From: Nitrosopumilaceae archaeon
GTDB taxonomy: Archaea; Thermoproteota; Nitrososphaeria; Nitrososphaerales; Nitrosopumilaceae
Assembly (NCBI GenBank): GCA_965214835.1
Contig: CBDCCK010000002.1
Coordinates: forward strand, 256,001-320,000
DNA length: 64,000 nt
Reading direction: 5' to 3'
Part shown: positions 1 through 64,000 of the stretch, in pieces
Position numbering within the stretch: position 1 is the stretch's first letter
Layout: each line of letters opens with the position of its first letter
Translations under genes and position numbers: made by a program
Notes under the pieces: model-generated
Databases searched by the model: none
What the model was told of the DNA's origin: nothing
Seen by the model: only the letters and a program-made list of their open reading frames with translations

Positions 1-854
1 CTGAATCTTGACATTGATGCCTCTCTTCTGGGCTGGGACATGTCCCCCTCAATGACCACCGTATCGAATTTCCTTCTTAGCAGGTATGCCACATCCCTTG
101 TCCTGTGTTTTGTAGAGCAGAATACGATGCACTGCCTTCCGTCATTTTCTTTTATGAAGTTAAAGAGGTGCTCTGGCTTGTCCCTGTCTTTTATTACCAA
201 GTAGGACTGGTCTATTCCCTCGCCGCTCAGATCGTCTGCGTCCAGCAGGAACTGCTTTGCGTCCCTCAGGTACTCCTCGCCCAGCCTCAGGATGTCTACC
301 GGCATTGTTGCAGAAAACATCGACATCGTCTTTTCCTCAGGTGTCCGCTGCAGGATAAACTTGATGTCATCGATAAATCCCATGTCCAGCATGGTATCTG
401 CCTCATCGAGTACCACGTGGGTTATGTCGTCCAGCCTGATCGAGCCCCTGTTGATGTGATCAATCAGTCTTCCAGGAGTAGCAACTAGAATTTCTGGGTT
501 TTTTCTCAATGCGTCAAGCTGAGATCCCATTCCCTGACCGCCGTAGATTGTGACAATCTTGATTCCGGTAAACCTGCCAAACTTTTTGATCTCGTCGGTA
601 ATCTGGTTTGCCAGCTCCCTCGTTGGCGCCAGTATCAAGCCCTGGATTCCTCTGCCGGCCTCGATGTTGTTTAGCAGCGGTACTCCAAATGCTGCCGTCT
701 TGCCAGAGCCCGTATGGGCCTGGCCTACCACGTCCCTGCCCTGCAGCAAAACCGGGATTGTAGCCTCCTGGATCGGAAACGTGTCCTCAAATCCCATCTT
801 GGCCAGCCCCTCTAGTATGGATGTCTTTATCCCCAATTCCTCAAATTTTGTCAT
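1..854 (-). CDS. DEAD-box RNA helicase (3' end runs off the window)
   Basis: Manual translation from ATG at 854: MTKFEELGI...Q motif FPIQE, AHTGSGKT, LAPTRELA, ATPGRL, VLDEAD, FSAT. Not in the ORF track because it is open at the window edge. Confidence 0.95.
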   Translation of the reverse strand, partial: MTKFEELGIKTSILEGLAKMGFEDTFPIQEATIPVLLQGRDVVGQAHTGSGKTAAFGVPLLNNIEAGRGIQGLILAPTRELANQITDEIKKFGRFTGIKIVTIYGGQGMGSQLDALRKNPEILVATPGRLIDHINRGSIRLDDITHVVLDEADTMLDMGFIDDIKFILQRTPEEKTMSMFSATMPVDILRLGEEYLRDAKQFLLDADDLSGEGIDQSYLVIKDRDKPEHLFNFIKENDGRQCIVFCSTKHRTRDVAYLLRRKFDTVVIEGDMSQPRREASMSRF

Positions 855-985
855 TTCGTATTTTTCTCGTTCTCTTAGCAATGACAGAAAAGCTCACTGC
901 TAGTCCGCCATTATTCCGATGACCTGATCGCATTTTCGCCACTAATAAACCCTTGATTTTCCAAAATGCCAGCTCGTGACACTAT

Positions 986-1063
986 TGGAGCCAATGGTGG
1001 GATCTGAACCCACGACCTTTCGCTTACAAGGCGAATGCTCTAGCCGGGCTGAGCTACATTGGC
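986..1063 (-). tRNA. tRNA-Thr(TGT)
   Basis: Reverse complement GCCAATGTAGCTCAG...TTCGC-CTTGTAA-GCGAA...GGTTCAGATCC...CATTGGCTCCA folds as a cloverleaf; anticodon TGT; CCA encoded. Confidence 0.95.
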
Positions 1064-1300
1064 ACGAGTTTTTTGCCCAGCTTGAAGCTTTAAAGTGTTA
1101 TCTCAGGTTTTTGCACGGGCCACACGCCCCTCAGGCAGTCAGGCACGAATCTGCATGCAGTTGTGACCCTCATGCCTGGCCAGCAGGGGGATGTGGCCTC
1201 GTACGGTTTTTACCGCCAATTTTTAATATGCTCAAACCTTGAGCAAGACAGTTTGAAGTTCAAATATGTCGATCCACAAAAACTCAAAATCATAACCGGT

Positions 1301-1480
1301 ATGTTCCTTGGCACTGGAGCCGTGGGGATCTTACTGGGCTTGCAGCATGACGTGTTTTACATTACCATGATGGGCACAATCAATCTTTGTCTGGGCGGGT
1401 TTACCGGATGGCTGCTTTTGACGCAGGCGCCCAAGGCCCGAGATGCAAGAAAGAGAAGGCGTGGCGGCGACAAAAAATAA
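1301..1480 (+). CDS. small two-TM membrane protein (start uncertain)
   Basis: Two hydrophobic segments and a basic tail in the 3' part of ORF 1163..1480. Confidence 0.6.
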   Translation: MFLGTGAVGILLGLQHDVFYITMMGTINLCLGGFTGWLLLTQAPKARDARKRRRGGDKK

Positions 1481-1551
1481 CGCCTGTTTGTTTAAAACCA
1501 AGCCCGCATCGTCTTGGGATTTGTTAAATACTAAACCGTGCTGTAAGTGTC

Positions 1552-2007
1552 ATGGAGGAGGGAGAAATCGCGCCCAGCTTTGAGCTGCAGGATCAAGACG
1601 GAAGCCGCGTATCCCTTGAGTCATTCCGGGGCAGGGAAAACGTAGTGCTCTGCTTTTATCCCAAAAACCACATCTTTGGATGCCCCTCAAGGAAGGTCTT
1701 CAAAATGGCTGAAAGCGTAGTTGCCTCATATCCGGACATTCGGTCTGCTGGATCGGCCTTGTTTGCCATTTCAATTGACACCGTAGACTCTCAGAAAAAA
1801 TTTGTTGATGAATACTCCATCCCATATGCGCATCTGAGCGATCCCTCAAAGGATGTCTGCAGGCAGTACGCCGGACTGAACATAGCCGGCATGGCAAAAA
1901 GGGCCACCTTTATCATAGACAAAGCGGGAAAAATCCGCAGAATCTTCCGCCAAGCGAACGCCGACAGTCATGGACGGGAGATCGTCTCTGCCCTAAGGCA
2001 GCTTTGA
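1552..2007 (+). CDS. peroxiredoxin (BCP/AhpC-TSA family)
   Basis: APSFELQDQDG..VSL, FYPK..IFGC, RATFIIDKAGKIR motifs. Confidence 0.85.
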   Translation: MEEGEIAPSFELQDQDGSRVSLESFRGRENVVLCFYPKNHIFGCPSRKVFKMAESVVASYPDIRSAGSALFAISIDTVDSQKKFVDEYSIPYAHLSDPSKDVCRQYAGLNIAGMAKRATFIIDKAGKIRRIFRQANADSHGREIVSALRQL

Positions 2008-2012
2008 TGCAC

Positions 2013-2102
2013 GTAGGAGCTTGCCCCTCCAGAAAATACGGCGTGGGGAGCATGGTGATCAAGGCCTTGGCCGGCAGTGTCGCCTAGGGGGCAAACCCTT
2101 AC
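2013..2102 (+). repeat. ~90-bp MITE-like repeat, family A, copy 1
   Basis: Arms GTAGGAGCTTGCCCC / GGGGCAAACCCTTAC; flanking direct repeat TGATGCAC / TGATGCCC; interior shared with the other copies. Confidence 0.85.
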
Positions 2103-2154
2103 TGATGCCCCTCTCAAAAGTATAAATAATTAGCCTATTTCTGAAGATTCAGAT

Positions 2155-2706
2155 TTGCTAGACCTGGTGGCCAAGAAACTATTCCTGACTCGTGGAAGAG
2201 GAGTCCACGAGGATCGCCTGACTAGCTTTGAGTATGCCTTGCGTGATGCCGGAATTGCAGGCACAAACCTCGTGCTGATCTCAAGCATCTTCCCGCCAAA
2301 CGCAAGATTGATCTCAAAGTCGCAGGGACTCAAGGAAATCAGCGCCGGGCAGATTCTCTTTACGATATACTCCAAAAATCAGACCAACGAGCCCCATAGG
2401 CTGTGCGGCGCATCCGTTGGAATCGCAAGGCCTGCCGATCCCAAACGCTACGGGTATCTCTCCGAGTACGACTCGTTTGGGCAAAATGAAAAGCAGGCAG
2501 GCGACTATGCAGAGGACATTGCAGCACAGATGCTTGCATCCTCGCTGGGCATACCGTTTGATGTCGACAAGAACTGGGACGAAAAGCGCCAGCAGTGGAA
2601 CGTGTCAGGACAGATCTACAAGACCCAGAACATCACGCAGACTGCAAAGGGCGACAAGGATGGAAGGTGGACGACCGTTTTTGCCGCCGCGGTGCTGCTG
2701 CTCTAG
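2155..2706 (+). CDS. pdaD: pyruvoyl-dependent arginine decarboxylase
   Basis: SFEYALRDAGIAGTNLVLISSIFPP with the SS self-cleavage site, GYLSEY, WTTVFAAAV. Confidence 0.9.
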   Translation: MLDLVAKKLFLTRGRGVHEDRLTSFEYALRDAGIAGTNLVLISSIFPPNARLISKSQGLKEISAGQILFTIYSKNQTNEPHRLCGASVGIARPADPKRYGYLSEYDSFGQNEKQAGDYAEDIAAQMLASSLGIPFDVDKNWDEKRQQWNVSGQIYKTQNITQTAKGDKDGRWTTVFAAAVLLL

Positions 2707-3872
2707 GGGCCCCTCCGGTATCCCTTGAGGTAAAACCCGGCAGCCGCAGCTGCAAAAATTGCTATGATTGCCACGACTGCGATTGATTCGTCGACCTTCA
2801 ACGGCGCCTCGCCCGGGTTGATCTGCGCCCCATCCCCAATCGCGCCGAATGTCAGTGCCAGCTCGTCGCCATTTGCGGACGTCCTTGTCCCAAACAGATA
2901 CTTTGCCTCGATCTTCGTTCCGCTTGTGGCATCAAACACCCACCCGTTTTGTCTAAACTCCGTGGGAATCGTCTGGCCGTCAACCTCCCTCGTCGGAATC
3001 AGACTCGAGTCATGGTCTTTTAGCTCTATTTGCTCGGGTGACAGGATAGTTATCTGTACGATTGAATTGAGTGGGTAGAAGCCGCCCGCAAAATAGTTTG
3101 ATCTCTCGATACTGTCAACTAGGAGGTACTCTAGGGGCCCAAACTGATTCGTGTCCTCCGCTCCGCCGTACTCCGTTGCGACCCTGATTTGAAACAGTGA
3201 CGTTCCCTGGGTAGGTATTATCGACAGTGCCATATGCGCGTTCTCGTGTGCAGAGATTGCAGTCCCCACGTCAAAGAACCCCCCGGCATTTCTAATTTGC
3301 CCGGCTATTGTCGAGGATGCTATTTTTTGATACATCGAGTACGTGTCTTCCTGCGGCATCGTATACACTGCAGAGACCACGTCCCTTCCTGAAACCGCCC
3401 CTGATGTTTCCAGTATCAGGTTGATTGCGTCCCTATGGTGTAAAAAGCTTGAGTGATACTCTGCATCGGTGTCAAAAACGGAGTTTAGCCTGTCTATTAG
3501 CCTGTCCCCGTTTTCCTTTGCGGCGTCTTGTATCTTGATAATGTTGGTATCCTCCGGGGTCCTTGCTATGTTTACCAGAATGCAGCTCTCATCAACCACC
3601 CCCAGCACGCCGCATCCCTCCTGGTTGGTCAGGATCACAGACACAATCCTAGGGTTGTCCACGATGTCCTGGTTCAGATCGCTTGGAACCAAAATTTCCT
3701 GATTGCTGGTACTTTGCAGCGTGATTGATGCGGTAACGTTTCCTGTCAGCGTCCTGTCTACCAAAACTTGGGCAGTCTCTTGGAACGTGGCCAGCTGCAG
3801 CTCCTGCGAATAGGCATCGCCAGCTGCAAGCCCCACCGCCAGGATCATAATCACCCCCAAAAGCCAGTACAT
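2703..3872 (-). CDS. secreted/surface protein with C-terminal TM anchor
   Basis: N-terminal signal peptide; C-terminal hydrophobic helix followed by KGYRR. Confidence 0.8.
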   Translation of the reverse strand: MYWLLGVIMILAVGLAAGDAYSQELQLATFQETAQVLVDRTLTGNVTASITLQSTSNQEILVPSDLNQDIVDNPRIVSVILTNQEGCGVLGVVDESCILVNIARTPEDTNIIKIQDAAKENGDRLIDRLNSVFDTDAEYHSSFLHHRDAINLILETSGAVSGRDVVSAVYTMPQEDTYSMYQKIASSTIAGQIRNAGGFFDVGTAISAHENAHMALSIIPTQGTSLFQIRVATEYGGAEDTNQFGPLEYLLVDSIERSNYFAGGFYPLNSIVQITILSPEQIELKDHDSSLIPTREVDGQTIPTEFRQNGWVFDATSGTKIEAKYLFGTRTSANGDELALTFGAIGDGAQINPGEAPLKVDESIAVVAIIAIFAAAAAGFYLKGYRRGP

Positions 3873-3917
3873 CAGCTGAAAAAACCCATTTTGAAATTAT
3901 TAAGGTTACGTACGGAA

Positions 3918-3983
3918 CCTGCATGACCGTGATTTTAGGATGGGTGGGTTGGTTGCTTTTACGCGCCCGCACGGTTATGAAAC
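3918..3983. repeat. ~66-bp inverted-repeat element, family B, copy 1
   Basis: TGCATGACCGTG / CACGGTTATGAA ends; interior ATTTTAGG...TTACGCG shared with 12868 and 57788. Confidence 0.6.
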
Positions 3984-4679
3984 ACACTATGGCTGGCCCC
4001 TCCCTTTTTTTATCAAAGCTGACTGTTTTTGTGGTTTTTGGCGCAGCCATGGCGGTTCTTACAAGCCACATCTATGCCCACTATTTTGCATACTTGTTTT
4101 AAATCGAATTCATAGAGTTCGAATACGTGGAAAACGTTGAAACGGGCATGAGCCGGCTTGAAGCGGCAAACCTGATCTACAGGGACTTTTCCAATACATC
4201 AAACGATGCGATCGGGGTTTGGTCTTTGGTTGGAATGTAAAGCGTCCGCTAGGCGACGTGCAAGAGTTTTACCATTGGGAGGGCTACGACAGGGCAGATG
4301 GTGCGGATTGGCGTGATCCCGCAGACGATGGGAGAACCTGTCTTGACTACAGGCTTGTCGACATAACGCAGCAAAACGTCGTCGGCTATTTTGACCCATG
4401 GTTACGACTGAAAGCCTTTGATCATCAAAAAGCGCATTCCTGCGTAATTCATACCCATATGTGCAGTTAAGTGAAATGTAGGTCGGATTGTTGTTCCTGT
4501 CTTGTCATTGAGGCGTAGCGCATCTTGTCCGGTTTCTTTTTTGCTCGATTTTTTGGTACATTTCACTTAGCTGAAAGGTGGAGAAGGTTGAAAGAGAGAA
4601 CCGGCAGCTGTAAAGCGAACGCCAAGCGGCTTTCCACCGCACTTATCATGTGCGTACCTTCTGCCGGATCCTGCTGCAC

Positions 4680-5312
4680 CTAGATCTCCATCTTGGTCTT
4701 TATCTTGGATATCTCGTTTTCCAGCTTTTGAAACCTAGAATCTAGCATGTCGCTGACGTTGGAGGACAGCTGGCGTATCTCCCCTATCGTCTGATCCTGC
4801 TTGTCCAGCATCTGATCCTGCTTGTCCAGCATCTGATCCTGCTTGTCCAGCATCTGATCCTGCTTGTCCAGCATCTGATCCTGCTTGTCCAGCATCTGAT
4901 CCTGCTTCGAATCTATGGATTTTAAATACATGGAGCCGGTACTGAACCCCTTGGTGGTCTCATTCACAAGGATGTGCATCATTTTAAGAAGCATTTGGTT
5001 CTCTGGCGACACGTTCTTTGGCACCTCCTCGTCTAGCCCGTCATGTTTTATGCGAAAAGTCGGGTACTGGCTTGCACCTTCTGAATACTCGGATCGGATG
5101 TTTTTGATCAGGACGGGCCTTGGAAGGTTTCTTATGGATTCGAGCATTGCGTCGATGTCCTCGCGTCTTCCCTCACACACAATCTCGACTGTGCCGTCCT
5201 CTAGGTTCTTGACGTATCCGTGAATCCCGCGCTGCGTCGCCTCTGCCTGCACGAGGTAGCGGAGTCCGACTCCTTGGACTGTTCCTTCAAGTAAGAATGC
5301 GGCCCTTTGCAT
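4680..5312 (-). CDS. acylphosphatase-domain protein with C-terminal heptad-repeat coiled coil
   Basis: GTVQGVGLR, GYVKNLEDGTVEI acylphosphatase motifs; (KQDQMLD)n repeat. Confidence 0.85.
   Translation of the reverse strand: MQRAAFLLEGTVQGVGLRYLVQAEATQRGIHGYVKNLEDGTVEIVCEGRREDIDAMLESIRNLPRPVLIKNIRSEYSEGASQYPTFRIKHDGLDEEVPKNVSPENQMLLKMMHILVNETTKGFSTGSMYLKSIDSKQDQMLDKQDQMLDKQDQMLDKQDQMLDKQDQMLDKQDQTIGEIRQLSSNVSDMLDSRFQKLENEISKIKTKMEI
4791..4907. repeat. 21-bp perfect tandem repeat (5 full units plus 12 bp), coding
   Basis: CTGATCCTGCTTGTCCAGCAT repeated with no spacers. Confidence 0.95.
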
Positions 5313-5730
5313 ACGGACAGTTGCCGCCGTGTGTATATTACAATTGTGGTGTGCTCACTCCTGACTCTGCATGACTGGTTCATCGCATGGTGGTTGTCGT
5401 CCAATCCACTTTAGGTTTAGTATCCACATCAAAAAGTAGATCATAGTTTGCAACAGCTCGAACTCAAAGCTCAGGCGTGAATTTTGCCACCTCGGAGGCC
5501 CTCCCAGACACACCCCTAGCCGGAGGAAGACCTGGAAAAACCACAGCACGCAAAGATCAGTACCTGCTTTCCAAGTATTAGTTGGGGATCCTGACATTAC
5601 GGATGAGTACTGGAACAATTCCAACATACTCTGCCTGCTTGAACACAGGAAGGATGGGTAAGGCTGAAAAAGAGAATTGGTAGCTGCAAAGCGGATACCA
5701 GCAGCTACAAGAAGAGAACCAGTATAGCAT

Positions 5731-5994
5731 CTACGTCATTCGCTTGCTCATTTTTGCCGCCTTTGTCTCTCCCCTGCGCACCATGACGCGCATAGATTCC
5801 TGCATCTCGTCGACGGTCTCGTATAGCCAGTTTGCAGTTGCCTTTTTGAACCCGCGCCACTGCCATTCTGTATTATTCAGCTGCGGCGTGTACAGCGGCA
5901 AGTACTTTAACACCACATCCCTGTTCCACTCGGCCATCCTTCTCTTGAGATCCCCCGACTTGTGATACGATGCATTGTCTATAAACAGCAACAC
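5731..5994 (-). pseudogene. IS630-family transposase C-terminal fragment
   Basis: DNASYHKS, YLPLYTPQLNNTE motifs; N-terminus missing. Confidence 0.85.
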
Positions 5995-6052
5995 CGTGAT
6001 CCCAGTGAGCTGCTGAGAGGCGGTTCATGATTAAAAACCACGTGAGCGCCAA

Positions 6053-6150
6053 GACCATAATAATGACTGAAAGTTTTTGAGCACCTATGGGCATGAAATA
6101 TGCAGGAAGACGCTTTTTGATGATCAAAGACTTTCAGTCGCCACTATAGC
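6053..6150. repeat. ~98-bp MITE-like element, family C, copy 1
   Basis: Imperfect TIR GACCATAATAATGACTGAAAGTTTTTGA / TCAAAGACTTTCAGTCGCCACTATAGC; homologous to 9053-9151. Confidence 0.7.
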
Positions 6151-6256
6151 ATCAATCTGTTAAATAACCTGACATGTAATGCGACTCTAGTCATTTTGAT
6201 CTGCTTTGCATGGTCACGTACACGTGATCAAGGATTGCCAACTGCGAGTCGCCTCG

Positions 6257-7933
6257 CTAGCTCCACCCCAGCGTGTCATAGTACGCCTTGGGAATCCTCG
6301 CTCTTGCCTTGTTCAGGACATGATGAACGGCAGAGTCCAGCACATAGGTCTTTGCCCAGTCCTTCTCGCTCCTTATGGAGCGGCCTAATCCCTGCAGCAG
6401 CTTCATCAGGGTCTGGGCGTCATACCAGAGCGGGAACGAGTGCATTTTTTCGCTGACCCTTTTTTCTGCCAGGTTGGGGTATGGAACCTTTGCAATAATC
6501 TGGAACCTTGACAGATCGTCCTTGAGATCCACGCCCTCCCACAGTGACGACGAGAGCAGCACGCTGTTTGAAACCCCCGCGTGCTCGTCTAGCACCTCGT
6601 CCTGGGTCTGCCCGTCTGCATTTTTGCTGTGGCAGATTCTTATCCGCTTTTGGTTCTCCTCTGACAGGTTCTTTTTGATCTGGTGGCACCAGTAAATCGA
6701 CGAGGTGAGGATCAGACCCCTGTGCCCGGAATGCTCCGTCATTATGTCGTCGATCTTTTTAATCACCGCAAGCTTGTCTGCGTCAGTTGATCTGCTGTTT
6801 AGCCTGCGTATGTCCAAAAAGTCAACGCGCCTGTGCTCTATGGGAAATGGCGACTTTGGCGTATCAATTACTGCAACGTCTCCTGTCTTGAGGCCCGTAT
6901 TTTCACAAAAGCTGTCCCTGTCAATCGTCGCAGACATGTACAGCTGCAAGTCTGCCTTGAAAAACTCCCTTACATGCTTTGAGATATCAAGTGGTTTTAC
7001 CGATACCGACTTGAATCCCCCACCATAGTCAGTGTCTGGCTTGTTGATTACAAGGTTTTCCTTATCATCTAGCATCTCGACTCTGGCCTGGCTTGCCCTC
7101 TTGAATCTCGACTCCAGTCTTGAGACCAGCTCAAAGTCCGGATTTTGGATAAACGCCCTGCTTGATTCCAAGTCCCTGAGCTTCCTGGCATAGGACTCGG
7201 CCATGCCATCTACCAGCATGATCACAGAGTCAATATCCCCCAAATCATACGCCTCAAGATTTATTCCGCATTCGTCAACTGCTCCCCTGTAGATGTCGAT
7301 TCCGATAAACTGGATGATTTGATCCTCTATCTTGTGTGCCTCGTCAAATACTGCGACCCTTCTGTCCAGATAGTCTGCAAACAATTTCTGGTTGTACTTC
7401 ATTATTTGAAAATACGCAGAATAGTTCCACAGGGAGTGTGGCGCGGCCAGCCCCTCGTATTTTTGCTGGTAGTACAGGCATGAATCCACATAGTGTCTTC
7501 CCATCTCCACATCCTTGATTTTTGGCTTGAACTGGCATGTCTCCTCCACCGTCTTTCCGTCCTTTGACACCTTTTCAATGCACTGCCCCTTCTCACACGT
7601 CAGGCCCAGTCTTTTTGCCCTCGACGAGCTGCGCACCATCTGGTTTTTCATCAGCTTCAGGCATGGAAAGTTTGACTTTCCCTTGATGGGTTTTAGAAAG
7701 TCCATGTCCTTTGTGTACTGATCCTGCAGATGCTTTGATGCCGTGACCACAAATGAGCGCTCGCAGTACCTTGCAACGGCTCCTGCGATCAGGGACTTGC
7801 CCACCCCTGTCGGTGCAGACAGGATGATCTTTTTGTATCCAGACGAAATCCTCTCATCGATCTCCCGCAGGATGTCCTTTTGGATCTCCCTTGGGGAAAA
7901 ATTTGCCGGAAAGCTAGATAGGATGTCATCCAT
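6257..7933 (-). CDS. ATP-dependent DNA helicase, XPD/DinG (Rad3) family
   Basis: APTGVGKS, DEAH, Fe-S cysteines, LWEGVD, QGLGRSIR. Confidence 0.9.
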   Translation of the reverse strand: MDDILSSFPANFSPREIQKDILREIDERISSGYKKIILSAPTGVGKSLIAGAVARYCERSFVVTASKHLQDQYTKDMDFLKPIKGKSNFPCLKLMKNQMVRSSSRAKRLGLTCEKGQCIEKVSKDGKTVEETCQFKPKIKDVEMGRHYVDSCLYYQQKYEGLAAPHSLWNYSAYFQIMKYNQKLFADYLDRRVAVFDEAHKIEDQIIQFIGIDIYRGAVDECGINLEAYDLGDIDSVIMLVDGMAESYARKLRDLESSRAFIQNPDFELVSRLESRFKRASQARVEMLDDKENLVINKPDTDYGGGFKSVSVKPLDISKHVREFFKADLQLYMSATIDRDSFCENTGLKTGDVAVIDTPKSPFPIEHRRVDFLDIRRLNSRSTDADKLAVIKKIDDIMTEHSGHRGLILTSSIYWCHQIKKNLSEENQKRIRICHSKNADGQTQDEVLDEHAGVSNSVLLSSSLWEGVDLKDDLSRFQIIAKVPYPNLAEKRVSEKMHSFPLWYDAQTLMKLLQGLGRSIRSEKDWAKTYVLDSAVHHVLNKARARIPKAYYDTLGWS

Positions 7934-8371
7934 TAGTGAACTCTCCTAGGCTCTGCTTAAATTTCCTTTGTCTTGATCGGATGATCTAATCCCCTGACTT
8001 ATTCTGACAATCCGTGCAAAAAGTCAGTGCAGTATCCTCATCAAGAACAACTGAAACTCCGCTGGCATAGCATTTGTGACACAAGCCAATCATAACGTAG
8101 ATCCTAGCAACTAGGTACATTAATTTGCTCAGAGTTAATTTTGATTATGCTTTAGCTAATTGATTTTTAACAATGCACAGGCGATCATCGTTTATGATCG
8201 CTCACACGGCTAGGCCAATGCAAAAAGCCTGCCAATCTTTCCCCCCATGGCGGCTTGGGCCCCCATTCCACACGGCTCCTCCAATCGAGCCGGTTCCACC
8301 ACAGGCCTGCCTTCAAACCCCAGGCTCGGGCGCCGATCTGATGAGTAAAAAACCCTCATCTGTCCCACATG

Positions 8372-8461
8372 GTAAGAGCCTGCCATCTCCCGAGGATACG
8401 CAGTGTGGGCATGGTGATCAAGGTTCCTACCGGCAATGTCGCCTAGCGGGTAAACTCTTGC
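8372..8461 (+). repeat. ~90-bp MITE-like repeat, family A, copy 2
   Basis: GTAAGAGCCTGCC...GCATGGTGATCAAGG...TGTCGCCTAGCGGGTAAACTCTTGC. Confidence 0.8.
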
Positions 8462-8524
8462 CCCAAGGCAGCCAGCTAAAGATTTATGCTCGGTTCTTTT
8501 TGACTAGATGGTGGTGAGATCAAT

Positions 8525-8656
8525 TTGAAGGCACGATTTCCAGGCAAGTGTAGCGAGTGTGGGGAGCCAATCAAGGCCGGAAAGGAGATCTTGCAGAACT
8601 CTAAGGGAAACTGGGTTCACAAGTTCTGCTGTGATGTTGAAGAGGAGCTGCCCTAG
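8525..8656 (+). CDS. 43-aa zinc-finger-like small protein
   Basis: TTG start after GGTGGTGA; MKARFPGKCSECGEPIKAGKEILQNSKGNWVHKFCCDVEEELP (CxxC...HxxC). Confidence 0.7.
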   Translation: MKARFPGKCSECGEPIKAGKEILQNSKGNWVHKFCCDVEEELP

Positions 8657-9052
8657 ATCAACTTGGCGGAGCTTTAAGATGCGTGATGGCTCGGGATTAT
8701 CCGAGCCTTGTCACGCAGACTGCCCGTCTTCCCAGGATATGGGCAATTTCAGGCAGGCGTAGTGCGTACAGCTGAAGGTGGATAGTGTGTCAAAAATATG
8801 TATGAGGTCACCTACCCCTGTCAATCAGGCACGAATTGACATCTATGACTGTGATTTTCACGCCTAGACAGCAGGGGGACGTGACCACATACAAAAATAT
8901 TATATATTTTTTGATGTGTGCACTATGGCGCTGGAAATTTGAGCATACAGCAATCCTGGATGGTCAGAACGACTCAACCAACAATACAAGCACCACATGC
9001 GGCCACACCCTGCGGTAGTGCCGCGGTTCAACAGTACCGTAGTTTTGTGAAA

Positions 9053-9151
9053 AGCCATAGTGACGATTAAAAGTTCTTGGACGCATGTGGTTGTAAATTA
9101 CGAAGGAAGATGTTTTTTGATGATCAAAGACTTTCAATCACCATTATAGTC
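9053..9151. repeat. ~98-bp MITE-like element, family C, copy 2
   Basis: Shares GGAAGA..TTTTTGATGATCAAAGACTTTCA.TC.CCA.TATAG with 6053-6150. Confidence 0.7.
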
Positions 9152-9443
9152 GGAGTTATGCAACGGGCTGTTGGGCTGGCTGCGTATTTAAGACTCGGAT
9201 GGTGCACCGGCGGCATCCCGGGAGGCATCCGCTGGGTGTTTTTATGCCGGCGTGCCCATAATGCCGTGGGAAGGGATGGTTTGCGATGACTGATGCGTAT
9301 GCAATCGTGGCCGTCGGGCTTGCCCTCGCAGCTGTGTGCATCCCGGTTTTTCTCGACGCCTCGATTCGCACATGCAACCTCCCCGGCTGGGCGCTTTTTG
9401 AAAGGCCTTGCAGGGCAAAAGCTGCAGATCTGAACAGCGAAAA

Positions 9444-10121
9444 TCATACAGGTATCTTGATTGTGACCTTGGAGCCATCAGAGAGCTTTGCGGATCCGCG
9501 TATGTTGTGCCTGGAGATCAGCTCGATGACCGACGGGTCATGATGGGTGCGCTCCAGCCGGATCAGCTGCGAGTCAATGCTGTTGACCTTGCAGGCAAAG
9601 CACTTTACCCAGCCATATGTCCTCCTCCCGTCAGAGAACCCATCAATCCTGACTCCATCCATGGCATCCAGCTGCTTTGTTGCCTCAACATGCTCCCTTT
9701 TGTCCAGCTGGACGTTGAGGGTTCCCGGAAAGGGGACATGGCCGATTCTTGCCTTGAACTGCCTGGTGTATCCCCCAAGCGACATATAGTACGCGCCCTC
9801 GCCCATGCCCGAGACCAGCTTTCCCTCCAGGATGATCTGCGAGGGGGACGAGTCAAGGCTGTCATTTAGTATCCTGCCTAGCCTGATCATCTCGCCATAT
9901 CCCCGAGCGGTTATCCTGATCGAATGGTTTCTTCCGGCAGAGACTCGCTCAACAAACCCGTTTTTTTCCAGCTCCAGCAGGTGCTTGGAGGCTGCCTGCT
10001 GCGACTTGTGTACAGCCCTGCCCAGATCAGCAGTGGTAACTGTGACAAAGTTGTGCCTTGCACCCTTGGAGAGCAGGTGTGCAAGGGTCAGGATGTGTTG
10101 GACCTTGATGTCCGGCATCAA
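9444..10121 (-). CDS. ribK: CTP-dependent riboflavin kinase with N-terminal wHTH
   Basis: SQQAASKHL HTH, GKLVSGMGEGAYY, PFPGTLN, ERTHH..VIELIS. Confidence 0.92.
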   Translation of the reverse strand: MMPDIKVQHILTLAHLLSKGARHNFVTVTTADLGRAVHKSQQAASKHLLELEKNGFVERVSAGRNHSIRITARGYGEMIRLGRILNDSLDSSPSQIILEGKLVSGMGEGAYYMSLGGYTRQFKARIGHVPFPGTLNVQLDKREHVEATKQLDAMDGVRIDGFSDGRRTYGWVKCFACKVNSIDSQLIRLERTHHDPSVIELISRHNIRGSAKLSDGSKVTIKIPV

Positions 10122-10123
10122 GC

Positions 10124-11278
10124 CTACGATACGCCGAGCTCGCCAAATGTCTTAAGCGTAATCCCCTTGGAGCTGTCCAGCTTGGCAATCCTGTGTCCGA
10201 CCACATACTCGATTCCGGCGCTCTTGGCGCCATCCAGCAGCCGTTGCGTGATGATTCCATCCAGGATCAGGTACTTTATTCCAGACTGCGTGGACAGCTT
10301 GCTTACAAGCTCGCTTATCGGCACCTTGAAGATCTCATTGTTGCCCTTGTCAAGCGCTATGGCCTCAAGGGTCTCGTTAAGGTTTGGATAGATCTTTGCC
10401 GTCAGCGCCGCAATCGGCCTGTCGGCCTCGCTCGGAGCGCCAGCCCGGCCAGAGGTGCCCTTGTCCCCGCTGTTTAGCCTGTCAGCTATTGGCCTTAGGA
10501 TCTCATCGACCCTCTGGGGGGTCAGTTCCTCGACCTCCACGCCAGTGTCTGCCCTTAGCTCGATGTCGACGCGTACGACGGACTTGAGTTCCTTGAGGAT
10601 GAATCCGCCTGCGCGGTCCCCGTCCAAGAATGCGACTACGGTCTCCTTTTTCCTGCAGAGGCTCTTGATTGACTCGTCAATGGTTGCACCGTTGATGGCC
10701 AGTGCGTTGTCATATCCTGCACGCAGCAGGTTGATGATATCGGCACGTCCCTCAACCAGTATTATCCAGGGCGAGTCGTATATCCCCTTGCTACAAGGCA
10801 GCCTGGAGGGCCCGTAGGACTCTACCCTCTTGCCCTCCCCCTCGTGTACGTCCTTGAGCATGGTCTCGCCCTCGCTGACGGTCTTGGTTGCCCAGCGCTG
10901 CTTGATTTCCTTTGCCCTTTTTACAATGTCGTCTTTTTTGGCGGCCCTGACGTCATCTATGGCATCTAGATGGAAGTGGCAGTCAAACGGGCCGACCTTG
11001 TCGATGCTCTCGATTGCAGCTGCAATCAGTGCGCAGGTATCAATGTCGGTACTCATCGGGATCAGGGCGTTACCCTTGGTGGTGTTGGACGTATTGGACG
11101 TATTGACTTCTATACGGCCAATCTTTGAAACGCGTTGGAGCTCATTCAGGTTCATTTCCGGGCCCAGCAGACCTTCTGTCTGGCCAAAAATTGCGCCGAT
11201 TATATCTGCCCGTTCAACGAGTCCATCAACTTCATAGGAAAGTTTAACGTGATACTTGACAATTCCTGATTGAGGCAT
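10124..11278 (-). CDS. dnaG: archaeal DnaG primase-like protein
   Basis: ADIIGAIFGQTEGLLG, TOPRIM VEGRAD and DGDRAG. Confidence 0.95.
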   Translation of the reverse strand: MPQSGIVKYHVKLSYEVDGLVERADIIGAIFGQTEGLLGPEMNLNELQRVSKIGRIEVNTSNTSNTTKGNALIPMSTDIDTCALIAAAIESIDKVGPFDCHFHLDAIDDVRAAKKDDIVKRAKEIKQRWATKTVSEGETMLKDVHEGEGKRVESYGPSRLPCSKGIYDSPWIILVEGRADIINLLRAGYDNALAINGATIDESIKSLCRKKETVVAFLDGDRAGGFILKELKSVVRVDIELRADTGVEVEELTPQRVDEILRPIADRLNSGDKGTSGRAGAPSEADRPIAALTAKIYPNLNETLEAIALDKGNNEIFKVPISELVSKLSTQSGIKYLILDGIITQRLLDGAKSAGIEYVVGHRIAKLDSSKGITLKTFGELGVS

Positions 11279-11435
11279 AAATTTTTCATCTCCTTAATTA
11301 TCATGTCCTAGATGTGGTATTTTGGTTATATGTGCTTATCGCCGGATCCTGCCCCGGAAGTGGCAAAAAACCCCAATATTGCGCACAATATCCGCTAAAA
11401 GGCATGTGAAAAATGGAAGATATGGGACCTAGGGC

Positions 11436-11786
11436 CTATTCGGTGCTAAAGGAGCTGCCGCAGGAACATGATTTTGTCACGTTTGGGTTGTTGATTTTGA
11501 ATCCCGAACCCATCAGGCTTTCAACATAGTCCACATTGGCACCCTTTAGGTGGTCAATGCTATAGCTGTCAACGAGCATTTTGACTCCGTTTTCCTCCAA
11601 GACTATGTCGTCCTCTTCTGCCTTTGTCTCAAAGCCCATTCCGTATGAAAGGCCCGAGCATCCGCCACCTTGGACATAAACCCGCAGGAACTCTGGCTTT
11701 TCGGCCTCTTCTGCCATGAACTCCCTGATCTTTTCTGCAGCCTTTGCGGTAACTGTAACTACCTTTGCTGTCTGTTCGGTTGCCAT
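11436..11786 (-). CDS. A-type Fe-S carrier (HesB/IscA/ErpA family)
   Basis: GGGCSGLSY, NPN..SCSCGSSF; start reassigned to MATEQ because the ORF extension runs into a repeat. Confidence 0.92.
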   Translation of the reverse strand: MATEQTAKVVTVTAKAAEKIREFMAEEAEKPEFLRVYVQGGGCSGLSYGMGFETKAEEDDIVLEENGVKMLVDSYSIDHLKGANVDYVESLMGSGFKINNPNVTKSCSCGSSFSTE

Positions 11787-11836
11787 AATGATTAAAATTT
11801 CGAATTTTGTTATAATAAGCTTTTCACCCCAAACCG

Positions 11837-11926
11837 GCAAGAGTTTACCCCTCCCCCCGGGATACGGCGTGGCAGGCGTGATCATGAAGGCTCCGGCCAG
11901 CAGTGTCGCCTAGGGGGTAAACTCAC
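11837..11926 (+). repeat. ~90-bp MITE-like repeat, family A, copy 3
   Basis: GCAAGAGTTTACCCC / GGGGGTAAACTCAC. Confidence 0.9.
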
Positions 11927-11935
11927 CAAAACCGA

Positions 11936-12023
11936 GGAAGAGTCCACCCCCAGGCGACAGCGCCGGCCAGTGCCTTGATCACCATGCCCACCACGTCATG
12001 TCTTTGAGGGGGCAAACTCCTAC
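11936..12023 (-). repeat. ~90-bp MITE-like repeat, family A, copy 4 (inverted, adjacent to copy 3)
   Basis: Reverse-orientation copy flanked by a perfect 9-bp direct repeat CAAAACCGA (11927-11935 and 12024-12032). Confidence 0.85.
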
Positions 12024-12055
12024 CAAAACCGACTAGAAGACTAAAAAAATGGGAT

Positions 12056-12817
12056 CTATTTTTTGGGCTTGTTGACGAACGCGGTCATCCGCTCCTCTCT
12101 GTCCGGATGGGTAAAGCAGTTCCTCCATGCCAGCAGCTCGATGCCAAGTCCGGTGTCAAGATCCGCATTCCTTCCCTTGTTGATTGCGACCTTGGACATC
12201 TGGACGCCCATCGCAGAGTTGCCTGCAATTTCGGCTGCCATCTTTGTTGCCTCCTCCATCAGAGATGCAAGTGGAACGACCTGGTTTACCAGGCCTATCT
12301 CCTTGGCCTCGTCTGCCTTTATCATGTTGCCCCGATAGACGAGCTCCTTTGCCTTGGCCACGCCGACAATCCTCATCAGCCGCTGCGTGCCGCCCCATCC
12401 GGGGGGAATGCCGATTGTCACCTCGGGCTGGCCCATTCTTGCGGTGTCGGCTGCAATCCTGATGTCGCATGACATTGCAAGCTCGCAGCCGCCGCCCAGT
12501 GCGAATCCGTTGATTGCGGCAATTGTCGGCTGCCTTACATGCTCGACGGTCGCAGTGACCAGCTGGCCCAGCTTTGCATACTCGACGGACTCGTCGGGGG
12601 AGATCTTGGACATGTATGCAATGTCTGCACCTGCAGAGAACGCCTTTTCGCCCTCTCCGGTCAGGATTATGGCCTTGACATTATCGTCGTGTCCTAAATC
12701 CTCAAAGGTCCCGACCAGCTCCCTTGCAACGTCTGAGTTCATTGCGTTGAGCTTGTCCGGACGATTGATCCTGACGGTGCATATCCCGTCAGACTTTGAT
12801 GTTGTAACCAAGGACAT
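12056..12817 (-). CDS. crotonase-family hydratase; probable 3-hydroxypropionyl-CoA dehydratase/crotonyl-CoA hydratase
   Basis: [37 protein letters not shown]; adjacent to an ADP-forming acyl-CoA synthetase as in the thaumarchaeal HP/HB cycle. Confidence 0.85.
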
Positions 12818-12867
12818 GTCTGTGATTGGGTGCACACTCGAATTAAATGTTCTCTATTTGCCAATCT

Positions 12868-12933
12868 GTTGCATGTCCTATTTTAGGCACAAAAAATTAG
12901 GTACCTTTACGCGTTCAGGCACGGTTGTGCAAC
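12868..12933. repeat. ~66-bp inverted-repeat element, family B, copy 2
   Basis: CTGTTGCA / TGCAACAG ends; ATTTTAGGCACAAAA...TTACGCGTTCAGGC interior. Confidence 0.7.
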
Positions 12934-12939
12934 AGGCTG

Positions 12940-15057
12940 CTATTTGCCGCGCTTTTTGCCCCACTGCGCCAGTGCAGACGCAGCTGCCACCCAGGTCCTG
13001 AGATCCTGGTAAACCGGAACCTTGTGCCCCTCAATGAGCCTGATCATCTTTTCGGTGTATGGGCCGCCGTTGCCGCCTGCAAGGACAGGCTTGCTTCCCT
13101 TCCTTTTAAAGTCGGCAAGATGGTTCACGATTGTCTCCTCAAGGGGGTCATCTTGGAAGACGAACCACGGCATTGCAATGTCGATGTCTGGCTCGTCCAT
13201 GAACTGCTGGATGACGAACCTATAGTCGTCGGCAGTCGCCCCGCCGCCTACGTCTGCGGGGTTGCCATTGTGGATGGGAACTGCAGGCGGAAAGCGATCC
13301 TTCATCTTTTTCAGTAGTTTCGGGGACAGCCTGCCGATGGTCAGGCCGTGGCTTTCGAGCTGATCAATTGCGCTGATCATCGGCCCTGCACCGTTGCTAG
13401 TCATTGCCACGCGGTTGCCCCCTGCAGGAGGCTGCCATGCCAGCGCCTTTAGGACCCCGACTAGCTCCTGGTAGCTGTCCACGGAGATGATTCCGGCCTG
13501 CTTGAATGCGCCCATGATTATGGCGTTTGAGCCGCCAAGGGAGCCTGTGTGTGAGGCCGCCTGCTTGGCGCCTGCGGCGGTTCTCCCACTCTTCCAGATT
13601 ACGATCGGTTTTTTGGTCTCCTTCATGACGCGCCTTGCGGTATTGATGAATTTTCTGCCGTCGCCGAACCCCTCTACATACAGCCCGATTACCTTAGTCT
13701 GTGGATCGCTTGCCGCATACCATATCATGTCTGCCTCATCGACATCCGAGCGGTTTCCAAAGCTGATCATCTTGGAGAGGCCAAACACATCTGCGCTCTC
13801 CAACATGCTGATTCCCATCGTGCCGCTTTGCGAAAAGAACGCCACCTCGCCTAGCCTGGAGCGGATCATTCTTTTCTGGCCCTGGAATGCGCAGTCCAGA
13901 CGGTTGGCGGCGTTGAACATACCGATGCAGTTGGGCCCGATGATTCGGATCTTGTGCTTTTGGGACAGTCGAGCCACCTCTGCCTCGTATTCTGCGCGTT
14001 CCCCGCCCAGCTCCTTTCCGCCTCCGGAGACGATCACGACGTTGTGAACCCCCTTTTTGGCGCAGTCCTCAAGGACCGGCGGGGTCATTGACAGGTCAAC
14101 TGACACTACGACTAGGTCAACCTTGCCTGGAATATCAGAGACCGACGTGTAGCACTTTTGTCCGAAGATCTTGTCTGCCTTTGGATTAATCGGGTAGACC
14201 CTGCCCTTAAAGTCGTAGTTGACGAGGCTGTCCAGGATGGAGTTTCCAATCTTGCCTGGACTTGCAGATGCGCCGACTAGTGCTACAGACCTTGGGGTAA
14301 AGAACGCCTCCATGTTGTCCCTGTTTGGCCGTGCCCGGGAGACGGAGTTTTTCCTTTTCTCTTTATTGAGGATGATCTTGGCATCCACTACAAAATGGGA
14401 TTTTGGATAGACGACTACGGGGTTAAAGTCGATGCTGTTGACATGGTCTGCGTTTTCGACCCCCAGCCTGCCGATCTGTACCAACATTTTTGCTACCAGG
14501 TTGAGATCGACGGCATCTGCCCCCCGGAAGCCCTTGAGAAGCTTTGAGCCCTTGAGCTCGTTTAGCATTGACTTTGCATCGGCGGCCGTTATAGGCAGCA
14601 TCCTGAATGCGACGTCCTGCATGACCTCGGTCATGATGCCTCCCAGGCCGGCCATGATGACCGGTCCAAACTGGGGATCGTTTTGTATGCCTACGATCAG
14701 CTCGACGCCCTTTGGAACCATTTTTTCCAGGAGGATCCCCTTTACCTTGACGCCCTTCTTTTTTGAAAGCCTGCCGTGCATGTCCCTGAATGTCTTTTTT
14801 ACGTCGCCGGCATTGTCGATTCCGACCTTGACCCCGCCGACATCTGTCTTGTGCAGGATTTGCGGGGAGACTATCTTCATTACAAGCGGGAATCCGATCT
14901 TCTTTGCCTGTTTTGCGGCCTCGGCCTCGGAGGTTACAAGCGCGTATGGCGGAACCCGGACGCCGTAACTTTTGAGGATTGACTTTGACAGCTCCTCGGT
15001 GATGACCTTGTGATCAGTCTCCATAGCCTCCTCGAAGATTTTTTTAGTCAAACTCAT
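12940..15057 (-). CDS. ADP-forming acyl-CoA synthetase; probable 3-hydroxypropionyl-CoA synthetase
   Basis: ATP-grasp N-terminus (HKTDVGGV), CoA-binding VGAS, GPNCIG, ASHTGSL phospho-His; linkage to the hydratase. Confidence 0.85.
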
Positions 15058-15099
15058 AATTCGATCGATTCAACCTTGCTTGAATATATTAAACTTTGG

Positions 15100-15783
15100 T
15101 CAAAGGTTGAATTCCGTTTTGAAATTCTTGTAAAAGTTCTGCATGTTGGACTCGATTTTGGAAATGTTTACGCCGATCTCATCACGGATTCTTTGCGGAT
15201 CTATGTAGGGTATGCCTTCCAGTTTTTTTTCGGCGTTGTCAAGCCAGAGGTTGACCATGTCCCGGTTGACCTCAAAATGAAACTGCACCCCTACTGCAGT
15301 CCCAACCCGAAGGGCTTGGTTCTCGTACAGTTCAGAATGTGCAAGCCTTGTTGCATTTTCAGGTAGTCCAAAGGTATCGCTGTGCCAATGAAAGACCGAA
15401 AACGGGTTTGAGAATCCAGAGAATAACTTCGAGTCTGTGTCTAGTTTCAAATCATGGTAAAAACCGATTTCGGTCTTGGGTCCTCGTGTCACGGACGCTC
15501 CAAATGCTCTGGCGATGAGCTGCGAGCCCAGGCAGATTCCCAGTACGGGCTTTTCTTGCTCCACATGCCGGCAGATTAGCTGCTGTTCATCCCTCAGGTA
15601 CTGCAGGTTGTCATTTGCACTCTGGGGCCCTCCTAGGACAACCAGCAGCGAATACGAGTCGGCTGGAATCGGCTCGTTTTTTGCATGAACGGTACGCGTG
15701 TCGAATCCGTCATCATCCAGCAGACGCCCCAGACTGCCAGATCCCTCGATTCTCGTATTTTGTATGATCAGGACATCGGGCAT
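15100..15783 (-). CDS. type 1 glutamine amidotransferase
   Basis: LGICLGSQL, HWHSD, QFHFE triad motifs. Confidence 0.88.
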   Translation of the reverse strand: MPDVLIIQNTRIEGSGSLGRLLDDDGFDTRTVHAKNEPIPADSYSLLVVLGGPQSANDNLQYLRDEQQLICRHVEQEKPVLGICLGSQLIARAFGASVTRGPKTEIGFYHDLKLDTDSKLFSGFSNPFSVFHWHSDTFGLPENATRLAHSELYENQALRVGTAVGVQFHFEVNRDMVNLWLDNAEKKLEGIPYIDPQRIRDEIGVNISKIESNMQNFYKNFKTEFNL

Positions 15784-16520
15784 GCGGCAAATCACAAAAA
15801 CTGCTTAATATTTGGAACGGGTCAAGCGGCGTTATCCATAATTTTTCCAGAAATCCGTCAAGTCTATTGTGCAGGTACTCAATGGTCTTACCGCCTCAAT
15901 GAATTTCTTCAGCTATGCCATCTTTGTAAGCAATGTGACAGTCGTCTCGATCTCGCGGCGCGTTGGGAGGTGACCGCGCATAATGCCCCATAGCGAAAGC
16001 CATTATCCACATCACGAAATCCCAGCCTTCCCAGAGTAACCCACAAAGCGATTCTAAAACTCGAAACAGCTCAAACAGGCTGCCTGCAGATCCGCATATG
16101 GTCGTCTGCACCGCGATGGGTCGGGTACATTTGGGAAGACTGAATCCTGGAAAATACTTAGTTCATATGGATACTGGTCATAACCATCCGTTTTTTATGA
16201 GTGGGCTACGCACAGATCCCTTGACCGGGATGCGCGAGACCCCTGCGCGGGCCTTCAGGTGCAGGGTATCCCCAAAGGGAACCACAGTTGCTGACAAACA
16301 GTCAGGAGGGCAATACGACGTCACTTCAGTACTTCCTAGATGTACTTTTGCAGACCCGACACGGCACCTCCGCTACTTTCCGCGATCGTTTACAAACGAG
16401 TCGGCCGCATCGACAATGCACGCGACAAACAGCATCATGGTAAACCCCTTCCCTCCTGCAAATCCGTCCCACTTGGATTCCACGTCTATGAACACGGCAG
16501 TCCTCCACAGGTTGTACAGT

Positions 16521-18238
16521 AGACCTTATGCGTAAACGAAATTAGCGGCGATGCCCCCGGCGCACGGGCTACAAATGAGGCAAGTCAGGGCCGGCGCACG
16601 CGCGACTGTACCTTACAACGTTGAAAATATTTGATCAAAACCACAACTATTTTCAGACGATTGATTTAGATCCGGGATCCATTCTCGCATAAGAGTAATG
16701 GCAAAGTCCGAGACCGAGCAGATACGACTGCTGAAGAAGAGAATCGAGCAGTACGAGAAGGAGAAGGTACAGGACAGGAAGGAGAAGGCGCGGGACAAAA
16801 AGAAGATCAAGAAGTATGAGAAGAGGATCAAGAGGCACGAGAAGAAGAGCAGGCAGGACAGGAAGGAGAAGGCGCGGGACAGGACGGAGAGGATGCAGTA
16901 CAGGAAGGAGATCAGAGAGTACGAGAAGAAGAGCAGGCAGGACGGCAGGAGGCAGGAGCGGGATCAGGAGAGGATAGGGCAGCTGGAACAGCAGCTGGAC
17001 GCCGAGCGCCGGATGTGGCCCGCAACCTGGGATGACGACAGGCGCTCCGCGGACAACGCCGCCCTCATGCACAGGCTCGAGGTGCTCGATGACATAATCG
17101 GTGGCGGGTCCCTGCAGCCCACCACGTCGATGAACCTCCGCCAGTTTGACTACATATATGACCGGTTTACGAAGCTTGCCAAAAAGCACACAGAAGGCCC
17201 CCTGTTCTCAGAAGACGAGGACAACTTGCCCGGAAACCGGTGCAAGCTGTCCTACCGCCACGCCCTGCTGATGTCGCTGATGCGCAAGTACGGAAACCCG
17301 ACACAGGAGCAGCTTGCGGCATTCTTTGGCATAGACCAGAGCACCGTATGCAGGTACCTCAGGTATTGCGACATGATATTCACCAAGATACTGCCCACGC
17401 CGGACGCCGTATCGCGAAAGATACGAAACGCCCGCACGATCAAGGAAGTCAAGAAGATCGTCCCGGATCTGACCGTGATTGTAGACGGCACGCACATCGA
17501 CATACAGCGCCCCACAGACAAGGAGCCAAGAAAGGAGGCATACTCTGGCAAGAAGAAGAGCTTTACGCGCAACACCCAGGTGATTGCCGACAAGAAGGGA
17601 CTGGCGATGTATGCAAGCAAGTCGGCGCCCGGAAGCACGCACGACCTCACCATGATAAAGAACAACCCACCGGATCTGGGAATCCTGACTGCCAGGATGC
17701 GCAGCAACAGAAAGCACCCCGAGGACGAGAAGGTAAAGATGTTCTCTGATCTGGGATACATGGGAATCGAGGAGGTGTATCCCGGGGCCACATCCGTGCA
17801 GCCCGACAAGAAGCCAAGGAAAGGCAAGCTTACAAAGAAACAGAAAGCGCAGAACAGGAGGATAAGCAGCAAGAGGGTGACAGTAGAGCACGCCATAGGA
17901 CGGATAAAGCAGTACAAGCGGATGCGTGATCCGTACGACGGGACCGCCGAGGAGTTCGACAGGGAGTTCCAGGTGACGGCCGGGCTTGCCAACTTTAGGC
18001 TGCTGTGGGACAAGCGGAACAAGAAGCTCATGCATGGGTTCTGATACCACGATACGGAGCGCATTGCGGCGCCACACGATGCCGCACTATACTGTAGTTT
18101 TTACCAGCTGTAATGGCTCGTAGCTGCACTATATACGGACTCTGCCGCCCTCATACACGTCATGTGATGCCGTCAGCCTTGCATGTATGGCCGGCCACCG
18201 TCGGAATATTTCGATCCGGTCGATTACGCATAAGGTCT
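16521..18238 (+). mobile_element. IS5-superfamily (DDE_Tnp_4-type) insertion sequence
   Basis: Perfect 15-bp TIR AGACCTTATGCGTAA / TTACGCATAAGGTCT; 3-bp direct repeat AGT. Confidence 0.9.
16698..18044 (+). CDS. IS5-superfamily transposase with charged coiled-coil N-terminus
   Basis: HTH LAAFFGIDQSTVCR, IVDGTH, YSGKKK, GSTHD, DLGYMG, RVTVEHAIGRIK. Confidence 0.9.
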   Translation: MAKSETEQIRLLKKRIEQYEKEKVQDRKEKARDKKKIKKYEKRIKRHEKKSRQDRKEKARDRTERMQYRKEIREYEKKSRQDGRRQERDQERIGQLEQQLDAERRMWPATWDDDRRSADNAALMHRLEVLDDIIGGGSLQPTTSMNLRQFDYIYDRFTKLAKKHTEGPLFSEDEDNLPGNRCKLSYRHALLMSLMRKYGNPTQEQLAAFFGIDQSTVCRYLRYCDMIFTKILPTPDAVSRKIRNARTIKEVKKIVPDLTVIVDGTHIDIQRPTDKEPRKEAYSGKKKSFTRNTQVIADKKGLAMYASKSAPGSTHDLTMIKNNPPDLGILTARMRSNRKHPEDEKVKMFSDLGYMGIEEVYPGATSVQPDKKPRKGKLTKKQKAQNRRISSKRVTVEHAIGRIKQYKRMRDPYDGTAEEFDREFQVTAGLANFRLLWDKRNKKLMHGF

Positions 18239-19552
18239 AGTATGACAGACATATAGAACAGCAGCAGCCTGACGACCGGGGAATTGCTGCACGTCTTGCC
18301 CATTATCCCCTTGATCACCCTGAACCCGGTCTCGATTCCCCACCGACTGCGGTACTCCTCCGGTATCTGCTCAATGACTGCCTCTGCACTTTTAGCAGAC
18401 ATGTTGGTGGCAAAGACCAGATACCTGTCGGCTATGGTCTCCTCTACCTTGTCCTTCTTTGCTGCTGCCGTGCCGTCCTTTTCTACCTCGTCCTTTTCCA
18501 CAATGACTAGCCTGAATGTGGCGCTCTTGCCGTCCTTGTTGGTCATTGTATATTTTGATACCGCACCGCGTTCTCCGCGGTCATGCTCCTCTATTGCCGC
18601 CACTATCCTCCTGTTCTTGACGGCAGGCATGATGTAGCTGCCCGTGCTTGTTTCTGCAGCCCTCATGCAGTCCACGTTAAAGAACCCGCGGTCATACAGG
18701 AACGTCTTGATCCTCATCCCTGATCTGGACGCCTTGCGGATCATTTTAGGCACGAAATCAGCCAGTTTTGCCTCTTTTGGAAGCTGTAGCGAGGAAAGCA
18801 CGAGGTCAGACCCGTCATCTGATCCTATTCCGTGCATGGTAATGTGCGAGAGAAACGTCGACGTGCCGTTCTTGGGCTTTGACTTTCTGGTGATATCCTC
18901 CAGGCCCTTGCCATAGTATTCCACGTCGGTAACGTCCACTGCCACGACGTCCGTGTTGTGCAGCATGCCTGACCTGCGGGCGCACCTTACCGTATGCTGC
19001 AGCATGGAGCTGCACCACTTTTGCGCATCATCCAGGCTGACGCCCCGGATCGCCTTTAGGATCCAGTCCGGACTAGGCGTACGGCAACTATACGCGCCGC
19101 CCTTGGAGGCAGCCCCGTCGTCATGCTGCTGCCTGCTGCATTTTGAGGCCCGCCTGCGAAGGTGCGTCACGGCAGATTCTGCAAACATCCTCCTCTCAGA
19201 CATGAAATATAGAACGCGCAGTGCGTCGATGTGGTCATACACTGCGTTGCGACTCTTTGAGACGGCCAGCCCGAGCTTGGGAAACCGCCGTCGCAATGTT
19301 TTAAACTGTCTCGATGTTATGTCAAACTGGTGTGCAAACACGTCGTTTTGTGTTGGTATCATGATGATGGTTGGCACACCACCTGATCTATAGTATGATG
19401 GTCAAAAAATCTCGGCAAATTGCGTAATTATCGTGCCTGCAAAAGTACATCGAGGAACTACTGACTTGAGCGAAATAATTTTCAGATACGGCCGGATAAC
19501 TAGAAAGTGCGATTTGTCGAATAGATGAATCGTTTTGAAATAAGGGGAAGGT

Positions 19553-20827
19553 TTACGGCCAGAGGCCTCTGTGGTTGAATGCGTCAACCACCCGCGAGAC
19601 TGCAAGTACCATGGCGGCCTTTCTCATGTCGATCTTGTGCTTTTTCGAGAGTGCAAGCGTGTCCCGGAACCCGGTGGTGATGTTTTTCTCCATTTTTTGC
19701 GCCACCTCATCGAAGCTCCAGTAGAACCCCTGGTTGTTTTGAACCCATTCCAGGTAGGAAATGCACACGCCCCCAGAGTTTGCAAGGATGTCAGGAACCA
19801 CGACAATCTTCTTTTTGTAGATTATGGGATCCGCCTCGGGCAGTGTGGGGCCGTTGGCCGCCTCGCCGATAATCCTGCACTTTAGGTTCTTTGCGATTTT
19901 TGCATCGATCTGGTTTTCCAGTGCGCCCGGAATCAGTACATCACACTTGGTTGTAAGTAGCTGTTCAGTCGTGATCTTTTTGCTTCCCGGAAAGCCGACG
20001 ACTGTGCCCTTTTTTTGCTTGTGCTCTAGCAGCTTTGACACCAAGAACCCCTTTGGTGCGAGTATTGAGCCCTTGGAGTCGCTTGCCGCGATGCATGTTG
20101 CCCCCATCTCCTCGAGATACTGGCCTGCAAAGGTCGACGCATTGCCAAACCCCTGAAGGGCGACCGTTGCGCCCTTGAGTTTTATCTTCAAGGACTTTGC
20201 TGCCTCTCTTACACAGTATGCGGTGCCCAACCCAGTAGCCACGTTTCTTGCAAGCGAGCCGCCCATCGGGATTGGTTTTCCGGTAATAACGCCGGGTTGG
20301 TGCTTGTTGCCATGGAGCTTGCCAAACGTATCCATGATCTGGGTCATCTCCTTTCCCGTCGTGTAAACATCAGGCGCAGGAATGTCCTTTTCAGGCCCGA
20401 TGATTTCAGAAATCATAAAGGCGAATCTTCTCGTGATTCGCTCCTTCTCTGCGTCGCTTAGCTTTTCTTTTTTCGGATTGACAAAGACGGCCCCCTTTCC
20501 GCCGCCGAGTGGAACGTCGACTACTGCGCACTTCCAGGTCATCCATGACGAGAGGGCCATTACCTCCCTTTCCATGTATTTGACGCCTCCCTCGGGGTCA
20601 AAGAACCGGATTCCGCCCTTGTACGGGCCGCGATCGTTGTTGTGCTGGCTCCGGAATCCTGTAAAGACGCGGATCTTTCCGTCATCCATCCTTACTGGAA
20701 TCTTTACACGCAGGAGCTTGTTTGGCATTGCAAGATACTCCCGCATTCCCTTGTCCTTGATTCCCAGAATGTCACAGGCGTCGTTGACCTGCTGCGTCGC
20801 ATTATCAAATGGATCTGCTTTTACCAA
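19553..20827 (-). CDS. gdhA: glutamate dehydrogenase
   Basis: GPYKGGIRF, GGGKG, DIPAPDV, QGFGN, EAANGP; probable TTG start at 20827. Confidence 0.95.
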   Translation of the reverse strand: MVKADPFDNATQQVNDACDILGIKDKGMREYLAMPNKLLRVKIPVRMDDGKIRVFTGFRSQHNNDRGPYKGGIRFFDPEGGVKYMEREVMALSSWMTWKCAVVDVPLGGGKGAVFVNPKKEKLSDAEKERITRRFAFMISEIIGPEKDIPAPDVYTTGKEMTQIMDTFGKLHGNKHQPGVITGKPIPMGGSLARNVATGLGTAYCVREAAKSLKIKLKGATVALQGFGNASTFAGQYLEEMGATCIAASDSKGSILAPKGFLVSKLLEHKQKKGTVVGFPGSKKITTEQLLTTKCDVLIPGALENQIDAKIAKNLKCRIIGEAANGPTLPEADPIIYKKKIVVVPDILANSGGVCISYLEWVQNNQGFYWSFDEVAQKMEKNITTGFRDTLALSKKHKIDMRKAAMVLAVSRVVDAFNHRGLWP

Positions 20828-20898
20828 GATAATCGATCCTTTCTGACGCCAAATTCTATTTAAGTCTGATCCTGGAAAAAATTCAAGGCGAGTCTTTG

Positions 20899-20989
20899 GC
20901 AAGAGTCTGCCCCCGAGGCGACACTTCCGGCCAAGGCTCTGATCACAATGCTCCCCACGCCGTATTTTCTGGGGAGGGTAAACTCTTAC
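20899..20989 (-). repeat. ~90-bp MITE-like repeat, family A, copy 5
   Basis: GCAAGAGTCTGCCCCC / GGGTAAACTCTTAC; flanks GAGTCTTTG / CGGTCTTTG. Confidence 0.9.
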
Positions 20990-21037
20990 CGGTCTTTGGC
21001 TTCAAATACTAAAATAAGGCACGCCGGTGGGCAGGAT

Positions 21038-21925
21038 ATGGAGGTCCTAGTTACCGGTGCCTCGGGCTTTATCGGTTCTAGGCTTGTCGGCAGGCTAGCC
21101 GAGAGGGGACATTTGGTGACGGCGCTTGTAAACAAAAACGACGTCTCGGCTCCTAAAATAAAGACGGTAAGGGGGGACATAACGGACAGATCGCTGGCAT
21201 TTGACGGTGACTTTGATGTCGCATATCACTTGGCTGCAGTCACGCCCCTTGAAAGGAACAAAAAAATTCAGCGGCAGGTAAACTTTGAGGGCACGGCAAA
21301 CCTGTTTGACAAAATCAAGGACAGATCCAAGCACGTCGTCTATGTGTCAGGCCTGGGGGTCTTTGGGCACTCTGATCAGGTCATTGACGAGTCAACGGAG
21401 AAGAACCCGGATACGGAGTTTGCAAGGATACGGCTGGCCGCAGAGAGGCACATGGAGAAAAAGTGCAGGGAGGCCTCCATCGGCTTTACCACCGCATATC
21501 TTGGGGAGGTGTATGGAAACGGAGGATGGTTTACAGCACAGCTCATGGACAGGATGAAAAACGGCAGGTTCAAGATGCCCAAGGCCGGGGATTATTTTAG
21601 AAGTTTTGTACACGTGGAGGATGCCGTAAATGCGCTTGTGGCAATCGGGGAGAAGCGGCGGTACGATGAGAGTTTTATCGTGACAGACTCGCATCCAGCA
21701 CTGTTCAGGGACTTTGCTAATTTTGTCGCAGACAAGATGGGGATAAAACGTCTGGGAAGCGTTCCGGTATTTCTGGCCAAGGGGATGCTGGGAGGGGATG
21801 CGGTGAGACTGTTGACGACTCCAACCAGAGCATCAAACAAGAAGATCGCCGAGTTGGTTGAGATAAAGTTTCCAAGCTACAAGGAAGGCCTAGCTCAAGT
21901 CTTGGCAGATGCAGATCAGATGTAG
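21038..21925 (+). CDS. NAD-dependent epimerase/dehydratase family protein
   Basis: VTGASGFIG, HLAA, FVHVEDA. Confidence 0.88.
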   Translation: MEVLVTGASGFIGSRLVGRLAERGHLVTALVNKNDVSAPKIKTVRGDITDRSLAFDGDFDVAYHLAAVTPLERNKKIQRQVNFEGTANLFDKIKDRSKHVVYVSGLGVFGHSDQVIDESTEKNPDTEFARIRLAAERHMEKKCREASIGFTTAYLGEVYGNGGWFTAQLMDRMKNGRFKMPKAGDYFRSFVHVEDAVNALVAIGEKRRYDESFIVTDSHPALFRDFANFVADKMGIKRLGSVPVFLAKGMLGGDAVRLLTTPTRASNKKIAELVEIKFPSYKEGLAQVLADADQM

Positions 21926-22302
21926 ACCTTTTTAGAGTTCATCTTATATTCAAGCCTGTCAATTGCATCAATTAGCGCAGAAATGTTGTACTCTAGAAAG
22001 ATGGAAACGTGGTATAGTGCGCCGTACCTTCCTCCGATTTTACAGACCAAGTTGTTTTTTTCCATGACCCTGAGATGATGCTGGATTGCCTTATAGTCAA
22101 AACCCAGTTCTTGTGCAAGCTGGTGCGTGTTATATGGCCTATCCAACAGCATCATGGTGATCCGAAGCCGTGTAAAGCCGCCCCTGGTTCCGGTAAACAC
22201 GTAGACCAGCAGCTTTCTGGATTGTCGATCAGCTTTATGGCTTGAGGCTTCGGTGGCCTTTTGGATCTGCTCTTTGAACTCCAACAGCTGTGCCGTGCTC
22301 AT
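21916..22302 (-). CDS. ArsR-type winged-helix protein
   Basis: GTRGGFTRLRI, QLAQELGFDYKAIQHHLRVM, RYGALY. Confidence 0.85.
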   Translation of the reverse strand: MSTAQLLEFKEQIQKATEASSHKADRQSRKLLVYVFTGTRGGFTRLRITMMLLDRPYNTHQLAQELGFDYKAIQHHLRVMEKNNLVCKIGGRYGALYHVSIFLEYNISALIDAIDRLEYKMNSKKVYI

Positions 22303-22460
22303 GCGTACTCTAACTGTATGTATGGGATTTGGCTTAAAACCATATTTCCAATTCGTGTCCAAATTCAGCCCAGATATCCGCGCCCAGCCCAGGCAGGGCC
22401 CCGCCGGGCCATCAAGACATCCATTGACGTGTCGTTGCCAGGCATCAGCCGTTCCGGTGG

Positions 22461-24314
22461 CTAGCTTGCATCGGCGGCCAGCTCCAACAGCCTGTCCCTG
22501 ACCGCATCACCGCGCTGCCTTATCACGCGCTCTCGCATCTGGAGCAGGTGCGGAAGCAGCCTGTCGCCCCTTTGCTTGAGCACAGACATCATGTCGTACG
22601 GGCTGGGCACGTCGTCGGGCCGTTCCCGGTAATTCTTCTGGCTGATCCTTCCGATAAGATCCTCAGGCCACGTCTTCCGTCTGTCAGAATCAAAGCTGGA
22701 CATAAAGACATCATAGGCTGACTGTGCAATGCCGATGAACTCCTGTGGGAACGGGTCGCCCTTCTTGAGAGCCCGGAATCTTTCTATCATGTTGTCTTTG
22801 ATCGATTCTCTCCTAGAGCCATCAATGCCGGCCATGGACTCGTAGATAAACCTCATGATAAAGTATTTGATGGCATCCTTGCTCATTATACACTTGTCTC
22901 GGGATGTCTTCTCAGACTGGACGTCCTTTAATTCGCCACACCACTTGCGGTGTAGTCCGTCTAGCATCTGCATGAAGATGTACGGTACGACCAGATCCCT
23001 GATGTTCCTGTCCTTGAACACCCTCTCGTAGTGATCCGAGTAGCCGGCTGTGGAAAACAGTACCTTGTCTGGCACCATGGCATCGGCCGGATTTATCGCG
23101 TATGCGTAATACGCCCGTGCCGTGGAGCCCTTATCCATGACGCGTCTGTGGGTCACTCTGGCCCGTACCGACCTTGCTGCGGCACCAAATCCATTTGTCT
23201 TCCGTTCAAAGTAAAACTCTGGAAAGTCCCTGCGGCACTGCAGCACCATCTCGGCCATCTCCGGATAGCTCGTCGCCAGATCCGCCGGCCTGATCGGATT
23301 CTGCGCATTTGTGGCGCCTCTGATCAGGTTGCCCTCCTCGCCGTCTGCCGTCTCGTGTATTATCAGCAGCAAAAACACGTCATCGATGGGATGGGTGGAT
23401 TTTTCCAGTGTGTATATGGTCTGCCTGCCGTTTACGATCTTAAAGTTCTCAACGTTGTATGCCGAATTGCCTGCGGGCTCAAGGCCAGTGCATATGGCCG
23501 TAACCCCGTTGTTCAGCCTCCAGAACCTTTGCCTCTCGTCATCGTCACGGAGCGTGTCGAGAATAACCCTGTGTGTCGGGGCAGTATCCCCGATGGCCTG
23601 TCTAGGACTCGCAAGGAACAGCAATCCCCTGTGATCCCTTGCCATATTTACTAGCAAGTCGGCACGAACGTGTCCGAGAACGGATTTTTTTCCAGTCTCC
23701 GTGTCTTTTCGCTCTATGACCTTGCCGTCAAACTCTATCCTCAGGCCGGGTGTGCACGGAGCCGTCACGTGCGAAAGAATGTCGTCCAAGTCCAGTATCT
23801 CCAGCCGTACGTCGGGATCAGGAAGCCTCTCCTTCCTCCATTCGGGATCATTGATCAAGTCATTTGCCTGATCGCCTAGCCGTCCTGCCACTGCAAGGAT
23901 CATCCGTTTTTTGACATGCGGGTATTTCTCTTCCATCCGGACAAATTCTGCAGACTTTTGCATGAATGTCATGTTTGCGTGATCCGGGCAGTCTCTCAGG
24001 TGGCCTAGCGTGCTTGCAAATGACTCTACCTCCTCCCTGTCGACATGGTAATCAAGGGTCTCGCTGAATTTTACTTGAATCCAGCATACATGCTGCTCGG
24101 CGTCGTCCCCCATGTCGTCTGCATGAAAGACATTGATCCCACAGTCGTCCTTGCCGCCGATCGATACTGCCTCGTCGATCTTTTCCTCGTTTGTAATGTC
24201 AAGAATCTCCTCGCATATCCACCGCGAGAATGCCTCGTGCTTTGAGGTTCCCAACTGCGTGCAAATCTGATTAATCTGCTCGCTGAACAGGGCCTTGCCG
24301 GTCTCAAGGGTCAT
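22461..24314 (-). CDS. AIPR-family protein (abortive-infection/RM-associated)
   Basis: D.GI..F...IQVKF N-terminus; FWRLNNGVT, IVNGRQT, TNAQNPIRPADL. Confidence 0.8.
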   Translation of the reverse strand: MTLETGKALFSEQINQICTQLGTSKHEAFSRWICEEILDITNEEKIDEAVSIGGKDDCGINVFHADDMGDDAEQHVCWIQVKFSETLDYHVDREEVESFASTLGHLRDCPDHANMTFMQKSAEFVRMEEKYPHVKKRMILAVAGRLGDQANDLINDPEWRKERLPDPDVRLEILDLDDILSHVTAPCTPGLRIEFDGKVIERKDTETGKKSVLGHVRADLLVNMARDHRGLLFLASPRQAIGDTAPTHRVILDTLRDDDERQRFWRLNNGVTAICTGLEPAGNSAYNVENFKIVNGRQTIYTLEKSTHPIDDVFLLLIIHETADGEEGNLIRGATNAQNPIRPADLATSYPEMAEMVLQCRRDFPEFYFERKTNGFGAAARSVRARVTHRRVMDKGSTARAYYAYAINPADAMVPDKVLFSTAGYSDHYERVFKDRNIRDLVVPYIFMQMLDGLHRKWCGELKDVQSEKTSRDKCIMSKDAIKYFIMRFIYESMAGIDGSRRESIKDNMIERFRALKKGDPFPQEFIGIAQSAYDVFMSSFDSDRRKTWPEDLIGRISQKNYRERPDDVPSPYDMMSVLKQRGDRLLPHLLQMRERVIRQRGDAVRDRLLELAADAS

Positions 24315-24494
24315 TTCACACTGGATTGTTTCTTATTTTTATTAACCTTTTCAGGCTGCCAAGAACTGTCCGGTTTTTCCCACAGGCCTGCCTGCACCGA
24401 TACGGGCAATTTCAGGCCGGCGGTACGGGACATTTTTGGACATTCGGCTCCCCACAATTACCCTTAAATTGACTGGCGAGGGACTCGAAATGAA

Positions 24495-25223
24495 ATGATG
24501 GGTTCGCGCGGATACGACATGACGCCTACAATGTATTCCCCGGACGGCAGAATATACCAGGTCGAATATGCCATAGAGACCGTGAAAAGGGGAACCTTGG
24601 CCGTAGGCGTAAGAAGCAAGGAGGGGGTAATTGTTGCCGTCGAGGAAAAGCCGCGCGCACTGCAAACATCAAAAATAACCCAGAAGATCTTCCAAGTAGA
24701 CTATCATATCGGGGTGGCAGCTGCCGGGTATATCCCAGATGCCAGAGTCCAGGTGGACAATGCAAGGACGTTTTCTGCAGGAAACCGCCTCAACTATGAC
24801 GAGTCCGTGGAGGTCGAGACCGTTGCAAAGTATCTGGCAGACCAGTGCCACCAATTCACGCAGTACTCGGGGGTCAGGCCGTACGGAGTGGCGCTGATAA
24901 TCGCAGGCGTCGACCAGAAGGGCCAGGCACTCTATGTTACCGACCCAAGCGGCACGTTTGTCCCGTACTCTGCAGTCGCAATCGGGGCGGGCTCAGACGA
25001 GGCAACTGACTTTTTAGAGAAATCATACTCGGCGGACATGAGTCTGGATGATGCAGCAGCACTTGCGATTGCGTCAATCAACCTAAAGGCCGAAAACAGG
25101 CAGGATACCAGACACATCAAAATGGCAAAGGTCTCTACTGAAAGGAAGGTTTTGGAGAGAATTTCAGATGAAGAACTATCCAAATACTCTGACCTGGCAG
25201 CTCAAAGGTTCAAGCACGAATAG
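24495..25223 (+). CDS. psmA: 20S proteasome alpha subunit
   Basis: GYD..TMYSPDGRIYQVEYA, RPYGVALI, TDPSG. Confidence 0.97.
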   Translation: MMGSRGYDMTPTMYSPDGRIYQVEYAIETVKRGTLAVGVRSKEGVIVAVEEKPRALQTSKITQKIFQVDYHIGVAAAGYIPDARVQVDNARTFSAGNRLNYDESVEVETVAKYLADQCHQFTQYSGVRPYGVALIIAGVDQKGQALYVTDPSGTFVPYSAVAIGAGSDEATDFLEKSYSADMSLDDAAALAIASINLKAENRQDTRHIKMAKVSTERKVLERISDEELSKYSDLAAQRFKHE

Positions 25224-25259
25224 TTCCCTTCAAAAAACAGGGGTTCTTGGTGGCTAGTC

Positions 25260-25952
25260 TTGGGATTGGGCGGCAGCTACTGGAGCGAGGTAATCGGGGT
25301 CCTAAGGGAGATCATTCCGGTATATGACAGGGTTAACTCGTACATCTCGCTGGGCAAGGACGGGGGGCACAGGTCCAGGGGGATTTCAGGCAGGGTTCTG
25401 CCCGGAGACAGGGTGCTTGATGCAGGCTCGGGCTTTGGGAACATGTCCAAGACGGCCCTTGGCCTGTGCGATGATGACCTGTCAGTCACGCTCTATGATC
25501 CGCTGGTTCCCATGCTAAAAAACACCGGCATGTTTTTTGAAAAGACCCCGGACATGGCAAGCGGCGTCTTTGAGCACATTCCGTTCAGGGACGGAGGGTT
25601 TGACGCGGTACTTTGCGGGTATTCGCTAAGGGATGCGATCAGCCTCAAGGTTGCAATCTCGGAGATTCACCGGGTGCTAAAGATGGGTGGAAGGCTTGTC
25701 ATTGTAGACCTAGGCAAGCCCGATGCGCCGCTCATTCGTGCAGGCGTGGCCGTATACCTGCGGGTGTTTTTGCCAGTCATTGCACTGGTGGCAGGGGGCA
25801 GACTGGGACTAAAGTTCGGTACGCTCTATGGGACATTCAGGCGGTGGCCACAGAACAGGAAACTCGAGGAGATGCTGTCAGAGAGGTTCTCCAGGGTAGT
25901 GTTTGAGAAGGATCTTATGGGCGGGGCAATAATGGTTGCAGCATACAAATGA
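25260..25952 (+). CDS. class I SAM-dependent methyltransferase (UbiE/MenG-like)
   Basis: YDRVN, VLDAGSGFG, EIHRVLKMGG. Confidence 0.85.
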   Translation: MGLGGSYWSEVIGVLREIIPVYDRVNSYISLGKDGGHRSRGISGRVLPGDRVLDAGSGFGNMSKTALGLCDDDLSVTLYDPLVPMLKNTGMFFEKTPDMASGVFEHIPFRDGGFDAVLCGYSLRDAISLKVAISEIHRVLKMGGRLVIVDLGKPDAPLIRAGVAVYLRVFLPVIALVAGGRLGLKFGTLYGTFRRWPQNRKLEEMLSERFSRVVFEKDLMGGAIMVAAYK

Positions 25953-27109
25953 AGCCGGTACTCGTGCTGGTTTTTGTCACAGGCCTGATCATAGGGGTAT
26001 CCTACGGCATGCACGGTCCGATGCTGCCGGTATTTGCAAAAAACGACATCGGCGCGTCATACTCTGAGCTGGGCCTCATAGGGCTGGCAAACTTTGTTCC
26101 CTACATGTTCATTCCGTTGTTTGTAGGAATCCTGCTGGTCAGATTCAACAACTCGTACCTGCTTGCGCTCGGGGCAGTCATCAACTCGGTCTCAGTATAC
26201 CTGCTGTCGATTGCACAGTCGGTTCCCGAGATCATGGGATACAGAATAATGACAGGCGTCGCCCATGCGTTTTTCTGGCCGCCGTGCGAGTCCATAATCT
26301 CAAACGCAAGTACAGAAAAAGACAGGGTCAGAAACATTTCGCTGTTTGCGATGTTTTTTGTAATCGGCTTTATGGCAGGGCCGTTGCTGGGAAATGTCCT
26401 GGTGGAGGGCATGGACGTTGCACACAGGGTGCTGTTCCAGATAACTGCGGTAGTTCTGGCCGCCGCGATAATCACATCGCTAATGTCTGCAAGGGCCAGA
26501 GTTGCAAGAAGGCATGCCGGCTTTTCGCTCGGCTCCCTGAGACAGTTTGTCAGATTTCCGACCACAATCATGATGCTGGTCTACTGCACGGCGTCATTTG
26601 GGATGGTTCTGTCGATATTTCCGGCATTCCTGAATGATAATGCAATGTCAGATGCGGACATTCTTTTCCTGTACTTTGTCTTTGGAATCTCCCGGGTTGC
26701 AACACTGGCCGCCGGAGGCAGGCTGGCAAGGCACACGGCGGCCACCCTGATTTCTGCGTCGTTTTCAATAGCCGCCGGGCTGCTGGTTGCATACGTGGCA
26801 GGATCCATCGCGGAGTTTGCCGTATCGCTGCTGCTCATGGGGTTCGGACTGGGCATATTCTTTCCGCTTACGCTGGAGATAATCCTGACTAGGACAAGGA
26901 GGGAGATCTCCGGTGCGATAATTGGGGCGTACGAGACGGTCTTTGGAATAGGCTGGGCGATAGGGCCGATAACTGCAGGATACATATCCCAGTTTCAGGG
27001 AAACGACTCGCCGTACATCGTATTTTCCATAATCGGGATCGGCGTGGGCGTGGTATCCATCATCAAGAGAAGGTCGCTGCATACGCACAGGATGCAGGCA
27101 AAGGAATGA
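25949..27109 (+). CDS. MFS transporter
   Basis: About 12 hydrophobic segments with MFS topology. Confidence 0.85.
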   Translation: MKPVLVLVFVTGLIIGVSYGMHGPMLPVFAKNDIGASYSELGLIGLANFVPYMFIPLFVGILLVRFNNSYLLALGAVINSVSVYLLSIAQSVPEIMGYRIMTGVAHAFFWPPCESIISNASTEKDRVRNISLFAMFFVIGFMAGPLLGNVLVEGMDVAHRVLFQITAVVLAAAIITSLMSARARVARRHAGFSLGSLRQFVRFPTTIMMLVYCTASFGMVLSIFPAFLNDNAMSDADILFLYFVFGISRVATLAAGGRLARHTAATLISASFSIAAGLLVAYVAGSIAEFAVSLLLMGFGLGIFFPLTLEIILTRTRREISGAIIGAYETVFGIGWAIGPITAGYISQFQGNDSPYIVFSIIGIGVGVVSIIKRRSLHTHRMQAKE

Positions 27110-27150
27110 TGCACATCAGATATTAACAGACAGAGCCAGTGTGAGGCATA

Positions 27151-27861
27151 ATGCAAGGCAGGCAGCCGCTGAGAATAACAGAACTGCAGCAGATCTGCAG
27201 GGTGATTGGAAGGATAAAGGAGAGCTGCATAGAGGAGCTTCCGCACTCTGGACACCAGTCACTATACTTTAGCAACGACGAGATCACGACTGGGATCCTG
27301 AACAACAAAATGGAAATCAAGATCCACCTGACTACTGGAAGGCTACTGTTTTTTGATGACGAGGTGGGCCATTATGTCGATGTCTTAAGCGACAGTATCT
27401 CGGATTCAATAAAAGGCATCCTGCAAAAAACGGGCATCGACGTCGAGGTCGGGTCGCTGGAGAACCCCCGGCGGGAGGATCTGGACATGTACAGGTTTTT
27501 TGCAGCACATGCCAAAAAGGTCTTGGAGATTGTTCGGATGGGCCTGCAAGGCAGGTTTACGCAGGTTCACCTGTGGCCGCACCACTTTGATTTCTCAGTG
27601 GAATGGTTTACAGGAGGCCCAGACGGACAGATCGGGATAGGAATATCCCCGGGGGATCAAAGGTATCCGATGCCCTACCTGTACGTCAGTCCGTGGCCGT
27701 TTAATGAGAAAATCCTAGGGCGGAGGCTGCCCATCGGGGCATGGCACACGGACGGATGGAGCGGCATCAAGGTAGAGTGGTCCGAGATTGCCCAACACCA
27801 CCCAGAGGAGGCCGCAGGACGCATAGTAGATCTGCTGCGCATAGCGCAAATGAACTTTTGA
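27151..27861 (+). CDS. conserved hypothetical protein (DUF5996-like)
   Basis: VHLWPHHFD, GISPGD..YPMPYLYVSPWP. Confidence 0.65.
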   Translation: MQGRQPLRITELQQICRVIGRIKESCIEELPHSGHQSLYFSNDEITTGILNNKMEIKIHLTTGRLLFFDDEVGHYVDVLSDSISDSIKGILQKTGIDVEVGSLENPRREDLDMYRFFAAHAKKVLEIVRMGLQGRFTQVHLWPHHFDFSVEWFTGGPDGQIGIGISPGDQRYPMPYLYVSPWPFNEKILGRRLPIGAWHTDGWSGIKVEWSEIAQHHPEEAAGRIVDLLRIAQMNF

Positions 27862-27902
27862 GCCTCCAAATCTTAATTTAGAAAGACAGGCAACAGCACC
27901 AC

Positions 27903-28241
27903 ATGGATCCGTCCCTGAATATAGGTGGAAGCGAGTGGATCATCATAATCTTTGCCGCCCTTGTGCTGATCCTGGGCACGAACAGGCTTCCCGATGCCGC
28001 CAAAAAGCTCGGACGGGCCTCTGCAGAATACAAGAGGGCAAAAAGCGAGGTCAGTACGCAGATCAGCGAGGCGGCCAGTCAGAATGTAAACATAACGGGC
28101 CCCGTGGAAAACGAGAGGCAGAAATTTGAAATGATTGCAAAGTCGCTTGGAATTGATCCTGCCGGAATGAGCACGGACGAGCTGAGAAAGGTGATCAGCG
28201 ACAAGATTGGGCAGAAGGGCATCGACGGGGAGCCTACCTAG
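27903..28241 (+). CDS. tatA: TatA/E-family translocase subunit
   Basis: GGSEWIII..LILG..RLPDAAKKLGRASAEYKRA. Confidence 0.85.
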   Translation: MDPSLNIGGSEWIIIIFAALVLILGTNRLPDAAKKLGRASAEYKRAKSEVSTQISEAASQNVNITGPVENERQKFEMIAKSLGIDPAGMSTDELRKVISDKIGQKGIDGEPT

Positions 28242-29046
28242 TTTTTATGCGGTAAAGATTCTCGTCTAGGCGCCTTTTTGCAAACCTGAAATACTCTGGG
28301 ACTATCTCAAATCCGACATAGCGGCGCTGGTTCATCTTGCTTACCACGGCAACCTGGCCGGATCCCAGGAATGGATCCATCACGACATCGTTTTTTTTGC
28401 TAGAGTATTCCAGTATTTTTTTAATCAGCTCGGAGGGAAGCTTGGTGGGCGTTTTTTCATCCCCGATCCAGTACTCACGCTTTATGTTCCAGACGTCTTC
28501 TTTGTCCTGATAATGCAGGGAGTGTCCATTGGAGTCCCTGTCGGACTGCTTGAAGCGTGAAAACGGGTAAAACCTCCTCTTGTCGTTATTTTTGCACACG
28601 TACAGGCAGTGATAGTGGGAGGTGACGAACTTCTTCTTTGTTACCACGCCGAACTGATACTTCCATATCAGGTGGTTTACTGTGTGGAATCCCGTCTCAT
28701 CTAGTACAGTAAGGATATCCCTGAGGTTGTTCCATCCCGAAAAGACATACATGCTTCCAGAGTCCTTTAAAACCCTGAATGACTCGCCCATCCACTTGCG
28801 CGTAAAATCGTAATAGTCCTCGGGTCTTATCTCGCCGTATCCCCCCATTACGCGCGAGCCCGTTCTGTTGTAGTTTCCACGCGCAGCCTTGAAGCCTATT
28901 GCAAAGGGAGGATCAGTGATGATCAGGTCGATTTTATTCTTGGGGATATTTTGCATTCCGGTGATGCAGTCGGCGTTGTAAATTTCATCAAATGCGGCAG
29001 ATGTCAAGTTGAAGGTGGATGACACGAGCCTGCTTAATAATGTCAT
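28234..29046 (-). CDS. site-specific N4/N6 DNA methyltransferase (beta class); start uncertain
   Basis: ITDPPF catalytic motif, PTKLP, MDPFLGSG. Confidence 0.9.
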   Translation of the reverse strand: MTLLSRLVSSTFNLTSAAFDEIYNADCITGMQNIPKNKIDLIITDPPFAIGFKAARGNYNRTGSRVMGGYGEIRPEDYYDFTRKWMGESFRVLKDSGSMYVFSGWNNLRDILTVLDETGFHTVNHLIWKYQFGVVTKKKFVTSHYHCLYVCKNNDKRRFYPFSRFKQSDRDSNGHSLHYQDKEDVWNIKREYWIGDEKTPTKLPSELIKKILEYSSKKNDVVMDPFLGSGQVAVVSKMNQRRYVGFEIVPEYFRFAKRRLDENLYRIKTR

Positions 29047-29098
29047 GCCTTGTGAAAAAGACGGAGTGGGTATCCAGTCCGGCTTGCAGGATGTGTTC

Positions 29099-29293
29099 CT
29101 ACCTGTATTCGATCCTGCTTTTTATCCTGCTGACCCGCGTGGGTTCTTCCTTGAGGTGCTTTGCAAGTATCTTTTCATGCTCCTTCTTGTGCTTCCGGTA
29201 CGCATTCAAAACCGCCTGCCTGGTTTTGGCCTTTTTTAGTGCAGCCTCGAGCCTCTTGTGGGATGCAGATACTTGTGAGGTACGGCTTTCCAT
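29099..29293 (-). CDS. small basic hypothetical protein
   Basis: Lys-rich helical ORF upstream of the methylase. Confidence 0.5.
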   Translation of the reverse strand: MESRTSQVSASHKRLEAALKKAKTRQAVLNAYRKHKKEHEKILAKHLKEEPTRVSRIKSRIEYR

Positions 29294-29453
29294 ATTCAGC
29301 AGGAACATCGAGGATGGATAACTTGGGTGTACAATAGTCGACACCGGTCATACTATCGTTGACCATTTGCCCACAGGCCCGAACCGGTGTACAGGCATGA
29401 TGGAAGGCATGGATCTCCCAAACAATAAATCACCGAGGTGATCCAAGCGATCA

Positions 29454-31964
29454 TTGAAGTATCCCTGTCCCAAGTGCAAGCAAAGACTGGAGTTTCAAAA
29501 GACGTTTAACAAAAAGACGGCAGTCTCCTGCGCCTCATGTGGCATCGAGGCAGTGATGGGATTTTCCAAGAATCCAGACGAGGCATACCTTGACTTTCTG
29601 ACAATGCATGACAACGGTGAGATTTCGGAGGCGAAAAGCTCCCACGACGGCCTTCAGGCCCAGGGACTGGTCAGGGGGGAGGCGGAGATCAGGGAGATGA
29701 TAGGCAGGAACGCGCCCGATGAGATTACAAAGTCGGCGTTATTCTCAAGGCGCGACTATATCTCGCACTATACGGTAATCAGAAATCCCGAGCCCGAGAT
29801 GGGCGCAGAGACTGGCGAGGTCATCATGCAGGAGGAGCTGTCAAGGCATCTGAGGGAAAACGGGATCTTGAGGCTTTACAAGTTCCAGGAGGATGCGATT
29901 CAGGAAATCATGTATGGCCAGAACATAGTAATCGAGGCGCCTACGGCCTCGGGAAAAACCGAGGCCTTTATGATTCCGGCAATACAGAAAATAAAATCAG
30001 GCGACATATCCGGATGCGTCTTTGCGGTGTTTGTATATCCCACAAAGGCGCTGGCCAGGGATCAGTATCCAAAGATCTCAAAGCTTGCAGAAAAGATCGG
30101 AGTCGGCGTGGCAGTGTATGACGGGGATACGGATCAGGCCAAGAAAAGTGAGGTTTTGTCCAGTCCTCCACAGATCATAGTTACAAACTTTGACGTGCTT
30201 CACTACCACATGTGGCATCAGACTAAGTTTGCCTCGCTGCTAAGGACGGTAAGGTTCATGGTAATAGACGAGGTGCACGTCTACTCTGGAATATTTGGAT
30301 CAAACGTACACTATATCATAAAACGACTCAAGCGGCTGTGCGGGAGGATTCAGTTTGTCTGCGCCTCGGCTACAGTGGAGAATGCCGAGAGGTTCTGCGA
30401 AGACCTGCTTGGGGAGAAAATGAGGCTCATCAGGGGTGCCGGAAGGAGGGGGCAAACGGACTTTGTCATGATCTTTCCGTCGCTTAGGACCCAGAGGGCA
30501 CTGATGGTGGATCTTGCAAGAAAGCTGACGGCAAAAAGGCACAAGACCATGATCTTTAGCAACTCGCACCTGAACTCGGAGCTGCTTGCAATGCAGGCAA
30601 GGCGGCAGGGGATCAACATCAGGGTCCACCGGGCGGGGCTGATGGCCAACTACAGGAACTACGTGGAAAGGGAGTTCAAGGAAGACAGGCTTGATGCCAT
30701 CTCCTGCACCCCCACGCTTGAGCTGGGCATAGACGTGGGCAACGTGGACGGGGTGATCTCGTCTACCGTCCCGGTAAACAGGCTATTTCAGAGAATAGGC
30801 CGCGCAGCCAGGAAGGGCCAGAAGGGCTATGCGTTTTTGGCACTAGGAAACGACCCAATATCACAGTACTACAAGAACCACCCGCAGGACTATTTTGACG
30901 ACGTGGAAAAGTCATACATTGATCCGAAGAATCCGTTTGTCGAGGAGTTCCAAACGCTGGCAATGGCGTGCGACAGGCCGATATCAAGGCACGAGCTCAA
31001 GGAGCACTCAGAGGTGGTTTCAAGGCACATACGGGAGGGCAGCCTAAAGGAGCTTGAAGGTCGGTACGTTCCAAATCTTGACATAATCGGCCCCATGCTG
31101 GCAGAATACAGCATAAGGGGGATCGGAAAATCAATCGACATCTTTCTTGACTCAAAAAAGGTAGGAGACAGGATCCTGCCAATAGCTCTGGAGGAGCTGC
31201 ACAAGGACGCAGTATACTTTCTGGGCGGGATCAGGTACAGGGTCCGGGAGCTGCAGTATCCGGAGAAAAACCTTGCAAGGCTGGAAAGGATCCCCAGGGA
31301 CTATCCGTATTATACAAAGGCACTTACCAAGGAATGGCCGACAATAGACGAGATCTATGAGAAAAGGGATGCGCTGGGAACCGAGGTCGCATTTTGCAGG
31401 CTGCACATTAAAAAACAGGTTCACGGATACGTCAACATAGAGCTGGGACAGCAGGTCGCACAGGGGGAAAAGGCATCGCTGGACGAACCGCTGGAGTACG
31501 ACTTTGTTACAAAGGGAATCGTGTTTCATGCGCCCAGGCCATCAGATGCCATTGCCATGGCAGACGACGAGGACTATGTGGAGGCAAGCGGATACCATGC
31601 AGCAGAGCACGTGATAATTGAGGGAAGCAACATGATTACCGGCGGGGTCTCCCAGGATCTGGGAGGCATATCACTGGGCACGTCAGGCCTGATTTTCGTC
31701 TACGACGGGGCGATAGGGGGCAGCGGCGCAAGCAGGGCGCTGTATGACAGGTTCGAGAGGGCAGCGGAGCGCAGCCTGTCCATCGTAAGGGAGTGCCCGT
31801 GCAAGAGCGAGTCGGGATGTCCGAGGTGTACGTTCTCGTACAGGTGCGGGAACAACAATGAGTTTCTGCACAAGCACTCGTCAATGGAGGTATTTCAAAG
31901 GATGATGGACGGAGAGAGAACCGTAATCGTGGAACCTGCCAAGGGGGACAGACCGCTGGTATGA
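29454..31964 (+). CDS. DEAD/DEAH helicase with C-terminal Zn domain (Hrq1/MrfA, DUF1998 type)
   Basis: APTASGKT, YPTKALARDQ, DEVH, LELGIDVG, C-terminal CPC..GCPRC. Confidence 0.9.
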   Translation: MKYPCPKCKQRLEFQKTFNKKTAVSCASCGIEAVMGFSKNPDEAYLDFLTMHDNGEISEAKSSHDGLQAQGLVRGEAEIREMIGRNAPDEITKSALFSRRDYISHYTVIRNPEPEMGAETGEVIMQEELSRHLRENGILRLYKFQEDAIQEIMYGQNIVIEAPTASGKTEAFMIPAIQKIKSGDISGCVFAVFVYPTKALARDQYPKISKLAEKIGVGVAVYDGDTDQAKKSEVLSSPPQIIVTNFDVLHYHMWHQTKFASLLRTVRFMVIDEVHVYSGIFGSNVHYIIKRLKRLCGRIQFVCASATVENAERFCEDLLGEKMRLIRGAGRRGQTDFVMIFPSLRTQRALMVDLARKLTAKRHKTMIFSNSHLNSELLAMQARRQGINIRVHRAGLMANYRNYVEREFKEDRLDAISCTPTLELGIDVGNVDGVISSTVPVNRLFQRIGRAARKGQKGYAFLALGNDPISQYYKNHPQDYFDDVEKSYIDPKNPFVEEFQTLAMACDRPISRHELKEHSEVVSRHIREGSLKELEGRYVPNLDIIGPMLAEYSIRGIGKSIDIFLDSKKVGDRILPIALEELHKDAVYFLGGIRYRVRELQYPEKNLARLERIPRDYPYYTKALTKEWPTIDEIYEKRDALGTEVAFCRLHIKKQVHGYVNIELGQQVAQGEKASLDEPLEYDFVTKGIVFHAPRPSDAIAMADDEDYVEASGYHAAEHVIIEGSNMITGGVSQDLGGISLGTSGLIFVYDGAIGGSGASRALYDRFERAAERSLSIVRECPCKSESGCPRCTFSYRCGNNNEFLHKHSSMEVFQRMMDGERTVIVEPAKGDRPLV

Positions 31965-33265
31965 GGGGATTTGCGGCTTTTCTTTTTGCAGTGTGCGTGG
32001 CCGCGGCAGTCCCGCACGCGTTTGCAGTCTCGCCTGGCCTCCAGGTAGAGACCGTTGCAGAGAATCTAAGGGTACCATGGGCGATGGATTTTGCCCCAGA
32101 TGGTAGGATTTTCTTTACCGAGAGGGGAGGACAGATCAGGATCCTTGAGAGCGGCAGGGTGCTCGACGAGCCTGTAAAGGAGCTGGATGTGGGTTCTGTG
32201 GAGGGGGGACTGCTAGGAATAGCGCTGGATCCTGACTTTGAGGAGAATCACTACGTCTATGTGTACTATACGTATGCGGATCTCCTCTTCACATACAACA
32301 AGGTTGTACGGCTCACCGAGGACGGCGGCAAGCTGACAGACGAGCTTGTCCTGATTGACAGGATTCCAGGGGGCCCAATACACGACGGCGGCCGAATAAG
32401 GTTTGCAGACGACGGCACGCTCTACATAACCACGGGAGAGGCCGGGAGGCCGGAACTGGCCCAGGACTTGGATTCGTTGGGCGGAAAGATTCTGCGCATA
32501 AACTCAGACGGGAGCATACCCAGAGACAACCCGTTTGGGGGATCAGCCGTCTACTCGCTTGGGCACAGAAACCCCCAGGGGCTGGACTGGGATCCCGTCA
32601 CAGGCATGCTGGTAGTCTCCGAGCACGGACCGTCCGGAGAGCGCGGCTTTGCGCACGATGAGATCAACGTGATAGAAAGAGGAGCAAACTACGGCTGGCC
32701 GGACATCATAGGGGATGAGACGGAAGAGGGGATGAGGACGGCTATCCTGCACAGCGGAAGTGCGGTATGGGCGCCCTCCGGTGCCACGTTTTATGACTCA
32801 GAGGAGATTCCGGAGTTTTCAGGCAAGTTCCTGATGGCCGCACTTGCCGGAAAACACCTTCAGGCAGTCAAGCTGGATCTGGAAAACAACCAGGTGATCA
32901 GCTCCGAGGAGTACTTTGCAGGGGACTATGGAAGGCTGAGAGACGTGGCAGTGGATGATGAGGGCAACGTATACATCCTGACGAGCAACCGGGACGGGAG
33001 GGGAATCCCCGCCCAAAATGACGACAGGATTCTAAAGATATCACCGGCCTACCACGAGAAGCAGGCGGATATGACGATTTACGAGCCGCCCCGAAAGCAG
33101 CTGGAGCATACCACGGATCTGTACGATATCAGGTGCAACGAGGGCATGAGGCTGGTCTTCAAAAACCTGGCATGGACTCCGGCATGCGTAAAGAGCACCT
33201 CTGTCGGAAAGCTGATCGACAGAGGATGGGCATCAGAGGACCTGCCAGAGCACATGCGCAACTAG
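31961..33265 (+). CDS. PQQ-dependent sugar dehydrogenase (GSDH family), secreted
   Basis: Signal peptide, GGLLGIALDPDF, HDGGRI, GHRNPQG, GRLRDV. Confidence 0.9.
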   Translation: MRGFAAFLFAVCVAAAVPHAFAVSPGLQVETVAENLRVPWAMDFAPDGRIFFTERGGQIRILESGRVLDEPVKELDVGSVEGGLLGIALDPDFEENHYVYVYYTYADLLFTYNKVVRLTEDGGKLTDELVLIDRIPGGPIHDGGRIRFADDGTLYITTGEAGRPELAQDLDSLGGKILRINSDGSIPRDNPFGGSAVYSLGHRNPQGLDWDPVTGMLVVSEHGPSGERGFAHDEINVIERGANYGWPDIIGDETEEGMRTAILHSGSAVWAPSGATFYDSEEIPEFSGKFLMAALAGKHLQAVKLDLENNQVISSEEYFAGDYGRLRDVAVDDEGNVYILTSNRDGRGIPAQNDDRILKISPAYHEKQADMTIYEPPRKQLEHTTDLYDIRCNEGMRLVFKNLAWTPACVKSTSVGKLIDRGWASEDLPEHMRN

Positions 33266-33627
33266 GCCAGCTAGGCAAAATGCGAATGGAACTGCCGTCA
33301 TTGTCTTGCTGCCAAGCATAACTTGAGGCATGGCGCTCGCGAGAACGGAAGCTGTACAGGGAGATTCTCAGCATACGTCGCTTGGCCGTGTCAGCAGATG
33401 CACGCTCACGATTCCCGTAAACCTCCCGGTCCCAGTTTCTCGCTTGACGCCGGCCATCAAAAGGAGGCAGGCAAACAACGTGCTGTTATACATCTGGATT
33501 TGATGGTCGCATTGATCAGTGTCCAACGGGGACGCAGCGCCGTAGTGCGTGCAGTTGAAAGCCGAGCATTTTTTTATCGAAATATGTAGTGTCAAAATTA
33601 TGATCCATTCTTTTGCTGTGCGCACTA

Positions 33628-33655
33628 CAGTACTGCCCGAGTGGTAAGCTCTTAC
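33628..33655 (+). repeat. family A remnant (single arm)
   Basis: CAGTACTGCCCGAGTGGTAAGCTCTTAC resembles the right end of the repeat. Confidence 0.45.
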
Positions 33656-33703
33656 CGGCATAAGCATGACATGAGATATTAAGAGCGGCGGTCGTGAAAG
33701 GCC

Positions 33704-34534
33704 ATGGCCAAGGTGGCACTGGTTACGGGCAGCTCTACTGGTATCGGATATGAGACGTCACTGGCGCTGGCAAGGGACGGATATCATACGTTTGCAAGCA
33801 TGAGGGACACCTCAAAGGCTGCAAAGCTTTTGGAGACTGCCAAAAAGGAGGGTCTCCCTCTGGAGGCAATAGAGCTGGACGTAGACGACGGCGAGTCCGT
33901 AAAAAAGGCAGTTGAAAAGATCACATCCGAAAAGGGGTGCATCGACGTGCTGGTAAACAACGCCGGCTACGGGCAGTTTGGATGTACAGAGGACGTCACC
34001 CTGGACGAGTTCAGGATGCAGTTTGAGACCAATTTCTTCAGCATAGTCAGAATCATTCAGCAGGTTGCCCCCACGATGAGAAGGCAAAAATCCGGCATCA
34101 TCGTAAACGTCAGCTCGGTGGTAGGGAGGATTGGACTGCCGGGATCCACGGCATACATCAGCACGAAATTTGCGCTGGAGGGGCTAAGCGAATGCCTCAG
34201 GTACGAGCTGGGGCAGTTTGGGATAAAGACTACGCTTATCGAGCCCGGAGTCACCAAGACGAACTTTTTTGACTCTATGAGGATTCCAGAGTCAAGGTCA
34301 GACCCCAAGTACAAGGAGATGACTGACAACATCCTGTCAGGACTCAAAATGATGGTCGAGATGGGAACCGAGCCGTCTCAGGTGGCAAGTGTAATCATCG
34401 GGGCGATTCATGACGAGGAGATCCTGCCAAGATATACGGCAGGGACGGATGCGGCCATGTTCATGGAGGCAAGAAAGATGAAGACGGACATCGAGTTTGA
34501 AAGGTACATGTCAAAGGAGCTGTTCTCAGGCTAG
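33704..34534 (+). CDS. SDR-family oxidoreductase
   Basis: TGSSTGIG, NNAGYG, YISTK. Confidence 0.93.
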   Translation: MAKVALVTGSSTGIGYETSLALARDGYHTFASMRDTSKAAKLLETAKKEGLPLEAIELDVDDGESVKKAVEKITSEKGCIDVLVNNAGYGQFGCTEDVTLDEFRMQFETNFFSIVRIIQQVAPTMRRQKSGIIVNVSSVVGRIGLPGSTAYISTKFALEGLSECLRYELGQFGIKTTLIEPGVTKTNFFDSMRIPESRSDPKYKEMTDNILSGLKMMVEMGTEPSQVASVIIGAIHDEEILPRYTAGTDAAMFMEARKMKTDIEFERYMSKELFSG

Positions 34535-34745
34535 CCTGAACCCCTACGTTAAATTGATGTGCGTATACCGTGGAATTTCGGCAGTATGCAGTTTTTAGGA
34601 ATGAAAAAGGATGAAAAAGACGGAAAAAGCTGTACGCCGCGGCGCTGCAGAAAAAATTCCTCTGGGTGCAAAAGGAAAAGATCAGCTGGAAGAAGATAGC
34701 CAGACAATAATCATTTAAAAAGAAGATACAGTGATGGTTTTTTGA

Positions 34746-34860
34746 GCCGGGGTAGCTCAGCCTGGTTAGAGTGCCAGATAACTTGGCAGACTCTAAGGGT
34801 TCTCCAACTAAGGCAATACTCATAATCTGGAGGTCGCGAGTTCGAAACTCGCCCCCGGCA
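34746..34860 (+). tRNA. tRNA-Met(CAT), probably elongator, with a 40-nt non-canonical intron (34778-34817)
   Basis: GCCGGGGTAGCTCAG...CCAG^A-CTCATAA-TCTGG...GTTCGAAAC..CCCCGGCA; bulge-helix-bulge around TGCC/GGCA. Confidence 0.9.
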
Positions 34861-34906
34861 TACACAAACCGGCTTTACTGGGGTTGATCAATATCAGAGG
34901 GGCATC

Positions 34907-35470
34907 ATGACGGAGCCAACAAGGAATGACCCGGTCTTGCTGCTGGTAAAAAAGGCCACAGATGGTGAAAAGGCCAAAACTCCGGGAGTGATGGGCAAAA
35001 AGGCACTGCAAAAGAGCATGTATTTTTTTAATGAGGCATTCAACCTGCTTACCTTCAAATGGAAAGACCATGGGCCGTTTTCTGGAGAAATTCAGCAAAC
35101 AGTACGTGATTTTGTGAGCAATAAAAGAATAAAGGTGGAAGACCTGCCTGCAAAAAAAGACGGAATCCACACAAGAAGCATGACGTTTGTAAAGTCACAT
35201 AATCAGTATTTTGCAGAGATCAAGTTCCCAGAGCAGGCTGACAAAAAAATGAACGAGATGGTACACTTTACAAGTGGAAGGTAGCCTAGGGAACTAGAAC
35301 TGCTAGCCTCGGTGCATTACTGGGCAAAAAGGCAGCTTGGAATGTCAGATGAATATACCACAGGACGCATACACAGAAAACTAGCAGAGCTAAAACCAGA
35401 TGCAGGGTTTGTAGAGGAGAATGTCGAATCAGCCCTTTCCACATTAAAATCCAGCAATCATTTAGAGTAA
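34907..35470 (+). pseudogene. YwgA/DUF4065-like protein with an in-frame TAG at 35282
   Basis: GKKALQKSMYF..HGPFS; frame continues after TAG as PRELELLASVHY...LE*. Confidence 0.6.
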
Positions 35471-35669
35471 ATAGGGCAAGGCAAAAACTGTCGAAACAGC
35501 ATATGCCCTGTGTCAGGCCAATTCGTATTAACGCCATACAGTAGAGCCTGCCTCGCATGCTAAGATGCAAGCTGCCATACCGGCAGGCAAGAGCTCTCGG
35601 AATATTTCGTGATCAGATACTCCCACAAGCAGCAGATGGCCTTTAAGAATTTATGATTGCCAGCATAGT

Positions 35670-35747
35670 AAACCTTATGCGTAATTGCCAAAAATGACGT
35701 AAAAGCTGGCTGATTTTTTTGATTTTAACCGATTACGCACAAGGTCT
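35670..35747. mobile_element. 78-bp MITE of the IS5-type element at 16521
   Basis: TIR AAACCTTATGCGTAA / TTACGCACAAGGTCT; same AGT direct repeat. Confidence 0.85.
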
Positions 35748-35755
35748 AGTATGCA

Positions 35756-36621
35756 CTACCCTCTGATAGAGACCACCAGATCCACCCTGTAGTCCATCTC
35801 GATTCTGTCGCTGATTTTTAGCCTCCAGGGGATAAAGCTTGGCTTTTGCGTATCCTCTGAGATCTGAAAGCGCCGTCCTTCTAGCTCAGAGCGCAGGGAG
35901 TCAGGCCCGACGGGGCGGCGGACCGAGGATGCGCCGCGGTTGTTGTCGTATGGATCTGCCAGAATCAGGGTTTTTCTGACCTGCCTTGATAGAACAGACA
36001 GTAGTTCCCGTGGCTCTATGATCTCCAACAGGTTAAGGCCGACTATTGTATCGAATTTTTTGTCCCCAAAGGGGTGGTTAAGGGAGTCTGCCACGAAATA
36101 GTCCAGCTTTTCATTAAAGGCAGTCTTGGCGACAAAAAGCGCAGAAAATGACCTGTCGATTCCAAATGCGCGCCTGTTGTGTCTTGAGAGGTGCTCAGCT
36201 ACGATGCCAACAGAGCAGCCGTGCTCTAGGGCCACGCCAGGATCCAGCCCTGCGATGACCTGCTTGATTTTCAAATAAAGGGCCGAATCCCTGCTTGAGG
36301 AGTATACCTGCGCCAGTGGGACTCGTGATCACTCCTGTCGGTCTGGAGCCTGCCACCCCTAAGGGACTGCCTGATGAGGGATTTAAGCCGAGGGTTCCGG
36401 GCTTGTGCATGCAGCAATCCGCCGAGTTTTGGCCTCTCAGAGAGGTAGGATTGAGGCGTTCTCCACAGTACTGGAATCTTCATTACAATGGGAAACACAT
36501 GACTGCACTCTTTGCAGGTGAGAAATCCCTCGTTGACCTCCTTGGTTGCATCAAAAACATCGAGCTCCAACTCCCCGCCGCAGTTTACACACCTCAGGTA
36601 CTCCAGGCTGGACTCGTGCAT
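35756..36621 (-). pseudogene. Trm112-like + methyltransferase fusion with a 1-bp frameshift near 36313
   Basis: LRCVNCGG..LTCKEC..FPI N-terminus; LEHGCSVG in the second ORF; adding one G joins HW-AQVYSSS...LKIKQ. Confidence 0.7.
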
Positions 36622-36705
36622 CAAAAACTGGTTTGTCTTTGCGGTATAATACCCATGCTGAGCCTCAAGATAATATTAAATGGAGTGCAGGCCCGAGTGT
36701 CTGCA

Positions 36706-37896
36706 ATGGGGGAGTTTGAGGAGTTTGCCGAGGCGCTCTTTGGCCAGCTCAGCGTGGAGCTTGACGAGGAACGGGAGATTGCGGAGCTGGCCGCAAGGGC
36801 TAGGGAGACGCTTCCCGAAAACATCCGGTTCAGGGAGCTGGAGGACGTTGCAGGCGGGGTTTTGCCAGAATGCAGGCAAAAGGCAGAGGAGTTTCTGGGA
36901 GTGGCGGTTCCGGAGAATATCGATGTAAAGTTTCCCGAGCTCTCGGAGCTAAAAAAGCTCAAGGGCGACAAGGTCTTCGCAGACGAGGAGTCAGGAGGGT
37001 TTGTAAGGGATCTGTTTGAGGCAGTCTCAGTGGAGGACCAGTCAAGGATAGCAGAACTGATGAGGAAGGACACTGCAAAATACCTTGTTTACTCCACATA
37101 CGCAATACAGTACATCTCAAAGATCACGACCACGTATGGGGACTATCTGGACTCGGTAATCTACCTAAACAAGTTTATTCTATCAAGGTATCCCTCGATA
37201 ATCCTGCAAAAACGGGGGGAGCCATACGAGGCAAACTTTGAAAGCATCAACTCCGGATACCTGGGGGCAGTCAAGATGACGGTCCTCGAGGAGATGGTAC
37301 ACTCGACCCAGGAAAGCCTGCAGCAGATCAACATCAGGGCCGCACAACAGGTAAACAGAATCAACGAAGAGCTTGCAGACATAGTTTTGGGGCTAGATGC
37401 AAGGACGGTGGACGAGCTGGCAGAATACTGCCAGCTCCAGGCCGTGCCAGAGGACTTTCCGTTTGCAAAGAGGGCAAACCTGTTTTTCTTTCTGAACCCG
37501 GACCACTTCCTAACAGAGCAGATCGGGCCGGACGTCATGACGTTTACGCACGTGGAGATCGACCCCAAGATCGGCGAGGCGATTCCGCAGCTGCTGGACA
37601 TATACAGTAGGTGGCTGGCCCCAATCCAGCAGCATCATGCCGCCTTTACAGCCATGGAGGGAATGGCGGCCTTTGCAGTCGAGCGCATCCTAAAAGGCGA
37701 CAGGGACTTTCAGACGTATCTTGCCACGTTCATGGGGACCGACTTTTCGTCATACCAGGTAAGGAAGGGCATGGGCAGGGACTTTGTCAAGGCGGCCTTT
37801 GAAAGGCACGAAAGGGGGGCATTCAAAAAAATCATCGATGCGCCGCCTACGACAAGGGAGCTAAAAGACCCGCAGGCGTATTTGGGCAGACTCTAG
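36706..37896 (+). CDS. conserved hypothetical protein (possible zincin-like)
   Basis: Start MGEFEEF; EEMVHSTQ and MEGMAAF motifs; PPTTRELKDP..Y tail. Confidence 0.7.
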   Translation: MGEFEEFAEALFGQLSVELDEEREIAELAARARETLPENIRFRELEDVAGGVLPECRQKAEEFLGVAVPENIDVKFPELSELKKLKGDKVFADEESGGFVRDLFEAVSVEDQSRIAELMRKDTAKYLVYSTYAIQYISKITTTYGDYLDSVIYLNKFILSRYPSIILQKRGEPYEANFESINSGYLGAVKMTVLEEMVHSTQESLQQINIRAAQQVNRINEELADIVLGLDARTVDELAEYCQLQAVPEDFPFAKRANLFFFLNPDHFLTEQIGPDVMTFTHVEIDPKIGEAIPQLLDIYSRWLAPIQQHHAAFTAMEGMAAFAVERILKGDRDFQTYLATFMGTDFSSYQVRKGMGRDFVKAAFERHERGAFKKIIDAPPTTRELKDPQAYLGRL

Positions 37897-37905
37897 GCAT
37901 GCGCT

Positions 37906-38724
37906 TTGATCCCAGATACTAGATCCAGGATTGCACGGTGGTTGGAAATCGTGGAGAGTCCCGGCCTGAGCCTTGCCGAAAAGAGCCTGAACCTGGCAAG
38001 AATCGTAGAGTATCCGGATCTTGACATAAAAAAATACACGGACAGGATTGGGGAGATCGGAGCATCGCTGCGCGAGGCTGCCGGCGGCGTAAAAAACCCC
38101 ACATATCTCATCTCCGTGCTAAACGAGCACCTCTTTGACAACTTTGGCATGACGGGGGACGAGGACGACTATTATGATCCAAAAAATAACTTTGTAAACG
38201 AGGTAATTGACAAAAAGTCCGGACTGCCGATTACCATCTCGGTGATCTACGTCGAGGTGGCAAGGCACGTGGGACTGGATCTGCAGATCGTCGGGTTCCC
38301 AAGCCACGTCCTTGTAAAGTACGGGGAGGAGCTGATAATCGATCCGTTCTACGGCGGCAGGGTGCTTGGAGTCGAGGAGCTGCAGCAGATTTTGGATCTG
38401 AACTTCGGCGGGGAGGTAGAGTTTGCACCAGAGTTCTTGGATGCGATCTCAGGTGAGAGGACGCTGGCCAGGATAGCCAGAAACCTGAAAAACTCCTACA
38501 TGCAATCGTATGCGTTTGAGAAGGCAGAGCTGTGCGCGGATCTTGTGACGGCCATGGAGCAGGACGTCCCCGAGGACGTAAGAGACAGGGGGATCATCGA
38601 GGAGGGGCTCTCAAGGTTCGAGCCTGCACTGGCGCACCTCAATCGGTACCTAGAGATGAACCCGAATGCACGGGACGCAGACTATGTCTTGGATTTGATC
38701 AGAAATATTAGAGCAAGGGTCTAG
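37906..38724 (+). CDS. SirB1/transglutaminase-like protein with TPR
   Basis: YYDPKNNF, GLPITIS, GFPSHVL, IDPFYGG, RDRG. Confidence 0.85.
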   Translation: MIPDTRSRIARWLEIVESPGLSLAEKSLNLARIVEYPDLDIKKYTDRIGEIGASLREAAGGVKNPTYLISVLNEHLFDNFGMTGDEDDYYDPKNNFVNEVIDKKSGLPITISVIYVEVARHVGLDLQIVGFPSHVLVKYGEELIIDPFYGGRVLGVEELQQILDLNFGGEVEFAPEFLDAISGERTLARIARNLKNSYMQSYAFEKAELCADLVTAMEQDVPEDVRDRGIIEEGLSRFEPALAHLNRYLEMNPNARDADYVLDLIRNIRARV

Positions 38725-38894
38725 TCGATGATCGAGCTTACATCATTGCCTTTTTTGATCTGGGAGATCTCATGGCGGGCAATCCTGTTTCTCAGTGCGC
38801 GCTTGAGGATGTTTATCTCCTCCCTCAGCAATGCGACCTCGTCTTCTAGCTTGGCCACCCTCTCATAAATGGTCTCTGCTTCGTCTGAACTCAT
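38721..38894 (-). CDS. 57-aa coiled-coil protein
   Basis: MSSDEAETIYERVAKLEDEVALLREEINILKRALRNRIARHEISQIKKGNDVSSIID; below the ORF-track cutoff. Confidence 0.65.
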   Translation of the reverse strand: MSSDEAETIYERVAKLEDEVALLREEINILKRALRNRIARHEISQIKKGNDVSSIID

Positions 38895-38952
38895 GCTGTG
38901 ATAGTGAAAAAATTATCTTAAAAAGTTATGGGTTTGCTCGCCTGCGGCTAGG

Positions 38953-39114
38953 CTACAGGTCAAACTCCTGCCGGCACTTTTCACACTTGCACTTTTCCTG
39001 GCCGGGGTGTCCAATCAGGAATATGCGCCCGATTGTCTGGCACATAGGGCACATGCCCGTCGTGACGTTTTTTGGACCTGTCCTGATGATTTTCTGGGTC
39101 TTTCGGCGTCCCAT
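38953..39114 (-). CDS. 53-aa zinc-ribbon protein (Elf1-like layout)
   Basis: MGRRKTQKIIR...CPMC...CKCEKC; below the ORF-track cutoff. Confidence 0.65.
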   Translation of the reverse strand: MGRRKTQKIIRTGPKNVTTGMCPMCQTIGRIFLIGHPGQEKCKCEKCRQEFDL

Positions 39115-39156
39115 GACATGGAATCCATTTTCGGATTATTAAGTCTAATTTTTAAG

Positions 39157-39243
39157 TGGCGCGGGGAGGGGGATTTGAACCCCCGTGTCCTTGCGGACAT
39201 GGGATTAGCAATCCCACGCCCTACCAGGCTAGGCGATCCCCGC
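39157..39243 (-). tRNA. tRNA-Ser(GCT)
   Basis: GCGGGGATCGCCTAG...TGGGA-TTGCTAA-TCCCA, long variable arm GTCCGCAAGGAC, GGTTCAAATCC, CCA. Confidence 0.95.
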
Positions 39244-39275
39244 ACGGCTTGGCTAGGACTGTTCTGTAAATAAAT

Positions 39276-40022
39276 TCACTCTTCTCCAAACCGGGCATAG
39301 TTTCTGACTATATCCTCAATGGGAATGCGCTTGCCTCCCACTATCTGGAGATCCACATGAACCTTCCTGTTTTTGACGGTGATGATGTTGTAGGTGTTCT
39401 CAAAAAGACCCCTGACCCGCTCGGATGTGGCGGTTCCGGCATTTACCACCATGAGCTCGCCAAAGTTCCAGGCCCAGGGCCTGTGCTTGTGACCGCACAG
39501 GACGAGATTGACGTGGGTTGCAAGTATCGTTCGAAGCACGTCGCCTGCATCCACAACCGTCAGCTGATCAGATCCGGTATCAGGAATGGCAACTAGGTGG
39601 TGGTGCATCGCTAGGATCTTTACCTTGTTTTTGTATTTTTTCATGGTTCTCTCCAGCCACAGGTTCTGACGATATCCGACCTCCCCGTCATTTCTGTCAG
39701 GCCTGGCGGTGCCAAGGATCACCAGGACGGTATCCCGGTCTAGCTCGTTAACTGCCTCAAAGGGAAAGTATTTTTTGAACAGCAGGTATCCGGTGTTTCT
39801 ATAGTCGTGGTTTCCGCTGATTGTGATTAGCTTTCTGGTTTTGATCTTGCCCAAAAGGCTCCTGCATGCCTCGTACTCTTTTACGAGTCCCTCGTTGGTC
39901 AGATCCCCGGTTACTACGACCACGTCGGGCTTGAGGGAGTTTACCTCCCTGACCAGTCTTGAGAAAACGTCGGGTCGGAACTGGGAGCCGACGTGAAGAT
40001 CAGATATCTGAACAATTATCAT
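39276..40022 (-). CDS. metallophosphoesterase (calcineurin-like)
   Basis: SDLH, TGDL, GNHD, MHHH, GHKH. Confidence 0.92.
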   Translation of the reverse strand: MIIVQISDLHVGSQFRPDVFSRLVREVNSLKPDVVVVTGDLTNEGLVKEYEACRSLLGKIKTRKLITISGNHDYRNTGYLLFKKYFPFEAVNELDRDTVLVILGTARPDRNDGEVGYRQNLWLERTMKKYKNKVKILAMHHHLVAIPDTGSDQLTVVDAGDVLRTILATHVNLVLCGHKHRPWAWNFGELMVVNAGTATSERVRGLFENTYNIITVKNRKVHVDLQIVGGKRIPIEDIVRNYARFGEE

Positions 40023-40481
40023 GTTTGGTTAGAGTATCAGATTTTTGTTATTAAGTTGTCCCTATAGACAATACATAGTCGGAAACACAGATGGGGCAAA
40101 ATGCAGCCATGTGTACACCGGACTGGCAGGAGCCGGGCAGTACTGCACGCAGGCAGGAACCTGGCCAGGTACAAGATGATCCGAATTCCCTGGGCTTGGA
40201 GCACACCCTGCCCGGCACGGGTCACCGATCCCAGCCAAGGCCGCGCCCCAAAAGATCAGACAGCCGCTCGCTGTGCGGACGGAAATAGTCAGCCAGCATC
40301 CTGCGCGCATCACGTGGGTGCCGGCGACCTGCCTGACTCGCCATGGATGGGAAAGTACAGGTACGAGCCGCCCCGTGCGGGTGATCCCGCCGGGCTCAAC
40401 GCGGGCAGCCACCCCCCGATGAGGCGTCGTCAAACGGCTCGTCCCAGAAACCCAGGGGACCCATCAAGCACACCCTGCCTG

Positions 40482-40616
40482 TAGTCAACCCATAAAAGAA
40501 ACGTACAGCTTCAACAACTGCTTTTGGCCTAAAGATCTAGGATCAGGCAAACCATGCGCACATGCCATGAGAAGGCAGACAGAATTCGTGGCATCAAGGG
40601 ACAAATTCTTGCCAAA
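40482..40616 (+). mobile_element. degenerate left end of an IS630 element
   Basis: TAGTCAACCCATAAAAG...AAAGATCT...GTGGCATCAAGGGACAAATTCTTGCCAAA aligns to the reverse complement of 42516-42653. Confidence 0.65.
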
Positions 40617-41511
40617 AAGGCGTACTAGAGGGTTGTTTCCTAATTCGGTAATTGGCCTAATTCTCTAAATTCTTCCCTGCATTGATCAGAACGGGTGTAG
40701 GCTCTGTACGAGGCCACGTCCCCTTGCTAGCCAGGCATGAAAGTCATAGTCATGCATACCAACTCGTGCCTGATTGGCGGGAGTAGGTGATCTCGTACCC
40801 TCTAATGACCAAACACAAGAGGCGCAAGGAGTACAAGTACTACCATGCTACCCATACCCAAGAACCGGGGCTGCTATGACCCCTTTTTGCTCAGCTTTGA
40901 GAGTTCTGAGTATGTGATTTTCATCAGATCATTTGAAAGCCGTTTTGGCCCCCACGGCGAGGGGCAGGTATAACTACCTGGCTATCCAGTCATCCAGATC
41001 ACTTTTTTTGTGCCAAACCGGACGGGTACCGTGTTGCTATTGTGGCTTGTCCCCCGCGGCGATGTCGCCTTTCAGATCAGATACTATTCTACCTGCTTGT
41101 TTCAGGCGATACAAAAGCAAGTCCAGAACAGCTTCGATGCCTGACGCTCAGGACATTCATTACAAATGGCAATGGCTACGCATGATAATAGTGTGTACTT
41201 GGCATATTCTATTAGGTATTGAGATGATCCGAAATTAGAAACCGTGCAGATCATTGCCCGGATTTTTCTGTACATTTGCCAAGTGATTTACAGATAACTT
41301 GTAATTTGCAAGCATTTTTTTAATCGATTTAATGCAAGCAAACTCGTTCATGCATGATCCGAACTTCGAATCAACTACTCTCAGCATCGTGTGCGAGCTG
41401 GCCAAACTGAGGGCACTGGCCAGAATCACTGCTACTACCTGATGGAGGTCGACCGCAGAGCAGCTACGGACGGGGCACTCGGCGTCTAATTTCGGATCAC
41501 CTCTCTGCCCG

Positions 41512-42653
41512 TAGTCAGCCCATTAAATATTTGAACAGTTTTACTGACAGAACTTCGCGCTTGGCAAACAGCCTCCGTACGGATCGCTCCATGTCATCAA
41601 GAGTATCGAATATCCTGGCAGACAGCCTCCGCTTTATCTCCATGTACCGTATCTTGACGGGGTTGAGCTCCGGCGTGTACGGAAGCAGATATTCCAGCAT
41701 TATCTCGCCATCGTAGTTTTTGTGTCTCCTTTACGCCACCGGACTTGTGGTATGACGCATTGTCCAGGAATATCAGCACCTTGCCGTACCTCTTGTGCAC
41801 CCTTTCTAAAAAGTCGCAAAAGCTGCCGGTGTTGGTCTTCTCATAGAGCATAAAGTAAAACGTCGCAGCTGCCAGCACACCAAACATGTACCGGCGCTAC
41901 CGTGACAGGGACGAGGGCACCGTGACGCTCATGCCGCGCTTTATCCACCCGCGTTTGGGGCTGTTCGAGGTCTTTTGGACGGAGGACTCGTCCTCTTCCA
42001 GCACCGTATACCCTTGTGCCGTCTTTTCCCTGATCAGCTTTTATGATGCATCCTTGAACTCGTTTTGCTTGCGTTTTGAGGCAGCTTTTGGGTTTTTCGG
42101 CCTTGATGTCCTCCACGAAAAGCCCAGCTTGTGTGCCAGCAGAAGCGTGCCGCTCCTGCTGTACTGCACGCCGAACTTCTTTCTGATGTGCAGACTTATC
42201 AGGCGCGAGTCCCACAGGCTGCTCTCAAAGCCGCAGGTCTGTGGGCCTGCCTTGAGATCCGCGCCAAGCTGCCTCATCTGCGACTCGCTCAGCTTGTGCT
42301 TGCGTCCCCTGCCTGGCCGCTCGTGTCTTGCGCGTATGCCCTCCTCCCGGGCGCGGATGAGCCATTCTGATATGGCAGACGTTGACCGGCCGAGGTTCTT
42401 TGCTATCTGCAATATGCTGTTGCCGTCCTTGCGCTGTATGTATGCAAGCAGCCTGTCGCCTTTTCTCTTGTTGGTCTCCTTTTTGTATGCCTGGAGGAGG
42501 TAGGCGCGTGACGTGTTTGGCAGGAACTTGCCCTCCGATGCTACGGGTTGCTTTTTCTGTGTGCCCATGTACATATGTATGACTTCCCTGGTCTTTAGAT
42601 CTTTGGATCAAAAATAGTTGTCAAAACAATCCGTTTTTTTTATGTGTTGACTA
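41512..42653 (-). mobile_element. IS630-family element with a pseudogenised transposase
   Basis: TA-flanked ends TAGTCAGCCCATTAAA / TAGTCAACACATAAAA; HTH, EDE, DNASYH, YTPELNP; two in-frame stops and a frameshift. Confidence 0.9.
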
Positions 42654-42660
42654 TGGCATA

Positions 42661-42771
42661 GTAACAACTCGGGCTCTGGAAGTTCAGGCGTGAATTTTAC
42701 CGCCAAAGGGACCTTCGCAGATGTAGTTCGTGCCTAAAATCGTAAATCACTTCCAGAGCCCGAGCTGTTAC
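42661..42771. mobile_element. 111-bp MITE (family D)
   Basis: 23-bp TIR GTAACAACTCGGGCTCTGGAAGT / ACTTCCAGAGCCCGAGCTGTTAC; flanks ATGGCATA / CTGGCATA. Confidence 0.85.
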
Positions 42772-42815
42772 CTGGCATAGCCTAATATGGACAAAGCGGG
42801 CCGATAACTCAATAG

Positions 42816-43520
42816 TTGTCACAAAAAGAAATCCAGGAATCCCTTGACCTCCTGCAAAAGGACTGGGACATAGACCCGGTACTCTGTGACTTTATGCTCG
42901 GAAAAATCCGGGACGTATCCGATCACACGTTGAAGGTACAAGACGTGGTCTTTCACGTCCCGTACCTTGCATCCCAGAAGAAATACGTCCTGTGGAGGTG
43001 TCACTGGCCCGACTGCCACAACTGCTGCGACCGGCAGGGCAGGCTGCCACTGACTGCCGATGACCTGATTGTAATCGGCAGGGGCCTCAAGTACCAAAAG
43101 ACGTCCGATTTTATCAGGAATGAAACCCTGACCGCATGCCATTCTGAGCCGGGCCCCTCGGGCCAGCTGACAACAATGACCACGGTCAACCTCAAGCGAA
43201 GAGGGGACGAGACCGAGTCCGAGGACGGCACCCACATCTCCTGCAGGTTCCTAGATGAGAAGGGGGGGTGCAGCATGCATCCTGACAGGCCAGGGGTGTG
43301 CTACCTCTACCCGTTCTCCTCGTGGCTTGAAAACGAGCGGGGCAGGGCTCGCGTGCATGCTGCATACCAGCTCACAGGCGACTGCCCCGGGTTCTACCTG
43401 GCAGACTCTGTTGATCCGATGAGCGACGAGCTCGCACAGTACTCCAAAATCGTTTATGACTATGCAATGAAGTCCAGTCGGACGGTGCGCGAGGGCCTTG
43501 GCGCCGCGTCCTTTGGCTAG
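42816..43520 (+). CDS. YkgJ-family cysteine-cluster protein
   Basis: C..CHNCC, CRFL, CSMHPDRPGVCYLYPF. Confidence 0.85.
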   Translation: MSQKEIQESLDLLQKDWDIDPVLCDFMLGKIRDVSDHTLKVQDVVFHVPYLASQKKYVLWRCHWPDCHNCCDRQGRLPLTADDLIVIGRGLKYQKTSDFIRNETLTACHSEPGPSGQLTTMTTVNLKRRGDETESEDGTHISCRFLDEKGGCSMHPDRPGVCYLYPFSSWLENERGRARVHAAYQLTGDCPGFYLADSVDPMSDELAQYSKIVYDYAMKSSRTVREGLGAASFG

Positions 43521-44530
43521 GCCCTTGCAACCTTGAACAGGTCTGCCATCCTGATGTCCATCCCAAACCTGGCCTCGTTTTTTTTCATATATCGGAAGAT
43601 TGCAACAAAGTCCGGCAGCGCCCTGATGAACGAAAAGTCCTTGTGGATTTTCGCCCTGACAAAGTTGAAGACCTTGGCGTATACCTTATAGTGTTCGCCT
43701 ATTGCCCTATCATACGCTTCCATGTCATGCATGTTATCCAGGAAGATGTCTGCGCACTGCATGCTAGGTATGATCCCCTCGCCTAGCAGCGCATAGACCG
43801 TGCCTATCGACTCGCCGACGCCTACTACCTTGCCCTTGTAAAACGGCCTGCACCTGTCCGGCGTTGCCAGCCTGATGGGCCTGCCCTTTGTCTGTACCAC
43901 CCTCCCACCGTGCTTTTCCAGGAACGCGTCTGTGGCCTTTATGTGGTTCTTGTTATAGTCGCCGGCACCCACATGCGCCCATTTCTCGCCCAGCGGAAAG
44001 TACCAGAAATACCCGGACATTCCGGGGAACGGCTCTATGTAAAAGTCATCATACGGCACCCCGCCCTCGTACTCGACCTTGTACTCGTAGGTCGGCAGAA
44101 AAAAGTCCTGCTCCAGCTTTGGCAGGTATGCCCTGCTAAATCCCGTACAGTCCACAATCATGTCGTACTCTCCCTCCAGCTGTTCCAGTGGCGGCGACTC
44201 ACCGTAGATGACCTTGGAGTCCTTGATAAAGTCCCTGATCAGTCCAAGCTTGTTGTATGTGCACAGCCCGTGCAGCCCTATGTCGAACCTTGTGCCGCCG
44301 CTCATCCTTACGTGCATGCTTTTTCCGTCATGGATCATAAAGTCATCAAAATTCCTGCCCGCCTTTTTGCAAAACTCCGCAAGTACCGGCTTGATTGTCC
44401 CCCACGCGCAGATGGAGTCGTGCCTTTCTTCGGGGCTTCTCTCGTATCCTACGACCTCGTGCTCGGATCCCTCGAGTCTTGCCATGAGGTACGAGCCTGC
44501 AACGCCCATCCCCATCACCGCAATCTTCAT
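43517..44530 (-). CDS. FAD-dependent oxidoreductase (geranylgeranyl-reductase-like)
   Basis: GMGVAG, GYFWYFP, VGESIG..LLGEGI. Confidence 0.85.
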   Translation of the reverse strand: MKIAVMGMGVAGSYLMARLEGSEHEVVGYERSPEERHDSICAWGTIKPVLAEFCKKAGRNFDDFMIHDGKSMHVRMSGGTRFDIGLHGLCTYNKLGLIRDFIKDSKVIYGESPPLEQLEGEYDMIVDCTGFSRAYLPKLEQDFFLPTYEYKVEYEGGVPYDDFYIEPFPGMSGYFWYFPLGEKWAHVGAGDYNKNHIKATDAFLEKHGGRVVQTKGRPIRLATPDRCRPFYKGKVVGVGESIGTVYALLGEGIIPSMQCADIFLDNMHDMEAYDRAIGEHYKVYAKVFNFVRAKIHKDFSFIRALPDFVAIFRYMKKNEARFGMDIRMADLFKVARA

Positions 44531-44594
44531 TCAGGGACAATCAAGGCCGGCCTAATAAATAGACTGTCTGCACGGGATCTTCTGTACCCGTGGT

Positions 44595-47474
44595 TTACTC
44601 TACTAGTATTGCAGGCTTGAAGGGCCTTGCATGCCCTGCCTTTCCCTTTGGATCGTAGACGTCCCCGTCTGATCCTGCGTACACCGTGATGCCGGCCCCG
44701 AACTCCCTCCTTGCGATGTCTGCCAGCTCTGCGGCAAGGAAGTTTTTTTCATCAAACCCCTCTGACTCTAGCCTCATCCTCTTGATCTCCTCTGGCTGTG
44801 AGTGCAGATCCCTTATCACCTTCTGCACAAAGCCGGGGATCCTCTTGGCACCGGACGTCTCGGGGTCTGCGATAAGCTCCCTCATTACAGCTCCCATGTC
44901 GTTCTGGCCTCCGACCATCACTCCAAGTATCTTGCGGTATACCCTTGATCTGAACCCGTCCGAATCCACATAGATTACGATTTTTCGTGGTGTGATTTTT
45001 GCCACCCTGAGGATGTTTGCAATGTCGTCCATGGTTGCCCTGAGCAGCTCCTCGGACTGGATTGCGGCCGCATCCACCTCGTCCACTGAGTGCTCCGGCC
45101 ATCGGGACTTGGAGACCAGACCCGGATGCCCCAGCCCCTCCCACATCTCCTCGGCTATGTGCGGCGCAAACGGGGACAGCATCGCCACCCTGGCCGAAAG
45201 AATCCGATGCAGGATCCCGGAATTGTCCTCCCTGCCCTTGGCAGCCGTCCTCTTTGCGTACCAGCCCAGGTCGGACTCGAACGCAAACAAAATATCATGC
45301 AACGCCTCGCGCAGCCTCATCTTCCCTACGGACTCTGTCACCCCGGCAATAAGACCCTGCGTCCTTGATAGAATCCACCTGTCCTCTGCATTGAGGCTGC
45401 CGGCATCCCCCGGCTCTGCCCTTGCGCACTCCTCTAGAAGCGATTCCAGCCTGCTCTGGATGCCTGAGACCGACTCTATGTTAAAGTCTGCGTCCTGGAG
45501 CAGCTCGGCAGACGAGATGATTGCAAGCCTGATTGGATCGGCCCCGTGATCCCTGATTGCCGCACGCAGGGGGATTATGTTCCCCATGCTCTTTGACATC
45601 TTTGCCCCGCCCATCATTACAGAGCCGTTGACTACGATCTGCCGGGGCCATGACTTTTTGTCAAATATGGCCACGTGGTTCAGTACGAAAAACGACAGGT
45701 GGTTCTGGACCAGGTCCCTGCCCGAGTGCCTCGAGTCCACCGGATAAAAGTACGCAAACTCCTTTTTCACCGCATTGACTGCATCCTCAGAAAGCCCCGA
45801 GGCGCCTGCGGCGGTGCCGGCATCCCCCCTGTCCAGCAGGACATAGTCAAAGAACTCCCTGGTCAGGTTCTCCGGAGCTATGGTTCGGTCATTTACAAAC
45901 CTTGAGATCGTATAGTATGCCATGTAGATTACGCTGTCAGAGAGGCTCTCCACTATCCAGTCGCCGTCCCAGGGAAGCCTTGTTCCGAGGCCCTGCTGCC
46001 TTGCACACGCCCTCTCGTGCAGCCACTCAATGACGTCGCCGAACTCCGTCCTGATCTTGCCTGGAAGTATGCTCATCCTGCCAAGACACTCCCTTGCAAG
46101 ACCCTTCCACTGCTCGTCCCCATAGTCTAGGAACCACTGATTGTTGAGCACCTTGACGACGCATTCGGCCCCGCAGCGGCACCGAATGGGGCCGTTTTCA
46201 AGGACGGGAAACCCCTCCAGGTGCCCGTTCTCTGACAGCCAGTCCCTTATGCCGTCCCTGCCGGACCGCACCCTTTGGCCTGCAAAGTCCCCGCACCTCT
46301 CGTTTAGCCTTCCGTCCGTGAACTCCTTGAGGTACAGCTGGCCTGTGGCCTCCTCCAGCCTCTGATCGGACTGGTCTGCAATGCCCATCCCTTCACACAC
46401 ATCCCTTGCCGGAACCTCCCCGCACCCCTCAGTCGTGATGATCCGAACAGGCTCGATTTCCGATGCAATCTTGTGGCCACCCGCCTTTAGGTCCATCAGC
46501 GCCTGATAGTCCTTTGGCGCATGAGCTGGAACCGACATGACCAGGCCCGTGCCCGTGCCCGGCTCCACAAAGCCCGCCTCAAGTATCGGGATCTGCCGGC
46601 CGTCGTGCGGGGCCCTTGCATGCCTTCCAGCCAGCTCCGAACCTGCAATGTCTCCCTCGACCGTTACATCCTTTCCAAGAAACTCCATCCTCTTTGCACA
46701 TTCTTCGGACACTATCCATTTTTCACCGTCGGCCCTGATTTTCTTGTAGACTGCACCCGGATTGACCCAGAGGTTCGTGACCCCGAATATCGTCTCGGGC
46801 CTCAGCGTCGTGACGGGAAACACGAGGCCATCCAGCCCGAACTTGATGAGGTGATTCTTCTCGTCGATTCTCGGCTCGACGTCGCCCATCGTGTCATGTT
46901 GTGATACGGGGTTCTGATCGCGCGGACACCAGCCCACGGGGTGGGAGCCCTGGATGATCCTGCGGTTCTCCCTCAGCGTAGTGATCTGCCACTCGATGAA
47001 CCTCTGGTAGCCCGGGGATATGGTCGTAAACTCCCTGCGCCAGTCAATCGAATAGCCCATCTCGATCATTCCTGACCTTATCTCCTCGTGGAAATAGTCT
47101 GCAATCTTTATCGGCTCGGCGAATGTCCTGATGGCATCCTCGGGTACACGGTATATGTCTCGCAATCCGTCCAGGATCTCCTTTTCCCCCGACTCGATTC
47201 TCCTTGCCATGCCAAGTATTGGCGTTCCGGTATAGTGAAATCCCATCGGAAACAGCACGTTGTATCCGCGCATCCTGTAGAACCTGGCATGGACGTCGGC
47301 TAGCGTGTACGTCCTTCCGTGTCCTATGTGCTGCGGCGAGTTAGGGTACGGATAGGCCACCGTTATGAATTTTTTCGGCCTCTCATCCGGATCTGCCTCA
47401 AAATCCCTGCCTTTGGCCCACCTAGCCCTCCACTTGCCCTCGATCTCGCTCCAGTTAACCTTCACAGCCCTCAC
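44595..47474 (-). CDS. leuS: leucine--tRNA ligase
   Basis: YPYPN..HIGH, TTLRPET, GTGLVMSVPAHAP, KMSKS. Confidence 0.97.
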   Translation of the reverse strand: MRAVKVNWSEIEGKWRARWAKGRDFEADPDERPKKFITVAYPYPNSPQHIGHGRTYTLADVHARFYRMRGYNVLFPMGFHYTGTPILGMARRIESGEKEILDGLRDIYRVPEDAIRTFAEPIKIADYFHEEIRSGMIEMGYSIDWRREFTTISPGYQRFIEWQITTLRENRRIIQGSHPVGWCPRDQNPVSQHDTMGDVEPRIDEKNHLIKFGLDGLVFPVTTLRPETIFGVTNLWVNPGAVYKKIRADGEKWIVSEECAKRMEFLGKDVTVEGDIAGSELAGRHARAPHDGRQIPILEAGFVEPGTGTGLVMSVPAHAPKDYQALMDLKAGGHKIASEIEPVRIITTEGCGEVPARDVCEGMGIADQSDQRLEEATGQLYLKEFTDGRLNERCGDFAGQRVRSGRDGIRDWLSENGHLEGFPVLENGPIRCRCGAECVVKVLNNQWFLDYGDEQWKGLARECLGRMSILPGKIRTEFGDVIEWLHERACARQQGLGTRLPWDGDWIVESLSDSVIYMAYYTISRFVNDRTIAPENLTREFFDYVLLDRGDAGTAAGASGLSEDAVNAVKKEFAYFYPVDSRHSGRDLVQNHLSFFVLNHVAIFDKKSWPRQIVVNGSVMMGGAKMSKSMGNIIPLRAAIRDHGADPIRLAIISSAELLQDADFNIESVSGIQSRLESLLEECARAEPGDAGSLNAEDRWILSRTQGLIAGVTESVGKMRLREALHDILFAFESDLGWYAKRTAAKGREDNSGILHRILSARVAMLSPFAPHIAEEMWEGLGHPGLVSKSRWPEHSVDEVDAAAIQSEELLRATMDDIANILRVAKITPRKIVIYVDSDGFRSRVYRKILGVMVGGQNDMGAVMRELIADPETSGAKRIPGFVQKVIRDLHSQPEEIKRMRLESEGFDEKNFLAAELADIARREFGAGITVYAGSDGDVYDPKGKAGHARPFKPAILVE

Positions 47475-50143
47475 TCCAAAATCATTGATCTTGCCCTCGA
47501 TGAGGCCTCGCCTTTTTTAGATGTGTTCTTTCCACCTCCCTGGGCAAACCTGCCGTCTCCCCCGCCTGCGCCCCCCAGGATCCCCGCGATATCTCTGGCT
47601 ATGGCGCCTGCATTCCTGCCCGAGTCCTCCCCGCAGTACACAATCACTCGGATTGTCGGCCCTGCCTCAAAGATTCCGCAGTATGCGGCCCCTGCATCGC
47701 CGCTGATCAGCCTGTCGCCAAAGTTGATGTGAAAGTACTCGTCGTATTGGTCGCTGTCAGTAAAGCAGAGTCCGCCCCTGACCTCGATTCCCTCAAGCGT
47801 TCCGGACTCCCCCGAGGTGATCCGCTCCAAGAGTTCAGGTATTTTCTCTCTGGCCATGATCCTCCTTTGCCCCCGATCCTCGTGCCTCTTCTCCCTTTGC
47901 TCTGCAAGTTGTTCTTCCTGTCGCATGCTTGACTCCTGCCTCTTTGTGTACTCAAAGGCGGCGGGCCCGGATACGAACTCCAGTCTTACCACCCCGTCCT
48001 GAATTCTCTTGGCCTTTGTAATCTTGATCAGCTCAATGTCCCCCGTTGCCTTGACATGCGTGCCGCCGCATGCCTCCGTGTCCAGGCCCCCGATAGACAC
48101 TATCCTCACTGACTTTACCGGAACCACCCCGCCCTGGTAGATTCTGAACCCATACCTTTGCTCGGCAGTGCCCCGGTCGAGGTACTTTATGCTTACCGGC
48201 AGGTTTTGCCTGACCACGTCGTTTGCAGCATCCTCGATCCGTCCCACCTGCTCTCCGGTCAGCGAGGAGTGGTGGGTTATGTCCAGCCTGCCGTGATCGG
48301 CCTCCTTGAATGCCGAGTGCTGCCATACCCATGAGCCTAGCACTCCTCTTGATGATGCGTTAAGTATGTGGGTGCTTGTGTGGTTTTTTGTTATGTCGGA
48401 TCTTCGGGATTCATCAACGCTGCAGGAGACGATCTCGCCCTCCTTGGGAACCCCGCCCTCTAGCCTGTGCACTATGATGTCTGCATGCTTGTCCACGTCG
48501 ACCACCCTGAATCCTGCAATCGTCCCGTGATCGGGCTCCTGTCCCCCGCCCCGGGCGTAAAATGATGTCCTGTCCAGCACTACGAACTCCCCGAACACCT
48601 TGAGAACCCTTGCCTCAAACCGCAGCGGATCGCCTTTGTAAAACAGCATGTCCGTTTCTGGAAGCTCTTTTAGTGGAAGTCCCCGGACCTCCTTCTTCCT
48701 TTCTGACTGGTGCAGGTCTGACAGTCTTGAATAGAACGTGGATGGGATCTCCCCAATCACGCCGACCTCCTTGAGGTACTCCGGGGTGACCCCGTCTGAC
48801 TCGTACAGCGTGATCAACTCCTCGACTGAGGGGGAGCCTCCCCCCTCCTTTATCCTGCCTGCAATCTTTTTCATTCTGATCCTTGACTCCCCATATCTTG
48901 CAGACTCTATGCCTAGGATGCTCTTTACGTCCTCCCGCCTTGAGTCAAGCTCGGGATACGTGTCCCTTAGATAGTCGACGTGCATGTCGATTAGCTCGCC
49001 AATGTCAAGCCTCAGGTTCAGCCTGCTGATGGTCCCGTTGATTCTGCGCAGCATCATCCTCAGGTTGTATCCGCCGCCTACGTTGCTTGGGAGTGCCCCG
49101 TCTGAGACTGCAAAGATCAGCGTCCTCAGATGATCCGCGATAAGGTACATTCCCTCCAGAGGCGAAATTACCCTGCTGACCTGCCCGTCTGTGACCCCCG
49201 CGGCCTTTATCGCGTGCCTTCTTACGTCTGACAAATCCCCAAAGTTTTCCAGCGCCCTTGCAATCTCTGTAAAATACCTACTCAGCAGATTCGAATCCGG
49301 GTCAATTCCTGCCTTTTCAAACAGCCTGCCGGTAACCGGCCCAAAGCAGCAGTCGTATGCGGTGGGCGTCCCCATCGTTATCCAGGCAAGCCTTTCGAGC
49401 CCAGCACCCATGTCGATGATCTTCTGGTCAAGCGTGGTGTGCCTTCCAAGCTCCCCCTGAAACTCCGTAAATACAGCGTTTCCCAGCTCCAGTCCCCTGA
49501 CGAAATACTCCAGCGACGGGCCAAACGAGCCCCCGCCTGCCCAGACATCCTCCACAAAGACCACCTCCTCTTTTTTTATTCCAAACCGGTCTGTCAGCAG
49601 CCTAAAGTCCAGGTCCACGCACTCGTCTTTCCAGTACCCTTCCGAGTCCGGAATGCTGTGCTGGCCGATCATGCAAAAGCTTGAAAAATGCCTTCCCGTG
49701 ACGCCTACGTTTTCCAGGTCCTTGAACCTCAGACACGTCTGGGGGACGACAAGCGGGTTTGCAGGAAACTCAAAGACGACCTTTGAGCCCATCACCCTCT
49801 GAAAGTCCACGATTGAAGCGATCGTAAAGAACAGATCGTCTCTCCACCTGCAGACGACCGGATAGCGGCTTACCGAGGTGTGCCCGTTTTGGACAAAGAA
49901 ATCCTCCACCTGTCTCCATGATTCAGTATAGTCGAACCTTTTTGAGGTCGGTGGCTCCCCGATGAACGAGTAGGTATCCTCAGAGTCGCCGGGACAAAGC
50001 GTCCTGCCAGAGTCCAGCGTCCAAAAATACACCCCGCATTTCGGACACGACCTTCTCTCAAATCCCCTCTCCTCGAACAACCTGACGCTGTAGTATCTGC
50101 CGGGATCCGACGAGAACTCTTTTAGGATTTCTTTTTTCTCCAA
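47471..50143 (-). CDS. alaS: alanine--tRNA ligase
   Basis: Archaeal N-terminus, DMGAGLER, IADHLR, HTSTH, CGGTH, GGGDGRFAQGG. Confidence 0.97.
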   Translation of the reverse strand: MEKKEILKEFSSDPGRYYSVRLFEERGFERRSCPKCGVYFWTLDSGRTLCPGDSEDTYSFIGEPPTSKRFDYTESWRQVEDFFVQNGHTSVSRYPVVCRWRDDLFFTIASIVDFQRVMGSKVVFEFPANPLVVPQTCLRFKDLENVGVTGRHFSSFCMIGQHSIPDSEGYWKDECVDLDFRLLTDRFGIKKEEVVFVEDVWAGGGSFGPSLEYFVRGLELGNAVFTEFQGELGRHTTLDQKIIDMGAGLERLAWITMGTPTAYDCCFGPVTGRLFEKAGIDPDSNLLSRYFTEIARALENFGDLSDVRRHAIKAAGVTDGQVSRVISPLEGMYLIADHLRTLIFAVSDGALPSNVGGGYNLRMMLRRINGTISRLNLRLDIGELIDMHVDYLRDTYPELDSRREDVKSILGIESARYGESRIRMKKIAGRIKEGGGSPSVEELITLYESDGVTPEYLKEVGVIGEIPSTFYSRLSDLHQSERKKEVRGLPLKELPETDMLFYKGDPLRFEARVLKVFGEFVVLDRTSFYARGGGQEPDHGTIAGFRVVDVDKHADIIVHRLEGGVPKEGEIVSCSVDESRRSDITKNHTSTHILNASSRGVLGSWVWQHSAFKEADHGRLDITHHSSLTGEQVGRIEDAANDVVRQNLPVSIKYLDRGTAEQRYGFRIYQGGVVPVKSVRIVSIGGLDTEACGGTHVKATGDIELIKITKAKRIQDGVVRLEFVSGPAAFEYTKRQESSMRQEEQLAEQREKRHEDRGQRRIMAREKIPELLERITSGESGTLEGIEVRGGLCFTDSDQYDEYFHINFGDRLISGDAGAAYCGIFEAGPTIRVIVYCGEDSGRNAGAIARDIAGILGGAGGGDGRFAQGGGKNTSKKGEASSRARSMILE

Positions 50144-50241
50144 CGGCTTGGCTTTGATTGCCCGATATTAAGAACTGTCGATTACGATCAATTAAATACA
50201 TAGACTGTCGTAGTTTTCTGTTGTTCGGCAAAAAACCAGCC

Positions 50242-50730
50242 ATGAGGGAAGGCGTTCACGTGTTTGGGACAAGAAAGGACGGCGACTTTAAGAACTTCTT
50301 TTTTGGCATAGTCTCCGGCGTCGAGGGAAGCAGAATCGGGGTAAACGGCATCCTGGTAAACCCTGTGGGCCTGAAAAACAAGATCTCACAAAACAAGGCA
50401 GGCCCGCGCTCCATTGAGATTCTGGAGAATCCCACCCCTGACAACTGCGTCCTGTCGCTGATCTACAGGACAGAACACGAGAACTTTACCGAGGAGATAG
50501 ACCTGGACCAGGAGCAGGTGCTACTGATTCCACCCAAGGTCTATGCGATTCTGGACGGATGGATCAGAGAGTCAATCCCTGAGATAATCAACAATGTCCT
50601 GTCGCTGGCAGGCGGCGCCGAGCGGGATCAGGCAAAGCGGGTGCTCAGGCAGAGGATGGATACCATTGCCGACAAGGGCCTCAGGCGGACAATGTATTCT
50701 GTGTGTCGGAGCCTCAAGATTCTTAACTAG
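50242..50730 (+). CDS. hypothetical protein
   Basis: Long ORF divergent from alaS; probable start MREGVH. Confidence 0.7.
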   Translation: MREGVHVFGTRKDGDFKNFFFGIVSGVEGSRIGVNGILVNPVGLKNKISQNKAGPRSIEILENPTPDNCVLSLIYRTEHENFTEEIDLDQEQVLLIPPKVYAILDGWIRESIPEIINNVLSLAGGAERDQAKRVLRQRMDTIADKGLRRTMYSVCRSLKILN

Positions 50731-50889
50731 GCGCTCGCACTATATCACGCTCACGGCCGGATCCACCCGGTCCCGTCTCGGATGCACTGTCGCGTACTGG
50801 CAGGTATGACTTGGCATGGGCCAGGCCAAGTCGGTGCTGCGGGTCTTGCACTGGCTCTCAGACCGGCCCGCCGATAGATCATGCGCGGC

Positions 50890-51867
50890 TCACATCTTTC
50901 GCATCAGGGAGTATCTTCGCGCCTTGATGAAAAAATACGCCGCCAGTCCGCCCAGAACCACCGCAATTGCGATCACCGAAACGAACGGCTCCCCCATGTC
51001 CATATAGGGCACACCCGAATCCGGCGCGAAATTTACATCCTCCACCCTGCGTTTATGGATTTCCAGAGACTCCTCCAGGCTGCTTGTCGTGCCGTCAAGT
51101 GGCCGGGGCTCCGGCAAAGCCTCCACTGGAGCCTCCGTGATACTTTCACCTGCACCGTCAGGAGGCACGGGTGCCGGCAAAGCCTCCGGGGACTCTGAGG
51201 GACTGCTTGTCGTGCCGTCAAGTGGCCGGGGCTCCGGCGAAACATCCGTGTAACTCCCATCTGCACCGTCAGGAGGCACGGGTGCCGGGGCCTCCCCTGA
51301 CGTGTCTTTACCTGCCTCCCCGACACTTCCGGGATGTTCGGACGGCTTGCCTTCTACCTGTGGCTCTGTAGGGATTGCATCGGGCGTTGTTTTTGAGACC
51401 TCATCCTGACGCTCTGGTTCCGGAGGTACTCTGGACTGCTCCTGCAGATACGATATGGAAAACAGCCCTGCCACGGCTGCCACTCCGACCCCTGCAAACC
51501 TGTAGATTGTCTTAAACGAACGAATGAAGGACTTGCTCTCCCTTGCCCTGTCTGATACCTTTGACGGCAGAATCACTATTGCGAATTTCGTTGCCTTGTA
51601 GTATTTCATGTCGTGGGCCTTGATGTTTTTCCCAATCCTTGATATTTTCACCATTCCGACCTGCTGCATTTTATTCAGGTGGTACTTTACAAGCTGCAGG
51701 GAGATTCCTGACTTTAGTGAAATCTCGCTTGCAGTCAACTCCCCCTCGAACAACAACTGTAAAATCGTCCTGCTTGAGTTGTTTGTCAACAGCTCTCCGA
51801 CCACCTTTATCTTCTGATCATCGGAGAGAAAGATCTCAATCTTGTCGGAGTCGGTATTGTCTGACAT
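50890..51867 (-). CDS. ArsR-type HTH protein with two TM helices and a Pro/Glu-rich repeated linker
   Basis: SRTILQLL..LTASEIS..LVKYHLNKM; TM at about residues 125-142 and at the C-terminus; internal duplication. Confidence 0.8.
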   Translation of the reverse strand: MSDNTDSDKIEIFLSDDQKIKVVGELLTNNSSRTILQLLFEGELTASEISLKSGISLQLVKYHLNKMQQVGMVKISRIGKNIKAHDMKYYKATKFAIVILPSKVSDRARESKSFIRSFKTIYRFAGVGVAAVAGLFSISYLQEQSRVPPEPERQDEVSKTTPDAIPTEPQVEGKPSEHPGSVGEAGKDTSGEAPAPVPPDGADGSYTDVSPEPRPLDGTTSSPSESPEALPAPVPPDGAGESITEAPVEALPEPRPLDGTTSSLEESLEIHKRRVEDVNFAPDSGVPYMDMGEPFVSVIAIAVVLGGLAAYFFIKARRYSLMRKM

Positions 51868-51967
51868 GGTGACTGCCTCACTGCCTTCTGAACCAGGGTA
51901 TGTAAAATTTTTGGTAAAACCATGATTTCATCAAACGCTATAAGTGGATTTTATCTATATGTTTTCA

Positions 51968-52303
51968 ATGACTGGAAAAATACCTGCAATCGCTGCGGTC
52001 ACAATAGCTGCAATCCTGATCATGCCGGGCATCGGCGCGGCTTTTGCCGAGGGCGTATATCTTGGAAACACCGGCTCGCAGGATTACGCCGGCGCCTATA
52101 CGCTGGAGGAGGCGTTAAAGCTCCAGAGAGAACGCGTGGAGCTTGCACAGCAAAGCCCTGACAAGGGTTCGGGCACTCCCCTCTTGGTCTTGGATGGGGC
52201 CCTGGGCGCCTCGCTGGTCTCTGGAGCCGTCTTTGGCGTAATATCAGCTGCATTCTTTGTAAAAAGCCGCAGAGGACGGTACGTTGCACCGGGACTGGGC
52301 TAG
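51968..52303 (+). CDS. small membrane-anchored protein
   Basis: Signal peptide, GSGTP, C-terminal TM followed by RRGRY. Confidence 0.7.
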   Translation: MTGKIPAIAAVTIAAILIMPGIGAAFAEGVYLGNTGSQDYAGAYTLEEALKLQRERVELAQQSPDKGSGTPLLVLDGALGASLVSGAVFGVISAAFFVKSRRGRYVAPGLG

Positions 52304-54086
52304 AGGCAGGTCCCTCCCATTTTTTTTGGGAATTGCAGGAATCGCCGTACTGGTGGGGGTGTTTTCCCTTGATCTTGAGGAAACAATACCTGATCCAATC
52401 TCCGGTGACACGAAGCCGGTGACGGATACGGGGGATCAAAAAACAATACCTGATCCAATCTCCGGTGACACATGGCACTCGCAAGGCCAGCCCTCATATG
52501 ATGACAGTCATGGTGCACAGATTGCCTCCTCTCCGGCAATGCCGTCAGCTGCAATCACCGAATCGGCTCCCGACACAATTGGATTTGCAGTCGGGGGCGC
52601 ACAAGACATCGACAACTTTAGGAGGAACATTGAAAACAACTTCCTGCCATTGCACACCGATATCACATACGAGGGATTGTTCTATGACTATTACTTTGAT
52701 ACTGCAAGCACGCAGCACTGTGAAAAGCTATTCTGTCCGTCCTACAGCTCTGCGGTGTCAAGGGATCCGTTTTCTGAGGCTGACGAGCACTATCTGGCAG
52801 TAGGCCTGAACTCCGGAATGAAAGAGTCCGACTTTGAGAGAAAGAAGCTCAACCTGGTCCTAGTCCTTGATGTCTCCGGCTCCATGGGCTCCCCGTTCGA
52901 TCAATATCATTATGATCAGCACGGAAACATAGTTTCCCGCGGTGAGTTTGGGGACGACTATACAAAGCCGAAAATGCAGGTCGCAAACGAGTCAATCGTG
53001 GGCCTGATTGATCACCTGACAGATGATGACAGGCTGGGGGTCGTGCTGTTTGATGACTCTGCGCACATGGCCAGGCCGCTTGAAGGTATGGCAGGAACCG
53101 ACCGTGATGTGCTAAAACAGCATGTCATGGCAGTTTATGCAAGCGGGGGAACCAACATGGCATCCGGCATAAGCCTTGGAACCGACCTGTTTGAGGATGT
53201 ACTGGAGTCTGACCGGTCCGAGTATGAAAACAGGATAATCTTCATGACTGATGCCATGCCAAATGCCGGCGAGACGCGGCAGGGCGGGCTGTTTGACATG
53301 ATACGCAAAAACGCAGAGAAAGGCATCCACACGACGGTAATCGGGATAGGCGTTGATTTTAACACGGAGCTAGTCGAGCACATTACAAAGGTAAGGGGCG
53401 CAAACTATTATTCCGTACACTCGTCATCTGGATTTGCAGAGAGGATGGGTGAGGAGTTTGAGTTCATGGTCACCCCGCTCGTCTTTGATCTGACGCTTAG
53501 CATAGAGTCAGACGGCTATGAGATAAGTGGCGTATATGGCTCGCCCGAGTCAGAGCAGGCGACCGGACAGATAATGAGAGTAAACACATTGTTCCCATCC
53601 CGGACTTTGGACGGCGAGACCCGGGGGGGACTTGTGCTGATAAAGCTTGCAAAGCTGTCAGACGATGCAGCGATACGCCTTACGACGAGCTATGAAGACA
53701 GGGTGGGACAAAAAGACGTGGATTCGGTGACTGTGGCCTTTGATGACGGATTCTATTACCAAAACACCGGAATCCACAAGGGCGTACTGCTGACCAGATA
53801 TGCGGATCTGATGAAGACCTGGGCGTATGATGAGCGCCGATCCCTGGCACATGACATAGCCCCGAGTCCTGCATCCCTGTACGCAGAGGGCATGCATGTT
53901 CCTGACTATGTGGACGACCCACTGGGAGGGTGGGAGAGAAAGTCTAGGCCGCTTGGCGTGTCTGCCCAGTACGGCGATGTGATATCCCGGTTCAACGAGT
54001 ACTTCCAGGGGGAGCTAATCCGGATAGGCGACTTTGAACTGGTTCGGGAGGTAACCCTGATGCAAAAGCTAGAGGGTCTTGCATGA
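52284..54086 (+). CDS. vWA-domain protein (YfbK-like), membrane-anchored
   Basis: MIDAS VLDVSGSM, GGTNM, MTDAMPN, IGIGVDFN. Confidence 0.88.
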   Translation: MHRDWARGRSLPFFLGIAGIAVLVGVFSLDLEETIPDPISGDTKPVTDTGDQKTIPDPISGDTWHSQGQPSYDDSHGAQIASSPAMPSAAITESAPDTIGFAVGGAQDIDNFRRNIENNFLPLHTDITYEGLFYDYYFDTASTQHCEKLFCPSYSSAVSRDPFSEADEHYLAVGLNSGMKESDFERKKLNLVLVLDVSGSMGSPFDQYHYDQHGNIVSRGEFGDDYTKPKMQVANESIVGLIDHLTDDDRLGVVLFDDSAHMARPLEGMAGTDRDVLKQHVMAVYASGGTNMASGISLGTDLFEDVLESDRSEYENRIIFMTDAMPNAGETRQGGLFDMIRKNAEKGIHTTVIGIGVDFNTELVEHITKVRGANYYSVHSSSGFAERMGEEFEFMVTPLVFDLTLSIESDGYEISGVYGSPESEQATGQIMRVNTLFPSRTLDGETRGGLVLIKLAKLSDDAAIRLTTSYEDRVGQKDVDSVTVAFDDGFYYQNTGIHKGVLLTRYADLMKTWAYDERRSLAHDIAPSPASLYAEGMHVPDYVDDPLGGWERKSRPLGVSAQYGDVISRFNEYFQGELIRIGDFELVREVTLMQKLEGLA

Positions 54087-54255
54087 AGTTTATCGTGCCC
54101 TAGGGCGCTCCGACAGCCGGAGGATGCCAAAAACCCGGCCGCTGTTTTTTGATGGTCCCCGGGGTGCCGGCCTAGGTTCTATAACGATTAGAGTCAATCC
54201 AAGAATAGATGCTAAAACTAAACTAAACTATTCATTTACTCCCGCAAAGAAAACT

Positions 54256-54537
54256 ATGTCGTTTGCAAAAAGTATACTTGCGTTATTGGTAGTGGCATCA
54301 CTTGTAACATTGCTATCAAAAGCATGTGTGCCAATGGCAGATAATTGTCCTTGGATTCCATCCGTCATTGACCCTGATTTTCTTTCAACTAAAATATTAG
54401 AAATTGATTTAGCTGTAATGGGAGCTTCGTTAGTTATTGTAGGTCTGATCAGTAATCTTGAAGTACGTGACAAATTCAAGATTTTCTTCTTCATTCCAAT
54501 AGGTTTAGCCATAATTGCTGTAATTCTAAAAATCTGA
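54256..54537 (+). CDS. AT-rich small membrane protein
   Basis: Three hydrophobic segments; visibly lower GC than neighbouring genes. Confidence 0.5.
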   Translation: MSFAKSILALLVVASLVTLLSKACVPMADNCPWIPSVIDPDFLSTKILEIDLAVMGASLVIVGLISNLEVRDKFKIFFFIPIGLAIIAVILKI

Positions 54538-54773
54538 ATTGGACGCTATCGTTATTAGTGAGCCCATCATTGCCATGTTGAGCACCATGGGACGAATTAC
54601 TAACGAAGCGCGCAATCTAAAACTAGATGCAAAGAGGCTTTTCAATTGTGAAAAGAACTTGCTACATTACATTATAAAATCCAATGTAAACCTAGAAGCA
54701 AATAAAGCCAACTAAACCATCTCATCTTTTAATTTGCACAACATCAGATCCTCTGTAAAATCAGGTGTGAACG

Positions 54774-54901
54774 GGGTTGTCGCCTAATTCACCAGAATTC
54801 CTGAAAACCATTGAGTTGCAATATGGATCAGGCGTGCAAAAGGGCGGAAATTCAGAAAAACGTGCAGATTGAGCCAAATAAGTGGAATTAGGAAACAGCC
54901 T
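54774..54901. mobile_element. ~128-bp MITE-like element (family E)
   Basis: GGGTTGTCGCCTAATTC / GAATTAGGAAACAGCCT; the same end occurs at 40629 and beside the transposase remnant at 63383. Confidence 0.6.
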
Positions 54902-54924
54902 CCATGGCCTAGTGGATGTTGAGT

Positions 54925-55194
54925 CTATCCGGGTCTAGGCAAAGATACTGCGTATGCATGGAAAGAAGCCACGCATACAAGTGCTATCCAAAACGAGATG
55001 ATCAATGTGAAACGATTCGATCTGTTCAGAAACGACACCGCTGCAACAGAGACACCAAAGAACGAAGCTGTCAGCATAGGTAGTAAAAGCAATAACCCCA
55101 GTCCAGGTTCAAGTGGTGCTATTATGAAAAAGGTTGTGATTAATGGCAGTGTAGCCACCAGACTGCATATCAGAAAGCCCCGCTTGCTCAGCAA
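54925..55194 (-). CDS. small three-TM membrane protein
   Basis: Hydrophobic ORF directly downstream of 55210-55616. Confidence 0.55.
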   Translation of the reverse strand: MLSKRGFLICSLVATLPLITTFFIIAPLEPGLGLLLLLPMLTASFFGVSVAAVSFLNRSNRFTLIISFWIALVCVASFHAYAVSLPRPG

Positions 55195-55209
55195 TTCAAA
55201 AAAAATGGG

Positions 55210-55616
55210 TCATGAACAGCTTATGACTGTTGCATATCCGTCGTTATAGGCGGTGTTTTCCACAATGTCGTTCTTTACCGTCTTCCGAGTGTACTGGTTT
55301 CCAAGATAGTGCGAGTCCTGTGCCGTGCTCCAGCAACTGCCGGAAAACCCACCTGCGACCTCATCTTCTGCACTATCAAACCCCTTCAGGGAGTGATACA
55401 ATCCACCATATGTGAATATGTCATATTCCGTATAGTCTGGCCCGGAGCTGGAGATGTGCTGAATGTCGATGCTGTCCCAGGGAAGCTTGAAATTCAGGTC
55501 TTCCTCGTGTGCGGAACCGATCATGGAATCATGATTGATCTCCCATGCCCTGATGTGATACTGGTCGCAAAGCCCTCCCGTGTTGTCGAAATAGTGCCTG
55601 TCCTGTTCTGTCCATG
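55210..55616 (-). pseudogene. 5'-truncated gene (LssY C-terminal-like motifs)
   Basis: QYHIRAW, SAHEE, FDSAEDEVA, NDGYA; the upstream ORF part is family A repeat sequence. Confidence 0.5.
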
Positions 55617-55755
55617 GTAAGAGTTTACCCCTACCCAGAGATACGGCGTGGCAGGCGTGATCATGCAGGCTCCGACCAGCAGTGTCGCCTGAGGGGTAAA
55701 CTCCCATATCAAATTATGCTGATTCCCTGCATGGGCCACTGCGAGTGTGCGTTTC

Positions 55756-56853
55756 TCAGTCAGACGCATTCACTAGACATTCCATCATTTTATACTTTCT
55801 CTGCGTGAGCTCCTTGTTCTGCGTGCGGTATTCCGTTTCGTTAGTCAGCATGTACCAGATCACCTTTGCAAGCGTTCTGGCCACTGCTACCTTGGCCTTT
55901 TGCTTTCCCCTGCGTCGGGCTATTCTGTCGTACCTTTCACCCATCCTGCTGTCGTGCTGTACCGCTACCGTGGCCGCGTTGACAATGGCGTATCGAAGCC
56001 ATGCAGAACCCGTCCTGGTTATTGGTCCGCCCCGTATGGTCTCGCCGCTGTTGCGGTGTGACGGTACCAGGCCCGCGTATGCTGCAAGCTTTTCTGCGGT
56101 GGGAAACCTTCGTATGTCCACTATTTCGGATATTATGGCAAGTGCGGTAACGTGGCTTATTCCCGGAACCGTCATCATGAGCCTGGTCCTGGGATCGTCC
56201 CTGCAGATGGCGGCAATCTTGCGCTCAAATCCTGTCGCCTGCTGCTGCAGCATCTCAATCCTGTCCAGTCCCATGCCTATCATCGTCCTGTCCATCTCCG
56301 ACATGTCATGGTCCCCGCAGTCCCTGCAAAGCTCGTGCATCCACTGGATTCCCTGTACGGTGAACCTGCCCTTGGTGGGCGGTATTGCCGCGTATTTTGC
56401 AAGTATGGCAGTTATCTTGTTCTTCTCGCCGGTGCCCATTCGTACCGCGTCGATCCTGGCCCTTGAAAGGAAGCGCAGATCCCTGTAGTATCTGTCGGGC
56501 ACGAACGACTCGTACACCATGTCCATCCTGAGCAGATTTGCCAGTACCTCCGAGTCTACTTTATCATCCTTTAGCTTTGCCTGCGCTATTGCCCGGGTCT
56601 TGGCAGGATACGCCAGCTGCGTGTCTATCTTGTTGTCCTCAAGCATGTCATGCGGCAGGATCCAGTAGTTTCCCGTCGCCTCACAGACTGCACGGATCTT
56701 GTGTTTTGCGTATTTCTTTTTGATCTGCCCAATAAATCCCCTTATTCCGTCGGCCGTGTTGGAAAACTCCGTCTGTTCCAGGGTCTTGGCAGCCCGGCCC
56801 TTGATGGCTGCCACGCACGTCTTTTTATGAACGTCTATTCCTATGTTGATCAT
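55756..56853 (-). CDS. IS110-family DEDD recombinase/transposase
   Basis: IGIDVHK, CEATG, KDDKVDS (DEDD); YAGLVPSHRNSG catalytic Ser; GGAGGTGA SD precedes ATG at 56853. Confidence 0.95.
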   Translation of the reverse strand: MINIGIDVHKKTCVAAIKGRAAKTLEQTEFSNTADGIRGFIGQIKKKYAKHKIRAVCEATGNYWILPHDMLEDNKIDTQLAYPAKTRAIAQAKLKDDKVDSEVLANLLRMDMVYESFVPDRYYRDLRFLSRARIDAVRMGTGEKNKITAILAKYAAIPPTKGRFTVQGIQWMHELCRDCGDHDMSEMDRTMIGMGLDRIEMLQQQATGFERKIAAICRDDPRTRLMMTVPGISHVTALAIISEIVDIRRFPTAEKLAAYAGLVPSHRNSGETIRGGPITRTGSAWLRYAIVNAATVAVQHDSRMGERYDRIARRRGKQKAKVAVARTLAKVIWYMLTNETEYRTQNKELTQRKYKMMECLVNASD

Positions 56854-56889
56854 TATATCACCTCCCTGCTGATCAAAGTGTGTGTGCCC

Positions 56890-57025
56890 AACTGTGCGGA
56901 AAACTCCCATTCGCCCTCGATGTGGCATTTCGTTGTCCGCCTACTCTGAGCCAGTCTCTTACGCGCCCTCATACGTGGCAAGTTTACTTCGGCTCTTGGG
57001 CCCAACATGGAATATATGGCATCCG
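56890..57025 (-). ncRNA. bridge/seek RNA of the IS110 element (ends approximate)
   Basis: Two stem-internal loop-stem units (GAGCC/GGCTC and GCGGA/TCCGC, each with inner TGCC/GGCG) whose loops match the target and donor sequences. Confidence 0.85.
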
Positions 57026-57116
57026 CTACAGATAAGATTTGATATAACGTCTCTTACGGTGTCAGGGGAAGAATCAAAAATTCGTGACCAAGGCAAATAA
57101 AAAAAAGGTGTGAGCT

Positions 57117-57737
57117 TTATTGTGCCTGGGAGAGCCTGCTGTTGACCTCGTCCCAGTTGACCACATTCCACCAAGCAGATATGTAGTCCGGACGCTTGTT
57201 CTGATACTTTAGATAGTACGCGTGCTCCCAGACATCACATCCAAGCAGTGGAACCAGCCCCTCAGTCCTAGGACTGGTCTGGTTCGGCATTGTTCTGAAC
57301 TCTACCTTGGAGGCAGACGGATTGTAGACCAGCCATCCCCAGCCACTGCCCTGAATGACTGCAGTACTTGACGAGAACTTTTCCTTAAAGTCTGCAAAGC
57401 CTCCAAAGGATGCATTGATTGCGTCTGCAACCGCTCCCCCCGGCTCTCCGCCACCGTTTGGCTTCATGTTGTTCCAGAACAGCCTGTGGTTGTCGTATCC
57501 GCCGCCGTTGAAATTGACTGCCCCCCTTTGTGCCTCGGGGATCTGATTCAGATCAGATAGGATTTCGACAATGTCCTTGTTCTGGACATCCTCAGGACAG
57601 CTCTCCAAGGCCGCGTTTAGCTTGTTGGTGTATGTCTGATGATGCTTGGAGTGGTGAATCTCCATGGTGCGTGCGTCAAGATGCGGCTCTAGCGCATCGT
57701 AGGCATACGGCACCTCTGGAAGTGTGTATTTTCCCAT
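57117..57737 (-). CDS. sod: Fe/Mn superoxide dismutase
   Basis: IHHSKHH, NHRLFW, GSGWGWL, DVWEHAYY. Confidence 0.97.
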   Translation of the reverse strand: MGKYTLPEVPYAYDALEPHLDARTMEIHHSKHHQTYTNKLNAALESCPEDVQNKDIVEILSDLNQIPEAQRGAVNFNGGGYDNHRLFWNNMKPNGGGEPGGAVADAINASFGGFADFKEKFSSSTAVIQGSGWGWLVYNPSASKVEFRTMPNQTSPRTEGLVPLLGCDVWEHAYYLKYQNKRPDYISAWWNVVNWDEVNSRLSQAQ

Positions 57738-57787
57738 AGGTTACATGATCATCCCATTCCATTTATTGGTTTAGTAGGCAGTAGCCT

Positions 57788-57855
57788 GCTGTATGACCCC
57801 GATTTTAGGCGCAAAAGACTGGCTGTTCTTACGCGTTCAGGCGGGGTTGTGCAGC
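57788..57855. repeat. ~68-bp inverted-repeat element, family B, copy 3
   Basis: GCTGTATGACCCCG / CGGGGTTGTGCAGC ends; ATTTTAGGCGCAAAA...TTACGCGTTCAGGC interior. Confidence 0.7.
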
Positions 57856-58152
57856 TAGCAGGCAGTTGGGGCCAAGTCCCCGGCAGATGCGTCTCTGATC
57901 ATGCCCACCACACTGCATCCCGGGGGCGCTAGGTCATGACACACGTCATTGTCATGCCGGGCGTCCGTCCGCTGACAGTCCGCATTCCGTACCGCATCTT
58001 GCGCGCGATCGCTGCAGGCTAGTGCGTACATCAAAAAATGAATCGTATTTTTGGCATTCGTGCCTGTTTTGATAAAAAATGATCCGCTCTCGGCTGTACG
58101 CACTGCAGCAGGCGGGCAATTAGTTTTTACCTGAACAGGGACTAGTAAGACT

Positions 58153-60204
58153 GTGAACATCCCAAGGGCTGTTTTTGGCGCAGTTGTACTGTCCGTGATT
58201 TTTGCAGTGTCACTTGGCCTGGACTTTGACTCCAGGCCGGAGCTGCTGCTAGACAAGAGCGTCCCATACATAGGCGCAGACGGGATCCAGTCCATGGGAT
58301 ACTCCGGGGAGGGGGTGACCGTTGCGGTCATAGATACCGGGATTGACTTTGCGCACCCGGATCTTCACGGGTTCTCGGATAACGGCAAGGTCGTGGGGGG
58401 CCATAACTTTGTAAACGAGTCCGAGCCGCCCAACGACAGAAACGGCCACGGAACTCAGGTTGCAGGAATAATTGCGGCAAGCGGCAGTGTCACGGGCATT
58501 GCGCCGGACTCGAAGATACTGTCCTACAAGGTCTCAGATGACGGCGAGTCAGTCTCCTCGGAGCTTATCACAAGGGCCATCCACAGGGCGGTTCAGGATG
58601 GTGCGGACATAATAAACATCAGCCTGGGCGTAAACAAGACCAACTCAAGGATTGACTCGGCAGTCAACGAGGCAGTGGAGGGGGGAGTCCTTGTGGTCGT
58701 AGCTGCGGGAAACGACGGCCCGATGCCTGAGACCATAGGAAGCCCGGGGGGGAACCCAAACGCGGTTACGGTCGGGGCAACCTACAACAACATCACCTCA
58801 AGCCTGGTATCCACCCTGGATATCGGTGGCAGGCAGTACCAGGTAATCCCGATGCTGGGTGTAGGCGCAATACAGGAGCCGATCACGGGGGAGATAGTCT
58901 TTGGCAACTACAGCAGGGACTATGACTATGAACCCGTCGATGCTGCAGGCTCGATAGTGCTAGCAGAGCGTGGAAGCGACAGGGATTATGAGATCGTGTA
59001 CTTTGCAGAAAAGGAGTTCAATGCCGCAAATGCGGGCGCAAGTGCAGTGGTGGTATACAACAACGAGCCCGGACTGTACCTGGGGGACGTGTCCGAAAGC
59101 ACGACCATCGAGGGCTATGCCCCGAGAATCCCAATAGTCTCGCTGTCACAAAAGGACGGAATGGAGATCATAGAAACACTGAATGAAAACCCCGAGGGAG
59201 TCCTAAACGTGTTTTACAACCCGGACTATGTCGCGTTTTTTAGCTCAAGGGGGCCGGCATCGCCGTTCTTTGTCAAGCCCGACCTGGTAGCACCCGGGGC
59301 CTTTATCAACTCCACGGATGTCGGCGGGATCTACAACTTTTCAAGCGGGACGAGCTTTGCGGCGCCGCATGTGGCAGGCTCGGCCGCGCTGCTCTTGGAA
59401 AAACACCCGGGGATTGGACCAGGCGAGCTGAAATCCCTGCTTGCAACGACGACGGTTCCGGTAACTGACGCATACGGTAACAACTTCCCGGTGGCAGATG
59501 CCGGCGCGGGAAGGCTGGATCTGGAGAACGCATTTAATGCGGAGATCATAGTAGAGCCGACGTTTCTGGTCATGGCATTCTCGCCTGCCGAAAGGGAGCA
59601 GGCTGCAAATCTGTCGCTAGGCAGAATCGGCGGGGGGGAGGTAGGCGGCATCTCTGTGAGCATCGAGTCGCCGGAGTTCGTCAAGACCGAGCATGCCTTT
59701 GACGGGCGAACCTTGGAGGTCAGGGGCAGGATTTCTGATGCAGAGTTTAAGGACTATGAGGGCATGATCAACATCGGACACGGCGATGCAAAGTACAGGA
59801 TCCCGGTCATCTTCAAGTACACGCAGGGATCAGTGGTATTGGAGGAGGAGCAGGGGCTGATCAGCGTCGAGGTCGTCGAGCCTGGGAACTGGAAGTATGC
59901 AAAAATCTCGGTAATCAACAAGGAGACGGGCGAGTCCTCGACCACGTCGCTGACGCCAAGGCGCGACTCGACGATAACGATCCCAGATCCGGGGGAATAC
60001 TGGATAGAGTCCAGCATAAGTGCAGGCGGGCAGACGCAGTACGCATATGATGCGGTTCATGTCCAGACGGTGCGGTCCTCAGGCGCCGGAATACTCTCTG
60101 CCCTCGGTCTTCCAGAGGGGCCGGTATACATAGCGGCGATCATTGCCTCAATGGTGGCACTTGCCGGAATCAGGTTCCGGGCCTCAGGCAGGTGCGGCGT
60201 CTAG
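58153..60204 (+). CDS. S8 (subtilisin-like) serine peptidase with PA domain
   Basis: VIDTGID, NGHGT, AAGN, SGTSFAAPHVAG; PA insert; C-terminal TM. Confidence 0.93.
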   Translation: MNIPRAVFGAVVLSVIFAVSLGLDFDSRPELLLDKSVPYIGADGIQSMGYSGEGVTVAVIDTGIDFAHPDLHGFSDNGKVVGGHNFVNESEPPNDRNGHGTQVAGIIAASGSVTGIAPDSKILSYKVSDDGESVSSELITRAIHRAVQDGADIINISLGVNKTNSRIDSAVNEAVEGGVLVVVAAGNDGPMPETIGSPGGNPNAVTVGATYNNITSSLVSTLDIGGRQYQVIPMLGVGAIQEPITGEIVFGNYSRDYDYEPVDAAGSIVLAERGSDRDYEIVYFAEKEFNAANAGASAVVVYNNEPGLYLGDVSESTTIEGYAPRIPIVSLSQKDGMEIIETLNENPEGVLNVFYNPDYVAFFSSRGPASPFFVKPDLVAPGAFINSTDVGGIYNFSSGTSFAAPHVAGSAALLLEKHPGIGPGELKSLLATTTVPVTDAYGNNFPVADAGAGRLDLENAFNAEIIVEPTFLVMAFSPAEREQAANLSLGRIGGGEVGGISVSIESPEFVKTEHAFDGRTLEVRGRISDAEFKDYEGMINIGHGDAKYRIPVIFKYTQGSVVLEEEQGLISVEVVEPGNWKYAKISVINKETGESSTTSLTPRRDSTITIPDPGEYWIESSISAGGQTQYAYDAVHVQTVRSSGAGILSALGLPEGPVYIAAIIASMVALAGIRFRASGRCGV

Positions 60205-61808
60205 GACGGATGTGGGCCGGCCCCGACGATGTAGGGATCAACGTTTTCAAATTTCTTAAAGTTCTCGCTGAACATGTGGGCAAGCTTTTTTGCAGACAGA
60301 TCATAGGAGTCCTTTTCCTGCCAAGTGTTCTTTGGGTCAAGGATTTCCGATGGCACGCCGGGGCACTGGGTCGGAATGTCAAGGTTGAACAGGTCGTTGT
60401 GATCATACTTTACAATGTCAAGTGCCCCTGTAAGGGCCGCGGTGACCATCGCCCTGCTGTATTGCAGCTTTACGCGCTTGCCGACGCCGTACGGGCCGCC
60501 TGACCAGCCGGTGTTGATGAGATATACCACGGTATTGTGCTCCTTGATCTTTTCTCCCAGCAGCCTGGCATAAACCGAGGCGGGCCTTGGCATGAACGGG
60601 GCCCCAAAGCACTCGGAGAATACCGCCTTTGGCTCCTTGATTCCACGCTCTGTTCCCGCCAGCTTGCTGGTATATCCGGACATAAAGTGGAACATGGCGC
60701 CCTCCCTAGTCAGCCGGGAGATCGGGGGAAGGACGCCTAGCGCGTCTGCGGTCAGAAACACCATTACCCTCGGGTGTCCTCCCATGCTCGGAAACACCGC
60801 CCCCGGAATATAGTCAAGCGGGTATGCGGCCCTGGTGTTCTCGGTCAGGCTGCCATCATCAAAGTCGGGCCTCAGGCTTTCCTTGTTGATTACGACGTTT
60901 TCAAGTACGGCGCCGGACTTTATCGCGTTCCAAATCTGCGGCTCTGACTCCTCGGTAAGATTGATGCACTTGGCATAGCATCCGCCCTCAAAGTTGAAGA
61001 TGCCGTTATCTGACCAGCCATGCTCGTCATCGCCGATTAGTTTCCTGTTTTCGTCTGCAGACAGGGTGGTTTTGCCTGTGCCGGACAGTCCAAAGAACAG
61101 CGCGGTATCGCCGCTTTGGCCGATGTTTGCAGAGCAGTGCATCGGGAAGATTCCCCGGGAGGGCAGCAAAAAGTTCATGACGCTAAACATCGACTTTTTC
61201 ATCTCCCCCGCATACCTTGTCCCCCCGATGAGGACCAGCCTTCTGGTCAGGTCAATCAGGATGAAGGCATTAGAGCCGGTTCCATCGACCTCTGGGATTG
61301 ATTCAAAGTCGTTTATGCACAGTACGGTGAATTCGGGCTCATGGCCACCAAGCTCCTCTGCGGTGGGCCGGATGAACAGCTGCCTTGCAAAGAGGCTCTG
61401 CCACGAGTGATCGTTGATCACCCTGATTGCCAGCCTGCTGTCCCTGTCGGCACCCACGAATCCGTCAAAGACGTACAGCTCCTTGCCCTCGACGAATTTC
61501 TTCATCTTTTCAAGTATCTGCTCGAACTTGTCGGATGGAAACTGGTGGTTGATCTTCCCCCAGTCGACGGTCTGGTGGGTGGTATCGTCATATACTATGT
61601 ACCTGTCATCCGGCGAGCGGCCGGTAAACTTGCCGGTCCTGACAGACAACGAGCCGGTGGCAGTCACAATGCCGTCGTTTTGCTTCACAGACGAATCGAC
61701 TAGCTCCTCGGGGGGGAGGTTCCTGTGTACCTTGGAGGGCCTTATGCCAAAGTCGTTAATCTGTGCGATAAACTTGCTTGTAATGGACGGACTTGCGCTG
61801 TCACTCAT
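60201..61808 (-). CDS. pckA: phosphoenolpyruvate carboxykinase (ATP)
   Basis: TGRSP, YAGEMKK, GLSGTGKTTLS, IGDDEHGW, EGGCYAK. Confidence 0.97.
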   Translation of the reverse strand: MSDSASPSITSKFIAQINDFGIRPSKVHRNLPPEELVDSSVKQNDGIVTATGSLSVRTGKFTGRSPDDRYIVYDDTTHQTVDWGKINHQFPSDKFEQILEKMKKFVEGKELYVFDGFVGADRDSRLAIRVINDHSWQSLFARQLFIRPTAEELGGHEPEFTVLCINDFESIPEVDGTGSNAFILIDLTRRLVLIGGTRYAGEMKKSMFSVMNFLLPSRGIFPMHCSANIGQSGDTALFFGLSGTGKTTLSADENRKLIGDDEHGWSDNGIFNFEGGCYAKCINLTEESEPQIWNAIKSGAVLENVVINKESLRPDFDDGSLTENTRAAYPLDYIPGAVFPSMGGHPRVMVFLTADALGVLPPISRLTREGAMFHFMSGYTSKLAGTERGIKEPKAVFSECFGAPFMPRPASVYARLLGEKIKEHNTVVYLINTGWSGGPYGVGKRVKLQYSRAMVTAALTGALDIVKYDHNDLFNLDIPTQCPGVPSEILDPKNTWQEKDSYDLSAKKLAHMFSENFKKFENVDPYIVGAGPHPS

Positions 61809-61906
61809 TAAAACTCCCCCAATCGATCATTGAAAATCCGGAACCGGTCATTGGATAAATCGATCCGCCCCAAATTTCCTTATTATCTCTTTCTTCCCCC
61901 CGGAAC

Positions 61907-61994
61907 GCAAGAGCTTACCCTCCCCTGAGAACGGCGGGCAGGCGTGATCATGAAGGCTCTGGCCAGCAGTGTCACCTGAAGGGTAAGCTCTTAC
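61907..61994 (+). repeat. ~90-bp MITE-like repeat, family A, copy 7
   Basis: GCAAGAGCTTACCCT / AGGGTAAGCTCTTAC. Confidence 0.9.
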
Positions 61995-62018
61995 GCCTCC
62001 TCAAGTAGGGGAGTTATA

Positions 62019-62550
62019 TTGGTACAAAACCGAGAATAGGATACAAACTTGTAAAGTCACTTTTTGGCAAGTATGAAGAAATTCCAGAAGAGTGGGAGAT
62101 TGCACGAACTTCGGACATACTAAAAGTAACAATGGGACAGTCTCCACCATCCGAAAGTTACAATGAAGAAAAGAGAGGTTTGCCATTTTATCAGGGAGTG
62201 ACTGATTTTGGAGCAACATATCCAAATCCTACGGTATGGTGTACAGATCCCAAAAAAATCGCAGAAAGCGACTCTATTTTGTTTTCTGTAAGAGCTCCAG
62301 TAGGGAAAACAAATCTCACAAAAATGGAGTGCTGTATAGGAAGGGGTATAGCATCGTTTAACACGATAAAAAACAGCTTGCTTTACTGTTTTTATTTGAT
62401 CAGTCAAAACAAGAAAAATTTTTCTGTTTATGCTCAAGGGACTACACATGATGCAATAAACAGAGAAGATGTTGAAAAAACAAAATTGCCACTTACTGGT
62501 AGCATAAAAGAACAACAAAGAATTGCGTCAATCCTGTCTGGAGTTGGTGC
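62019..62550 (+). pseudogene. hsdS: type I R-M specificity subunit (HsdS) fragment, single TRD
   Basis: EIPEEW, MGQSP, SVRAPVG, CIGRG, EQQRIASILS; 5' frameshift and no second TRD. Confidence 0.8.
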
Positions 62551-62636
62551 ACCAGACCGCGCATGCCTCATAATCGCCACAATCTTACGCATGAGACTGG
62601 CAATACTCTTAATACTTTTTGCAGCTGTGCTAAATC

Positions 62637-62858
62637 ATGAGTTCCACAATACAAAAAAGAACCTATACAATCGTCATAACTCCGGATGAAGTAGACGGGG
62701 GCCTTGTCGGGGTCTGCGACGAGCTAAACGCCTTTTCGCAGGGTGAGACGTACGGGGAGATTATGGAGAATATGAAGGAGGCAGTAGAGCTTGCGGCAGA
62801 AGAAAGCGGCAATACTGGTGATTTTAACATGCTGATCGTTCAGAAGCGTAATGACTAA
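62637..62858 (+). CDS. hicB: HicB-family antitoxin
   Basis: YTIVI..DE..GG...SQGETYGEIMENMKEAVEL. Confidence 0.8.
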   Translation: MSSTIQKRTYTIVITPDEVDGGLVGVCDELNAFSQGETYGEIMENMKEAVELAAEESGNTGDFNMLIVQKRND

Positions 62859-63015
62859 GATTCCGAGAATTTCCGGCAATGCAATGATAAGATACCTGAT
62901 CAGGAAAGAATTCACAATAACAAACAGAAAAGGCAGTCACGTTACATTAAGACGTGATCATGTCCCGGTAACGGATCACGGTCAAAATATAGAGAATAAA
63001 ATAGCTATTTTATGA
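62851..63015 (+). pseudogene. hicA: HicA-family toxin, C-terminally truncated
   Basis: MTKIPRISG..MIRYL..F...RKGSHVTL; typical C-terminal half absent. Confidence 0.7.
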
Positions 63016-63043
63016 AACAGCTGCACAAAAACGTGAATTTGAC

Positions 63044-63146
63044 TGCTTTTTCTGTGTGCTCATGTACATATGCATGGCTTCCCTGGTCTTAGATCTTTGG
63101 ATCAAAAATAGCTGTCAAAACAATCCGTTTTCTTATGTGTTGACTA
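63044..63146 (-). mobile_element. IS630 left-end remnant
   Basis: Close copy of 42549-42653. Confidence 0.8.
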
Positions 63147-63382
63147 TGCCCGAGCCAGACTCATCGGGGACGTCTATTTTACGAGTCCGTTGCTGTGATC
63201 CCTGGTGAACCCGTCTCTGTCGATCCCCATGTCTTTTAACACCCCCATAAGCATTCCAACCTTTAGTGGGCCGTTTCCTGCAGTAATGGTTGTGAACATG
63301 CTCTCTTTTCGTAATCTTACATGGCTCCCCCTCTGCCTTAACACGACAAACCCTTTCTTGGTGGCATTCTTATCATTGCATC

Positions 63383-63786
63383 AGGGTTGTCTCCTAATTC
63401 ACTCATGTTGCCTCCACCGGTATCCCGAGACTTGCGGCGCATTCGAACCTGTTTAGCGCCTCGAGGCTCCATCCTATGGCCTTGCACAGGCCGAACCCTC
63501 TGCGGGTTGATGCCTTTCTGAACCGGCACATCAACCTGTGGTTCTCCGTCTCTGCGCCAAAGATTCCCCCTATCATCCCGCGCGTCTTGCATGATGTGCG
63601 GTCAAACGTCTTGACAGCCTCCTTTCTGTGCTTCATTTTGGTGCGGACGGCATTGCCTCTCAGCTTGATGTCTGGCTTCATTCCGTATTCCTTGATGAGC
63701 CTTACGTTCTCGTCTGAATCGCATCCCCTGTCTGCATTAAAGATGCATCCGGAGAACCCGAGTCCGATCTTGCCAATCTTCGGCAA
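63383..63786 (-). pseudogene. IS5-superfamily transposase C-terminal remnant with its terminal IR
   Basis: ADRGCDS motif, degenerate R..I.GIFG; end AGGGTTGTCTCCTAATTC. Confidence 0.7.
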
Positions 63787-64000
63787 GAGTGATTCCTAGG
63801 ACGGCAGTGTATGTCATCCTGTCAAGTAATCCGGCATGCCAGAATTACCCACAGATCCCAGCACGGATGCCAGATGTCAGGCGGATCCGGCAGGAGGCAA
63901 GACCGGATCCCCGCAGATCCGCTTGCATCCCCAACTACGGCACCCAAGGAGACATGTAGAAAAGCCAGGCAGATCCAGGAGCCGGGGGCAGAAAGTATGT

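Follow-up and report, generated by a model that had tools for sequence, protein, structure and literature searches.

A probable RNA-guided IS1111-type element at the arm tips of IS66-type transposons and their MITEs in a Nitrosopumilaceae archaeon

How does an IS come to lie exactly inside the terminal inverted repeat of another mobile element? The question is raised by a stretch of 64,000 nucleotides from a Nitrosopumilaceae archaeon (hereafter the window), in which a 90-bp MITE (55617-57057) is interrupted within its right arm by an IS with a DEDD transposase gene. A first-pass annotation of these letters had placed the IS in the right arm of copy 6 of a multicopy family, family A, and had claimed that it is programmed by RNA against the terminal inverted repeat of that family. 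It is very likely that the IS is an RNA-guided member of the IS110 family in the sense of ISfinder, of IS1111 type but with an upstream non-coding region, and that it targets the arm tips of IS66-type elements. The features are listed in Table 1.

On the plus strand, the inner part of the arm, GGGGTAAACT, is directly followed by CCCATATCAAATT, the first bases of the IS. At the far junction the IS ends with GATATAACGTCT, and the arm resumes with its tip. Once 55703-57052 is removed the arm again reads GGGGTAAACTCTTAC, which exactly inverts the left arm GTAAGAGTTTACCCC, as had been claimed. CTC is present at both junctions, and the placement of the cut is ambiguous by 1-3 nt either way. Because CTC is common to both junctions, there is no target duplication at the IS. 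With the core counted as part of the left end, the termini carry extensions of 7 nt (AGACGTT) and 3 nt (GGG) outside the subterminal inverted repeats, and the same holds for relatives in two other genomes, G003 and G004. The repeat is perfect over 9 bp in the window copy, perfect over 11 bp in G003 (12 bp with one mismatch), and 11 bp long in G004; 11-13 bp is given as usual for the IS1111 group in the account of Siddiquee et al. 2024 (PMC11187229).

The transposase frame matches PF01548, PF02371 and NF033542, the domains of the IS110 family sensu ISfinder. NF033542 is the NCBIfam model 'IS110 family RNA-guided transposase', whose cut-off is 140 bits. The start of the CDS is kept in copies and relatives, and homologues have 354-359 aa. 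The non-coding sequence of the IS amounts to 199 nt upstream and 53 nt downstream of the CDS.

Table 1. Features of the IS, its predicted guide RNA and the interrupted MITE, with right-end junctions elsewhere in the genome.
Feature	Position	Strand	Basis or remark
Probable IS1111-type IS, 1350 bp	55703..57052	-	Alignment of copies and flanks; core dinucleotide assigned to left end; only intact copy of subfamily
DEDD transposase CDS, 365 aa, start MINIGIDVHKK, GGAGGTG before it	55756..56853	-	PF01548 1.9e-25; PF02371 9.9e-25; NF033542 243.9 bits
Left subterminal inverted repeat ATATCAAAT	57037..57045	-	Preceded by 7-nt terminal extension (57046-57052); relatives: repeat 11-12 bp, 7-nt extension likewise
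Right subterminal inverted repeat ATTTGATAT	55706..55714	-	Followed by 3-nt terminal extension (55703-55705)
Predicted target-binding loop: outer stem GAGCC/GGCUC, inner hairpin, two guide segments	56948..56995	-	Outer stem pairs in 11/11 aligned sequences at 5 positions
Predicted 5' target guide GTAAACT	56981..56987	-	Complementary to arm AGTTTAC on IS-sense strand
Predicted 3' target guide CGTAAGAG plus AC	56954..56963	-	Identical to left junction (flank CGTAAGAG and first IS bases AC)
Predicted donor-binding loop: outer stem GCGGA/UCCGC, inner hairpin, 5' CAACG, 3' ATGGGAG + TTT	56896..56941	-	Matches to own ends
MITE family A copy 6: left arm, body, inner right arm up to CT core	55617..55702	+	nhmmer match C2 311618-311703, profile positions 1-86 of 90, E 2.8e-22
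Left terminal inverted repeat GTAAGAGTTTACCCC	55617..55631	+	Intact, unoccupied target on minus strand
Inner part of split right arm, GGGGTAAACT, ending in CT core	55693..55702	+	Sequence reading
Outer 5 nt of split right arm, CTTAC	57053..57057	+	C[T/A]TAC (5-6 nt) after 12/13 left ends of subfamily
Right-end junctions in MITE A	window; C2:2364440; C2:2639226		
Right-end junction in family B IS66 element	C2:1652020		Arm 19-mer occurs 26 times; ORF matches PF03050 6.4e-18
Right-end junction in family C arm	C2:962977		Arm motif occurs 107 times

The interrupted element belongs to an abundant family. With nhmmer, family A has seven copies in the window (2014, 8373, 11839, 11938, 20900, 55618 and 61909) and about 145 hits genome-wide, ~90 bp in length and non-coding, with 15-bp arms. 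The arm variants quoted earlier, which include GTAAGCTC and GCAAACCC, are found in this family. An 8-bp target duplication, counted at 7 or more matches of 8, flanks 26 of the 57 near-full copies, against 20 of 2000 (1%) in the null. In copy 6, the interrupted one, no 8-bp duplication can be recognised beside the restored ends, which are flanked by ctgtccatg on the left and by GGTGTCAG on the right; later rearrangement between copies is therefore possible.

The autonomous parent of family A is an IS66-family IS at C2:2863125-2864644, with ends as in the MITE, a 9-bp duplication and a match to PF03050 (1.6e-23); its zf-IS66 match lies below the cut-off (20 vs 27.3 bits). The first-pass annotation had recommended a search for such a transposon and asked whether it is also hit. 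The transposon exists, but none of its about 20 right ends in the genome is interrupted. IS66-family ends typically begin with GTAA, and the parent shares this with the family, together with a DDE_Tnp_IS66 transposase and 8-9-bp target duplications. It differs in having a single ORF in about 1.5 kb and in its abundant 90-bp derivatives; the outer heptamer is common to at least three arm families (A, B and C). Family A is short and non-coding, with terminal inverted repeats, target duplication and ends in common with an autonomous IS; these are the marks of a MITE, and the family genuinely derives from a transposon. The 12-mer GTAAACTCTTAC lies at 20978 and, as its reverse complement, at 55617 in the left arm of copy 6, the two places where it had been noticed. 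On both strands of the genome there are 45 perfect and 97 one-mismatch occurrences, whereas three mononucleotide shuffles average 0.33 and 10. This abundance is not due to chance.

The same arm position is used repeatedly. All five informative inner junctions of the IS subfamily, those on the right-end side, fall within IS66-type arms, where they share one relative position and one orientation. Three are in MITE A, and two other IS66-type families have one each. Other copies had been expected at this position, and they do not lie mostly outside such arms. As the excised arm is also free of extra bases, the insertion is site- and orientation-specific without target duplication. At the outer, left-end junctions, GTA[A/T]GAG is present in 12 of 13, the flanks being GTAAG (five), GTATG (seven) and GCATG (one). 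The target had been given as the family A repeat, which fits three of the five right-end junctions, but the arms of families B and C are also used. These observations support a broader target, the conserved outer end of IS66-family terminal inverted repeats in general. Targeting is far from saturating, because 45 perfect sites are unoccupied. Four arm-adjacent loci resemble IS ends (C2:513110, 2177944, 2045334 and 3203202), and no end of the window IS subfamily was found at any of them. The arms are not used by a 9-copy IS110-family group (protein identity about 31-35%), whose flanks are of TAG type.

What leads the IS to this position? Comparison of 11 aligned sequences supports the prediction that the 5' non-coding region encodes a guide RNA with two internal loops, one for the target and one for the donor. 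The four helices pair in 10-11 of the 11 sequences at their core positions, with double-sided changes at four positions, where the count allows for a gap of 1 nt in the alignment of the outer donor stem, in the three rows from the second subfamily. In the target loop, CG and UA replace each other at two outer-stem positions, and GC and AU in the inner stem. RNAalifold on the 11 sequences recovers the target-loop stems, which are also present in the MFE fold, and the inner donor hairpin. It does not recover the outer donor stem, which was placed by hand and its pairs counted. The single-sequence fold does not stand out from shuffles (z = -1.06), of which 32 in 200 fold equally well. An Rfam scan of 55500-57200 at E<=10 returned no bridge or seek RNA family, only a sub-threshold sR28 (13.8 vs 39 bits). 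Sequencing runs with part of this stretch fill 12 rows of the run listing, none of them recorded as RNA.

The predicted 3' target guide is identical to the left junction and would therefore pair with the other strand. The AC that follows it occupies the position of a handshake guide, a concept taken from Hiraizumi et al. 2024 (PMC11208158). In the donor loop, the 3' segment is identical to the right end ATGGG, followed by AG and the first three flank bases TTT, and ATGGGAG is kept in all 11 sequences. The 5' donor segment CAACG compares with the left end ..AACGT; the match is weak and does not cover the core. In the second subfamily, AACG vs AGC in the donor segment tracks ACGTT vs ACGCT at the left ends.

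Whether the lineage still moves is a separate question. That the IS did target IS66-type arms but is now inactive here, the window copy being the last uninterrupted one, is a substantial possibility somewhat short of an even chance. By tblastn, the other copies of the subfamily are frameshifted or fragmentary: beside the single intact copy there are two near-full broken ones and about 10 fragments, at roughly 85-98% identity. The fragments end against other repeats, and the empty perfect targets point the same way. Logan contigs of four runs contain no joint across 55702/57053 and no circle joint, a result that extends to common forms only, since rare excision is invisible to contigs. Against a fossil, the 365-aa frame of the window copy is open, its ends are complete, and its guides perfectly fit its own flanks. 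A left-end fragment of 299 bp (C2:847832-848130) is 97.7% identical and has the same guides, and some copying was therefore fairly recent. The Logan contigs also contain one joint from 55703 to 56819, with 7 other letters between, and loose ends 'TTAC...' at 55703; these are what other MITE copies would give.

In the account of PMC11187229, IS1111 elements are marked by a subterminal repeat, by terminal extensions of 7 nt and 3 nt outside it, and by a top-strand complement located 5' of the bottom-strand match. Here the predicted 5' guide GTAAACT complements the sense-strand AGTTTAC and the 3' guide is identical to the sense-strand flank, which is the IS1111 order. Unlike in IS1111 elements, the long non-coding region precedes the transposase gene instead of following it. 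Upstream regions are mentioned in the same account as rare (ISMtsp17), as are regions on both sides (ISHvo10 and ISAcp5). The repeats, the 7/3 extensions and the guide order support an assignment to the IS1111 type, with the upstream region as a variation.

An IS621-like bridge-RNA element of the IS110 group, with the CT core on the RNA-sense strand and a 5' guide equal to the flank upstream of the left end, is an unlikely alternative. The upstream non-coding region is as described for the IS110 group in the accounts of Durrant et al. 2024 (PMC11208160) and PMC11187229, and the two-loop layout and handshake-position bases would fit the IS621 scheme if the target were read on the opposite strand. 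Yet the bases common to both junctions on the sense strand of RNA and CDS are GAG, not CT, and it is the 3' guide, not the 5' one, that equals the flank upstream of the left end, in the IS1111-type order of PMC11187229. The subterminal repeats and extensions are IS1111 features as well. A new 'mirror' bridge RNA, considered from the reversed guide order, was dropped, as this order is the IS1111 norm in the account of PMC11187229. The IS1111 assignment with an upstream guide RNA is retained, and no new mechanism is involved.

Among known systems, the closest precedent is IS4321/IS5075. These elements, according to what Partridge & Hall are said to have reported in 2003, target the Tn21 terminal inverted repeats. 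Like them, the present IS would be an RNA-guided DEDD element that lands in the terminal inverted repeat of a different transposon family, always at one position and in one orientation. It differs in its archaeal host, in its targets (IS66-family tips and MITEs, with hundreds of sites per genome) and in its guide-bearing region, which is upstream rather than downstream of the transposase gene. Both have subterminal inverted repeats and asymmetric terminal extensions, IS1111 features in the account of PMC11187229.

With the IS1111-type seekRNA elements ISEc11, ISPa11 and ISKpn4, as presented in PMC11187229, the IS shares the strand order of guides with their overlap at the insertion point, the 7-nt/3-nt extensions, the lack of duplication on insertion and natural reprogramming among relatives. 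In contrast, their non-coding region is downstream, the window repeat is 9 bp against the usual 11-13, and the RNA here is predicted. Likenesses to IS621, as presented in PMC11208160 and PMC11208158, are the left-end RNA, target and donor internal loops closed by conserved stems, guides for staggered parts of both strands overlapping at the CT core, 2-3 bases after the core complement in each 3' segment that match the other partner (the handshake position), and a multicopy repeat as target, REP in IS621. Unlike IS621, the IS has its CT core on the strand antisense to RNA and CDS, and because of this the guide order relative to the element ends is reversed. It also has subterminal repeats, and its 5' donor segment does not cover the core. 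A literature search returned neither a title nor an abstract that deals with IS110/IS1111 elements in IS66 ends or archaeal MITEs. This is not proof of absence; archaeal relatives may appear in the target tables that supplement PMC11208160 and PMC11187229.

The guide segments follow the flanks, both within and between genomes. Copies with a GTAACCT guide adjoin an ...AGGTTAC flank (C2:962977), and copies with a GTATGAG guide have GTATGAG flanks (C2:964322 and 1650574). At the A/T position of the 3' guide, guide and flank agree perfectly in 4 of the 10 readable copies; the other six differ, mostly at that single position. The relatives in G003 and G004, with 57-60% protein identity, keep the architecture with different guides that fit their own flanks: in G003, CTATTCT against flank AGAATAG and a 3' guide CCGGCAGAC equal to the flank; in G004, AATTAAC against flank GTTAATT and a 3' guide GTAATAGAC equal to the flank. 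The stems meanwhile keep their pairing by compensatory changes. The claim of an RNA guide thus gains from both the complementarity of the predicted guide to the arm and its covariation with the flanks. Recognition of the arm by the transposase protein rather than by RNA is very improbable. The arms are conserved enough for a protein-binding site and the guide RNA of the window is a prediction, but within this genome and across three genomes the guide segments change together with the flanks, while the stems that face the protein do not vary, and RNA guidance was shown by experiment for both the IS1111 and the IS110 type in the accounts of PMC11187229 and PMC11208160. Least credible of all is that the heptamer GTA[A/T]GAG belongs to the IS, with MITEs nearby by coincidence or by insertion beside it: it does recur at 12 of 13 left junctions irrespective of the sequence further out, as IS-internal sequence would, but the window MITE would then be without its own tip, the right-end junctions adjoin the complementary inner arm in all five cases and three arm families, the A/T variation mirrors that of arm tips in the genome (CTTAC 45, CATAC 20, CGTAC 18), and the quite different flanks of the relatives match their own guides.

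For an RNA-guided IS, the insertion can be pictured as follows. The 5' region would encode a bridge or seek RNA that is made and bound. Two short guides in one loop would pair with opposite strands of GTAAA-CT-CTTACG, the outermost part of the terminal inverted repeat of IS66-family transposons and their ~90-bp MITE derivatives in this genome of ammonia-oxidiser type, while the second loop would match the joined ends of the element itself. Given the two guides and the donor-loop matches, the DEDD/Ser recombinase would insert the element from its circular form, 5 nt inward of the outer arm tip and with no duplication; its target in the window would be the right arm of copy 6. The multicopy and mostly intergenic arms would offer many harmless landing sites. 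With its tip severed, such an end should no longer serve the IS66 transposase, and the host may have been immobilised in this way, as the first-pass annotation supposed.

It can be speculated, rather doubtfully, that ammonia-oxidiser-type archaea harbour an IS1111-type clade with an upstream guide RNA that is parasitic on other transposons, its guides tracking the variants of IS66 terminal inverted repeats (A: GTAAACT; B/C: GTAACCT) and a sister subfamily being retargeted inside an IS630-like element. Such an RNA-programmed IS-on-IS network would cap transposon ends and may drive arm variants as escape alleles, a role already suggested for the variant arms.

RNA-guided IS110/IS1111 recombinases are under development as programmable genome-writing tools, and the characterised examples are almost all bacterial. 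Here is a compact archaeal example in which target guides, donor segments, handshake-position bases and natural reprogramming can all be read from sequence. Its IS1111-type polarity with an upstream RNA gene is a layout mentioned in the literature as a rare exception only. In an archaeal genome rich in IS, one transposon family is seen to use the ends of another, together with those of its MITEs in their hundreds, as safe places to land, which bears on how mobile elements limit each other. The archaeal origin agrees with the first proposal: archaeal SSU and LSU rRNA models matched, and named homologues are from Nitrosotenuis, Nitrosotalea, Nitrosopumilaceae and Theionarchaea. The best plasmid matches of the transposase are annotated only as 'IS110 family transposase'.

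A putative RNA-guided IS living in IS66-type arms is well supported. This agrees with the first-pass annotation, which proposed an archaeal RNA-guided IS in the ends of another mobile element: all five right ends lie in such arms, the guides covary with the flanks, and archaeal SSU and LSU rRNA models are the best on the rRNA locus of the source genome. Named homologues of the transposase are from Nitrosotenuis, Nitrosotalea, Nitrosopumilaceae and Theionarchaea records, and the transposase scores 243.9 bits against NCBIfam NF033542 (cut-off 140).

The IS is inserted inside the right arm of copy 6 of family A, a MITE of ~90 bp. As previously read, in-silico deletion of 55703–57052 generates GGGGTAAACTCTTAC, which is precisely the left arm inverted, and the 12-mer quoted at that time is present at 20978 with its reverse complement at 55617. 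Because CTC is present at both junctions, no duplication is seen at the insertion, and the cut can be placed 1–3 nt either way. An open frame without Pfam match (55210–55616, minus strand) runs into the left arm of copy 6 and may be a gene whose 5' end was truncated by the MITE insertion.

Features of the insertion locus and of the sister subfamily (C2, contig of the source genome)
Feature	Position	Strand	Basis
MITE copy 6 left arm, GTAAGAGTTTACCCC	55617–55631	+	sequence read
MITE copy 6 body, ~60 nt	between left arm and 55693
MITE copy 6 right arm, inner part, GGGGTAAACT	55693–55702	+	sequence read
IS (plus-strand first bases CCCATATCAAATT, last bases GATATAACGTCT)	55703–57052	-
Transposase ORF, 365 aa, open	56853 to 55756	-	PF01548 + PF02371
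MITE copy 6 right arm, outer tip CTTAC	57053–57057	+
Fe/Mn superoxide dismutase gene	57117–57737	-
Sister subfamily	C2:1909552–1911286
Sister subfamily, right end	C2:1633674
Sister subfamily, left ends	C2:2918742, 1985999, 2921331, 1917670

Family A has 145 matches in the 3.22-Mb genome, seven of them in the window (iterated nhmmer). The 8-bp flanks agree at 7/8 or more positions in 26 of 57 near-full copies, against 20 of 2000 mismatched flank pairs, and these copies are thus true MITEs. About 20 matches begin at profile position 17 with identical upstream sequence. They represent right ends of a ~1.52-kb autonomous IS, the transposon with family A ends that the first-pass annotation had sought. 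In one example (C2:2863125–2864644), the arms are shared with family A, the duplication is 9 bp and an ORF of 474 aa matches DDE_Tnp_IS66 (1.6e-23). No interruption was found among the ~20 right ends examined. At 11839–12022, two family A copies stand tail to tail in opposite orientation with 13 nt between them (11839–11924, plus; 11938–12022, minus).

The window IS is the sole intact copy of its subfamily in the genome. Of the others, two are near-full but frameshifted or disrupted; the remainder are fragments, mostly terminating against other multicopy repeats. Thirteen left (RNA-side) ends are preceded by GTAAG (5), GTATG (7) or GCATG (1). There are only five right ends. They are the ones to judge by, since the inner target part lies next to them. 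Three (window, C2:2364440 and C2:2639226) lie directly against the inner arm in MITEs of family A. Another (C2:1652020) abuts the arm of a second IS, whose arm 19-mer is present 26 times and whose ORF also matches DDE_Tnp_IS66. At the last (C2:962977), the neighbour is an arm of the type GGGGACGT[G/A]ACC..., which belongs to a third family and is present 107 times. The relative position is the same in all five. The family A arm, previously named as the target, holds for three of five right ends, and the class of targets extends beyond this family. Most copies lying outside IS66-type arms would have spoken against the proposal; here all five right ends lie inside them. The 12-mer has 45 perfect and 97 one-mismatch sites in the genome (0.33 and 10 in shuffles), mostly within small non-coding elements. 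This is in keeping with a safe-harbour strategy.

The 199 nt upstream of the start codon, back to the left end, hold two similar modules. In each, an outer stem encloses a 5' single-stranded segment, a small conserved hairpin and a 3' segment, in that order. The 5' segment of the first module, GTAAACT, is complementary to AGTTTAC of the arm. In its 3' segment, CGTAAGAG and the AC after it repeat the left junction exactly (the flank, then the two outermost IS bases) and are therefore complementary to the opposite strand. In the second module, ATGGGAG+TTT in the 3' segment corresponds to the right end together with the flank bases next to it, and CAACG in the 5' segment is similar to the left end. 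Across 11 aligned sequences, pairing is seen in 11/11 at five outer target-stem and four inner positions, with double-sided changes (CG<->UA, GC<->AU) at four stem positions. On the weaker side, the single-sequence fold of the putative guide RNA gives z = -1.06, and Rfam has no family for it.

Guides GTAACCT and GTATGAG are found in two copies of the source genome with flanks AGGTTAC (C2:962977) and GTATGAG. Relatives in two other genomes of the same genus, G003 and G004 (57–60% protein identity), have different guides, each matching its own flank: CTATTCT with AGAATAG and CCGGCAGAC with CCGGCAG/AC in G003, and AATTAAC with GTTAATT and GTAATAGAC with GTAATAG/AC in G004 (slash, IS boundary). 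The 3' guide fully agrees with the flank in only 4 of 10 copies readable for both. At the G003 locus (G003:C3:936296–939342), the left end is partially duplicated in tandem at about nt 690–900. The first copy breaks off precisely at ACCGGCAGAC, the 3' target guide, where the full left end starts anew, as if recombination had taken place at the guide-coding DNA, a mimic of the left junction.

The loops fit those of IS621 (PMC11208160, PMC11208158), handshake-position bases included, only when the target is taken from the RNA-antisense strand, where it reads GTAAA-CT-CTTACG. With respect to the ends of the element, the guides therefore stand in the reverse order to those of IS621. According to Siddiquee et al. 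(PMC11187229), this order is the rule for IS1111-type seekRNAs, and IS1111 elements have subterminal inverted repeats of usually 11–13 bp, terminal extensions of 7 bp (left) and 3 bp (right), and a non-coding region that in most cases lies downstream, ISMtsp17 being among the rare elements that have it upstream. The ends here consist of AGACGTT (7 nt), a 9-bp repeat ATATCAAAT/ATTTGATAT and GGG (3 nt); the G003 and G004 relatives have 11–12-bp repeats and the same extensions. From its guide order and the layout of its ends, the element can be filed provisionally as IS1111-type with an upstream non-coding region.

Most likely, the IS would excise as a circle in which ...ATATGGG is joined to AGACGTT.... 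The donor loop would hold the circle junction and the target loop the IS66-type arm, and the recombinase would exchange strands at CT, 5 nt from the arm tip. Splitting the tip from the remainder would be expected to make that end unusable by the IS66 transposase, and the variant arms could be escape alleles. Neither empty site nor circle junction was present in the contigs of four public runs, which could miss both. The left-end fragment C2:847832–848130 is 97.7% identical to the window IS and carries the same guides, which argues that the copying is not very ancient.

In bacteria, the insertion of RNA-guided DEDD-transposase IS into transposon ends or genomic repeats is established (IS4321/IS5075 in Tn21 ends; IS621, ISPa11 and ISPpu9 in REPs). 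Relative to these precedents, the archaeal host and the IS66/MITE target are new, as are the upstream position of an IS1111-type RNA and the clear natural reprogramming. Literature listings contained no paper on this pairing of IS and target; the supplementary target tables of two 2024 papers may hold related entries.

In metagenome run X1, summed contig depth is 1800–4700 over the left-end/RNA region (56862–57074), 85–480 over most of the transposase body (55868–56790) and ~55 in the flanks. Left-end remnants outnumber whole elements here, likewise in the genome (13 left against 5 right ends); the excess may be decay only.

The genome is very repeat-rich. Beyond family A and the other IS66-type arm families B and C, it contains a 1110-bp IS in >20 copies and several further IS110-family groups, and its size, 3.2 Mb, is ~2 times that of most listed genomes of its family. 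A sister subfamily (~70–73% DNA identity) has the same RNA architecture with other guides, such as GTGATCT and TTTATAG. Two of its right ends and one left end share one site, GGTTTATAG/ATCTCC, located ~56 nt inward from the terminus of another IS, which is present in ~25 copies and by eye looks IS630-like. C2:1916995–1917670 and C2:1962546–1963221 are identical copies (segmental duplication), in both of which the complete right arm of a MITE A is joined directly to a second-subfamily IS that carries an internal deletion; the register of this junction differs from the window type. At C2:639953 and C2:1909309, window-type left ends are cut after nt 28–30 by a different IS110-family element, a member of a 9-copy group. 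These are IS-in-IS nestings two levels deep. At C2:1909309, only ~10 nt of the left end of the interrupting element are present, fused to its right end.

Follow-up and report, generated by a model that had tools for sequence, protein, structure and literature searches.

The window, by which we mean the whole 64,000-nucleotide stretch of DNA analyzed here, from a marine, ammonia-oxidizing archaeon of the Nitrosopumilaceae, contains on its minus strand a mobile element that interrupts a ~91-bp MITE. The element consists of a non-coding left end of ~200 nt, one recombinase gene, and a short right end, and its features are as follows.

57051 to 57057, minus strand: left flank GTAAGAG, made up of the outermost 7 bp of the MITE inverted repeat; putative half-target for the 3' guide, core AG included
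55701 to 57050, minus strand: whole IS110-family element, 1350 bp, with one copy of the AG (=CT) core counted at the right end
57038 to 57045, minus strand: left subterminal inverted repeat ATATCAAA, element bases 6 to 13, the reverse complement of TTTGATAT
56854 to 57050, minus strand: left non-coding end, 197 nt
56858 to 56865, minus strand: Shine-Dalgarno-like GGAGGUGA, kept before the start codon in homologues
55756 to 56853, minus strand: recombinase gene, 365 amino acids, DEDD type, open frame intact
55701 to 55755, minus strand: right end past the stop codon, 55 nt
55706 to 55713, minus strand: right subterminal inverted repeat TTTGATAT, followed by GGGAG (55701 to 55705)
55617 to 55700, minus strand: rest of the interrupted ~91-bp MITE (TTTACCCC...GGGGTAAACTCTTAC), whose far inverted repeat contains an intact second copy of the target

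The boundaries at 55701 and 57050 are the positions at which homology among the copies in the genome begins and ends, with MITE sequence outside them. The recombinase matches PF01548 (DEDD_Tnp_IS110; 1.5e-25), PF02371 (Transposase_20; 8.7e-25), and the NCBIfam model NF033542, “IS110 family RNA-guided transposase” (243.9 bits; cut-off, 140). It can be aligned to the IS621 protein (8wt6; phmmer 4e-14, chiefly in the C-terminal domain) across the IEATG, DxxVD, and SG (NSGE) motifs, which according to the published description of IS621 contain the catalytic residues E60, D102, D105, and S241 (Hiraizumi et al., PMC11208158). The first Asp of the recombinase was read by eye in MINIGIDVHK, and the frame is preceded by the Shine-Dalgarno-like sequence GGAGGTGA.

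The ends of the element (ACGTT... and ...GGGAG) are without terminal inverted repeats and have only (G)AG in common with the flank. Subterminal inverted repeats of 8 bp, each 5 bp from its end, are present in the window element, and AACACATGG and CCATGTGTT are the corresponding repeats of a second subfamily. Consistently with the IS110 family, there is no target duplication beyond the core, the site is specific, and the orientation is fixed; site specificity is supported by the occurrence of the right end at the same position in three MITE copies. Across the family, AG was found at the left junction of 36 of 43 copies and at the right junction of 23 of 25. By these sequence characters, 55701 to 57050 belongs, as an intact insertion sequence, to the IS110 family as broadly defined by ISfinder, and the open 365-amino-acid frame and undamaged stems agree with the sequence-only reading (an earlier inspection of the same DNA that used no database searches), in which the recombinase was called intact.

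An Fe/Mn superoxide dismutase gene (57117 to 57737, minus strand; PF00081 and PF02777) is followed by a T-rich stretch, and the MITE and the element lie directly 3' of it. Candidate archaeal promoter sequences, picked out by eye, are the TATA-like TTATAT (element bases 4 to 9) and CTTATC (bases 15 to 20). In the second subfamily (L019, L036, L056, and relatives), the first ~35 nt could form a long hairpin, GCCATGTGTTGCCG-TTATA-CGGCGATCATGGC, which by eye includes the subterminal repeat.

The interrupted ~91-bp repeat has the inverted ends GTAAGAG|TTTACCCCT...AGGGGTAAACTCTTAC, and the opposite inverted repeat of this MITE, ~80 bp off, contains a second copy of the target. The genome contains 67 matches to this MITE/IS66 end. 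About 45 of them are of MITE-like length, and ~16 begin a ~1.65-kb element with a 534-amino-acid open reading frame that matches DDE_Tnp_IS66 (PF03050; 4.8e-29). As the repeat forms the ends both of this IS66-type element and of the MITEs, the target can be identified as the terminal inverted repeat shared by an IS66-family transposon and its MITE derivatives, and, judging from these matches, the natural target is GTAAGAG|TTTACCCC in the inverted repeats of the IS66-family element and the ~91-bp MITEs. Its uninterrupted form, GTAAACTCTTAC, occurs 45 times in the genome as a perfect 12-mer (22 and 23 times on the two strands), and the right end of the insertion sequence is found at the identical position in 3 of the 67 MITE/IS66-end matches. 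IS4321 and IS5075, bacterial members of the same family, insert into the terminal inverted repeats of Tn21-family transposons; they are alike in using the terminal inverted repeat of another transposon, although the target itself differs. The ends of the MITE family read GTA[A/C/T]GAGTTTACCCCT, and further MITEs are present in the window at ~11855 to 11924 (C2:267855-267924) and ~61919 to 61990 (C2:317919-317990).

Two similarly organized units, each readable as a stem, an internal loop, and a stem-loop, occupy the left non-coding end upstream of the gene. Their parts, named here according to the reading developed below, are the following.

57007 to 57026, minus strand: tentative 5' stem-loop GCGGA..TCC[A/G]T, seen by eye in copies
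56948 to 56995, minus strand: target-binding loop unit (loop 1), outer stem GAGCC/GGCTC, inner stem UGCC/GGCG
56981 to 56987, minus strand: 5' target guide GTAAACT, the reverse complement of the core plus right flank (AG|TTTAC), 7 of 7 bases
56954 to 56962, minus strand: 3' target guide GTAAG+AG in the sense of the left flank, then handshake AC (= element bases 1 and 2)
56896 to 56940, minus strand: donor-binding loop unit (loop 2), outer stem GCGGA/UCCGC, inner stem UGCC/GGCG
56931 to 56935, minus strand: 5' donor guide CAACG, a 4-of-5 match to the reverse complement of element bases 2 to 6 (TAACG)
56901 to 56910, minus strand: 3' donor guide ATGGG+AG (= right end of the element), then handshake UUU (= first three bases of the right flank)

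On the minus strand, unit 1 (56995 to 56948) reads GAGCC-GAAGTAAACT-TGCC-ACGTATGAG-GGCG-CGTAAGAGACT-GGCTC and unit 2 (56940 to 56896) reads GCGGA-CAACGAAA-TGCC-ACATCGAG-GGCG-AATGGGAGTTT-TCCGC. The left junction of the element is ...CGTAAGAG|ACGTTATATC..., and the right junction is ...GATATGGGAG|TTTACCCC.... From the two, the target on the strand opposite to the gene is reconstructed as GGGGTAAA-CT-CTTACG and the donor as ATAACGT-CT-CCCAT; in the sense of the element, the joined right and left ends that make up the donor read ...TTGATATGGGAG|ACGTTATATCAA.... The string CGTAAGAGAC at 56954 to 56963 is identical to the left junction at 57049 to 57058. It occurs three times in the window, where 0.05 occurrences are expected, and none of 100 shuffles reached three; the third occurrence (38577 to 38586) sits in unrelated coding sequence and was rejected as related. 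Likewise, ATGGGAGTTT at 56901 to 56910 is identical to the right junction at 55698 to 55707 (0.11 expected per window; 0 of 100 shuffles reached two). In the window copy, both 3' guides with their handshake bases thus match the two junctions at 10 of 10 positions. Every string and coordinate that the sequence-only reading had given between 56890 and 57058 is present in the window, including the two exact 10-mers, and its target and donor are correctly reconstructed from both junctions, the uninterrupted target being an existing sequence of this genome.

Of 401 genomes of the same family, 60 encode relatives of the recombinase (E <= 1e-20; G000, the genome of the window, counted). The only named relative is a “Nitrosopumilus sp.” MAG, and the Nitrosopumilaceae origin proposed in the sequence-only reading fits. 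From 61 loci, 45 units were parsed in one register, corresponding to 44 distinct copies, or 43 after removal of L022 from the unpublished genome G227. The register of loop 1 was outer stem (5 nt), 5' loop (10 nt), inner stem (4 nt), hairpin, inner stem (4 nt), N6+AG, 2 nt, U, and outer stem (5 nt), so that, AG being demanded in the 3' guide by the parser, a conserved core is built into that guide from the outset. After a spacer of ~7 nt, that of loop 2 was GCGGA, an 8-nt loop, inner stem, hairpin, inner stem, AAUGGGAG, 2 to 3 nt, and UCCGC. In 39 of the 43 copies, the left junction has the same position relative to loop 1, namely, -63.

The guides covary with the insertion sites. The 3' guides of loop 1 (32 distinct) agree with positions -7 to -3 of their own left flanks in 123 of 160 comparisons, against a permuted mean of 53.6 (sd, 6.2; maximum, 82), and none of 20,000 permutations scored as high, although this figure and the permutation figures that follow overstate independence because the copies are related. 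Position -8 of the left flank matches in only 8 of 33 cases and therefore falls outside the guide. For the 5' loop of loop 1 (18 distinct), the longest-run sum against the own right junction was 100 (permuted mean, 57.7; sd, 4.4; maximum, 83; 0 of 20,000), with the register of the 5' target guide moving by -1, 0, or +1 from one subfamily to another; CT forms the last two bases of the 5' loop in 28 of 43 copies, the rest being in a different register. Several copies mismatch their own flanks, and in 7 of 25 the longest run between 5' loop and right junction is 3 or 4. The first five bases of the 5' loop of loop 2 (13 distinct) match the reverse complement of element bases 2 to 6 at 47 of 65 positions versus 30.5 after permutation (0 of 20,000), with matched variants such as TGGCA/TGCCA, TAGTG/CACTA, and TAGCA/TGCTA. 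The observation that the left donor match of the window copy is only AACG was therefore right and reflects a trait of the whole family, in which this guide corresponds to element bases 2 to 6 and skips the core.

For the handshake bases, the family-wide picture differs between the loops. The two bases past the 3' guide of loop 1 score 54 against element bases 1 and 2, versus 43.4 after permutation (0 of 20,000), with AC/AC in 18 and AT/AT in 5 of 32 pairs, whereas those of loop 2 match right-flank bases 1 and 2 in 20 of 42 cases versus 15.3, a weak signal that 1,062 of 20,000 permutations equaled or exceeded. The handshake guides that had been read from the window alone are thus exact in both loops of that copy and stand across the family for the target loop, while the family lends them little in the donor loop. 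There is no doubt about the direction of the covariation result, which comes from many different guide/flank pairs, and the comparison of guides with insertion sites in other copies suggested by the sequence-only reading accordingly went in its favor, no permutation in 20,000 scoring as high.

Within the genome of the window (3.22 Mb, 2 contigs), a covariance model of both loops (R1), from which five sequences with a long hairpin insertion, L010, and L022 were left out, finds 13 copies. Besides the window copy, two are near full length (c964 and c1650) but have broken genes, and many left-end fragments are present. The loop-1 strands of c964 are GTAACCT and TGTATGAG versus GTAAACT and CGTAAGAG in the window, and its flanks, GTATGAG|..|GTTAC versus GTAAGAG|..|TTTAC, have changed in parallel with the guides. 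In several decayed fragments, guide and left flank disagree at one or two positions.

It is quite possible, although we rather doubt it, that the bridge RNA reading is right and the window copy is nevertheless a dead relic, its RNA or protein being non-functional and the flank match recording a past insertion. The window gene is the only intact one of its subfamily in the genome, where all other copies are broken or truncated; 45 perfect target sites are still present, and the right end occupies only 3 of the 67 MITE/IS66-end matches; and the left donor guide carries one mismatch. The joined right-left end string expected of a circle junction is absent from the assembly, and neither a circle junction nor an empty site was seen across 55300 to 57500 in contigs of four DNA runs from one study, in which repeat-induced breaks occur at 55703 and 57057. 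On the other hand, the 365-amino-acid frame is open and its catalytic motifs align, all stems are intact, the junction matches are exact, and c848, a left-end fragment elsewhere in the genome that is 98% identical to the window copy, suggests recent copying. With its intact gene and stems and exact junction matches, the window copy may plausibly be active today. Two contig joints that the same four runs show at the element were assigned to other genomic loci (a MITE beside an IS fragment, and the nested c1909). Three abutting IS110-family fragments of two subfamilies lie nested at G000:C2:1909038-1909941, where public contigs also have a joint that “goes back.”

On a single copy, the guide strings, which are direct or inverted repeats of the junctions, can also be read as DNA repeats, that is, as protein-binding copies of the ends or leftovers of insertions that act as DNA without any guide RNA. 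This reading was confronted with the structure of the left end in other copies. Alignment A2 (MAFFT, 34 sequences) leaves out five sequences with the long hairpin insertion, which were misplaced in alignment A1, as well as L010, the left end of which is disrupted, and L022. In its four helices, 92.9% of cells are paired, compared with 36 to 46% when the partners are slid, and both partners have changed in 9 of 20 pairs, such as UA/CG 22:12, CG/UA 22:10, GC/AU 23:11, and AU/GC 24:9. Of the 34 rows, 33 and 32 retain the closing U·G pairs; as these would become A·C on the other strand, they favor an RNA with the polarity of the gene. Three helices out of the four were also recovered by RNAalifold, independently. 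Because the outer stem of loop 2 is invariant, covariation speaks neither for nor against it. Against a DNA-only role thus stand stems whose pairing has been preserved by compensatory changes, U·G pairs that the other strand would not allow, guides that vary jointly with unrelated flanks in many lineages, and an RNA mechanism that is reported as experimentally demonstrated in this family for IS621, ISEc11, and ISEc21 (PMC11208160 and PMC11187229), so that we regard such a role as very improbable. Chance matching, or an artefact of insertion into an element-like repeat, could account for similar flanks among the copies of this genome, the target being a repeated element, but is refuted by the guide-versus-flank permutation tests (0 of 20,000 reach the scores), by the expectation of 0.05 and 0.11 for the 10-mers per window, and by the correspondingly different guides of elements with quite different flanks in other genomes, and its probability is negligible.

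Folding of single sequences did no better than shuffles, with z = +0.37 for all 206 nt of the left end and -1.66 and -1.18 for its two units taken separately, and the putative 5' stem-loop at 57007 to 57026 was absent from the single-sequence fold. Of the folding and covariance modeling that the sequence-only reading had proposed, the second part was successful, in that the helices covary and R1 finds copies, while the first was not. No family of Rfam (release 15) matches the region; a C/D-box match inside the gene (E = 1.5) was dismissed as chance. GC-rich apical hairpin insertions are present in the target loop of some copies, of 45 nt in L029, L030, L052 to L055, and L057 (G144 and G065) and of 21 to 33 nt in L028, L037, and L038. 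Guides and stems remain in register in these copies, and the tip of loop 1 therefore tolerates large insertions.

In our judgment, the left non-coding end of the window element is very probably a genuine bridge (seek) RNA of an IS110-family element. The sequence-only reading had claimed such an RNA with readable target, donor, and handshake guides, and the claim is now backed by covariation of guides and flanks in 43 copies and by compensatory changes in the stems.

The proposed bridge RNA would have as its core the two stem, internal-loop, stem-loop units, ~100 nt together. The 5' strand of the target loop, GUAAACU, would pair with the gene-sense strand of the right target half, at AG|TTTAC, and the 3' strand, GUAAGAG, with the opposite strand of the left half, both spanning the 2-nt core, which is CT as read opposite to the gene. 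In the donor loop, the 3' strand AUGGGAG would pair with the right end of the element and the core, and the 5' strand CAACG with element bases 2 to 6. The handshake bases AC and UUU match the other partner, as would be expected of bases that stabilize the exchanged strands. By analogy to IS621, a recombinase tetramer with its RNAs would join the right and left ends of the excised circle to the target at the core, presumably without duplication and in a fixed orientation. The sequences themselves show the anatomy of the element, the covariation of guides with DNA and of stem partners with each other, an intact gene, and the identity of the target; transcription of the left end, RNA-protein binding, the chemistry of the reaction, and present-day activity, as well as the reprogrammability proposed from the window alone, are only inferred.

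Much of this resembles IS621 of E. coli as published (PMC11208160 and PMC11208158). Both elements encode a DEDD/Ser recombinase with PF01548 and PF02371 domains and carry the RNA in the left end, upstream of the gene. Both RNAs have two internal loops with the target loop 5' of the donor loop (here in 43 copies parsed in one register); in each loop, the 5' strand pairs to the left of the core with one strand of the DNA and the 3' strand to its right with the other. A CT core is likewise shared, as are target-loop strands that both pair with the target and overlap on the core, and, in the window copy, handshake bases past the 3' guides that match the other partner; in IS621, these 2-nt handshake bases are described as pairing with positions 6 and 7 of the other DNA after strand exchange (PMC11208160 and PMC11208158).

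The two also differ. The loops are 48 and 45 nt long here, compared with nucleotides 34 to 98 and 110 to 177 (~65 and 68 nt) in IS621, and the guide lengths are 5+2 and 5+2 instead of 7+2 and 2+2. Target and donor guides of IS621 are both described as including the CT core (PMC11208160 and PMC11208158), whereas the left donor guide of our element skips the first element base and the core, and a conserved AAA faces the core. The transcription unit is inverted relative to the core, with CT on the strand opposite to the gene. According to the rule for IS621, the 5' loop strand shares its sense with the flank at the RNA-bearing end, where LT joins RD, RD being the left end (PMC11208160 and PMC11208158); here, with the IS621 polarity taken from that published description, it is the 3' strand and not the 5' strand that has the sense of the left flank. 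The IS621 layout ascribed to the RNA from the window alone fits exactly, but only with target and donor both taken from the strand opposite to the recombinase gene, whereas in the sense of the element the order is of the IS1111 type. The 8-bp subterminal inverted repeats of the window element are a further difference from IS621, and the recombinase is only distantly related (phmmer 4e-14).

A top-strand match that lies 5' of the bottom-strand match is described as typical of IS1111, the IS110 type having the opposite arrangement (Siddiquee et al. 2024, PMC11187229). Our element shares the IS1111 order with the IS1111-type seekRNAs of ISEc11, ISPa11, and ISKpn4, and it also has in common with that type subterminal inverted repeats (~7 to 17 bp as a rule; here, 8 bp) and site- and orientation-specific insertion without duplication (PMC11187229). 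Its long non-coding region lies upstream, unlike the downstream region reported for that type, for which an upstream location is described only as an exception, in ISMtsp17 (PMC11187229). ISEc21, of the IS110 type, is similar in its upstream non-coding region, in the intermediate length of its recombinase (358 amino acids, compared with 365), and in having another insertion sequence as target, namely, a conserved stretch of IS3-family transposase genes; it differs in the reversed order of top- and bottom-strand matches, and no subterminal repeats are reported for it in the description of that element (PMC11187229).

On this sequence comparison we do not place the element firmly in IS1111, the likeness being one of RNA polarity and subterminal repeats. 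Somewhat tentatively, we suggest that these RNAs may form a class confined, among the genomes searched, to Nitrosopumilaceae and characterized by polarity and subterminal repeats of the IS1111 type, an IS621-like double loop located upstream, a very compact core of ~100 nt, and a left donor guide placed off the core. Such a class, if real, could represent the IS110-IS1111 intermediate state postulated by Durrant et al., in which the RNA moved between element ends, and it would provide a small archaeal recombinase/RNA pair with naturally varied guides.

Among 151 genomes sampled across the phylum, R1 matches four, all of them in the family of the window (G000 and 3 of 19 others, versus 0 of 131 in other families). 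Archaeal IS110 recombinases are known, 662 being given by Vaysset et al.; bridge RNAs are described as predicted for most ISfinder entries (PMC11208160); and a 2026 preprint (10.64898/2026.10.21.760802) reports 32,190 predicted bridge RNAs and 86 models from bacterial and archaeal genomes. Our literature search returned no paper on a bridge RNA in Nitrosopumilaceae or Thaumarchaeota, although the supplements of Durrant 2024, of Siddiquee 2024, and of that preprint could list some. The RNA is a well-supported yet expected example of a mechanism that was described in bacteria in 2024 and has since been catalogued at large scale, and it leaves the general picture of how IS110-family RNA-guided systems work unchanged. 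It suggests that ammonia-oxidizing archaea use, or used until recently, RNA-guided recombination of the IS110 family, with one mobile element inserting into inverted repeats that belong to another (the IS66-family element with its MITEs), which spares host genes. The family further constitutes a natural reprogramming series, with dozens of guide/target pairs on one small scaffold, and the combination of a short two-loop RNA with a 365-amino-acid protein may interest engineers.

Two arrangements among the related copies concern the guides themselves. An identical pair of a related element with an internal deletion is found 45 kb apart at G000:C2:1917019-1917670 and C2:1962570-1963221. Its 5' target guide is that of the L044 elements of another genome, its 3' guide is that of c1909c, and its left flank fits an L044-type guide; the pair looks like a natural guide swap between elements, within a segmental duplication. 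At L013 (G061:C3:935796-939842), ~160 nt upstream of the recombinase gene, a truncated left end stops right after its own 3' target guide and handshake bases (ACCGGCAGAC), and a complete element begins exactly where the truncated one ends. Here the guide sequence of one copy seems to have served as the insertion site for another, with only the left half of the target matched.
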